A stretch of DNA of 64,000 bases. It comes from Octopus vulgaris. Lineage: Eukaryota. The notes under the pieces were generated by a model that did not search any database, was not told the DNA's origin, and saw only the letters and a program-made list of their open reading frames with translations. The stretch's first letter is position 1. Every line of letters starts with the position of its first letter. Location: NCBI GenBank assembly GCA_951406725.2, contig OX597823.1, positions 1,736,001 to 1,800,000 on the forward strand, written 5' to 3'. Below, piece after piece: positions 1 through 64,000 of the stretch. The translations under genes and the position numbers were made by a program.

Positions 1-118
1 TGGTTTCATTTTATATACACGACATGTTGGGCTACTGCCGTTCTTTAATATGTTGGCCTGGTAGCTCTTTATAGATAGGCATCGATCTTCGGCTGCTATG
101 ATAAACCCTTCTTTTTCT
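1..118 (-). mobile_element. Fragment of R4/Dong-type retrotransposon family C (region around the start of the CCHC knuckle)
   Basis: Minus strand reads EGFIIAAEDRCLSIKSYQANILKNGSSPTCRVY, homologous to 55120-55260. Confidence 0.75.
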
Positions 119-139
119 GAAGGGTTTATCATAGATGTA

Positions 140-3100
140 CTAACGCTGGAGATGTACTACAGTGTCAGCTGTTCGCTACCAGTGAACTAAGGTAACACCT
201 CTTATTTTGCGAGCACCTTCCGGAGTATTCGAGCGGTTCCAAGCAGTGCTGTTTTCTGCAAGTGTTCCACCCTTATTGCAGTCCCTATTTGTTCCACGTA
301 CTTCTCGAGATTTTTGCTCACTGTACCCAGGGCTCCAACAATTATTGGTACTACTGCTACCTTTCTCATCGACCACAACTGCTTAACTTCCCAAGCTAAC
401 CTGTCATATCTCTCGACTTTTCTTTCTTCCTTAACGCATACCTTGTTGTCAGCTGGGCATGCAATATCTATGATAGTTTGTTTTCTTTCTTAATTAAGAC
501 TATGTCTGGCTTCCTATTCTCTATCTCATGGTCACACTGAATCATAAAATCCCATAGGATCTCTACATTTCTATTTTCTAGGATGCCTTCAGGTTAGTGG
601 TCGTACGAATTTTTTGCTCTTTCAAGTCCATACTTGTTGCAGAGTGTCCAATGGACAAGCCTGGCTATATTGTCGTGGTGTCTCTTATATTCCTTCTGGG
701 TTTGTGGCGTACATTGGCTGCTAATATGCCATACGGTTTCACTGTTTTGGCCACAGATTCTACACTTATCACTTTCTGCTGTGTTGTCTATTCTGTATTT
801 GATGTAATTTGTTCTTAGTGCTTGCTTTGGGGCAGCACAGATTAGAGCCTCCGTTTCCGGTTTTAAATCCATTTTAGTCATCCACAACCATCTTTTTTCT
901 CTGTCTGTCTTATCTTCAACATCCCTATGAAATTGACCATGCATTCTTTTCTTTACCCACCTATTTTCAGTTTCATTCGTTTTCAATTTCTTGTACAGTA
1001 CTTTATCTTTGCTATCTTTCATCCTACCCAAGCCTGACCTTCCTACTTCTAATAATAGCGGTTCTGTGGCATTTTTTAAATACCATGCTATGTTGTCTTC
1101 TTCTGCTCTAATGCTGTGTTCGCATCCAATAAGTCCTCTTCCCCCTCTTTTTCTTGGTACATATAGTCTCTCTGTGTCACTTTTTGGGTGGAGTGACCCA
1201 TATCTAGTTAGCAACTTCCTTATCTTTCTGTCTAAGCTGTTTAGTTCGTCTACTGTCCATGCGATTATCCCTGCTCCATATCTAAGGAGTGAAACCGCCC
1301 AGGTATTGATAGCTTCGATCTTATTCCATCCGTTTAATTTCGACTTAAGGATCAATCTCAGTCTGCGTAAGTACACCTCCTTAAATTTTCTGTCATTTCT
1401 TTCTCCATTAATTTATCCATTTTCAAAACCCCCAAGTACTTCTAAGCCGATCACTTCTATTTGCTTCATAACCTCCATCGACGGTATCGATAGCCCGTCC
1501 ATACATTTGATTTTACCTCTCTTCAAGACTAATACACCACACTTTCTCAGTCCAAACTCCATTCTGATATCAGCACTGAAGGTATACACCGTATCAACGA
1601 GGGAACTGACTTGGGCTTCATCTTTACCATAAAGTCTGAGGTCATCCATGAATAACAAATGGTTGACTTTTTCTTGGCGGCTTTTGAATACATACCCAGC
1701 TTTTGCTTTCCTCAGAATCAGTGTTAGTGGTATCAAGCACAGTACAAAGATCAGTGGGGACAGGCAGTCCCCTTGGAAGATGCCCCTCCTGATTTCTACT
1801 GTCCCTAAACTTCTTCCGTATGCTGTCAGGTCCGTCCTCCAATTCGCCATACTTTTTCCAAGCAATCGCTCAACATTCGATGCAATACCAAATAGGTTCA
1901 TACATTCCATAATCCATGAATGTGGGATCATATCGTACACCTTACGATCGTCGATCCATGACATGGCTAAGTTACTTTTCCTCCTCTTGCAGTCTCTAAG
2001 TACAGTTTTGTCTACCAGGAGATGATCCTTGGTACCTCTGCACTTACGCTTGCAACCCTTCCACTCACGTAGCAGGACTCCACTTTTTTCCTAGATGTCC
2101 GTACATTGACTCTGCGACTATTCCAATCAATAACTTCCACGTAAGTGGCAAACAGGATATCGGCCTGTAATTGTGGTATAAGTTAATTTTCCTCCTCTTG
2201 CGGTCTCTAAGTACAGTTTTGTCTACCAGGAGTTGATCCTTGGTACCTCTGCACTTACGCTTGCAACCCTTCTGCTCATGTGATGACATCTCTATTTTTT
2301 GCCAGATGTCCGTACATTGACTCTGCGACTATTCCAACCAACAATTTCCACGTAAGTGGCAAACAGGATATCGGCCTGTAATTGTTTACCGTATTGTCTT
2401 TTCCGATGTTTTTCAAGCACAGTACTGTCCTACCCAATGTCCCACCCACTCTGGTGTTGCTTGGTCGGCATTTAACAAGGTGTTGAGTTGCGCAGTTATT
2501 CATGTATGACATTCACCAAATCTTTTGATCCAGTAGCCTTGAACGTATTTTGGTCCCGGGGGCCTTCCAGTTGCTCTAGTCCAGTTGAAATGACTAGTTC
2601 TGTCTGTTTTAGACAGTTTTGGAACAGTTTTGAAACTGTTTGTTTCAGTTCTTTCAACCATTCAGCATCCTTCTTGTGCTCCTTGTCTTTGCTCCAGATG
2701 TCATTCCAAAACCTTTGACTTTCAATGTTATCTAGCATCAACTTTTCATCTGTACATCCTCCATTTATTTCTTTATAGGATCTCTTCTGATCTACTCTGA
2801 ATAACCTATTCTGGTGGTAACCCTTCACACTTTTGTCGTATTTTACCATCTTTGCTTTCTTTGCAACGAGGCGCTGTTTCAGTTCCTTCACTACTACTTT
2901 CAGGCCCTTTCTTTCAATATTATACTTCCTTTTCAGCGCCCTGTATTTTTGTTCGCTTTTAAGTTCCCCCTTCTCATTTCGGTCTGACACAGAAATTTCC
3001 TTCATGAACATATCTAACCCCACTCATGTTCTTCTTTTCCACCATAGATCTTTTCTTTTGTCACTCCCATTATGCTTCTTTTTCTTGACATCAACACCAC

Positions 3101-3845
3101 ATTTTCTGCTACAACAATACTTGCTGCTTTGATCAAATTATTTGTTTCTGTGATGTTGTTTGTTCTGATGTATTTCAGAATTTCATTGATATTTTTCGTT
3201 TCTTGGTTCAATTTCCATCGATCAACCTGTTTAAGGTTGTAAATAGTGTCGCTATATCATTCTTCTGTAGTCTTACCTTTATTCTGTCGTAGATTTGTTC
3301 ATCTGTAATGTCACCATTAGTTTTATTGTCTTCTTTTAGATCATCAATATGTCTCTCATCAAGTAAACTACCGCTGCTCCTTTCCTCTGCTATGGGATTA
3401 CTCTTATTAGTAAGAACTGTATTTTCATTGTTATCTCTGCTGCTATTTTCCATGACCAGCCTTTTGATTGCTTCGAGCTCTACTTCTGAGAACCAACAAC
3501 TTTTTCTTATTGCTCTAGCTTGATCACATAGTCTCTGTTCCGTGAGTTGAAACAATCCCTTTTTTTTTCCAATGATCATGCATACGTTGTCGGTAACCCC
3601 TAATTTGAGCGCCATTTTCATCTAATCGGTTGCTCAGGTTGCTCATATTAATGACCACAGCATTAATTTGTCTGCTCCATCAACGCCGTGTGTGGTGGTC
3701 CCTTTCTGGATATCGACAGGCTGGAGCCGGACCAGAATCTCTGAGCCTACCGGGTGTAACACTGTCACCATCATTGGCTTCAGTTTCGTTACCACCGTTA
3801 TTCACAATATTTTGTTTTTTCATTGTCACTGATATGAGGTAGCGA
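140..3845 (-). mobile_element. Near full-length decayed R4/Dong-clade non-LTR retrotransposon (RT + CCHC + RLE), family A
   Basis: Fragmented ORFs with [37 protein letters not shown]...HISSQC and PDIVL. The 3' end matches the copy ending at 44820. Many stops and frameshifts. Confidence 0.92.
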
Positions 3846-3974
3846 TTGGTGGTGGTGGTGGTGGTGGTGGTGGTGGTGGTGGTGGTGGTAGGTTGGGAAA
3901 CAATTGAAATGAATAGGTTTTCCATTTTTTATAAATACAGAACCGTATATTCGAAATACATTTCATGTATTCAC

Positions 3975-4617
3975 ACATACACATATACACATACATCCAT
4001 CCATACATACATACATACACACACGCATACATACATACATGCATACATACATACACACACGCATACATACATACATACATACATGCATACATGCACCCAT
4101 CCATAAATACATGCATACATACATACACCTATACATACATACATACATACATGCACCCATACATACATACATGCATACATACATACACCTATACATACAT
4201 ACATGCACCCATACATACATACATACATACACCTATACATACATACATACATGCACCCATACATACATACACACATACATACATACATACATACATACAT
4301 GCACCCATACATACATACATGCATACATACATACACCTATACATACATACATGCACCCATACATACATACATACACCTATACATACATACATACATGCAC
4401 CCATACATACATACATACATACATACATACATGCACCCATACATACATACACACACATACATACATACATGCACCCATACATACATACATACATACATAC
4501 ATACATGCACCCATACATACATACATACATACATACATACATGCACCCATACATACATACATACATGCATACATAGATACATACACGCATACATACATAC
4601 ATACATTCATACATACA

Positions 4618-4651
<34 letters not shown>

Positions 4652-4740
4652 CACCTATACATGCATACATACATACATGCACCCATACATACATACACAC
4701 ACACACATTCATACATACATATATACATACACGCATACAT
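3975..4740. repeat. Compound (CATA)n microsatellite with recurrent ATGCACCC and ACACCTAT interruptions
   Basis: Seen directly; it is the source of the HTYI/MYVC pseudo-ORFs. Confidence 0.95.
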
Positions 4741-6043
4741 TATATAATTTCCCTCTCTCATACAAAACCCTATTGATTTGTTGTTTTGGCCTATTTTCCT
4801 TAAATTGTTGCTTTTGGTTATCGGATATTGTTGTTGTTGTTGTTGTTGCTGTTGTTATATTTCGGGGTGCGAAGAATCACATCGTATCGCTGTTGGTGTG
4901 GGTGTTGGATGTCTTCTTGCGGCAGCAATTGGCGAGTTCACGAAGGTAAGAAAAAAAAATGTTCAAACACTGACGTCAAGACGAACCGATACGATCTTCC
5001 ATCAAGCCTTCCTCTTTTCCTTTCCTATTCTCATATATTTATATATTTTATCGTCAAATATTAAAGGAGGGCGGTTTAAAGATTTTTGACACGTTTGCTT
5101 CATGTTTACAGCGAATCTAGAATGTAAGTTCTACTTTCCAAAAGATAGATGTTCAATTTATTGGAGAATATTGTATATGGCCGTGTGTGAGGTGTGTGTG
5201 TGCGCAGATATTGAGTGTTTACGCAGACGCGGTCTGATTGGATCCAAATGTGCATACATAGGAATAACAGTCGCCCTTCGACGCACAGACACACTCAGCA
5301 ACAGGCGCACAGCAATGGCGCTTTACATAATTATAAAATCTTACACATGCATATCAATATCCAGATCTATTAGTCTATATTTATCTATCTACGTTTTGTG
5401 CCCGCGCTCACACACAACACTTTTATACAGAAGATAAACATACATACATACGTATGTACATACATACATACATACACAAACACAGACATACACATGTACA
5501 TACATACATACATACATTCATACATACATACATGCACCTATACATATATACATATATTTATATATACATATATACATATAAGCATAGAAACCATAGAGAA
5601 GAGACGTAATGAAATTTTATTTACTTGATCGAAGTTATGCCTTTATTCCATCCCCCTTTCAAGCGTTATATAGATAGATAAAAAAAAAAGAGAGAGAGAG
5701 AGAGAAATAAAGAGACAGACAGACAGACAGACAGAGCGGGGGGGGCACTAGCGCTAACCCGCTATCTGAAAAATAGCATATTAGCAGTCACTTAGAGTCT
5801 AACAGATAGAGATTATTTACTCTCTCTTTCTCTTTCTTTCTTTCCCTCCCTCTCCTTCTATCTCTCTCACGCTATTTATTTCCCTCCCTCTCTCTCTCTC
5901 TCTCGTCATTTGTACTTTCCAAAGTACAAGTAAGACGCTCTAATACTGCATGGCCTCAATGTTGTAACACACCAACTCAGACCGTAAAGAGACAGAAATT
6001 GTGCCGTAAAGCAGTATTAGCAAGCTGCTGAGTCTCTTTCGGC

Positions 6044-6203
6044 GGGCCGCATTGCTCACATACATGCTGCTATAGGGGCCGCATTGCTCACATACATGCT
6101 GCCATGCGGGCCGCATTGCTCACATACTTGCTGCTTTGGAGGCCGCACTGCTCACATACATGCTGCCAAGGGGGCCGCGCTGTCCATATACATGCTGCTA
6201 TGG
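6044..6203. repeat. 32-bp minisatellite, 5 copies (GGGCCGCATTGCTCACATACATGCTGCTATAG)
   Basis: Five adjacent imperfect units. Confidence 0.9.
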
Positions 6204-6204
6204 G

Positions 6205-6723
6205 GACCCGTAAAATACCTGCCAAAAGGTCGCACCATCAACGCTGAATACTGCATGTCGCTGTTGGATGAACTGCGCCAAGGTTTGAAGCAGAAACACT
6301 GTGGGAAGCTGGGGGGTGGTGTCCTGTTTTTGCAGGGCAATGCACCAGCACACACAACACCTGAAACTCTACGGAAAACACACAACTGTGGCTTCGAATT
6401 GGTAAACCTTACTCTCCTTACTCTCCTGACTTGGCCCCCTCCCACTATCCTCTCTTTCCACAGCTGAAGAAACATCTCAGGGGAACGAAATTTCACTCCG
6501 ATTCGGAAGTGATCGCTGCTACTGGGGCCTTGTTGAAGGCCCAACCTTCCGAATTCTTTTTACAGGGTTTAGGAAAACTAAGGGCCGTGTAAGTCTGAGA
6601 GGGGAATATGCTGAATAAACTCACAATCAACGGGTCCTCCTCCTCTATTTCCTTCTTTTACCCAAAGCCAGCATCTTTTCAACGTCCCCCCACCACCACC
6701 ACCACCACCACCACCACCTCGTA
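6205..6723 (+). mobile_element. Mariner transposase C-terminal relic with right TIR
   Basis: YLPKGRTINAEYC, LFLQGNAPAH and SPDLAPSHY..F..LK across a frameshift. The terminal CTTTTCAACGTCCC...CTCGTA is interrupted by (CCA)n. Confidence 0.85.
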
Positions 6724-6789
6724 TGTTACAAGAGCACCAGGCTGGGAAATCATATTAACAATTTTAATGTTGTCTTCATTATCATAAAC

Positions 6790-6982
<193 letters not shown>

Positions 6983-7097
6983 TTTTCTTTGTAATTGTAA
7001 CTCGAAAGTAACTAAATTTTATATTTTATAATTTAAAATTGTAATTCAAGATAATTGATATTTAGCATTTCCGATTAATGTGGTGAAACTATAACAT

Positions 7098-7145
<48 letters not shown>

Positions 7146-7542
7146 ACACACACACACACCTACATTCATACTCACACACCTTCACGCAGATTCATAGACA
7201 TCGTTAAATTAAAACGTAAAGATGGCTTTCCGTCGCTTTCGACGATGTCTCTTCTGTTTGTTGGGGGCTCGATTCTGTTTGTTCGATCGATTGAATGTCC
7301 TACTCATTACGATATAGCGTTAGTGGCTGAATATTCCACAGAGATTTTTCCCTTCGGATCAAGTTTGCATAGAAGAGATTTTGCAAGCCTGAATATCCAA
7401 TATAATTACAAAAGACAAATAAAGTTCGGTATTTCACCAGAAATGATATCTTTTACGGATTTACTCGGTTCAAAAATGAAAATCTATCATTCACACACAA
7501 AATCGTCCAGGATTTTAATCTAATCTATTTTAATGTAAAGGT

Positions 7543-7736
7543 GCAGGCGTGATTGTGTGGTAAGAAACTTGCTTCCCAACCACGTAGTTCCGAGTTCAGT
7601 CCCACAGCGTGGCACCTTGGGCAAGTGTTTCCTTCTACAGACTCGGGCAAACAACCTTGTGAGAGGATTTGTCATGTGGAAACTGAAAGAATCCCGTCGT
7701 ATATATGTATGTATTTGTGTGTTGATGTGTGTGTGT

Positions 7737-7778
<42 letters not shown>

Positions 7779-7990
7779 CTTTGTCTCTATATGTGTGTGT
7801 GATTTTGTGCTTCTGTTTGTCCCCTGCCCATTGCTTGACAACCGATCTTGTGACGTTTGAGTCCCCATAACTTGGCTGTTCTGCCAAAGAAGTAGACCGT
7901 CCATTCACCTAAAGACTTCTTGAAGGTGATGCTCCAGCATGGCTGCAGTCTGATGACTGACACAAGTAAAATTTTAAAAAGAGGATAAAA
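7543..7990 (+). mobile_element. tRNA-derived SINE (octopus-type family 1) with internal (GT)n
   Basis: A-box-like TGTGTGGTAAG and B-box-like GAGTTCAGTCCC. Body and GCTCCAGCATGGC tail are shared with 9640-10030 and 58345-58727. Confidence 0.8.
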
Positions 7991-8393
7991 CAAAATTGCT
8001 TCTGTTGCATAAGACGGATTTAGATTCAGCGCGCCGGTTGACTGCAACCCCATTGATTGTTCAATCGCTGAGTCCCTATATCAGTAACGAAGGTTTTTTT
8101 TTTAAAATCTTGGCCTGCGCTCGAAAAGCTTTACATGTTACTGACAAAACACAAGGACGAAGAAATGCTCACTTAGTATTCTCCTCGCCGTTGATGGACG
8201 ATTTCCCTCTGCTACCGAAATATTTTGTGTTTTCAAATATTGTAAGTTCATAAGATATATTATCTCTGCAGGAGTATCACATTTAACTTTCCTTTTGTGA
8301 TGTATTTGCTTTAAGTATGATACACAGGTGGCTATTTTAACCTAACACTGCTAAGGCTGCACACTGAGAATATATATATACATATATACTCTC

Positions 8394-8492
<99 letters not shown>

Positions 8493-9639
8493 ATATTTTG
8501 GGTCATTCAGTAATGAGGAAAAACCAGCTGCGAATAGTCCATGTATTGTGTCTTTGCCTAAATTTCCCGTCCGTTAAAATTTTGTCTAGTTTTCCGTTTG
8601 CTCTACTTTCGTTTAACTTTTTCTCCTTGTGTTCTTTCTGTTCAACCCTTCATACATACACACAGACAATACACACACATAAAAACATACATACATGTTT
8701 GTGCGTGCGTGTGTGTGTGTGTAAATCAAAAGTCGGTTTATGGAATGTTTGATTACGTAATGTTACGCGTGTTTCAGTGCAGACAATCGCCGATTTACGC
8801 AATTCAGCTCAGGCAGGTTTCCTACTCTTTGTCAGAGACTTGTTCTATGAATACTGCTTCGCTTTTATAATTATGGAGACAAATGGAAGGAAACGTTGTC
8901 TATAACACATCATTCTTTTCTTTCGACTTATAAGGAACCACACACAGTGCAAAATACCAGCTATATTTTATGCAATTTAAATTAAAATCACACTATACAC
9001 ACACACACACACACACACACACAGATGTTTGTAATGTATGTACACGCATGTCTGAATCAATTGATATTTCCAGGTGACAATAGCAATGGAAAGAAAACAA
9101 AACACCTCTTTTATTTCTTTTGTTTTTAAGTGATAAAATAAGTTTTAATTTGAATTAAATGATCCAAACAAAATCAATAATTTCATTTTTCGATAAAAAC
9201 ATTGTTGTCACAGTAAATATTGTTATTTACCATGTTCTGTATTCTCATGTCGTTTTTTTGCAGTGAATATTTAGATTTTAAAAGAAACACACCTTCAATA
9301 TGCATTTATTTATTTCTCTATTTTAAACTTTCCATTTCAAATATCGATCTATCGTTTTAGACTAAAACAAAAGAAAGTTAGAAACATTTGGTGGTGTGTG
9401 GCAGAGTAGACATGAAAAATGCTCAAAACAGTCAAATGCATGCGTAGAGAATCGCTAAAAATCCTTGAAAGACGAAAATATTACTTTTAAAAAGAATCAA
9501 AACAACAATTCTATAAGGCTTTCGATGTCTTTATTCTGGCGGAGGCGGGTGTGTTGGTGCGATAATGCTTCACTGATAATGTGTCGGCATTGTGGAATAT
9601 TGGTTCTCCCGGTTATTTGGAAATGATTTCATAGACAAA

Positions 9640-10030
9640 GACGTGGTTGTATGGTAAGTGTTTGGTCCTCAACCACATGGATCCGGGTTCAGTTCCATTG
9701 CTTGGCATCTTGGGCTTCTACTATAGCTTCAGATTGACCAAAATATTGTGAGGGAATTTAGTAGCCGGAAACTGAAAGAAGCCCATCATACATGTGTGGG
9801 AGTGAGTGAGTTAGTGTCTTTGTCTATGTGTTTGACTCCCATCGCCTCATGACAATCGGCATTGGAGTGTTTACGTCCCTTAATTTAGCGGTTCGGCAAA
9901 AACGACTGACAGAATAAGTTCTAGGCTTTAGAAAATAAGATCTGTGGTTGATTTTTGATAGATTAGAATTCCTCAAGGCGGTGCCCCAGCACGGCCACAG
10001 TCCAATGGCTAAAACGAGTATCAGATAAAA
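9640..10030 (+). mobile_element. tRNA-derived SINE family 1
   Basis: Homologous head, GTTTACGTCCC..AACTTAGCGGTTCGGCAAA-type core and CCAGCACGGCCACAGTC tail. Confidence 0.8.
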
Positions 10031-10824
10031 GATCTCTTGCAATTGTTTAAGGCTGTAACTTAGCAAAGTGGTTAGGATGTTGAGCAGAATACGATGTGGA
10101 ATTCGTTCGGTTTTCTGAGTTCAAGTCTTCCCAACGTCAACTTTTGTTTCTTTTCTTTTATTCTTTGAGAGTAGATAAAAGATCTGCCAATCCAAGGCAG
10201 TGACATGAAGCAACTGTTCTCGCTAACTGCCCAACTTCCTTGCGTTCTAACAGCAACGCCTGCTACAACACTGCCACCTCACTCACCAACCTTCTCCTCC
10301 TGTCGTCTGCATATGAAGGCTCAAGTTGTCTTGCCTTCAGCATCGGTTGTAACCAGTTGTTCTTAATATAAAGAAAGTTAAACTCTGCTGTCTTTCTTTC
10401 TTTTTTCATTTGCCTCCTGCTAACTTTTCTCTGAAGAAGAATTTTATATAAATGTGTGTGTGTGTGCGTGTGTGTGTGTTTATAAATAAACTCACGGAGA
10501 TTGATATCGCGCGGTTTCTGTGCTAGGGATGGCTCTTTTGAATATTTTTCTCTTTTTCTTTTTTCTTTTTTCTTCTTCTTGTTTTTGCTGCCTTGGTCTT
10601 TCTTTTTCAATTCTTTGAAGAAGAATTTTATCCGAAATTTTAGGACCATCAACTTTTTTCCTTTCCTTCCAGCGTCAAGCTAATAACACTCTGCGTTCGT
10701 TCTTGAAAGAAAAATAGGCCGTATGTGTAGGGAGAATTTATTGATACGATTTCGAATCTCAGGTAGGAGCAAGCGAGGTCTGTACAGAACTTATCAGTAA
10801 CTTAAATTCCGGATATACGAAATG

Positions 10825-10925
10825 TAACGTCAGGCAGTTGCTGGCGGAGACGATGAGGCGTCCAGGATTGTTGAGCTTGTGGATTTGGGGAAGGAAGTAA
10901 ATAGTGGGGGTGCGTGGGGAGCGGT
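10825..10925 (-). mobile_element. Penelope-like element RT fragment
   Basis: Minus strand reads SPRTPTIYFLPQIHKLNNPGRLIVSASNCLT, matching the PLE RT signature YxLPKIHKxxxPGRPIVS. Confidence 0.75.
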
Positions 10926-11089
10926 TTTAGTTCCAGCTAAATCACCTGTTACAGGTAAAAATTCAACAACGTCTTGTCTGCTGTTAACAATCAGATAAAA
11001 CCAGATTTAATAAATGAGCAATATTTAGTGAGACAGGAAATATTAACTGGATGGAGAAAATAAATATATTAAGAGAGAGAACGGGCAGA

Positions 11090-12581
11090 CAGAAAGAGAG
11101 GAAAAAAGAAAGGAAGAAAGAAAGAAAGAATGAAAGAAAGAAGGAAAGAATGAAAGAAAGAAAGAATGAAAGAAAGAAAGATAGAAAGAAAGAACGAACG
11201 AAAGAAAGAACGAAAGAAAGAATCAGAGAAAGAAAGAAAGAATGAAAGAATGAAAGAAAGAACAAAAGAAAAAAAGAAAGAAAGAAAGAAAGAAAGAATC
11301 AAAGACGGAAGAAAGAATCAAAGAAAGACAAAATGAGAGAACGAAAGAAAGAATGAAAGAAAGAAAGAAGAAAAGAAACAAACAAACAAACAAAGAGTGA
11401 AAGAAAGAAAGAACAAAAGAAAGAATGAAAGAACGAAAGAAAGAATGAAAGAAAGAAAGAAAGAAAGAAAGAATGAATGAAAGACAGAAAGAAAGATAGA
11501 AAGAAAGAAAGAAAGAATGAAAGGACGAAAGTAAGAATAAAAGAAAGAAAGAAAGATAGAAAGAAAGAAAGAAAGAAAGAAAGAAGCAAAGAAAGAAAGA
11601 AGAAAAGAACGAGAGAAAGAATGAATGATGGAAAGAAAGAAGAAAAGAACGAGAGAAAAAATGAATGATGGAAAGAAAGAAGAAAAGAACGAGAGAAAGA
11701 ATGAAAGAACGAAAGAAAGAAAGAAAGTAACAACGAAAGAAAGAAAGAATGAAAGAAAGTAACAACGAAAGAAAGAATGAAAGAATGAAAGAAAGAAAGA
11801 AAGAAAGAAAGTAAGAAAGAAAATACGAAAGAAAGAAAGAAACAAAGAAAATAAGAAAGAATGAAAGTAAGAATGAAAGAAAGAAAGAAAGTATGAAAGA
11901 AAGAATGAAAGAACGAAAGAAAGAATGAAAGAGAGAAAAAATGAAAGAGAGAAAGAATGAAAGTATGAAAGAAAGAATGAAAGAACGAAAGAAAGAAAGA
12001 AAGAAAGAAAGAAAAGAACAAGAAAAAGTAAGAAAGAAAGAAAGAAAGAAAGAAGAAAAGAACGAGAGAAAGAATGAAAGAGAGAAAGAAAGAAAGAACG
12101 CAAGAACAAAAGAAAGAATGAAAGAGTGAATGAAAGAAAGAGTGAAAGAAAGAAAGAACAAAAGGAAAGAATGAAAGAATGAAAGAACGAAAGAGAGAAT
12201 GAAAGAAAGAAAGAATGAATGAATGAATGAAAGAAAGACAAAAGAAAAAAGTAAAGAACGAGAGAAAGAAAGAAAGAAAGAAAGAAAGTAACAACGAAAG
12301 AAAGAATGAACGAAAGAAAGTAACAACGAAAGAAAGAATGAAAGAATGAAAGAAAGAATGAAAGAAAGAAAGAAAGTTTGAAAGAAAGAATGAAAGAACG
12401 AAAGAAAGAATGAAAGAGAGAAAGTATGGAAGAAAGAATGAAAGAAAGAAAGAAAGAAAGAAAGAAAAAACGAAAGAACAAAAGAAAGTATGAAAGAAAG
12501 AATGAAAGAACGAAAGAAAGACTGAAAGAAAGAAAGAAAGAAAGAAAAAACGAAAGAGAAAAAGAAAGAAAGAATGAATGA

Positions 12582-12616
<35 letters not shown>

Positions 12617-12741
12617 TATGAAAGAAAGAATGAAAGAACAAAAGAAAGTATGAAAGAAAGAATGAAAGAACGAAAGAAAGAATAAAAGAAAGAATGAAAG
12701 AAAGAAAAAACGAAAGAGAAAAAGAAAGAAAGAATGAATGA

Positions 12742-12772
<31 letters not shown>

Positions 12773-15071
12773 TATGAAAGAAAGAATGAAAGAAAGAATG
12801 AAAGAAAGAAAGAAAGAAAGAAGAAAGAATGAGAGAAAGAAAGAAAGAAAGTATGAAAGAAAGAATGAAAGAAAGAAAGAAAGTATGAAAGAAAGAATGA
12901 AAGAACGAAAGAAAGAATGAAAGAAAGTAAGAAAGAAAGAAGGAAAGAAAGAAAGAAAGAACGAAGCAAAGAAAATAAGAAAAAAAGAAAGAAAGAATGA
13001 AAGAAAGAATGAAAGAAAGAAAGAAAGTATGAAAGAAAGAATGAAAGAATGAAAGAAAGAATGAAAGAGAGAAAGTATGGAAGAAAGAATGAAAGAACAA
13101 GAAAAAGTAAGAAAGAAAGAAAGAAAGAAAGAAAGAAGGAAGAAAAGAATGAAAGAAAGAAAGAAAGTATGAAAGAAAGAATGAAAGAACAAACGAAAGT
13201 ATGAAAGAAAGAAAGAATGAACGAAAGAAAGACTTAAAGAAAGAAACAAAGAAAGAAAGAAGAAGAGAAAGAACGAAAGAAAGAAAGTATGAAACAAAGA
13301 ATGAAAGAACGAAAGAAAGAATGAAAGAAAGAATGAAAGAATGAAAGAAAGTATGAAAGAAAGAATGAAAGAACAAAAGAAAGTATGAAAGAAAGAATAA
13401 AAGAACGAAAGAAAGAATGAAAGAAAGAAAGAAAGAAAGAAAGAAAGAATGAAAGAAAGAAAGAAAGAAAGAAAGAAAAAATGAAAGTAAGAATAAAGGA
13501 AAGAATAAAAGAAAGAAAAAACGAAAGAGAGAAAGAAAGAAAGAATGAATGAAAGAAGGAAAGAAAGAAAGAAAGAAAGAACCAAAGAATGAATGAAAGA
13601 AAGAAAGAAAGAATGAAAGAAAGAATGAAAGAAAGAAAGAAAGAAAGAAAGAAGAAAGAACGAGAGAAAGAAAGACAGAAGAAGGAAAGAAAGAAAGAAA
13701 GAAAGAAACTGTGACAGAAAGAATGAAAGAAAGAAAGAAAGAAAGAAAGAAGAAAAGAACGAGAGAAAGAGAGAAAGACAGAAGAAAGAAAGAAAGAATG
13801 AAAGAAAGTATGAAAGAAAGAACGAAAGAAAGAAAGAAAGTATGAAAGAAAGAATGAAAGAACGAAAGAATGAATGAAAGAAAGAAATTATGAAAGAAAG
13901 AATGAAGGAAGAAAAGAAAGTATGAAAGAAAGAATGAAAGAATGAAAGAAAGACTGAAAGACAGAAAGAAAGAATGAAAGACAGAAAGAAAGTCAGAAAG
14001 AAAAAAGAAAAAACGAAAGAAAGAATAAGAGAAAGAATGAAAGAAAGAAAGAACGAAAGAGAGAAAGAAAGCAAGAAAGAAAGAATGAATGAAATAAAGA
14101 AAGAAAGAAGAAAAGAACGAGAGAAAGAAAGAATGAAAGAAAGAATGAAAGAATGAAAGAAACAAAGAAACAAAGAAGAAAAGAACGAGAGGAAGAAAGA
14201 AAGAAGAAAAGAACGAACGAAAGAAAGAAAGAAAGAAAGAATGAAAAACAGAAAGAAAGAAAGAAAGAATTAATGAATGAATAAATGAATGAAAGAAAAA
14301 TGAATGAAGAAAAAAACAGAGAAAGAAAGAATGAATGAAAGAAAGAAAGAAAGACAGAAAGAAAAAAAGAAAGAAAGAAGAAAAAAAGAAAGAAAGTATG
14401 AAAGAAAGAAAGAATGAAAGAACGAAAGAATGAATGAAAGACAGAAAGAAAGAAAGAAGAAAAGAACGAGAGAAAGAATGAAAGATAGAAAGAAAGAAGA
14501 AAAGAACGAGCGAAAGAATGAAAGATAGAAAGAAAGAAAGAATGAAAGAAAGAATGAAGGAAAGAAAGAACTAAAGAAGGAATGAAAGAATGAAAGAACG
14601 AAAGAAACAATGAAAAAACAGAAAGAAAGAAAGAACGAAAGAGAGAAAGAAAGAAAGAAAGAATGGAAGAAAGAAAGAAAGGAAGAAGAAAAGAACGAGA
14701 GAAAGAAAGAATGAAAGAGAGAAAGAAAGAAAAAACTAAAATATGAATGAAAAAACGAAAGAAATAATGAAAGACAGAATGAAAGAACGAAAGAAAGAAA
14801 GAAAGAAGAAAGAAAGTATGAAAGAAAGAATGAAATAAAGAAGGAAAAGAAAGAAGGAATGAAAGAAAGACAGAAGAAAAGAACGAGAGACAGAAAGAAA
14901 GACAGAAGAATGACAGAAAGATAGAAAGTATGAAAGAAAGAAAAAAGAAAGAAGAAAAGAACGAGAGAAAGAAAGAACGAAAGTATGAAAAAAGAAAGAA
15001 AAATAGATCAAGAAAAAGTAAGCAAGAAACAAAGAAACAAAGAAAGAAAGAAAGAAGAAAAGAACGAACGA

Positions 15072-15123
<52 letters not shown>

Positions 15124-16604
15124 AAGACAGACAGAAAGAAAGAAAGAAACAATGAAAGAATGAAAAAAAGAAAGAAAGAAAGAAAGAAAGAAAGCGTGAA
15201 AGAAAGAATGAAAGAACGAAAGAAACAACGAAATAAAGAAAAGAACAAGAAAAAGTAAGAAAGAAAGAAAGAAAGAAGAAAAGAACGAACGAAAGAAAGA
15301 AAGAAAGCGAGAAAGAACGAAAGAAAGAATGAAAGAAAGAAAGAAAGAAAGAAAGTGTGAAAGAAATAATGAAAGAACGAAAGAATGAATGAAAGAAAGA
15401 ATGAAAGAAAGACAGAAAGTATGAAAGAAAGAATGAAGGAAGAAAAGAAAGTATGAAAGAATGAATGAAAGAACGAAAGAAAGAATGAAAGACAGAAAGA
15501 AAGTAAGAAAGAAAAAAGAAAAAACGGAAGAAAGAACAAGAGAAAGAATGAAAGAACGAAAGAACGAAAGATAGAAAGAAAACAAGAAAGAAAGAATGAA
15601 TGAAATAAAGAAAGAAAGAAGAAAAGAACGAGAGAAAGAAAGAATGAAAGAAACAAAGAAACAAAGAAACAAAGAAGAAAAGAACGAGAGAAAGACAGAA
15701 GGAAGAAAAGAACGAACGAAAGAAAGAAAGGAAGAATGAAAGACAGAAAGAAAGAAAGAAAGAATTATTGAATGAATGAATGAATGAATGAATGAAAGAA
15801 AATGAATGAAAGAAAGAATGAAAGAAAGACAGAAAGAAAGAAAGAAAGAAAGTATGAAAGAAAAAAGAATGAAAGAACGAAAGAAGGAATGAAAGACAGA
15901 AAGAAAGAAAGAAAGAAGAAAAGATCGAGCGAAAGAATGAAAGATAGAAAAAAAGAAAGAATGAAAGAAAGAATGAAGGAAAGAAAGAACAAAATATGGA
16001 ATGAAAGAAAGAAAGATCGAAAGAAAGAATGAAAAAACAGAAAGAAAAAAAGAAAGAAAGAAAGAAAGAAAAAAGAAAAAACGAAAGAAAGAATAAAAGA
16101 AAGAATGAAAGAAAGAAAGAACGAAAGAGAGAAAGAAAGAAAAAAAGAATGGAAGAAAGAAAGAAAGGAAGAAGAAAAGAACGAGAGAAAGAAAGAATGA
16201 AAGAGAGAAAGAAAGAAAAAACCAAAGAATGAATGAAAAAACGAAAGAAATAATGAAAGAAAGAAAGAAAGAAAGAAAGAAGAAATAAGTATGAAAGAAA
16301 GAATGAAAGAAAGAATGAAAGTATGAAGGAATGAAAGAAAGACAGAAGAAAAGAACGATAGAAAGAAAGAAAGACAGAAGAATGACAGAAAGATAGAAAG
16401 TATGAACGAAAGAAAAAAGAAAGAAGAAAAGAACGAGAGAAAGAAAGAATGAAAGTATGAAAAAAGAAAGAAGAATAGATCATGAAAAATTAAGCAAGAA
16501 AAAAAGGAACAAAGAAAGAAAGAAAGAAAGAAGAAAAGAACGAACGAAAGAAAGAAAGAATGAAAGAAAGAAAGAAGGAAAGAAAGAAAGAAAGAAAGAC
16601 AGAC

Positions 16605-16643
<39 letters not shown>

Positions 16644-17333
16644 ATGAAAGTAAGAAATAAAGAAAGAATGAATGAATGATTGAATGAAAGAAAGAAAAAG
16701 GAATGAAGAAAAAACAAGAGAAAGAAAGAACGATAGAATGAAAGGAAGAAGGAATGAAAGAAATAAAGAAAGAAAGACGGAAAGAAAGAAAGAAAGAAAG
16801 AAAGGAAGAAAGAAAGAAAAAAAGGAGAAAAGAAAGAAAGATAGAAAGAAGGAAAGAAAGAAAGCAAGAAGGAAAGAAAGAATAAAAGAACGAAAGAAAG
16901 AATGAAAGACAGAAAGATATAAAGAAGAAAAGAACGAGAGAAAGATTGAAAGATAGAAACAAAGAAAGAATGAGAGAGAGAATGAAAAAAGAATGAAATA
17001 TAGAAAGAACAAAAGAAACAATGAAAGTAAGAAAGAAAGAATGAATGAATGAATGAAAGAGAAAAAAGGAAAAACAAAAGAATGAGAGAAAGAAAGAAAA
17101 AACGAAAGTAAGAACGAAAAAAAGAATAAAAGAATGAAAGAAAGAAAAAAGAAAGGAAGAAGAATGAAAGAACAAAAGAAAGAATGACAGAAAGAAAGAA
17201 AGAAAGAAAGAAAGAAAGTATGAAAGAAAAAAATGAAAGAAAGAAAGAAAGTATGAAAGAAAGAATGAAAGAACGAAAGAAAGAATGAAAGAATGAAAGA
17301 AAGAAAGAAAGAAAGAAAAGAACAAGGAAAAGT

Positions 17334-17365
<32 letters not shown>

Positions 17366-18253
17366 AAAGAAAGAAAGAAAGAAAGAAAGCGAGAAAGAAC
17401 GAAAGAAAGAATGAAAGAAAGAAAGAGAGTAAGAAAAAAGAAAGAACGAAAGAAAGAAAGAAAGAAAGTATGAAAGAAAGAAGGAAAGAAAGAAAGAAAG
17501 AATGAAAGAAAGAAAGAAAGTATGAAAGAAAGAATGAAAGAAAGAAACAATGAAAGACAGAAAGAATAAAAGAAAGAAAGAAAAAAGAAAAAACGAATGA
17601 AAGAATAAAAGAAAGAATGAAAGAGAGAAAGAACGAACGATAGAAAGAAAGAAAGCAAGAACGAAAGAAAGAAAAAAAGAAAGAAGAAAAGAACGAGAGA
17701 AAGAAAGAATGGAAGAAAGAAAGAAAGAAAGAACCAAAGAATGAATGATCGAACGAAAGAAAGAATGAAAGAAAGAAAGGAAGAAAGAAAGAAAGAAGGA
17801 AAGAAGAAAAGAAGGAAAAAAGAATGAAAGAAAGAAAGAAAGAAGGAAAGAAGAAAAGAACGAAAAAAAGAAAGAAAGTCCGAAGAAAGAAAGAAAGAAA
17901 GAAAGAAAGTATGAAAGAAAGAAAAAGAAAGAAGAAAAGATCAAGAAAAAATAAGCAAGAAAGAAAGGAACAAAGAAAGAAAGAAGGAAAGACAGAAATA
18001 AAGAAAGAAAGAAGAAAACGAAGAAATAAAGTATGAAAGAAAGAAAGAATGAAAGAACGAAAGAAAGAATGAAAGACAGAAAGAAAGAAAGAAGAAATGA
18101 ACGAGAGAAAGAATGAAAGATAGAAAGAAAGAAGAAAAGTACGAGCGAAAGAATGAAAGATAGAAAGAAAGAAAGAATGAAAGAAAGCATGAAAGAAAGA
18201 AAGAACAAAAGAAAGAATGAAAGAATGAAAAACGAAAGAAAGAATGAAAAGAC

Positions 18254-18284
<31 letters not shown>

Positions 18285-18462
18285 AAAAAAAAGAAAAAAC
18301 GAAAGAAAGAATAAAAGAAAGAATGAAAGAAAGATAGAACGAAAGAGAGAAAGAAAGAAAGAAAGAATGAAAGAAAGGAAGAAGAAAAGAACGAGAGAAA
18401 GAATGAATGAAAGAACGAAAGAAAGAAAGAAAGTATGAAAGAAAGAATGAAAGATAGAATGA

Positions 18463-18506
<44 letters not shown>

Positions 18507-19194
18507 AAAAAGAAGAAAAGAACGAGAGAAAGAAAGAAAGACAGAAGAATGACAGAAAGAAAGAAAGAAAGTATGAAAGAAAGAATGAAAGAAAGAAAAA
18601 AGAAAGAAGAAAAGATCAAGAAAAAGTAAGAAAGAAAGAAGAAAAGAACGAACGAAAGAAAGAAAGAAAGACTGAAAGAAAGAATGAAAGACAGAAAGGC
18701 AGAGAGAAAGAATGAAAGAAAGAAAGAATGAATGAATGAATGAATGAATGAATGAAAGAAAGAAAAAGGAATGAAGAAAAAACAAGAGAAAGAAAGAACG
18801 ATAGAAAGAAAGAAAGAATGAATGAAAGAAAGAAAGAAAGACAGAAAGAAAGAAAGAAAGAAGAAAAGGAAGAAAGATAGAAAGAATGAAAGAAAGAAAG
18901 AAGAAAGAAAGTAAGAAAGAAAGAAAGAAGGTATGAAAAAAGAAAGAATGAAAGAACGAAAGAAAGAATGAAAGAGAGAAAGAACAAAAGAAAGAATGAA
19001 AGAATGAAATAACGAAAGAAAAATGAAAGAAAGAATGAAAGAATGAATGAATAAATGAATGAAAGAAGGAAAAAGGAAAAAAAAGAACGAGAGAAAGAAA
19101 GAAAGAACGAAAGTAAGAACGAAAAAAGAATGAAAGAATGAAAGAAAGAAAGAAAGAAAGGAAGAAGGAATGAAAGAGCAAAAGAAAGAATGAC

Positions 19195-19245
<51 letters not shown>

Positions 19246-19419
19246 AGAAAGAAAGAAAGAAAGAAAGTAAGAAAGAAAAAAGTAAGAAAGAAAGATAGAA
19301 AGAAAGAAAGAAAGAACGAAAGAAAGAAAGATAGAACGAAAGAATGAAAGAATGAAAGAAAGAAAGAAAGAAAGAAAGAAAGGAAATATGAAAGAAAGAA
19401 TAAAAGAAAGTAAGAATGA

Positions 19420-19455
<36 letters not shown>

Positions 19456-19680
19456 CAGAAAGAAAGAAAGAAGGAATGAATGAACGAAAGAAAGAATAAA
19501 AGAAAGAAAGAATGAAAGAGAAAGAAAGAAAGTAGAAAAGAACGAGAGAAAGTAAGAAAGAAAGAAAGAATAAGAATGGAAGAAAGGAAGAAGAAAGAAA
19601 GAAACAAGGAAAGAATGAAGAAAGGCAGAAGGAAAGAGAAATGAAAAAAAGAACAAAGAGGGGAGAAAGGATGGAATCAA
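11090..19680. repeat. About 8.6-kb degenerate (GAAA)n purine-strand satellite
   Basis: Continuous GAAA/GAAT/GAAC variants; it explains the 400-1280 aa F/L/S pseudo-ORFs. Confidence 0.97.
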
Positions 19681-20018
19681 AGAAACCCGCAAAATCGGAA
19701 ATGAAAGGAATAAGTTGTATCTGCCAACCGACTTCTTTATTTTTCGAAATGTGACGTTTTTAAAGAAATCCGTTGTTGGAGATTTGTTTAGTTTCAGTAG
19801 TGGCGGTGGTGGTGGTGGTGGGGATGATGGTGGGGAGGAGTGATTGGTTCTGTCGTCGTCGAGCTTTAGCTGCATCTCTACCACTAATGCTCTTACCATC
19901 GCTGCTCTAGACTGGCCACTGCCAACTGTTGTCATTCACAGAAGCTGTTTACCATTTGTTGCTACCATTTTTTCTGATTCTGTTACTACATCGACACCAC
20001 CACAACCACCACTACTAT

Positions 20019-20611
20019 CCTCCTTTAAGAAACAGATTGGGTTTATTTACATTTGTGAAGAAAAAAGATACCCTTCCCCCACCCCTAACCCTAACTTACC
20101 CTAAATCTAAAATAGATTGAAATGCAATAGATCTAGGGTTATAATTATGGGTGACAATTTCATACGACACCGCTACGGAAAATGGGATTTTTTCTAGCGG
20201 TGTCAAATAAAAATGTCACCCATAATTATGGCCCTAGTATCGATCTATTGCATTTCAATCTATTTTAGATTTAGGGTTAGAGTTAGGGTTAGTTAAGGTT
20301 AGTTAGGGTTAGGGGTTGGGGAAGGCTATCTTTTTTTCTTCACAAATGTAAATAAACCCAATCTGTTTCTTAAAGGAGGGACATATTCATTATGCACAGA
20401 ATGTTATTTACTTAAATGGACGTCAGCGATTGGTTAAAATTGCCGAAATGCTCGAAATTAAAGACGAAATATGTTACAACCTATAGAATTTTCTCAATAT
20501 AGACCAGAGAAAATGATGTTTTATAAACACATTCTACCAGTATACGAAGTTTAAAACTTTTTAGTGACCTAGAAATTATGTTACAAGGTGCCGTTCAAAA
20601 GGAAAAGATCC
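20019..20611. mobile_element. Palindromic non-autonomous DNA element containing CCCTAA/TTAGGG motifs
   Basis: 20019-20379 is an imperfect palindrome (CCTCCTTTAAGAAACAGATTGGG...CCCAATCTGTTTCTTAAAGGAGG). The right-hand extension to about 20611 is inferred. Confidence 0.65.
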
Positions 20612-20886
20612 CATATCATCCTTTCTGTATTTTTGTTATATGTACCCCATGTCCTGTATTGTATTTTTATGTCCCCTCTTCATTCGGGCCATTGTGCTTA
20701 TAATAAACATGCATGTCTTCAGGTGTGAATCCTAGCTGGTGGGGGTGCTTGCCTCCCCTTCGCAAATATAAGGACACAGGAATGTGTCAAAGCCGACAGG
20801 AAGCGTCAATGCTTCCTAGGGCTAAACAACGGTGGTATATAATTCCCTTACGGGACTGTCACGTTATGTTGACAGTATACAACCAC

Positions 20887-20943
<57 letters not shown>

Positions 20944-20963
20944 ATATGTGTATATATATGTGT

Positions 20964-21010
<47 letters not shown>

Positions 21011-21719
21011 AGCGTGATTGCGTGTGGTGTGTGTGTGTGTGTGCGTGTGCGTGTGTATTCAATTCCGATTCCTACCAGGGCCATCTCTACGGTTTATAAG
21101 AATATGTGGCACTTTACTGACCAAGGAAAGATAAAATTCGTTAAGATCTGAACTAAAAACCTAAAGGGCTGTAAGAAAATGCTGCAAGACAATTTGATCT
21201 TCGCGTTCTAGATTTTGCCATCATGCTGTCACATGATGAATATTAGAAACAGGTATTAGTAATTGTGAGTGCGCATGCACATGGATAGGTAAAAGTGCGC
21301 GCGCGCGCCCTATTGCGTCTCAGAAATTCTTTATTCAATAAAACGTGTTTTGATTTTAAAAAATTAATTCCATTTACTGATTACATTTGATTCGATGTTG
21401 AGGTGCCGGAGGTTATATTTCTCAAGATATAATTAAGGGATTATTTCGTTCATGTGAACTTTTTCAAATGAAATATCAAAAGACCTTTACGCATAAACAC
21501 AACTCGCCAAACCACAGCTATGTATAAGTATGTATGTATATGTATATATATATATATATATATATACATATATTTATAAATATGTATATATATATATATA
21601 TATATATACATATATTTATAAATATGTATATATATATATATATACATATACATACACACACACACTCATATATACATATATATATATATGTATATATACA
21701 TATATATACATATATATAC

Positions 21720-21767
<48 letters not shown>

Positions 21768-21830
21768 CGTTATATAATTAGGGCTTAGTAAAATAAATTA
21801 CTTTGCCATATACATTCAGTATATATTTCA

Positions 21831-21866
<36 letters not shown>

Positions 21867-22867
21867 GCACATACACATATACATACATACATACACAAAC
21901 ACATCCGTACGTAGACACATAAAAAGAAATCAACCAACTGATTCGCACGTTACAAATACAATCTATAAGTGGAACAGTAAAAATATGCAAGACTTTTCCC
22001 AAGTTTAAAGTGTGATATTGTTTCTGTCATCTTCACTTCCAATGTGGAACTTTGTATCTTTGCTAGAAACCGGTTCCTTTCTCGGAGGAAGAATTTAAAT
22101 GATTAAAAACAGGAGAGAACGTACGTACGTACGCACACACACACACACACACACACACAGATACAGATATGCGCGCGCTTACACAGGCACACACACACAT
22201 ACATGCATACACACATACATACATGCATACACACATACATACATGCATACATATATACATACAGCTGCCCTGTGGACACCAATGAGGTTGGGAAATTACA
22301 GGAGAAAGAGCGCAGCTATGCACCATTGATAAGGAATTTGCAAATACAGTTCTAAAAATAGACTTTCAGCATCATACCTAATAATATTGGAGCAACAGGA
22401 TACTTCACAATCCGTTTGGAGCAAAGTATGGCTGAACTGGGGACCCCGAGGTCCCATACCAATACTAGCGATCCCCTTGAAGACTATGTCTAAAAGAAAC
22501 CTTCCAAATATTAATATATAATTCGCCGCAATTACTAAATAAACAAAACGAAGCGTTTTCTATATGTTGTCATAGGTCCTATCTATTTCTATTTCTTTAT
22601 TGCCCAAAGGAGGGTTTAACATAGAGGGGACAAACAAGGACAGACAAACAGATTATATATATGTATATATATACAAAGAGGGAGAGAGAGAGAGTTGAAA
22701 TTTATAGAGAGTGGACAAACGAAAGAAGGGCTCACAACAAATTTATTAGCAGTTACATGCATGGATCAAAACAGTCGTCAGCCATTTTGATTCAAAGTGA
22801 CTGACCGACTAGCATTACGCCTGAAACTCAAGAGTACCGACGAATGTGAATCAAATTGCTTTGATCC

Positions 22868-22974
<107 letters not shown>

Positions 22975-22976
22975 TG

Positions 22977-23652
22977 CACGATCTGATCAATAAGTATGCC
23001 GATTCTTTCCATAGTAGAATGAAGGCGCTTGGCAAAGATTGACCTTAAACTCTGCCGTGCATGTGCAATAAGTTTTAACAGCTCACTTCCGCTGTTTACA
23101 GTAGTGTTTGGAAGGAAGGTGTGTTGCATGTGATCGTCGCATTGACAATGACAGAGAAAACTGTTATGGTGATACTTGCTCAGAAAGTGTATGGAGAGGA
23201 GTGTTTGAGCTTCACACAAGTGTACGCGTGGTTCAGACGTTTCCAAATTGGCCGAGCAAATGTCGATATTGACGAACGTTCTGAGAGGCCAGCAATCAGC
23301 AGAACTGAGAAAAACATCGCAGTTGCAAAAGATCTCCTTGATTGTGTCGAGAACGATGAAAAAGTTTGAAAACTTTGCGCAGGCCTCTAAGCAAGTATCA
23401 CCAAGATTTTGGCAAAATTTGATGCAGATTCTCTGCTCACCTTTCTCTGTGATGGTCAATGCGACAACCACACGTTACACACCTTCCTACCGAGCACTGC
23501 TGTAAACAACAGAACAGGGCTGGAGCGTTAAGACTTAGTGTGCATTCACATCAGAGTTTAAGCTTAATCTGTGCCCAGCAGCTTTGTTACTGTGGCAACA
23601 GCAGCTTTGTTACTATGGCAACAGCTCGGATACTTATTGATCAGACCACGTA
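22977..23652. mobile_element. Non-autonomous mariner derivative built from two converging 5' ends
   Basis: TIRs TCTGATCAATAAGTAT..CGA at both ends. The + strand has an HTH fragment (VYGEECLSFTQVYAWFRRF..GR). The - strand has the transposase start (EQRICIKFCQNLG). Confidence 0.85.
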
Positions 23653-23744
23653 TATATATATATATACTTTATCTCAAAGCAGCAGAAATTCAACAAAACC
23701 ACTCTTAGTTTCACGTTCCCGTTCGTCGGACAGTTTTTGTTTAC

Positions 23745-23817
<73 letters not shown>

Positions 23818-23966
23818 GGTTAAGTAATTGAGATTCAAGTGAATTCTAAAGAATTCACATGAATATGGTCCTTAACTAGGATGCACCGGAAATCTATATG
23901 GTGTTAACCATACGACAAGTGGGGTGATTAGAAATAGGAAAAAAGCAACAAGAATGGATTAAAATC

Positions 23967-24050
23967 TCGGTACGATCGTTTCGTACGAGGACATCTTTAA
24001 TAAGCTACAAAAAATGCAGTGAATACAGATGGCTCGTACTCGTCAGCCGA
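23967..24050 (-). ncRNA. Type I hammerhead ribozyme motif (intact core, extended stem II)
   Basis: UCGG-CUGACGA-GUACGAG...CUCGUAC-GAAA-CGAUCG-UA-CCGA: stem I of 4 bp, stem II of at least 7 bp, palindromic stem III, GUA cleavage triplet. Confidence 0.85.
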
Positions 24051-24889
24051 AAAAACATCAGACAATTCCCAAACATCAAAAGGGGTAGATACAAAAGAGG
24101 TTGTAAGATTAACTGCATTGAAGAAAGTTCGATTCATGGAGATCCGATGAAAGGTTTTAAACTTACAGAATTTGTGCATGTCTACATATAGCTCATATTG
24201 AATTTCTAATCAAGTTGTGTGAAGAAATTTTCGGATAGTCATGCAAAATTTCTGAAAATCCGAGTAAGAGGCAAAGTGACTGCCATATCATGTAGAGGAA
24301 AGTCTGAGTAAAAGCAAAGTGACTGTCATATCGTGTAGAGGAACAGATTGTTATTGAAATTTACAAGAATCGCAGATAAGTTCGATTCATGGAGATCCGA
24401 TGAAAAGTCTTGAACTTACAGAATATGTGCATGTCCTTATAGTTCATAATCCAGTTTTGTGAAGAGATTTAGGGTACAATCATGCGAAAATATCAGGGAA
24501 TTCGAATGAGAAGCAAAATGACAGTCTTATATTGTAGAGGTGCAGGTTGTTAATGAATTTTACAAGAATCACAGAGAGAGGAGGAAGGAAGTAGAATTTA
24601 ATCAGTTACTGCTATTAAAGCTATCAAAGAGAAAGGAAAGGGGAAGCTAAGGGGATGGACACAAGTTGATACTACCAGAAAATCTAAGCTTGTTTAGTGC
24701 AAAATTCGAACTGAGGTCAACAATTTATTTCTTTATTTATAAATGTTACTATTAATAGATTGTCAGGTTACAATGAGAGGTCATTAGAAAGGAAAGAAAA
24801 ATGGGGTTGTTTTTTAATGAAATCAAACAATTATATTATTATTATACTATACTATAATACACGATGTTTGGGAATTCTCCGATGTGTTT

Positions 24890-24973
24890 TCGGCTGACGA
24901 GTACGAGCCATCTGTATTCACTGCATTTTTTGTAGCTTATTAAAGATGTCCTCGTACGAAACGATCGGACCGA
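24890..24973 (+). ncRNA. Type I hammerhead motif, inverted copy with the cleavage triplet mutated (GUA to GGA)
   Basis: TCGG CTGACGA GTACGAG...CTCGTAC GAAA CGATCG GA CCGA. Confidence 0.75.
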
Positions 24974-25217
24974 GATTTTAATCCATTTTTGTTGCTTTTT
25001 TCCTATATATATATATATATATATATAATAATAATAAATATTAGGGAATAAATCCAAATTTACAGGGAAAAATCAGATTTAGGATTGAATCCAATTTTAT
25101 AGCAAAATATTATATAATATTAATTAGAGACAAAACCACTATTTTGCAAATCAAACAAAGAAAGACTTAATCCAATACATAAAAAAAATTAATATAAATT
25201 AAATAAAATTAAATTCG

Positions 25218-25263
25218 CCACTACAATTGTTTCGTGTCTCTTCTAAGGACATTCATCAGGTGG
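25218..25263 (-). ncRNA. Minimal type I hammerhead ribozyme motif (Penelope-type)
   Basis: CCAC-CUGAUGA-AUGUC(CUUAGAAGA)GACAC-GAAA-CAAUUG-UA-GUGG: canonical core and palindromic stem III. Confidence 0.85.
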
Positions 25264-25283
25264 ATTTCAGATCTTCTATTCAA

Positions 25284-25468
<185 letters not shown>

Positions 25469-25567
25469 ATCCAAACAAGAAAGCACAAAAAAACACAAGG
25501 CGAGGACGTGGAACAAATATACTATTATTGGACGCTCAGGAAAGAAGGAAAGAAGGAAAGAAGGAGG

Positions 25568-25602
25568 GTTTAACGTTTCGAGCGGAGCTCTTCGTCGGAA
25601 AC
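25568..25602 (-). ncRNA. Ultra-minimal variant hammerhead-like motif
   Basis: GUUU-CCGACGA-A-GAGC(UCC)GCUC-GAAA-CGUU-AAAC: U4-to-C core variant, stem III reduced to an AACGUU palindrome. Confidence 0.55.
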
Positions 25603-25682
25603 ATAGGAGAAAGAAAGATCCAGAGAAGGGAAGACAGAGGGAAAAAAATCGCCAACGGTACACACGAGGTCACATTTTGAAG

Positions 25683-25884
<202 letters not shown>

Positions 25885-26278
25885 AAGCGCACCGTCAATG
25901 TCTGTACATCTATAGGACGAAAGGGAATAGAAGATACATAAAACCAAGGTATGTGTTCTCATATAAAATTTTACGAGAAAGCTGATCACCTATATAAAAT
26001 TTATTTTCCATTTCGATTAGGGGCCTAAAGTGGGGCAAACACCCCCTGTGAAATTTCAGATACCTTCGATTTCAACATACCTACTAGGTACTAAATAAAG
26101 AGGATTTCCAAAATTTAACCATCTTGCAATAATATTTAACCCCCCTAATGGAGTTTATAACACGGGACAGAGCCCTTTTGAAAATGCAAACGCATCAACT
26201 TTTCATGGAAGATACATAAAATTTAAGTATGTGTTCTTGGAATAAGTGTACTAGAAAACTTCAATAATGCATCTCTTG

Positions 26279-26362
<84 letters not shown>

Positions 26363-26643
26363 TATACATGTATATATACATATATAAGTGTGTATATAAA
26401 TACACAAATACACACAATATGTGTATGCATATATACATATACATATATATATGTATTTATACATACCTATATGTATATATGTATATATATAGGTATATAT
26501 ATGCATATATATCTACATATATACATGTATATATATATATATTTGTATATATACATATATATGTATATATGCATATGTATATATATGTAAATATATGTAT
26601 ATGTATGTACATATGTATATTTATGTATATATATTTATGTATG

Positions 26644-26724
<81 letters not shown>

Positions 26725-26901
26725 TTTGATACTTTGATAGTATATACATGTAAATAATTATAAACAAGGGTAAAAGAAAAAAAGATTTCTATGCCAATAT
26801 GCTGAGAATAGACTTTAAATCGTCAATCACCAGATACAATATACATCACTACGAATACTCGTCGTGCTATATATATATATATATATATATATTCATATAT
26901 A

Positions 26902-26960
<59 letters not shown>

Positions 26961-27007
26961 AAAGGAGATGTGGAACACGAGTTGTGATATATAAAAAAAG
27001 GAAATGA

Positions 27008-27277
27008 AGAAAATGCTGACAAAATAATTTAAGTAAGGGAGAGTGTATTTAATTAGGTGAAAGTTCTTTTTACCGGTTGCGCATTTGTTATGCTTATCAA
27101 AAGATATTTTTTAAAGAGAGATAGAGTTCCTTTCTGATAGGAAAGGAACTCTATCAGAAAGGAACTCTATCTCTCTTTAAAAAATATCTTTTGATAAGCA
27201 TAACAAATGCGCAACGGTAAAAAGAACTTTCACCTAATTAAATACACTCTCCTTACTTAAATTATTTTGTCAGCATT

Positions 27278-27281
<4 letters not shown>
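27008..27281. repeat. Near-perfect palindrome (about 132-bp arms, 10-bp spacer)
   Basis: 27008-27140 is the reverse complement of 27151-27281 apart from two small indels that I could see. Confidence 0.93.
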
Positions 27282-27370
<89 letters not shown>

Positions 27371-27379
27371 TATATATAC

Positions 27380-30133
27380 TTTGATAGGTTTCGGCCATTA
27401 TTGGCCCAGGCCATGTCTAACTTAATAGCACCACCTGGTGAAGTCTTTCAAGTCAGAATTTGGGCACTATGGCCCACTCAAGTAGAGAGTTATTGTTTAC
27501 AGAGACATATCCGGGTGTAGGGGGTTTATCCGGGATTTCTTGAAGGAATATGTCCAAAGACTTCTTGAACCCTATAGGGTCTGTTTCTGTTTTAATGTGT
27601 TTTGGTGTAATGTTAAAGAGAGCGGGGCCAATTGAGGTGAAATAATTGTGCCGTATTGTTGTTATGAGATGAGAGTGCGATTTTTGTTTTGGGCGGATGG
27701 CACGGGGCCCAAGCCTTGGATGTACCTTAAAGGTGATGCCAACATCATTTGGGCAATGCTGATGGAATATTTTCCACATCATGCAGATGATGTAGCGCTC
27801 ACAGCGACGTTGGAGAGAATAAAGTTTTAGCTTTTCTAGTCGACCCCAATAGTCGAGGCCTGTCATGCCATCTATCTTTTTTGTGATTGCCCTTTGAGGT
27901 GCTTCAACTTTTATGATACTTTGTTTTGTGTGGGGAGACCACAGTGGACAACAGTATTCAAGGTGGGGTCGGGCAAAAGTGGAGAAGAGAAGGATAATGG
28001 TGTGGATATCTCTCGACTGGAAAGTTTTGAGAATCCAGGAACACATTCTGCGGGCCATGTCAACTTTGGTGTTTATATGAATGGCCCAGCTTATGTTGTT
28101 GTCCACAATTACTCCCAAGTCTCTAATGTTGTTGGATGCCACGAGAGTTTCACCTGAAGGAAAGGAGTATGGGAGTTTCAGGGCATCCTCTTTTCCAAAG
28201 TGGATTAACTCGAATTTATTCTCGTTCAGCAGCATATTGTTCTTTTCTGCCCATTGGATAACAGCCAGTAGATCTGACTGAAGGCATGTCCGGTCACTCG
28301 CCACATTTATGACCTTCTGGAGCTTGGAATCATCTGCAAAGATTTTTATGTTGCTGTGCTTGATGATGTCATTAATGTCATTAATGTAGATGATGAAAAG
28401 AAGTGCCTTGCGGAACGCCACTGCTGACTTTGGCTGGGCTTGATTTTACCCCTTCAACTACAACATGTTGAGATCTGTCTGTCAGGAAACACTTGATCCA
28501 TTTCAGTAACTTTCCAGAGACACCAATGTTGGATAGTTTTTTCAATAGGATCTTGTGATCAACCCTGTCGAAGGCCTTGCTGAAATCAAGGTAGATGACA
28601 TCGGTGTTGGAGCCCTCTCCCAAAGCTCTCAAAATGTCATCAAAGTGATGCAGGAGCTGCGTTAGGCAGTCCCTTCCATTACGGAACCCATGTTGGTTAG
28701 AGATCAGCCGTCTATTGCTTTCCAGAAATTGGGTTATTCGAGATCTCACCACCCTCTCAAATACCTTGATGATATGAGAGGTGAGTGAGATCGGACGGAA
28801 GTTCACTGCAAGGGACTTGTTTCCCTTTTTGAAAACTGGGACAGAAAGTTTTTAGGAATATAGCCAGCATCCAGTGAGTTTCTCCACAGATTAGCAAGGG
28901 GAGATGCAAGTTGGTGTCGACACACCTTCAGGACACAAGCAGGGAACCTATCGGGGCCTACTGCTGAATTGTGTTTTATTTCGTTTATCGCCGCTAAGAT
29001 ATCAGGGGCCCCAAACGTTATGTCCGATATAGTGTGTTGGGGGTTGACATCACTGATACAGTCCAGATCGGCCATATCAGGATTGCTGAAAACAGAGCAG
29101 TATTGTTTCTGCAGTATCTCGCCCATGGATTTGGCATTATCTTGGAGAGTGCCATTTTCATCAATTAGAGGGCCAACAGTGGAGACAGTGACCCTGTGTT
29201 TCCTCGCAAATGAAAAGAACACTTTGGGGTTGAGTTTGATTTTTTCAATGGCCCACTTCTCCTCAGCTGATCTTTGGTTATTGATGAGGGTCTTCATGCA
29301 TTGTTGGAGGTTATATTTTTTGGATTCAAGCAGTGCGATAGCCGTCGAATGTGTGTGTTGCTGTTGGCAGTACTTTAGTTTGTTAATTTTTTTGTTTGTT
29401 CTTTTTATTTTTCTGCTAATAGTTTTTCTGTTTTGGGGGATTCTGCACTTTTTGTTCACAGGTCTTGGTGGGGAGTGTTTTGCACATATGTTTGTGACGG
29501 TGTCTACAAAGATCTGCCAAGATGTTTTATTGTTGGTGGAGATGTGTGTATGTGTAAAGGACCAGTCAACATGTGATTGCTCGTTTCTGATTGCATCCCA
29601 GTTGGCATTATGGAGATCCATGTTATCAAATGGGTGGGCTGGAGGGAGGTCACCAGGATTAGCTTTCGGCTGGTGGAATTTCATGTTACAGAGAACCATG
29701 TCATGGTCTGAAAGAAGGGTTTTTCCACTGTAATGTTATGTATAGTGTTAGTGTGGTTACTAAACACTAGGTCCAAAATGTTCTTCTGATGTCTTGTTGG
29801 TGCAAGGACAAGTTGGGACAAGAAAAACTCATTCGTAAAGTCGAAAAGTGACTCTACTGCTTCTTTGTCAGCGGTTGAGGCGAGAGTGATTGGTTTCAAA
29901 CAGTTTGTAGTCCAGTCAACACAGGGTAGATTGAAGTCTCCCATCATGAGTAGGTTGCTAGAATGGCACTGTTGAATAAAGCACTTAATGCTGTTGAGGC
30001 ATTCTTTAAAGCACAGTATGGGTGTTTGGGGCGGCCTATAGAGCCCAATTACTGTCAGGTCATTGGCTTTGTTGTGAACGGTGACTGATTCACAGTAGCC
30101 GTTGGAGAATATACTATTTCCATTCTGCTTCAT
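27380..30133 (-). mobile_element. CR1-type LINE, 5'-truncated ORF2 (APE + RT) pseudogene
   Basis: APE motifs LYRPP, GDFNLP and ILDLVFS. RT motifs NFRPISLTS, QHGFR, YLDFSKAFDRVDH, SGVPQG and FADDSKL. Several frameshifts. Confidence 0.92.
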
Positions 30134-30385
30134 ATGTTTTTTTAGATTTTTGTTACTGCAGTAGTATTGAGGTGGTGATGTGGGGGAAGAGAGCAGTGGT
30201 TTCTTATTTAGTTTTTTGTTAGTAGTATTTTTGGTGATAGAAGACGATGGTGGCAGCGGTGGTGATGATGATGATGATAATTGTGGTGGTTGCCGTGAGA
30301 ACAGTGAATAGATACTGGCATTCAGTGAATCATCTAATATGCTAGAGTTTAGGAGTGGCTGTTGTTGTTGTTGTTGTTGTATATG

Positions 30386-30432
<47 letters not shown>

Positions 30433-30463
30433 ATATATATATATATATTCATATATATATATA

Positions 30464-30501
<38 letters not shown>

Positions 30502-30502
<1 letters not shown>

Positions 30503-31755
30503 GAGGGACGTTCAATAAGTAATGCCTCTGACCCACTTGCAGTTGTTTGATCTAGCTGAAATTTTGCATGTGCAATCATTTATATCTCTATAGAGTAAGT
30601 GGCAAATTACTTGTGGTTTCTGATTTACAGGTGTTTCAACCGAGTCAAGTGTGAAATGGAGCCTGTTGAGTGTCGAGCAGTGATCCGGTTTTTGTATTTG
30701 AAAGGACGCACACCACGGGAGACTTTTGATGAAATGAAAGTAACTTATGGTGATGATGCCCCATCATATGACCTTGTAAAACGCTGGCATCGTGAATTCA
30801 AACATGGTCGGACCTCTGTGGAAACAGCTCCCAGATCTGGTCGCCCCCTTCTGCCATTGATGAGGCATCTGTCTGTCAAGTTGAGGCTGTCATTTTGGAA
30901 GATCGACGCATATATATTCGCCAAATAGCCCATGAGGTCATGATTAGTACCGGGTCTGTGGAAACTATCATTCATGACCATTTGCATATGCAAAAGGTGT
31001 CTGCCAGATGGATTCCCAGGTTGCTCACACCTTTCCAGAAGCAAGAACGCGTCGAGTGCTCGAGGGTGAATTTGGAGATGTGCCAAGAAGATGAGTCAAA
31101 ATTTTTCAAAAGACTGATTACACAGGATGAAACCTGGGTCCATCACGATGATCCAGAGACCAAAGCCCAGTCAATGCAGTGGAAGCACCGTGACTCACCT
31201 CCTCCAAAGAAGGCAAGGGTGCAGCCCTCCGCTGGCAAGGTCATGCTCACAGTCTTCTGGGACCAGGACGGAGTAGTGATGACAGATTTCCTGGCAAAGG
31301 GTACCACAATTGCAGGAGCCTATTATGCTTCACTTTTGAGGAAATTAAGAGAAGCTATCAAAATCAAGAGTCGGGGCAAGATCAGCAAAGACATCCTCCT
31401 CCTGCAGGACAACGCTCCGATCCACAACTCGCGTGTCGCCAGATCAAAAGCACAGGCGTGCAGCTATGAACTCCTCCCCTTGCACCCTCTGATTTTCACC
31501 TCTTCCAGCCATGAAGTTGTTTTGAAAGGAAAGCGTTTCCCAGATGATGCAGCCTTGCTTTCTGAAGTCACGCCGTGGTTGGAGGACCAAGCTGGGGTCT
31601 TCTACAAAAATGGTCTTCAGTGCTGCATCAAACGATGGGAGAAATGCGTAACTCTGTGTGGTTCCTATGTAGAAAAAGACTAATAACTGTGCCAAGTTTC
31701 GTTGCTCTACTGCTATGGGAAGTGGGTCAGGGGCATTACTTATTGAACGCCCCTC

Positions 31756-31756
<1 letters not shown>
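30502..31756 (+). mobile_element. Full-length mariner transposon (1255 bp) inserted in (TA)n; transposase 30656-31683 is disabled
   Basis: TIRs CGAGGG.CGTTCAATAAGTAATGCC.CTGACCCACTT with TA flanks. HTH, WIPRLL, QDETW and QDNAP motifs. Frameshift near 30850, and the YSPDL motif is deleted. Confidence 0.95.
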
Positions 31757-31805
<49 letters not shown>

Positions 31806-31842
31806 GCATATATGAATATATATATATATATATACGCATATA

Positions 31843-31915
<73 letters not shown>

Positions 31916-31973
31916 TCTACAGGCGGTGCTCCAGCATGGCCGCAGTCAAAATGACTGAAACAAGTACCAAAAA

Positions 31974-32004
<31 letters not shown>

Positions 32005-32029
32005 CATATATGCGTATATATATAAGTAT

Positions 32030-32250
32030 ATATGTGTGTATGTGTTTGTTTGTGTGTCTGTGTTTGTACCCCCACCTTCACTTGACTATCGATGTTACTG
32101 TGTTTACGTCCCCATAACTTAGTCTTTTGCAAAACCCACGGATAGAATAAGTGGTTTGCTTACAAAGTATAAAGCCTGTTGTCAATTTCTTCAACTAAAA
32201 TTGGTGCTCCAGCATGGTCGCAGTCACATGACCGAAGCAACGAAACAATA
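32030..32250 (+). mobile_element. SINE family 1, 3' half
   Basis: GTTTACGTCCCCATAACTTAG core and GGTGCTCCAGCATGG tail. Confidence 0.7.
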
Positions 32251-32270
32251 AAAAGCTATGCCATTTTAAT

Positions 32271-32296
32271 CCCGTGCAACCCGGGTATCTCTGCTA

Positions 32297-32298
<2 letters not shown>
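32271..32298 (+). mobile_element. Possible Helitron 3' terminus (GC hairpin followed by a CTRR-like end)
   Basis: CCCGTGCAACCCGGG hairpin, 8 nt, then CTAA. Confidence 0.4.
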
Positions 32299-32361
<63 letters not shown>

Positions 32362-32855
32362 TATATATAGATATATATATATATGTTTATATATGTGTTT
32401 TTGTGTGTGAGAGAGACAGACAGAGTGTGTGTGCATATATATGACTATATGCCCGCGTTAGTGTATGCGAGTGCGTGAGGTGCACTCTGTGTGTGTGTGT
32501 GCGTGCGTGTGTGTGTGCGTGTGTCTGTGTGTCTATGCCTACCGATATGACTCTTGGCGTTCTTGTAATTAACCTCCCTCTGCTTTGTGCTGTTGTTTTT
32601 ATTGAGGTCGTTAATATTGTTTTTACATTACTTCTCAGTTGAACTTTTCGATTACTTATTTAACATGCGCGCATGCATGTATGTATGGATGCTTGCATGC
32701 ATACATATATACATGTATGTACGCATGTATGTATGCATGCATGTATGTATACATTCATGTATGCATGTATGCATGTATACATATATATATGCATGTATGT
32801 ATGTATATATATATATGTGTGTGTATGCATGTATGTGTATATATATTCATGCATG

Positions 32856-32894
<39 letters not shown>

Positions 32895-33687
32895 AATCAC
32901 AGTATGTTTGTGTATTGGCTAACGCATACATTTCCACAATTCTCAACCGATTTTCCCCAAACTTTACACACACATTACTCATATCCCAACGATGGTCGTG
33001 CTCCCGCGTAAATGGACTAACTGGGAAAACGGTTGTTTGCATGGGTTTTTCTCTAAGTTGTTGTATGTACATAACTTTTTGTATGTAGGGTCTTCCATAC
33101 CGTTTAATCTATATGGTCGTATGTTGGCACTAGAGAATATTTTTTAGTGGTTTTCCCATGTTTCCCCATTTATATGTTGTAATTGTGTAATATTACTTTC
33201 TTTTTTATTTTATACATGTATGGGTATGTATTTTGTCTTTTTTTTTGTTTTGAGAATATTACAAAAGTAAAAGGATCTTGTCTATATATTTATTTTGACT
33301 GTTTTCCATACTTTTTAATCTATGTGGTCGCATACATCTTCAGTGCTTCTCTGACCATGCAAACGCTTCTCTTCAACCTGTCTCGTGTGTTCTCTGAATT
33401 TCATTCTTCTCCTTTTCTCCTATTCCATACTTGATCACCTGTTCCTTATTCACTGTCTTTAATATTTTTCTCTGTGTTGTTCTATAAATGTTATTCTGTT
33501 ACTGCCAGTTTCGAAGTTCAAATCACACTGATGACCTCTTCGACACTCCGCTCGGCCGATTTGTTCAAATCTGTTACTGTGTTTCTGTGGTATCACTCAT
33601 TATTCCATTCCTCTTTTATAAAGAAATGGTTTTGTATTTTAGAAAATGATAGATAGAAATAAAGCCAGACAGACTGACAGACAGACT

Positions 33688-33763
<76 letters not shown>

Positions 33764-33959
33764 TACAGGCATACAGACAGATGGATGGATAACCATTAAA
33801 AAAAACAATAGAGAAGTTTCAAAAAATGGGTTAAGTGCTAACACAAGAGCGTTTAGCTTGAGTCAGTGACCATTGCATTTCATCAAGGGTATCTTTTCAA
33901 ACTCCCAGTTGCTAAAAAGCCTAAGGCTAAGCTCATCGACTTCAACGTTTTCTGCTTCC

Positions 33960-34210
33960 TTGTTCGAGGTAACCCCAACCTTCGAAAAAAAATGAAAATC
34001 CATTGGTTTCAAAATTTGGCACAAGATCACCAATTTCGTGGGGAGGGGATATTTCGATTACATTGACCTCAGCACTCAACTGTTCGACCTCAAAAGCAAG
34101 AAAAGCGAAGTCGACCTCGTCAGAATCTGAACTCACAACGTAAAACCAGACATATTACCGCTAAGCATTTTTGCCGGGATACTAGTGGTTCCGCCAGCTC
34201 GCCGCCTTAA
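33960..34210 (-). mobile_element. tRNA-derived SINE family 2
   Basis: The reverse complement begins GGCGGCGAGCTGGCGGAA...AATGCTTAGCGGT...GAGTTCAGATTC, like 50787-50960 and 59995-60213. Confidence 0.7.
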
Positions 34211-34437
34211 GGAGAGAAAACATACTAAAAGACAAGAACAATAATAATAAATAGATAACTAAACAATAAACAAACACTAGATCTTAACCAATGAAACACA
34301 AACTAAAATATTTCCTTGCAGTCTTGATTTGTAATCCATTGGAAGTTGTCAAAATAAATATTCTTTGAACAGAATAAATAACCAGAAGGCAGATTGAAGG
34401 AAACAGAAACAGCATTTGTGTGTGTGTGTGTGTGTGT

Positions 34438-34487
<50 letters not shown>

Positions 34488-34636
34488 TCATCAGTATGTG
34501 CCTATGCGTGTCTGTGTGTCCATAATGGGACCAGCACGTAATCAATGGAGTAATAACATTGCTTTAATTGGTTGCTTTATTTATTGTATATAAGTTGTGC
34601 GACTTTTATGTATATTCTGAGTATGTACGCATCTAC

Positions 34637-34903
<267 letters not shown>

Positions 34904-34927
34904 TGTGTATTGTTGTGTCTAGGGAGA

Positions 34928-34969
<42 letters not shown>

Positions 34970-35437
34970 GAGAGAGACGGAAGATAGAAGATACCAGAAT
35001 GTTTATTGATCACAACAATTATTTCGACGTCTGGCATCGATCTCTCACGGGTAGGATACTGAACAACTGGTTAGGAGGATCCGTCGGGGTAGACGTAATA
35101 AACAATTATCTGATGAACTTCATTGCCTCACAGCTGTTTCTGCTATAAGAGGCAACGAACTCAAAGTTAAGTGCTTGTGTAACACCTTACAGCAGAATCA
35201 GTTGTGAGCTAATGAAGTTCATAGGAATGAAACGTTTATTCTTTTGTCATCTCATTTTTTTGTTATTTCTGCTTTCTACTCGATTAAAGCTTCGTTCTGA
35301 AACAGATGTATATTGAGATCTACATCTGATTATTAATCCCGTAATGTATAAGCGATATGGTGTATATAATTGTTTCAGTGCTTAATTATCAGCTGTTAAT
35401 TGCATGAATTATACGCAATACTGCATTTATATGATTC

Positions 35438-35484
<47 letters not shown>

Positions 35485-35510
35485 ATGTGTCTGTGTGTAT
35501 ACATATACAC

Positions 35511-35547
<37 letters not shown>

Positions 35548-35997
35548 TATATATATTTATATATATATATGTATGTATGTATGTATGTATATATATGTAT
35601 GTATGTATGTATATACACACACGTAACCTGGGGTGACCAGAGACAAAACACTGCGGCATCAAATTTAGTCTCTCCACATTTTACACCGAAACACAATTTT
35701 TTTTAATTTTTCGTCTGATGAAGAGGAACAAAGAAATACAAAGAGACACCAATGAGAAAACAACAAAAACAAATTAAAGGAAATGTAAAAAAAAAAGAAA
35801 GAAAGAATAAAGAAACGTCGTTTTCATTCGATCTTTAACCACAGAACATTTAAAGATGAGAATGTTATGAAAGGATCCCCTTTAACAGTTGTCCGTCCTT
35901 TGGGTCTGTTCTCATTGCGCTTCAAAGGAAACCTGTTCACTTCTTTAACTCAACATGATACCAAACACGGTCAGCTTCCAGACTCTTCATTTTAGAT

Positions 35998-36070
35998 CAG
36001 TGGTTCCCAGCCTAGGGTCCGCAGATTCCTGGTGGTCTGCAAAGGCAGTACTGGGGGTCCGTGAACTAAA
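35998..36070 (+). mobile_element. hAT-type MITE left terminus relic
   Basis: CAGTGGTTCCCAGCCTAGGGTCCGC...GGGGGTCCGTG resembles hAT/Charlie MITE ends; I saw no partner end. Confidence 0.45.
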
Positions 36071-36103
36071 TTCAAAACTTTACACACAAACACACACACA
36101 TTA

Positions 36104-36140
<37 letters not shown>

Positions 36141-36502
36141 TAATGTAGGATTAAAATTTTTCCGAAAAAAAACTTTATCAATGGCCAGCATATTAAAAGG
36201 TTGAATTTATAAATAACTTATATAATAAAGGCAAAAGAAAAATTCTAATGCCAAATATGCCGAAAATAGACATTGTCAGTAACCATTATAATTTATGCTT
36301 CTCGAAGCAAACCGATAGAAATTTCTAAAAAATTCCGTTATTACCGTATTGGTCCTAATTTCAGAGTTAATTCATAAGAATTTTCTCCTCCTCAGCGATA
36401 AATACGTAAGACATAAGTGAAATACTTACTCAAACCGATGGAAAAAGCAAGCACCAAGTACCCAAATATATCCAAAATAGAAAATCTTCAGCACGTCTCG
36501 AG

Positions 36503-36586
<84 letters not shown>

Positions 36587-36594
36587 GTAATAAT

Positions 36595-39173
36595 AACCCC
36601 AAAAAGTTCTACCAAGAACTGGGAAAAAATAAAATAGAAGTCACTGCAGCACCAACGGCAGAAGAATTGGAAGAATTCTGGAGAGAAATATGGTCGGCGA
36701 ACGAACAGCCAAAAAAAGGAGTATCAAAATAACAAACTCGGCATCTGAACAACTTTGGACCCCCATAACAACTGAAGAGGTCACCCAGGCACTGCAAAAA
36801 CTAAGCAACTGGAAGGCACCTGGACATGACAAGATCCCCAACTTCTGGTTGAAATATCTAACAGGAATGCACAAAAAGCTGGCTGAAAACTTTAACAACG
36901 TACTAGCAGAGCCAGAGACAATGCCTGAATGGCTCACGAAGGGGAAAACCATCTTAATTCCCAAATCAAATGAAACAGCAAAACCAAAAAACTACAGACC
37001 AATAACCTGCCTCCCTACTATGTTCAAGGCATTTACTGCAGTGATATCGCAAAGGCTGAACAAGCACCTGGACGAAAACAAACTGTTCCCAGAAGAGCAG
37101 AAAGGATGCCGCAAAGGCTCATATGGCTGTAAAGATCAACTAATGATTAATAAAGCCGTAACTGAAGACAGCCACAGAAAGAAGAAAGGCCTCAGTATGG
37201 CCTGGATTGACTACAAAAAGGCGTTTGATAGCATCCCCCACACATGGATCCTCGAAACACTAGCCATTAACAAAGTAGCACCAACAATCATAAAATTCAT
37301 AGAGCACTCTATGAATAAATAGCAAACAGTCCTACACCTCCAAACAAAAGAGGGACTCATGAAAACCAAAGACATCCCCATTAGAAGAGGAATATTCCAG
37401 GGAGACACGCTCTCTCCACTCTTTTTCTGCTTGGCACTGTCACCTCTATCTGATATGCTAAATAGAACTGGATGCGGATATAAATGTTACGGCAAAACGA
37501 TCAGCCACCTTTTATATATGGATGACCTAAAACTATACGCTGCAAATGACAAACAGCTGGAAACACTATTAAAGACAGTTCATGGATTTACCAAAGAAAT
37601 AGATATGAAATTTGGATTAGAAAAATGCGCCAAAGTAACCATGAAAAGAGGAAAACTAGTTAAGAGTAACAACATCACACTAGATAAAACCAATGAAATA
37701 AAAGAATTAGAGCAAAGCCAAACTTACAAATACTTAGGAATCCATGAACTAGATAAGACACAACACACACAAATGAAAGAGAAAATAAAAAAAGAATATT
37801 ATAGACGAGTTAGATCAATACTAAAAACAGAGCTCAATGCTAAAAACAAGATAATAGGTATCAACACTTTAGCTGTCCCAGTTATAAGTTACAGCTACAA
37901 TATCCTTAACTGGACACGAAATGAACTGTCCAAAATAGATAGGAAAACAAGAAAAATACTGACAGGATCTAGGATGCATCACCCAAAATCTGACATAGAA
38001 AGACTATATATACAACGTATAGAAGGTGGTAGAGGCCTTATACAACTGGAAAACTACTATAAAATAACCACCATAGGACTGCAAAAATACCTACTTCAGA
38101 AAGAAGGAAAACTGATCCAGATAGCAGCAAAACACGAGCAAAACAAAAAACTGTTCTCAGTATTTAAGGAAGCTGACAAATACAAACAAGAAATCATACC
38201 ACCTAATAAACACGAAGAAGAAGAAGATGATGATGAAGAAACAACAAAAGCTATAAAACAAATGAAATCCAAACTAAAAATAGAACAGCAACGAACCATG
38301 ATAAAACGATGGCAAGAAAAGCCCCTTCATGGTAAATACTGCACTAAACTAAACGCAAAAGAAATAGACAAAGAAAAATCCCAACAATGGTTGAGAAGCT
38401 CAGGACTCAAAGCAGAAACAGAGGGATTTTTAATTGCAGCACAAGACCAAAGCCTCCCCACCAGAAATTACCAAAAACATGTAATGAAAAGAAATATTAC
38501 AAGTAACTGCAGAATATGTGGAGATGGACAAGAAACAATAAATCATATTATCTCTAGCTGCCCAGTCCTGGCTAAGAAGGAATATATTCACAGACATGAC
38601 AGAGTTGGAACCTACATACATTGGAAGCTATGCCAACATTATGGAATAACAACAGAAAAAAGATGGTATAGGCACACACCAGAAAAGGTCACAGAAAACG
38701 AGAAAGCAACCATACTCTGGGATATGCCGATACACACAGATAGAGAAATTAAGGCCAACAGACCAGATATAGTTGTCAGAGATCATGAAGAAAAAAATGC
38801 TTTCTAATTGATGTATCAATACCGGCAGATGACAACGTGTCTCTAAAAGAAATGGAGAAACTCTCAAAATACAAAGACCTGGAAATAGAGGTAACTAGAA
38901 TGTGGAATCTGAAAACAGAAACAATTCCTATCATAGTAGGTGCATTAGGCATGATAAAAAAATATTCAGACTAATACATAACAAAAACACCAGGACTTAC
39001 AAACACATATAACATACAGAAAATTGCACTACTAGGCACTGCACACATCCTACGCAGAACACTTTCCATACAATAACCATCAGAGCATCACAACAAATCA
39101 CAGCACATACCCAAGGCACACAGAGCTGCGCTCGGTAGTGAAGTGAAAGCACGCTATAAAAATAAAACTACTG
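36595..39173 (+). mobile_element. R4/Dong-type retrotransposon family B, 5'-truncated, flanked by (TAA)n on both sides
   Basis: ORFs 36690-37322 and 37359-38807 carry [45 protein letters not shown] and RPDIV. Only a few lesions. Confidence 0.95.
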
Positions 39174-39219
39174 AATAATAATAATAATAATAATAATAAT
39201 GATGATGATGATGATGATG

Positions 39220-39277
<58 letters not shown>

Positions 39278-39301
39278 TAATAATGATAATGATGATGATG
39301 T

Positions 39302-39382
<81 letters not shown>

Positions 39383-39387
39383 TAATA

Positions 39388-39670
39388 AATATCTAACAGG
39401 AATGCACAAAAAGCTGGCTGAAAACTTTAACAACATACTGGCAGAGCCAGAGACAATGCCTGAATGGCTCACGAAGGGGAAAACCATCTTAATTCCCAAA
39501 TCCAATGAGACAGCAAAACCAGAAAACTACAGATCTATAACCTGTCTCCCAACAATATACAAAGTTTTTACTGCAGTAATATCACAAAGATTGAACAAAC
39601 ACCTGGACGAAAACAACCTGTTTCCAGAAGAGCAGAAAGGATGCCGCATAGGCTCATATGGCTGTAAATG
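39388..39670 (+). mobile_element. Family B RT N-terminal fragment
   Basis: MHKKLAENFNN...EEQKGC, homologous to 36853-37130. Confidence 0.85.
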
Positions 39671-39779
39671 AACAATCTGGGGTATTTATTCTAATGGCCT
39701 ACCAATGTATACAATGAGTTTCTCTGCCCTATGTGCCAGGAAGACACCCGGCAAGAAATTGGGACAGAACTGAAAAAAG

Positions 39780-39864
<85 letters not shown>

Positions 39865-39871
39865 ATTATTA

Positions 39872-41367
<1,496 letters not shown>

Positions 41368-41368
41368 T

Positions 41369-41537
41369 AATTTTCTTATGGTTTCTTAAATATTCTCTAG
41401 AACAACACTGTACAAAACCAAATATATGCCACCCTAGGCATAATACCAACATGAACTTCCAACTTGTTGTCTCTTGAGGTCTCTGGGTGAGACTTGGAGC
41501 CAACTTGTACAAATGTAAAGCAAAAGTAAAACATAAA
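41369..41537 (+). mobile_element. Family C 3'UTR fragment
   Basis: Matches 55840-56001. Confidence 0.8.
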
Positions 41538-41658
41538 ATAATAATAATATCTGAGTAAGTATAAAGATCTTGAAATAGAAATTGGCAAAATGTGGAACCT
41601 CAAGTTTGAAACAATACTTGTTGTCATAGGAATGATTGGAAATGGGGTTAATTGCTAT

Positions 41659-43211
41659 TGTAGCAAGCAAGTTGTAAACGGCCGTAATATGACGTGATGG
41701 TCACGTTGCCCGAACAAGTATAATTCTTAGTTTCCGATTGGTTAAAATTATTGCCCATATTTGAATTCTAAACTTTCGTCAAAGAGAAATCTTTCACGAA
41801 ATACGTTTCTTAGTATTCAGGTCTGAGTAGTTATAAAAACTCTGATTTTGGGGAAATTAATCTGTCCGTTGGTTGTCACTCATCTCCACGACACTTCTTT
41901 GAGATATTGGCTATTTTTATGCTATGTCTATAACTTAAATCCAACAAGACTTATTTGAATTGTTGTGTAAACTCGAGTAGTTTAGTATGAAAGAATTAGC
42001 TAGTATAAATTTTATGTCATAATTCTCTACGACAAATTTCTTTGACTTCTAAATGTACTGTAAATATTAAATGCATGTAACTAAACTAATGTAGTAAATA
42101 TTTTCTCTGCCTTCACTTTTTTCAATCTGTTAATGAAATTTATTTCTGCAATTATGAAACTATGTGTTCTTTTTATATCGGTTAAAAGAACACGAATTTA
42201 TTTATCTTCAACATACATGCACGTTCAATATGTCCGTTAAGTGTCATGACATATATATTTCTCTTCGGCGTTTATGTAACTTGAGTTAGGATCTATGTAT
42301 AGTGATAATACTTATAATTAAGTTATAAGTGGCGGGTTTATCAATATAGTTTCTCACTCAGGAAATAAAATATATTTATTATCTATTCCAAGTCGAAACC
42401 ACATAAATAAGATAAAATATACCCTTACAAAAGTGGTATCCAGTTACCGTTATAAAAGTGGTGACGCTTGTGAAAAATATACAAAATTTCAAATAGAAAA
42501 TAGACGACAGTTTCATTACACAAAATTTTATTAACGGAAATATTTTATATTAAAAGTTGAAGGGAAAAAAAAGAAATAAACAATAATAGTTGTAAGAAGT
42601 TTTAACTGCACTTTCAAGCAAACTAGATTTATACTTCATAGTTGTTGAAAGTATTATTTCACCAAGTGAAAAATTTTTTTTTTTTTAAATTTTAATAAAT
42701 TTGAATGGAAGAAAATATTAAAGAGTTTGAAATGTCTTATTTCGATAAAGGATATAAGCAAGCTTCTACGACAGTTTTATCTCCTGCTTGGATGGGAGAT
42801 GCCATTATCTGGTTTGCTCAATTAGAAGCAAGTTTTGCAGCAAACAGAATAACAACAGAGGCACAAAAATATAACATTGTCAAGTAACTTACCACCAGCT
42901 ATGAGCAATGAAATTAGGGACTTATTAATAGATCCTACCGAACGATTTTCCTATTCTTCCGTAAAGGAATGGATACCAAAAGAGGACTTCCAACTCCAAA
43001 CAAAAACAATTTGCTAAACTGTTCAATAACGAACAACTGGGCGACAGGAAACCTACTCGACTTCTTCGTAGAATGAAAGGTTTCTCTTTCCCGAAAGTTT
43101 AGAATTCAAATATGGGCAGTGATTTTAACCAATGGGAAACTAAAAATTACACTTGTTCGGACAACATGACCATCACGTCATATTACCGCCGTTTGCGACT
43201 TACTTGCTACA
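41659..43211. mobile_element. 1553-bp TGT...ACA element with 138-bp imperfect TIRs and a 4-bp TSD (CTAT)
   Basis: 41659-41796 is the approximate reverse complement of 43074-43211. CTAT is duplicated at 41655-41658 and 43212-43215. Confidence 0.9.
42705..43079 (+). pseudogene. Gypsy-type gag fragment
   Basis: Across two frameshifts it reads SPAWMGDAIIWFAQLEASF..RITTEAQKY..LPP....EIRDLL...EQLGDRKPTRLLRRMK. Confidence 0.8.
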
Positions 43212-43481
43212 CTATCTAGCTCAGATACCAGGAAATCCCAAAATGGCAGAAATTCAAAAAATATTGCTCGTGGGAACTGCACATATCTTACGTAAAGTAC
43301 TGTCTATGTAATCTCAAATTTTAATACAAACTCATAATAATTTTCTTAAACATTCACTAGAACAATACTATGTTCAAAACCAAATATATGACACCCTAGG
43401 CATAACACCAATATGAACTTCTAACTTGTCTCTGGATGAGACTTGGAGTCAACTTGTACAAATACAAAGTAAAAGTCAAAA

Positions 43482-43551
<70 letters not shown>

Positions 43552-43552
<1 letters not shown>

Positions 43553-44820
43553 GAGAAAGAAATGACAGAAAAATTGAAGGTGGAGTACTTGCGCAGACTA
43601 CTGAGACTGATCCTTAAGTCGAAATTAAACGACCGAAATAAGATTGAACCTGGGCGGTTTCACTCCTCAGATATGGAGCAGGAGTAATCGCATGGACAGT
43701 AGAAGAACTAAACAGCTTAGACAGAAAGACAAGGAAGTTGCTAACTAGATATGGAATACTCCACCCAAAAGGTGACACAGACAGACTGCATGTACCAAGA
43801 AAAAGAGGGGGAAGAGGGCTGATTGGATGCGAACACAGCATTAGAGCAGAAGAAAACAACATAGCACGGTATCTAGAAAATGCCACAGAACCGCTATTAT
43901 TGGAAGTAGGAAGGTCAGGTTTGTGTAGGATAAAAGATAGCAAAGATAAAGTACTATACAAGAAATTGAAAACGAATGAAACTGAAAATAGGTGGGTAAA
44001 GAAAAGAATGCATGGTCAATTTCATAGGGATGTTGAAGATAAGACAGACAGAGAAAAAAGATGGTTGTGGATGACTAAAATGGATTTAAAACCGGAAACG
44101 GAGGCTCTAATCTGTGCTGCCCAAGAGCAAGCACTAAAAACAAACTACATAAAATACAGAATAGACAACACAGCAGAAAGTGATAAGTGCAGAATCTGTG
44201 GACAAACCGGTGAAGCCATATGGCGTATTAGCAGCCAATGTACGCCACAAACCCAGAAGGGATATAAGAGACACCACGACAATATAGCCAGGCTTTTCCA
44301 TTGGACACTTTGCAACAAGTATGGACTTGAAAGAGCAAAAAATTCGTACGACCACAAACCTGAAGGCATCTTTGAAAAATAGAAATGTAGAGATCCTATG
44401 GGATTTTATGATACAGTGTGACCATGAGATTGAGAATAGGAAACCGGACATAGTGTTAATTGAGAAAGAAAAGAAACTATGCTGGATCATAGATATTGCA
44501 TGCCCAGCTGACAACAAGGTATGCGATAAAGAAGAAAGAAAAGTCAAGAGATTTGACAGGTTAGCTTGGGAAGTTAAGCAGTTGTGGTCGATGAGAAAGG
44601 TAGCATTAGTACCAATAATTGTCGGAGCCCTGGGAACAGTGAGCAAAAATCACGTGAAGTATGTGGAACGAAAAGGGGCTGCAATACGGGTGGAGCACTT
44701 GCAGAAAACAGAACTGCTTGGAACCGCTCGAATACTCCGGAAGGTGCTCGAAAAATAAGAGGTGTTACCATAGTTCACTGGTAGTGAACAGCTGACACTG
44801 TAGTACATTTCCAGCGTTAG
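43552..44820 (+). mobile_element. Family A 5'-truncated copy in (TAA)n
   Basis: ORFs 43738-44382 and 44321-44758 (RKPDIVL, DIACP, LGTARILRK) are highly similar to 140-1410 on the minus strand. Confidence 0.93.
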
Positions 44821-44894
44821 ATGATGACGATGATGACAATAACAACAACAACAACAAAACAATAATAATAATAATAATTATAATAATAGTAGTA

Positions 44895-44951
<57 letters not shown>

Positions 44952-44966
44952 GTAATAATAATAATA

Positions 44967-45020
<54 letters not shown>

Positions 45021-45023
<3 letters not shown>

Positions 45024-45190
45024 TAATTTTGTTTTTTTTTAGACATTCACTAGTACAACACCAAAAAAAAAAACAAATATATGGCACACTTGGCATAACA
45101 ACAACATGAACTTCCAACCTGTTGTCTCTTGAGGTCTCTGGGTGAGACTTGGAGCCAACTTGTACAAATATAAAGCAAAAGTCAAACATA

Positions 45191-45191
<1 letters not shown>
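45021..45191 (+). mobile_element. Family C 3'UTR fragment in (TAA)n
   Basis: Matches 55840-56001. Confidence 0.8.
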
Positions 45192-45242
<51 letters not shown>

Positions 45243-45246
<4 letters not shown>

Positions 45247-45800
45247 GCCCTGATGCAGTACCAGGCAGTGGCTCTCATGGCTTCTGATCTTAACTGATTG
45301 GAAGTGTTATCATGTACATTGTTTTGTCTTGGTATAAAAGATGGGCTACAGCAAATATTCTGCTCAATACCACAGATTTGCTTGTCAGTTGTTTGACCAT
45401 AACCAGTTGAGCATGTCCCTTAGTGGCTGACGATATGTGCATCTCTGATCACGAGCAGAAGTAGTGGGGGAGCATCATAGCCATGTGTTGAGAGGGATTC
45501 TTTGGAGTTTGAATGGTTCACCTCTGGAAACATAGGTGTTTCGTTCAACATCCTAAAGCAACCCTTATTCAGGGACCGTTTGAGCAGGATGGGCTACTCA
45601 ACCTGAAGAAAATTCTAACTGGGCCCCACCTGCAAGGTCATGTGCTGTTTATCTTGATATGAGATCACCATGTCGCGCACATATGGTTGTGATGCATGTG
45701 CCTGGTGTACCTTTATCAGACGGGTAGTCATGATGGGTATATTGGGCTTCGTATATTTTACCCCAGTGTCACTTTGATGGCATGAACTGCTCTCTCACTC
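45243..45800 (+). mobile_element. About 560-bp non-coding interspersed element flanked by (TAA)n
   Basis: A second, deleted copy at 59673-59987 has the identical left end AAATGCCCTGATGCAGTACCAG. Confidence 0.75.
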
Positions 45801-45865
<65 letters not shown>

Positions 45866-46324
45866 AAAAAGAAAGAAAAACAATAAATCGATGTGTAAGT
45901 AAATAAGTTATTGATAAAATATTGAATATCGGAGTTTTCTTCCAAATTCCAGAAATTTGCCATTCTACCCACAATGCAGCGGGGTTGGGGTTCTGAAGAG
46001 TGTATAAAGAGAATTGATTCTCTCACCTTGTTGTTTAAACACACCTGATCATACTTCATCTCTTTCGTTCTTTATTTCTGTTCCAATTTGATTTTGTTTT
46101 CCTTTCTCTTCATTCCCCCTCCTCTTCCTTCCCCTATCCTCCATATTCTATTTTCTATCCTTGTTATTCCTGCCATTATTAGTCAGCCAATTCCGAACTC
46201 CTTTAATTTTTTTCCTTTTCATTTCTTCTTTTTCCAGTTTCTTTTCTTCTTTTTTTAAAAATTTCTTTCTTTCTTTCAATCGCCGGTTGATTCTTTATAT
46301 TTCTTTTCATTCTTATTTTTTATT

Positions 46325-46698
46325 GCATGTATGTACGTATGTGTGTATGTATATATGTATGTGGATATATGCTTGTATGTATGATTGTATGTTTGTATGT
46401 ATGTATTTATGTATGAATGAATGTGTATATATGTATGTGTGTATGCTTGTATGTATGTATGTATGCATGTATGTATGTATGCTTGTATGTATGTATGTAT
46501 GCATGTATGTACGTATGTATGTATGCATGTATGTATGTATGTATGTATGTATATATCTATGTATGTATGTATGTGTGTGTATGTACGTATGTATATATGT
46601 ACGTACGTACATGTATGTATGTATGTATGAATGTATGTAAGTATGTATGTATGTATGTATGTATGTATGTATGTATGTATGTATGTATGTATGTATGT
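46325..46698. repeat. (TATG)n microsatellite
   Basis: Seen directly. Confidence 0.95.
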
Positions 46699-46699
46699 G

Positions 46700-47200
46700 T
46701 GTTGTGTCAGGTCACTTTCGAGTGCTACTGGTAACATGTAATCCAGTACGACTTGTTGCATGGTCGGGTCGTCGGCAACTAAACCGGTAACCCCACCATG
46801 CTTGCTTGGTGAGGAGGGTGTTTATTGGACACCCTGCGGATGAAAAACAAAACCCGTCAGAGGGCGGAGGAACTCTTGAGAGTCAATGGCCATCCTATAT
46901 ATGTCTTAAGGCTGTATCATGCGCGGGGACATAGAAATAATCGGACTGAATACCCGATCGCGCGGTTAAACCATTGGGAGTGAAGGACTCCTAGCCTTTG
47001 ATAGGGCATCCTTCTGGGAGAAGGTAACTCAGGTAACTGGGATAACTCCGTCATAAAACCTGCGGCTCAGTGGTTACCGATGATGTTGACTTGTTCTTCT
47101 TTTCGGATTATGGCTGCTGTTGCTTAGTGAGTGGGATTGACTCAGTGCACAGCCTTTCCTCACTTAAAAAAAAATCTTCTTGCACAGGCATTGCACGATA
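46700..47200 (+). mobile_element. Probable RTE-clade LINE 5'UTR fragment
   Basis: GC-richer island between (TATG)n tracts. The motifs CCACCATGCTTGCTTGGTGAGGAGGG and GGGCATCCTTCTGGGAGAAGGTAACTC recall RTE 5'UTRs. No ORF. Confidence 0.45.
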
Positions 47201-47684
47201 ACAACATTGATTAAGCTTCGTGCAATGGCCATACTCGATAACGAGGGGGCAGCCACCATGTATGTATGTATGTATGTATGTATGTATGTATGTATGTGTG
47301 TATGTGTGTATGTATGTATGTATGTATGTATGTATGTGTGTATGTATGTGCAGAATTTGTATGTTTTATGTATGTATACTCGTGCATATAGTTGCATATC
47401 TAGACATGCTCATATATATTTAAATGATAAACGTCTGGAAAGTTTTACAGATTTTAAATATTTTTAGAATAAATTTTGACCGGCCAAAACTTGGCAACAA
47501 AAAAACATCTTGGTTTGTTCGTCATCCTTTAAATCTTAAAAAGGTCTTACAGCTTTTTATGGGACCAGACATTGTAATCATTTGTATGAATTAAGGATTT
47601 GCGTTCTCTCCCCAAGAACCCTAATTCAACCATACTTTGCACCAAATGGATCGGTATGTATCCTGTTGCTCCGATAATAATGAG

Positions 47685-47925
47685 CTGAAATACAGACTAG
47701 ACATCACAGCAGAAAGTGATAAGTGTAGAATCTGTGGACAAAACAGTGAATCCATATGGCGTATTAGCAGCCAATGTAGGCCACAAACCCAGAAGGGATT
47801 GAGAAAGAAAACAAACTATGCTGGATCACAGATATTGCACGCCCAGCCGACAACAAGGTGTGCGATAAAGAAGAAAGAAAAGTCGAGAGATATGACAGGT
47901 TAGCTTGGGAAGTTAAGCAGTCGTA
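47685..47925 (+). mobile_element. Internally deleted family A fragment
   Basis: KYRLDITAESDKCRICGQ is joined directly to the WIIDIA.PAD region. Confidence 0.8.
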
Positions 47926-48464
47926 TTGATAGTCTGTATAATGAGCTGAAAGTCTTATCTTGGATAATGGATTTACAAATTACTTATTAATGGTCCACGA
48001 ATGCACTCTTTCTATTGCATTTTTCTAATGAAGACTATATATGTATGAATGTATGTATGCATGCATATTTATATGTTTGTTTGTATGCAGGCTGTAACAT
48101 CGACCAATCTCCCTGTCACGCAATACTCGACGCAAAATAACAATAAACACTATTTAACAACATGAATATAAATATTTATTCGGAATAAATCAGGAGTAAA
48201 TAACATCTGATATGCAAAACAATATATATATAATGTGTGTGCATATGTAAATATATGCATATATGTTTGTGTGTGTTTGTGTGTGCGCGCGCGTGTGTAT
48301 GAGAGAGTGTGTGTGTGGATATATATATATATATATATATTCATACGTTTTATTTGTGCGTTATCAAGGCTACCAACGATTTCAGGTTAAGATCTGTAAA
48401 CAATTTTTTCAAGCCTGTCACGTGCGAACGTTGGTACTCGTCTCCATTTTAGCGTATATGTGTG

Positions 48465-48586
<122 letters not shown>

Positions 48587-48739
48587 CATACATACATACA
48601 TGCATTCATGCACATACATACATACAGACAGACATATATATATACATGCATGCATACATACATACACTATACACACGTAACCCAATCGACAAAGGTTATA
48701 TAAAACTAGTTCCATCCGAAACCAATTTTGGGTTATTTT

Positions 48740-49290
48740 CAGTCTGGAAAATCCTGGCTGTCTGCATTTCTTCAGTAAAAACGAAAAGTTGCTTAGCACA
48801 GATCGACCTAAGAATTTGTCGCGCATGCGCACTAAGCGATAACGTTCTAGCTGAATTCTGTTGTTTATAGCAGTACTAGGAAGGAATAGGCGTAGAGCGC
48901 GGTCGTCTCAAATCGAAGATCGGTTTTCAGCGGCGCATGATTTCCCTGACTCTGTCGCAGAAGACGAAAGCTTTTTGAAACTGGTCATAACAGGTGACGA
49001 ATCGTGGGTCCATGGCTATGACCCCGAAACCAGGTTTCAGTCTTCGCAGTACAAGACTTCAACAAGATTTCAAGACGTCGAGGAAATCCACGGGAATTCG
49101 ACAAGGTAGCTGCTCGCTATCCCAAAACAAGGTGTTCCGGGAATGCTTCCATGAATGGAAACGACGCTGGATAAAGAGGGTGGTTTCAGAAAGGGGATCA
49201 CTTCGAGTGGGGATTAAATGCCGGGTTGATATGTGTTGTAATATTTCTTTTTATAGCATCAGTCCCGATACTTTTTGATCAGACCTCATA
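48740..49290 (+). mobile_element. Internally deleted mariner relic
   Basis: VITGDESWVHGYDPET and FHEWKRRW; right TIR CCCGATACTTTTTGATCAGACCTC.TA. Confidence 0.8.
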
Positions 49291-49334
49291 TATAATAGAT
49301 GCATGCATACATATATACATACATACACACACAC

Positions 49335-49373
<39 letters not shown>

Positions 49374-49516
49374 AATATATATGTGCAAATATATACATAT
49401 ATATACATATATATACATATATAGATACATATATACATGTATATATGCATATATATATATACATATATATGCACATATATATATATATGCATACATATAT
49501 ACATATATATGCAAAC

Positions 49517-49547
<31 letters not shown>

Positions 49548-49904
49548 TATATATATATATGCATACATATACATACATATATATATATATATATATGTAT
49601 ACATACATATATATATATACGTATATGCATACATAATTACATACATATATATGTATATGCACATATGTGTGTGTTTATTTATCGTGTGTAGATGAAATAT
49701 ATGTACGTACATATATACACACTAATACGACTGACTACCCAGAATATAAAGTATATATTTTGGCAGATAAAATTTTAGTCTCCTCACCTCTCCCCACACA
49801 CCACACCACACATACACATACTTGCATACACACAGATATATACACACGTGTGTGTGTGCGTGCATGTATATGAATGCATACAATAGATAGACAAACAAAA
49901 AGAC

Positions 49905-49999
<95 letters not shown>

Positions 50000-50786
50000 T
50001 GTATATTACCTGTTCCCCCATCAAGCTTCCATAATAACCAACTTCAAACCAAAATATCAATCGTCGGAACCCTGGAAAACAGATGATGTTATCCCGGACC
50101 CATTGATATTCGGTTCGAACCCAGATATTATGGAACTCAGGATATTTCAAAGGAACTGCAGCGTTTTTTTTAAATAAATACACAGATATATATTCATGTG
50201 AATGTATGTGGTTGCATATACACATTGATATGCATATATATAAACCTCTGTGTGTGTGTGCATGTGTGTGTGCGTGTGTGTGTGCGCGCGCGCTTGTCTG
50301 CATTCGTAAATAAATCTCTCTAATACAGTTTATGAAAATCTCTGTTGCTGTTCCGTATGAAGAAGTCGATGGCAGCAAGAAGCCCTGCAATAACAACTGA
50401 AACAACATCAGCAACGATAAGAAGAACAACGACTTAAAAGAATAACGGCTGCAACAACAGCAACAACAATAAATTCCATGTGACTTGTTAATGTTATTTA
50501 GCCCTTGGCCAATCCTGATGGGGTAGAAGATGTCATTGATCTTCCTCTGTGTGGGTCGCAGGAAAAGTGAAATTATTGAGTCAGTGGTCGGCAGACAGTT
50601 TTAGGAGGGAATCCATCGCGTTCAGAGCTCGAATCCTGCTCATGGTTGACCTTTCCTTTCATACTTTTGGTGTTAATGAAATAATGTACCAGCTGTATTT
50701 TGATATAATCGATATAATCGATAGCGCCTTTTCATAAAATATGGCGTGATATCAATGTCAGAAATCGATATCATGTGTAGAGCTGA

Positions 50787-50960
50787 GGCGGTGAACTGGC
50801 AGATACGTTAGCACATCGGGCAAAATGCTTAGCGGCATTTCGTCTGTCTTGACGTTCTGAGTTCAAATACCGCCAAGGTCGACTTTACCTTTCATTCTTT
50901 CGAACTCGGTAAAAAAGTACCCGCTGAGCACTGGGGTCGATGTCATCGACTTGCCCCCAC
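50787..50960 (+). mobile_element. tRNA-derived SINE family 2
   Basis: GGCGGTGAACTGGCAGA..GTTAGCAC...GAGTTCAAATACCGCC..GTCGACTTT.CCTTTCAT. Confidence 0.75.
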
Positions 50961-51340
50961 CCCCATATTGAAACCAATATTATTTGTGGATCGATGGTAG
51001 GCGATGTAAGGGGTAAAGTAAGACACTGTTTCATTATTCCCCCTTTATGCCATGAATTTACTTCCCACTAAACTTAACTTGGTCCTTCCTAGATATCAGT
51101 CATATCCTGGGGCAGACTTAATCCACTATATATTACCCCTTGAAATGCTTGGCTTTTAGAAACCGATGTTGGTTTTGTTAGCGTTTCAAAAAGAGCGTCG
51201 CTGGTTCAAATTTCGCTAGTGCTGATTTTCTTTTTCACCTCCCTTGTGTCTATAAGTAGTACCAGTCATGTACTGCGGTTAAAACTATACATTACAGCCG
51301 TTCTCACCAAAATATTTACCCCTTGTACTTTTCTCTCCCT

Positions 51341-51405
<65 letters not shown>

Positions 51406-51594
51406 TCCCTCATAAGTCATTGCAATATACACGTCAGCAATGTGAGATGACTTTTACAAGAGCATCATCAACTTATTATTACCAGACATTATAAAATAAC
51501 GTCCACTGCTGTTTCAATAGTACCTGTAATATATTGAGGACATTCAAATACAAACATGGCTGCCGTTGCTTTTGTAATGTTGTCAGTGTTACTA

Positions 51595-51628
<34 letters not shown>

Positions 51629-51810
51629 CGGTACTGCAGCTGCCTCTTTTGTTGTTGTTGTTCTTATTGTTGTTGTTTGTCGTATTTGATGTCGCTGTTA
51701 TATACACATAGTTTACATAGAAATTCGATATCCAATACTCATGGCGGAAGTGTCGGCGTTTCACGTTTACAGTTTTCTTGTTGGTGTTCTTGTTGTTGTA
51801 GTAGTCTCCA

Positions 51811-51868
51811 TCATTTGCTGCATCTTAAGTGCTCGAAGAAGTTGTAATAGTGCCATCCACTCTTCCGA
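51811..51868 (-). CDS. Prohormone-3-like terminal coding exon C (SRKSGWHYYNFFEHLRCSK*)
   Basis: Acceptor ttttttttcag|T. Phase 2 matches the exon B donor. Supplies the 10th Cys of the prokineticin-like domain and ends in TGA at 51813-51811. Followed by low-complexity CAA/CAG-rich sequence typical of a 3'UTR. Confidence 0.78.
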
Positions 51869-51949
51869 CTGAAAAAAAACAACAACAACATCATCAACAA
51901 CAACAACAACAAAAACAACAACAACAACAAAAACAACAACAACAACAAC

Positions 51950-51999
<50 letters not shown>

Positions 52000-52000
<1 letters not shown>

Positions 52001-55000
52001 CTATGCTATCAACAAAAAGAATACAGACGAATACAGATCTGCTAGCCTTAAGAAGCTGCGCTACGAACAATGTTTACGTGCAGAGAATCCTAAACTGACA
52101 GATCCGTCTCTTAATGTAAGAGTCGAAGCTCGTCATGCTTCAATGTCAACAAAACAACCTACAATCCGCGATGGTCATCGAGCGGACTACAAAAGACCAC
52201 GTACCCGAAAATTGAACCAAAGTCTGATTGAAAAATCAGCTACTGGTTCAAATCTTCCCGACACACAGGAGCTGGACGTACCCCGCAACTGGAATATTCC
52301 AACAGATGGCCATCCATGCTCATACCAAACACTCAAAAGAAAAAGAAGGAAAAATGGACTAGGGAAGATAATAAAGAAGTTCTTGCGGCCTTCTACCATG
52401 CCATATATTTCCCCACAGATAAATCTAACACTGTACAAACATACTTAAACTGGAGACAGAAACACCCTGAAGCAAGACCCTACATAGACAGTAACAAACT
52501 TGCCAACGTCAGAAGATACATTATAAAAAAAAATTACTGACTGAAGTAGAGATTGACCAAATTAGACAAGCAGTAACGGATAAAATGAACGAAGCTGCAG
52601 TTAAAGAAGATAATACGGAGGAAATAATTATAGACCAGCCCAGGGCTGATAAAAACGCAGTAAGGATTGAAAGAGCTAGTATAAGTGATAGGCAAAGTGA
52701 AATACTCCCTCAACTAATCATAAACACTAAGACAGATGAACATCAAACAGATGAAGAAAGTCACACAAATGTTGACCCAACAAAACTATATGAGATAAAA
52801 TGTCAAATCATGATTGAATGGCTGAAAATTAAAGAAACCAGCATGGATGAACGCGATACACTCCCTAAAATTCGCAACTCTAACCAAAACATGAAAATAA
52901 TTGGTAAAATCCGGCTTGCACTTAAGGATATAATGTCAGCTAATGATGTTGATATCACAGATCTCAACCACCTGTACTACGCGTCCGCGAAAACCTCAAC
53001 GATTCTATGTAGTGAAAAGATTAGAAAACGGCAACATTCCCACAAAAAGCCTTCTTGGCAAGAGCGTATCCAACGACAAATTAAACTATTTAGATCTGAC
53101 AATGAATATTTGAAAAACCTTAAGGTTGACAAGACTACCAAACCTACAAAAACCCAAAAACTAATGAAAAAATATAATATGAAAACTATACTTGATATTG
53201 ATGCCACCATAGAAACCATCAAGCAAAAGGTATCTGCTAAAGCTGCCCACATAGCTAGGTATGAAAAGCGTGTTAGATTCTTCAAAGACAACATGTTCAA
53301 AAATAACCCCAAAAACTTTTACAGGAAGATAGGCAAAACACCAGTTACTGTAAAGTCAGTACCATCAAAAGAAGAAGTGCAGGGATTTTGGAATAAAATT
53401 TGGGCAGAAGACAAAACACACAACGAAAAGGCCCCCTGGATTGATAGAATATCTACAGAACTGGACTCCTTAGAAGAGCAAAAGTGGGAGGGTGTCAAGG
53501 TAGAAGATATAAGATCTGTTCTCAGGAGGTCAAGCAAATGGAAGTCTCCAGGAAAGGATAAAATCCCGAACTTCTGGTTGAATATCTTCCCAGAGAGCCA
53601 TGAACTGCTAACAGAACTTTACAATGATGTTTTGCAACACCCTAGTAGGATGCCTCCTTGGCTAGTTAATGGGTTAACATTCCTGCTTCCAAAAAGTGAA
53701 GAAACAAATGAACCAAAAAACTATAGACCCATAACCTGCTTAACAACTATGTATAAAACGCTAACATCTGTCCTGACGGAATATACCTATAGTTTTTTAA
53801 CAGACATCAGCATATTCCCTAATGAACAGAAAGGATGTAAACGTGGATCCTACGGTTGTAAAGATCAACTACTCGTCAATATAATGATCTTAGAAGATTG
53901 TCACAAACGACACAAAAACTTATCAATAGCCTGGATCGACTATAAAAAGGCGTTTGATAGCCTAACACATAACTGGATAAAGAAATGCCTTGAAATGTAC
54001 AAAATAGCGCCTACTCTGCGAAACTTTTTGTCTGTAAGTATGAGATCATGGAGAACCACACTAACTTTGAACAGTGACAATGAATCTCTAAATGCTGGTG
54101 ATGTAAAAATTTCATGTGGCATTTTCCAGGGCGACTCACTATCACCACTCCTCTTTTGTTTTGCCTTAATACTCTCTCAAAACTGCTCAATGACTCGCAG
54201 TACGGATATAAATTGTTTGATAAAAATATAAATCATCTCATTTACATGGATGATTTAAAGCTCTTTGCAAAAAATGACCAACAACTCAAGGGCTTACTAG
54301 TGATTGTTAAACAATTCAGTGATGACATCAGAATGCAATTTGGCCTCGATAAATGTGCAAAGGAAAAATGACAGAAACATCTAACGTTAACCTTGACCAG
54401 CAGAATGTCATAAAAGAATTAGACCCAGCGGAGAGCTACAAGTACCTAGGGGTAATTGAAGGGGACGGAATAAGGCATTCAGAGATGAAGGAAAGGATCA
54501 GGAGAGAATGTTATCGCAGAGTAAGAGCAATACTCAAGACAGAGCTAAATGCGAGAAACAGGATCGAAGCGATCAATGCTTTAGCCATACCAGTCGTGAC
54601 TTACAGTTTCAATATCGTTAACTGGTCAATTACTGAAATATGTAATCTTGACAGAAAAAATACGAAAACTGTTGACAATGCATAGAATGCACCACCCTAA
54701 GGCAGATATAGAACGACTTTATCTGCCAAGAAAAGAGGGAGGCTGTGGACTTTTACAACTGACAATAACAATGAATATCGCTACAATTGGCCTAGACACC
54801 TACCTGAAAAACTCTGAGGACTGGATGTTAAAACTTGTCTCAAAACATGAAAACCAGAAAGCACCAGTAACAAAACAGGCAAAGGAATATCTAAGTGAAT
54901 TCCGAATACAACAAATTTCGGAATTAGACATACAAGAAACAAGCACAGAAAAAGCTAAACGCATGAAAGCCCGTGCTAAAACTGCTGCCTTAGATATTCT

Positions 55001-55999
55001 GAATGATAAATGGCAAGAAAAACCTCTCTATGGCAAATACCCAAAGAGAGCGAATAATGCAGATGTTGATAAAACCCTGACCCATCAATGGCTAATGACC
55101 TCTGGCTTAAAATCTGAAACAGAAGGGTTTCTCATAGCAGCTCAAGATCAATGCCTACCAACAAGAAACCGTTCTGCACGCACTCGTGCAGTGTCCAACA
55201 ATTTCCGACCTGTGACCAACGTATTAAAGAACGGCAGTAGCCCAACATGTCGTGTATATCAACAACAAAATAAAACCATTGATCATGTTGTCTCCAAATG
55301 CAGTCTTCTAGCGCCTACAGAGTATCTCAACAGGCATGATAGAGCTGCACAATATATTCACTGGGTAATCTGCAAAAGCCTGGATTTTCCCCATGAAAAA
55401 AACTGGTGGGAACACAAACCACCTCCAGTGCTTGAAAATGACTACATCTCACTCCTCTGGAACTTCACCTTTCAAACTGACAGACAAATAGATTCAAATA
55501 GGCCAGACATCATATTGAAAGACTTCAAACAAAGAACATGCCTCCTCATTGAGATGACTGTCCCAATCGATATAAACGTATCTGTCAAGACCTACCATGA
55601 ACTGAGCAAATAAAGATCTTGAAATAGAAATCAGCAAAATGTGGAACCTGAAGACTAAAACAATACCTGTTGTCATAGGTGCCCAGGGAATGATAGCGAA
55701 AGGGGCTGATTGCTACCTAACTCAGATACCAGGAAACCCCAAAATGGCAGAAATTCAAAAAATAGTGCTCATGGGAACTGCTCATATCCTACGCAAAATA
55801 CTTTCTATGTAATCTCAAGTTTTAAAACAAACATACTTTTTTTTTTTATTGACATTCACTAGTACCACACTAAATACAAAACCAAATATATGGCACACTA
55901 GACATAACAACAACATGAACTTCCAACCTGTTGTCTCTTGAGGTCTCTGGTTGAGACTTGGAGCCAACTTGTACAAACATAAAGCAAAAGTCAAACATA

Positions 56000-56001
<2 letters not shown>
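52000..56001 (+). mobile_element. Near full-length R4/Dong-type retrotransposon family C (Myb-like, RT, CCHC, RLE), intronic and antisense to the host gene
   Basis: KWTREDNKEV Myb-like N-terminus; 548-aa ORF with RT motifs, then YMDD and RPDIIL; (TAA)n on both sides; several frameshifts. Confidence 0.95.
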
Positions 56002-56083
<82 letters not shown>

Positions 56084-56089
56084 TAAAAT

Positions 56090-56630
56090 TAAATCCCATA
56101 ATAAGTGGTACAGGCACCATTCAGAGGATGTAGTAAATGGTGAGGGCATCACCATCCTTTAGAACTTCCCAATACAAACAGAAGGAAAAAGTTGACTTCA
56201 ATCGACCAGACATTGTGATCAAGGACTACAACAGATGAACTTGTCTGTTAATAGATATATCTGTTCAACAAGATCAAGAAGTCTCAAGAAAACGAATACG
56301 AAAAGCATTGTCACTATAAAGATCTGCAAATTGAAATCACAAAAATGTGGAAGCTTAGGACTACAATAATACCAGTAGTAATTGGTGCGTTGCGAATGAT
56401 AAAGAAGGGAGCTGAGAAGTTTATTAAGCAACTGCCTGGTAACTTCAAATCTCCGTGAACTACAAAAGATAACCTTGATGGGTAAAGTCCATAGACTACG
56501 GAAAGCACTCTCCATCTAAAATGGAATAAATGCGGTGATAATTTTAGCATGCATAGCAAAACAAAAGTGTCCTTGCTACTTTTGGCCTTCGGAGGATGTC
56601 CGGTACTAAGGCAACTAAAATAAAGTTATA
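56090..56630 (+). mobile_element. Decayed 3' fragment of another R4/Dong family (D)
   Basis: NRPDIVIKD, YKDLQIEITKMW and IPVVIGAL, between (TAA)n tracts. Confidence 0.75.
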
Positions 56631-56642
56631 ATGATAAGAGAC

Positions 56643-56695
<53 letters not shown>

Positions 56696-56859
56696 CCCTA
56701 ATGTATGAAAACAAAATTCATCTCCGTGCGATTTGAACTCGGAATTCACAGAACTGAGAAAAAGACGAGCTTTCGTCCAACGGATCTTACAGTTCCGCCA
56801 ATTCATCGTCTATTGCTTGTAATTCTAATATTTAGTGGGCACTCATAAAATTTAGTTAT

Positions 56860-57283
56860 TTTTTGGCCTAGGATTGGCCCAGGCCATGTTTAATAGCACC
56901 AGCTGATAGGATCTATTAAGAGATTTTTAAGTCAAGCTTCGTGGTATCATGGCCCATTCAAGTTGGGGGTTGTTGACTGAAATGTATCCCAGTATAGGTG
57001 ACTTATCAGAGATTCCTTGAAGAAATGTGTCCAAATATCGTTTGAAGGTCATAGGATCTTTTTCTTCTTCCATCTGTTTTTGGGATAATGTTAAATAAAG
57101 CAGGGCCTGTTGAGGAAAAGTAATTGTGTCGCAATGAATTTATATGTTGTGAGCCTGAATTGGGTAGGAGACGTATGGTACATGGGCCTCACCTTGGATG
57201 AATTCTGAATCTAATGTTAAGGTGTGGTACATTCTCCACATTGTGCAAATGATGTAGCGCTCACGGCGGCGCTGGAGCGAATA
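56860..57283 (-). mobile_element. CR1-type LINE 3' fragment related to 27380-27820
   Basis: SLQRRRERYIIC motif and the shared 3'UTR TTGGCCCAGGCCATG..TAATAGCACCA. Confidence 0.75.
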
Positions 57284-57776
57284 ATATTTTTTTTAAAAAC
57301 TGATGACATTCGATAATGTATCCCGAGATACACTATTCCTAAAAGCAAAGATAGCTTAATAACAATTTGAAACATCTTTGATCACAGATCTGCACAATCA
57401 GGACAACACAACGAAATGAAAATATTCCGTAAGTCTTAAGTGTACAGGACGAGGCGTCGGGAACAGAAAGTTTACCATTTCTATCATCATCCATGGTAAA
57501 GCATTAGAAGGCTCTGTTTTTGCCTGTGCTGCGCTTAAACAGGCAAACTGCTGCACTCTAGGCGCTGGGAAGGGGACAAACAACAGAAATGGCAAACAAG
57601 TGTGTTGGTCTGTAATCGATGGAGTGGTCGCATGGAATGCCGAGATTCAAGTTCCACCGCTGAACCACTTCTTTATTTCTAGCAACAACGAACTTTTATA
57701 CGGTGACTCAATCTGCTAGAAATAACAGCCTACCGCTTTATAAAATGGCAGGACAGCAAAATAATGTTTGGGATAC

Positions 57777-57934
57777 AATTTCTGGTAATAAGACGTGATG
57801 GTCTTGTTTGGAACACATTTGATCATAGGCCGTCTACTCGATCAGAAGGCTGAACAAATTTCTAGTAATAAGACATGATGGTCTTGTTTGGAACACATTT
57901 GATCATAGGTCTACTAGATCAGGAGGCTGAACAA
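57777..57934. repeat. About 80-bp tandem duplication
   Basis: AATTTCT.GTAATAAGAC.TGATGGTCTTGTTTGGAACACATTTGATCATAGG occurs twice. Confidence 0.9.
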
Positions 57935-58095
57935 CAACCTCCATGGTACAAATGTTCTTCTCCAAGAAAGATCGCAGACGAACTGAAATAAAAATGAACG
58001 ACCAAAAATAGGGAATTTGGCATTTTTCTAATTTTTATCTTATTTACTTATTGTATTTCATTAGAAAAAAGTTGGGTTTTTTTGGGGTTTTTTAC

Positions 58096-58297
58096 CTTGT
58101 TGATTTAGTTTTCGAGGTGGTTCTGCAGTGAAGTCCATCTAAACACGGACATACTTGGTTCAAACTGTAATCTAATCCTCCTTTAGGGACATAACATTTC
58201 TGACCAATCTTCAGTTTCGGTTGGCAAATTCTTTCGCCATGTCTTCGAGCACAACACATACTGGAATCGCAATCTTTATCTGTCTGGCACCGTGCCC
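58096..58297 (-). CDS. Prohormone-3-like exon B (GARCQTDKDCDSSMCCARRHGERICQPKLKIGQKCYVPKGGLDYSLNQVCPCLDGLHCRTTSKTKST)
   Basis: Polypyrimidine acceptor ttctcttttttacag|GG and donor ACAAG|gtaaaa. 202 bp, phase 1 to 2, in frame with exon A. Carries the CCARxHGExIC and CxVPxGGLxxSxNxxCPC prokineticin/astakine-like motifs. Confidence 0.9.
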
Positions 58298-58344
58298 CTG
58301 TAAAAAAGAGAAAAAATTAAAACGTTATTGCTCGCAGTGCAGCG

Positions 58345-58727
58345 GGGCTGTGTGGTAAGAAGATTGCTTCCCAACCACTTGGTTCCAGGTACAATCCTAC
58401 TGTGTGGCACCTTGGGCAAACGTCTTCTATATAACCGATAAAGATTTGTGAAAGGATTTGGTGAACAGAAACTGAAAAAAGCCCGTCCAATATATATGTA
58501 TATATCTGTATGTGTGTGTGTGTGTTTGACCCCCACCACCGTTTGACAACCGCTGTAGGTGTGTTTACATCCCCGTAACGTAGCCGTTTGGCAAGACAGA
58601 CCGATAGAATAAGTACCAGACTATAAAAGCATAACTACTGAGGTCAACTGATTCGATTAAAAATCCTTCAAGGCAGTGCTCCGGCATGGCCGCAGTCTAA
58701 TAACTGAAGCAAGTCAAAGATAAAAGA
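58345..58727 (+). mobile_element. tRNA-derived SINE family 1 (intronic)
   Basis: Same head, core and tail as 7543-7990. Confidence 0.8.
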
Positions 58728-59403
58728 TATATGTATGATTGTGAGCACGCGCGTGTGTGTGCACGTGCTAAAGAAATATTTGTAAAGGTTACAGTGAACC
58801 TATTCCTTAGAATGGACTTTGCTGCTATTTGAGGGCGTCTGTAGGCCGACATATAAAACGTTAGATAAATTTTGTTGATTTTTCATGCGACAAGAATTAA
58901 AGGACGAATGAGAAATTATTTCTTTGAATAATGAAGATGAGATGATTTGTAGGAAATTGTTAATATTATTGGTTTTACTCCCATTACGGAATATTGGCTC
59001 CAAATTTTGGCACAAGGCCAGCAATTTCGGGTGGAGTGAGGGTTGAGTCGATTACATTGGCCACAGGGCTCACCTGGTACTTATTTTATCGACCTCAAAA
59101 TGATGAAAGGCGAAAACATAAAGACAGACGAAGAAAGCGTAATACGTTCGTTGGCTGGAACTGCCAACCTCTTGGTTAACAGCCGAACGCAGAAACCTAT
59201 TGCGCCACAGAGACCACACATCCATTACGGATGAAGTAATGGTGAGCGGAACCTCGATGAAATTGTAGAATATTATATACAGATTGCAAACAGAGAACAG
59301 GCATTAGAAGAAAAAACTTCAAAACATGGCCTCGATTGAATGAAACCCAAGAAAATAATATATTTGTTAATAAATAAATAAATAAACGTATTAAGGTAAA
59401 TAC

Positions 59404-59578
59404 CTCGACTGGTTTCCCTGGCTCGTTTTTCACATTGTCCATACATGCAGATGTTGTGACCCTCACAATGGCTGTCCTCACGGCAAGGTTCACCCAGAGT
59501 TCGATGATAATCGCAAATACCGTAATGAAGGTCACAGAACATATTGGAGTTACTACAGTCGCTGCTTTTATCACATAT
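59404..59578 (-). CDS. Prohormone-3/ITG-like Cys-rich precursor, internal exon A (ICDKSSDCSNSNMFCDLHYGICDYHRTLGEPCREDSHCEGHNICMYGQCEKRARETSR)
   Basis: Acceptor ttgcag|ATA and donor CGAG|gtattt. 175 bp, phase 0 to 1. Eight Cys with the FCDxHYGxC...GxxCRxDxxCxxxxxCMxGxC pattern I recall for invertebrate prohormone-3. Confidence 0.88.
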
Positions 59579-59622
59579 CTGCAACATAAACAACAACAAC
59601 AACAACAATAATAATAATAATG

Positions 59623-59672
<50 letters not shown>

Positions 59673-59676
<4 letters not shown>

Positions 59677-59987
59677 GCCCTGATGCAGTACCAGACAATA
59701 CCACAGATTTGTTTGTTAGTTGTTTGACCGTAATCAGTTGAGCATGTCCCTTGCTGGTTGATGATATGTGCATCTCTGACCATGAGCAGAAGTAGTGGGG
59801 AAGCATCATAGCCATGTGTTGAGGGGAGTTCGTTGGAGTTTGAATAATTCACCTCGGGAAACATGGGTGTTTGGTTCATCATCCTCAAACAATCCTTATT
59901 CAGGAACCTTTTAGGTGGGATTGGCTACTCAACATGAAGAAAATTCTAACTTGGCCCCGCAACGTCGTGCGCCGTTTATCTTGATAT
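59673..59987 (+). mobile_element. Deleted copy of the 45243-45800 element
   Basis: Direct homology to 45243-45800. Confidence 0.75.
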
Positions 59988-59994
59988 AATAATA

Positions 59995-60213
59995 ACCCTT
60001 TCTACTAAAGGCACAAATCCTGAAATTTGTGGGAAGGGGATTGGCCAATTACATCTACCCCAGTGTTCCACTGGTACTTACTTTGTCGTCCCCGAAAGGA
60101 TAAATAGCAAGCAAAGTCGACCCCGGCGGAATTTGAACTCAAAACGTAGCGACGGGTGAAATACCGCTAAGAATTTCGTCCAGCGTGCTAACGATTCTGC
60201 CAGTTCGCTGCCA
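59995..60213 (-). mobile_element. tRNA-derived SINE family 2
   Basis: Reverse complement of the family 2 head and body. Confidence 0.75.
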
Positions 60214-60317
60214 TTAAAATATTTAACAAGACCCCTTGTAATTCCTGGCAGAGATTTGAAACCTCCACCTCTAAACCCCTCTACCTACTGGGCCACCAAA
60301 GCAACGACAACAACAAT

Positions 60318-60358
<41 letters not shown>

Positions 60359-60394
60359 CGACAACAGCAACAACAACAGCAACAACAACATTGA

Positions 60395-61520
60395 ACGATT
60401 ACAAGAAAAGATTAATTTGGGCATGGCGTGTATCGATTATAAGAAAGCGTATGACATGGTCGCCCATTCCTGGATTTTAGAAAGCCTTGAACTGGCACAG
60501 GTGTCTGATTCTTTGAGCTCCACTTCTTTGAGATCAACTTCAAAGGGGAGAAGGGTCCCTTTGAGTCTTTTTAGATGAACCCTTCTAGAGATGGTGTCAC
60601 GATAAAAAATGCTGGTGGATTTGACACCATATCAACACTTTCTTCTACATGAGGATTTAAGACAAAAGGGGTAAATGAGGACAGAACCACAGGTGACGGA
60701 CTTTCAACCGGAACGAATAAATTGATTGAAGCCTGCATCATCTACAGAGGAAATAAAGTAGGCCTCGAACCAAACTGTAAATGATGGAATGAAGAAAAAG
60801 AACCTTGTTGGAAAAGAAGAATAAAACAATCAATGAACAAACTACGAAAGGATAAAGTGATGGAGAACGGGATGCAAGTCCCAAAAAAGACTGACCACGG
60901 GTAAAACAATTCGATTCCAGTAAAGGCAATGCAGTGGATAATTACCGGCCTATCACCTGCCTGTCCTTGATGTGGAAGCTGATGACAGGAATAATATCTA
61001 ATTATGTGTATAACCTCCTGGAAATGAAGGACAAACTGCCAGTGGAACAGAAAGGGTGCAGAAGGAAAAACCGAGGAACAAAAGATATAAAAAAAGGAAA
61101 CCAAGATCATAGATATTGCAACATCTGGAGATGCACGCATAAGTGACAAAGAACTGGAAAAGATTGAAAAGTACAGGCTACTAAAAGAGGAAATTGCAAG
61201 AATGTGGACTATGGAGAGAATGTCTGTCATTCCAGTAGTTGTATGGATACTCAGAGCAATAACGACTAAGTTCCAGAAATATGTCCAAAAAATCGGAACT
61301 GACATGAGAGTAGAACAAACCCTAAAACCTGCTCTGTTTGGGACAGCTAGGATTTTGAGACTGGTACTTGGATGTCGAGTGTCTCTCACGGTAATTAACA
61401 AGCCAAGTATCAAAGCTTATAATGTGCGGAAAGAGACCCTGTGAGGCTTCTGACAGCAGGCTATTGTCCGCTCTCACAGAATCTACCAGAACAATCAAGA
61501 CCGAACGCTCTGAATAGTAA
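60395..61520 (+). mobile_element. Scrambled R4/Dong family (E) fragments
   Basis: IDYKKAYDMV.HSWI near 60430; [14 protein letters not shown] at 60934-61085 is fused to KIIDIA..D...KE.EKIEKY; (TAA)n tail. Confidence 0.75.
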
Positions 61521-61535
61521 TACAACAACAACTAC

Positions 61536-61570
<35 letters not shown>

Positions 61571-61754
61571 TAATAATAATAATAATCCTTTCTACTACAG
61601 GCACAGAGCCAGAAATTTAATGGGAGGAGGCGAGTTGATTACTTCGATCCCTGAGTGGTACTTGTATCATCGACCCCAAAAAGATGGAAAGCAAAGTTTA
61701 GCTTGCTGGGATTTGAGACAGAGAAAATAGGTTTGAAACATATTCTTCGGTTTT

Positions 61755-62628
61755 TGTTGTTAGTTAATTTTTTTGGCTCAAAAAGCAAAAAGCAAGGCCA
61801 TGTAGGGGGACATGGAGTTATGTACAGGGTGGTGTTCATGTAAAGAGTTCAGGCCACTTGTGGTCAAGGGAGACTTTGAACCGAGCGGTCGTCGGCATCT
61901 TCACCTTCTCGTACGGCAGCTTATTCCACGGATCCGCAACCCGGACGGAGAAAGCCCCTCTCCTTTGATTGAGGCGAAATCGTCGAGAGCTTTTTGGAGT
62001 GACCCCGCAGCCGACGCTCTGGAGCAGGAGTGAAGAACAGCTCTTTTGAGAGGTTACACTTTCCGCTTATGATGTTGTGAGCAAGAATGAGATCACCACG
62101 GCATCGTCGTTTTTCTAGAGAATAAAGGTCGAGCGTCTTCAGCCTTTCTTCATAAGACAAATGCTTGAGACCAAGAACCATGCGGGTAGCCAGCTTCTGG
62201 ACTCTTTCGAGATGCTGTATGTCTTTGAGGAGATAAGGAGAAGAGGCTTGAATCCCGTACTCCAATATGGGTCTCACCAGCATGACATAGAGTGGTAGGA
62301 ATATGGCTGCTGTGAGCATTCCGAATGACCGTCGAATCAAAAACAGAACTCCGCGTGCTTTGTTGGCAGCATGGACGCACTGGGCCAAAGGCGAAAAGGA
62401 AAAATCCACCAAGGTACCCAGGTCCTTTACCTGATCGGTCCTCTCCAGCAGCAGACGACCCGGCTCGAAATCAAGTTGAGTTGCAGGAGGAGAGCCAACA
62501 GGCAGATGACAGCACTTTGACACGTTCAGACACAGGTCCCATTCGTTAGACCATCTCCAAACTCGGTGGAGGCATCATCGAAGATCATCTATATCACTGC
62601 GAGGAGCGACCAGTTTGACATCGTCGGC
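61755..62628 (-). mobile_element. CR1-type LINE 3' fragment (second family)
   Basis: ADDVKL, KDLG, LVRPILEY, LERVQKLATR, SYEERL and RGDLI motifs. Confidence 0.9.
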
Positions 62629-63340
62629 ATTGTTGTTGTTGCTGTTGCTGTTATTCTTATTCTTGTTGTTGTTGTTGGCAGTGGTGATGGTGGTGGTGTA
62701 TGAAAGTTGTGATAAAAGGTATTCCAGCCGTGACTAACCCGTCTTTTATTTATTTTTCGAGTGTCCGGTTTTTGTGGGGTGGAGGAGATGATGGAGCCTG
62801 ATTTAAGGCTGATTTATCTGCTATGTCTAGTAGATCAAACGACCACGATGTGCGTTGTGGGTCCTGATCATTCGTGGTAAGGTTTGTTACGTAGATGATG
62901 AGGAGGAGGAAGAGGAGCAGGGGAGGGGAGGAGAAGAAGGAAGACGATTACTAGTGCTGTTGTTTAGCCCAAGGTCAGTCTTGATTGCGCACACTTATAC
63001 TAAAAGATGTTACAACTAAGACTATCGAATCTTATTTTCCGACATAAGTCTATCTAGGATTCTAGATTTCAAGGTGATTTGGCTGCGATTTCTAACAGGT
63101 CGATGAAGTATCAAAGAAATTACGGAGTTCAGCAAACGAAAGACGTTGGAAAATTGTCAGAAGAATTGGTCGAAAGGAATACGAAGTAGTTTTGATGGGG
63201 AGAGAGTGAGACCGGAACGATGTGGTGGTGATGATGCTGGGCAGGAATATGATGACTGGAGAAAAGTCACCCAAAAAGAAGCTATTTGACCAGAAGCAAA
63301 AATAAATGATGGTGGAAAAGTGTCACATTTGAAATAAACA

Positions 63341-63467
63341 CCGTATTTACTCGTATATAAATCGAACTCATGTATAAGTCGTACCCCTAATTTAGCGTTA
63401 AAGTTTGGTACAAATTTCCCCCCCATCATAATTTTAGCTTTACCCCGTACTTTTCTCGAGTAAATCG
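63341..63467. mobile_element. Possible pogo/Tc1-type MITE relic
   Basis: Imperfect termini CCGTATTTACTCG and CGAGTAAATCG. Confidence 0.4.
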
Positions 63468-64000
63468 CACTAATAACACGAGAAAAATATTGTGAAGTCC
63501 CAGTCAAATGTTGGAGTTGGTTTAATCGACTGTCCCCTACACTCTCACTAAAAAAACAAAAATTCTGGGTTTATGCTTCTCTAAAATTTCTGCTGATAAT
63601 ACAGAAAAGGCTAAAGTTCCATCCCGAGTGATGTGCACTCGCAAGGCTGGTTTCCTGGATTCTGTGGCATGTGTATTCTTCCCTCCCTAGATGGGACGCC
63701 ACTCCATCGCAATGCATCGCCCGGTCGAGGAATCGAAACTGCAACTTTACGATCATGAGTCCGACACGCTAAACCAATAAGTCATGAGCATCCGACAATA
63801 CATAATTGGTATACAAAGTCAACAACAACAACACTGAGAGGTATTAGTTTAGCTAAAAAGCGAGCAATTTGATGGGCGGGGGATCAATCGCTTAATATCG
63901 ATCCAGTGTTTGACAGGTAGCTTTATTTTATCGACCCTGGAATGGTGAAGGGCAAAAATTATCGCCGACGAAATTTGAATTCAGAATGTAAAAAAAATCG

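Follow-up and report, generated by a model that had tools for sequence, protein, structure and literature searches.

A recurring Gypsy insert with two U3 ends in Octopus vulgaris, likely a copying error of a CsRn1-clade family

The insert and its host element

We analyzed a 64,000-nt stretch of contig OX597823.1 from the 2.8-Gb genome of Octopus vulgaris (the window, to which all positions refer unless a contig is given) and identified in it a two-U3 insert of 1,553 bp (41659-43211), enclosed by a 4-bp CTAT target-site duplication (TSD; 41655-41658 and 43212-43215, plus strand). The insert is bounded by arms of 138 bp each (41659-41796 and 43074-43211) that agree at 124/138 positions and are inverted, not direct, repeats, as an earlier note on this DNA had stated. 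Along the plus strand it comprises a complete 5' LTR of 796 bp (41659-42454; TGTAG...TTATA); a primer-binding site (PBS) with a short match to the 3' end of tRNA-Trp (42459-42466; longer matches in copies L122 and L133); a broken 5' fragment of gag that ends in TGAAAG (42705-43079); and, on the minus strand, an inverted copy of LTR bases 1-138 that forms a second U3 attachment end (43074-43211; ...CTACA). The AATAAA that the note had placed near 42364 is present (42364-42369, plus strand) and, judged by its sequence, is likely a polyadenylation signal. A U3 hairpin is predicted at 41762-41820 on the plus strand (computed fold z -3.05 in the window copy); its predicted top stem carries, on the 3' side, the arm breakpoint CTTTCA (41791-41796). 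With no right LTR, polypurine tract (PPT), or pol, the insert is predicted to have been dead on arrival.

The gag fragment matches Pfam DUF7041 (42705-42884, E 2.8e-6) and is 78-90% identical to 13 other full-length gag matches. The TGAAAG at its break is native gag sequence in 12 of the 14 other copies aligned there, which bears out the reading of a Gypsy gag fragment that breaks off at a microhomology with the right arm. Since solo LTRs with 4-bp TSDs end at TTATA, a motif that the two-LTR copies L133 and L121 also support, the window LTR ends at 42454 and not at the TACA at 42429, where the note had put it. It had also reported two PBS-like sites: the one at 42459 is indeed the PBS, and TGGTATCC at 42434 lies within U5 as a PBS-like relic.

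The insert interrupts the 3' end of a host non-LTR retrotransposon, whose left half (41551-41654, plus strand) aligns to an uninterrupted copy at 55602-55715 and whose right half (43216-43330, plus strand) aligns to it from 55713 onward. The two flanks thus rejoin into a single unbroken site near 55710, within a homologous element at about 55602-55830, in agreement with the clean, CTAT-duplicating insertion proposed earlier; the host reading frame stays open across the empty site, and an RVT_1 domain is found in a nearby homologous copy of the host element. Elsewhere in the window, a 1.3-kb repeat occurs twice in opposite orientation (140-1410 and 43548-44820, 92% identical), and all three minus-strand frames of 11223-19935 contain very long stop-free stretches, which probably reflect a low-complexity array.

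The gag/arm junction is bridged by contigs in all four public runs examined (three studies, three organism labels), a support that consists of assembled contigs and in which one run may come from the assembly's own sample. One contig of run X5 spans the right arm, TSD, and flank, so that the gag/arm and right junctions are both covered. Together with the recurrence described below, this confirms that the structure is real and not a one-off.

The parent family

An LTR of about 800 bp begins with the 138-bp terminus, and most matches to the terminus run on into that LTR. Solo copies are flanked by 4-bp TSDs and terminate in TTATA or TATAAAA, and in L133 and L121 direct LTRs surround gag-pol, so the check suggested earlier, whether the terminus heads direct-repeat LTRs of full Gypsy elements or forms a Ginger terminal inverted repeat (TIR), comes out for the LTR. 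Relatives of the window element encode a CHCC Gag, a DTG protease motif, and YIDD, followed by RNase H and integrase. The Gag signature (CX2HX9CX3C) is found in L127, L129, and L139 and is degenerate in L133, L123, and L126; the window gag breaks off upstream of its position. Direct LTRs around gag-PR-RT-RH-IN occur in the family members L133, L121, and L139, of which the window copy is a derivative without this arrangement. The family PBS matches a tRNA-Trp(CCA) gene (ARAGORN), with only the first 8 nt retained in the window copy, and the solo LTRs have TGT...ATA or TGT...AAA ends and 4-bp TSDs.

The published account of the CsRn1-like elements PwRn1 and AgCR, in the portion drawn on here, describes a tRNA-Trp PBS, a CHCC Gag, 4-bp TSDs, LTRs with TGT...ATA or TGT...AAA ends, and the domain order PR-RT-RH-IN (PMC2582038), all of which the window family shares. 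On these sequence hallmarks (PBS, Gag signature, LTR ends, TSD, and gene order) the parent family is assigned to the CsRn1 clade of Gypsy. The window copy differs from CsRn1 elements as described there in having an inverted U3 as its right end and no right LTR, and that portion of the PwRn1/AgCR account contains no description of two-U3 copies (PMC2582038). We further identified a sister family, about 68% identical to the window family.

Other features of these LTRs are recorded here in their own right. U5 ends are lengthened by tandem pieces made of an LTR end plus a PBS start (42420-42470 in the window; also L133, L051, and L169), and LTR length therefore differs between subfamilies. One window-family LTR (L353, G000:C1:102115100-102115900) ends in about 39 nt from the 3' end of tRNA-Trp, running far beyond the 18 nt at which copying of the tRNA usually stops, and looks like an inserted strong-stop strand. 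L167 (G000:C21:24304109) is a 100-bp mini-element with the TSD AACC, in which 60 bp come from U3 and 45 bp from U5. LTR groups sharing TSD and flank at G000:C2:151.8-152.7 Mb, C24:38.9-39.0 Mb, and C12:75.6-76.4 Mb are likely segmental duplications.

Recurrence and independence of two-U3 copies

We identified 15 independent two-U3 structures, nine in the window family (the window insert, L126, L127, L129, L134, L189, L014, L152, and L153) and six in the sister family (L281, L291, L293, L282, L283, and L289), so the single-copy outcome, which the earlier note had named as speaking against its reading, does not apply. The samples were best-40 match lists and exact patterns, which makes the rates rough; L189, L152, and L153 came from terminus pattern searches and L014 from the first search. 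L290 is left out as a duplicate of L289, and L295, L351, L023, L141, L165, L166, L180, and L190 are left out because an inverted piece is present and the second terminus is absent. The inverted U3 arm occurs in 5 of 15 close gag-bearing copies of the window family (the best 15 gag matches), namely the window insert, L126, L127, L129, and L134, and, among the sister-family gag copies examined, several of them in stretches that do not include both ends, in L282 only. That copy consists of an LTR, gag, and a 174-bp arm, with arms identical at 173/174 positions and the TSD CTAT, and L281, L291, and L293 are complete palindromes of about 300 bp. Both ends lie on host DNA in 13 of the 15 structures, with TSDs matching at 4/4 positions in nine, at 3/4 in two, and no TSD in two (L153 and L283). 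The duplicated sequences include CTAT, GTAC, GTAT, ACTT, ACTG, CAAC, and GGTG; the perfect TSD of L293 sits in an AT repeat. Among 182 pattern-matched U3 termini, pairs within 10 kb were facing in eight cases, direct in four, and back to back in none, and no U5/U5 product was found among 48 U5 termini, a number too small to establish a U3-only polarity. In the literature searched, mainly open-access and more recent papers, we came across no account of a two-U3 series of this kind.

Every gag or pol junction differs among the two-U3 copies. The best 40 of 200 candidates scored contained no further copy of the window junction, and it was absent from all 30 gag candidates scored; a pattern search for it stayed at background (57 matches versus 59 for the control), with no second copy among the 29 other loci of these matches that were compared by BLAST. 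The same gag/TIR junction at different TSDs, which the earlier note had proposed counting, is thus not seen. The only pair with a common junction, L289/L290, is explained by a segmental duplication (8.8 kb at 98.9%). Because no junction was seen to be amplified from a founder, there is no evidence of a cut-and-paste life, and among the two-U3 copies found none reaches the integrase gene and none was seen to move again. An intermediate between retrotransposon and DNA transposon, as suggested earlier, is therefore apt for the shape only and not for remobilization as DNA.

The arms carry their own record of origin. Both window arms share a variant that is otherwise absent from the U3 starts compared (2/89), as do both arms of L129 (2/89), although gene conversion between arms could also produce such private variants. 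The copy's own LTR ranks second or third of 93 matches to the arm in the window insert, L126, and L129, and 16th in L127. By these sequence comparisons both window arms derive from one source copy, which, with the terminus heading both solo and direct-repeat LTRs, upholds the first alternative of the note, in which the LTR's own U3 end, copied in inverted form, closes off a unit of 5' LTR and gag and provides the second of two U3 attachment sites.

The note's other alternative was a non-autonomous Ginger that captured a Gypsy fragment, to which we add an LTR-derived founder spread by cut-and-paste. In shape the insert fits this alternative: Ginger1 elements, in the portion of the account used here, have TIRs of 40-270 bp starting TGTNR and 4-bp TSDs (PMC2836005), and the window insert, with its TGTAG ends and 138-bp arms, falls within these dimensions; four sister-family mini-elements of about 300 bp even have one fold-back stem in common. 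The window insert nevertheless differs from Ginger1 as described there in having no transposase, no CCGG or CCGT duplication, and no amplified family (PMC2836005). The terminus continues into the LTR in nearly all copies examined, the two-U3 TSDs are neither CCGG nor CCGT, and the arms enclose LTR, gag, or pol pieces that end before integrase, with no integrase-like transposase between them. No autonomous partner with these TIRs was found among the termini examined, a subset of those in the genome, nor do we see the many founder-derived copies with one junction and different TSDs expected of a MITE-like family: every gag junction is unique, and the sole shared one is the segmental duplication. 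The mini-elements themselves differ in their crossover points along the one stem, and the arms of L281, which belongs to another subfamily, group with that subfamily (3/118 differences, versus 6-10 to others). A DNA transposon of either kind is thus highly improbable. These palindromic mini-elements or their remnants (L281, L291, L293, L295, and L351) all formed at a single imperfect stem, 17 bp long, in the U3 of the sister family.

Formation at the U3 hairpin and its meaning

The U3 hairpin is predicted in both families; in three further copies, with the sister family represented among them, z lies between -2.3 and -5.3. The arms of the window insert, L126, L127, and L129 end at LTR bases 138-142, in its top stem, and the fold-back points of L152 and the mini-elements lie on its lower stems. 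Overall, 9 of 15 arm breakpoints fall on the hairpin span (5/9 in the window family and 4/6 in the sister family; binomial 0.0014 and 0.0033, for a span picked after the data were seen and a uniform null), and short arms are favored by the 138-bp query and by the loss of long palindromes. Arms of 28-36, 160, and 555 bp rule out a common end at base 138, and an equation of base 138 with the U3/R border was dropped because of a TATA-like box near LTR base 175.

Native microhomology is found at the junctions of the window insert (6 nt), L126 (8 nt), and L127 (9 nt). The arm of L126, itself not a TSD-flanked two-U3 insertion, passes U3 base 1 into 11 nt, 10 of which agree with the reverse-complemented PPT; this indicates that its template was a plus strand with the PPT attached. 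The arm then re-enters gag 14 nt upstream of its exit point. Direct jumps from the same U3 region occur in L153, L285, and L286, and together with internal inversions in copies with normal ends they point to frequent template switching in both families. In L285 and L286 (G000:C20:31.07 Mb and C5:22.36 Mb, sister family) the left end is reduced to U3 1-139/140, which is fused to late pol with a full 3' LTR, and L286 also has an internal inversion. For L153, autointegration is disfavored: its U5 end is joined, near LTR base 555, to a sequence that resembles it in inverted orientation, which fits fold-back priming.

We consider it probable that synthesis of one plus strand stalled in gag, that this strand then primed on another plus strand at the U3 hairpin to give the insert, and that the family's integrase then inserted the product in one step via two U3 ends. 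The nascent strand ending in TGAAAG would pair with CTTTCA, U3 133-138 of a PPT-primed strong-stop strand, and each strand would then be extended with the other as template, giving a linear DNA with CA-3' at both ends, by which the integrase would insert it. The non-canonical normal right end (TA or AA) may let such U3/U3 molecules compete. These steps before insertion are read from old genomic copies rather than from cDNA; what the sequences show is the anatomy, TSD, family, and recurrence, the single arm source, the junction microhomology, and the PPT run-on of L126. Extra strong-stop strands occur in particles, and integrases accept two U3 ends in vitro. Parallels in the portions of published work used here are the relaxed specificity of Ty1 integrase, with paused intermediates that make joints (PMC2939329), and the strong-stop switching between genomes proposed for asymmetric HIV LTRs (PMC9278108). 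The filler in L129, the missing TSDs of L153 and L283, and the rank of 16th of 93 for the L127 arm speak against template switching.

The L129 junction, with a short filler and no native microhomology, is better suited to a second route, in which two cDNAs each give a U3 end to one integrase complex and the host resects the free ends and joins them where inverted microhomology allows, the U3 hairpin being the easiest site. Filler bases are typical of host end joining, and two-donor U3/U3 integration occurs in vitro. This route would yield the same final structure, TSD included, and the 28-36 bp arms of L014, L189, and L134 could correspond to an integrase-protected length. It leaves unexplained the run of L126 into the PPT and its return to gag, as well as the direct jumps that start in that part of U3 and the inversions in normal-ended copies, and we regard it as rather unlikely.

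Only the U3 end might be inserted by integrase, with a host polymerase extending the failed right end by copying its own U3 before integrase-free joining. A weak U5 end would fit, the TSD-less L153 and L283 may be explained, and there is a precedent in HIV proviruses with one blocked end, where, in the part of the study used here, the mis-joined right end is truncated and extended via microhomology by viral DNA copied in either orientation (PMC5041404). The host-joined second end of those proviruses, however, mostly comes with large duplications or deletions (PMC5041404), whereas the window insert has two exact U3 attachment ends and a normal TSD, and in 9 of 13 copies, the window insert among them, U3 base 1 is the precise end and a 4-bp TSD is present. 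The chance of such an origin is slight overall, and for the window copy it is unlikely.

Template switching at the hairpin thus remains our preferred reading, in which a known Gypsy clade repeatedly gives rise to by-products like the window insert, likely copying errors that the element's own integrase still inserted. Two-U3 copies and 300-bp palindromes would pass by shape as Ginger or MITE families, a warning for annotation. Bao and colleagues, in the portion of their account used here, proposed that Ginger1 TIRs came from two separately inserted LTRs, called the chain of events unclear, and left open how LTR retrotransposons gain terminal inverted repeats (PMC2836005); in contrast to that proposal, both inverted ends here come from one source copy and lie under one TSD. 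We venture, as a doubtful extension, that CsRn1-type elements, whose U3 end is strong and whose U5 end is weak, might routinely make TIR-bounded, TSD-making elements in one step at the U3 hairpin; that a switch after the integrase would yield a Ginger1-like transposon; and that the 300-bp palindromes might be MITE precursors, perhaps occasionally remobilized by integrase. The series itself is a natural one, in which inverted attachment ends of Ginger1-like length arise repeatedly, each time from one source copy and under a single TSD, at a defined hairpin. Germ-line integration by two U3 ends thus seems acceptable to the integrase, and the series shows a one-step route to such ends, making TIR formation a countable event.
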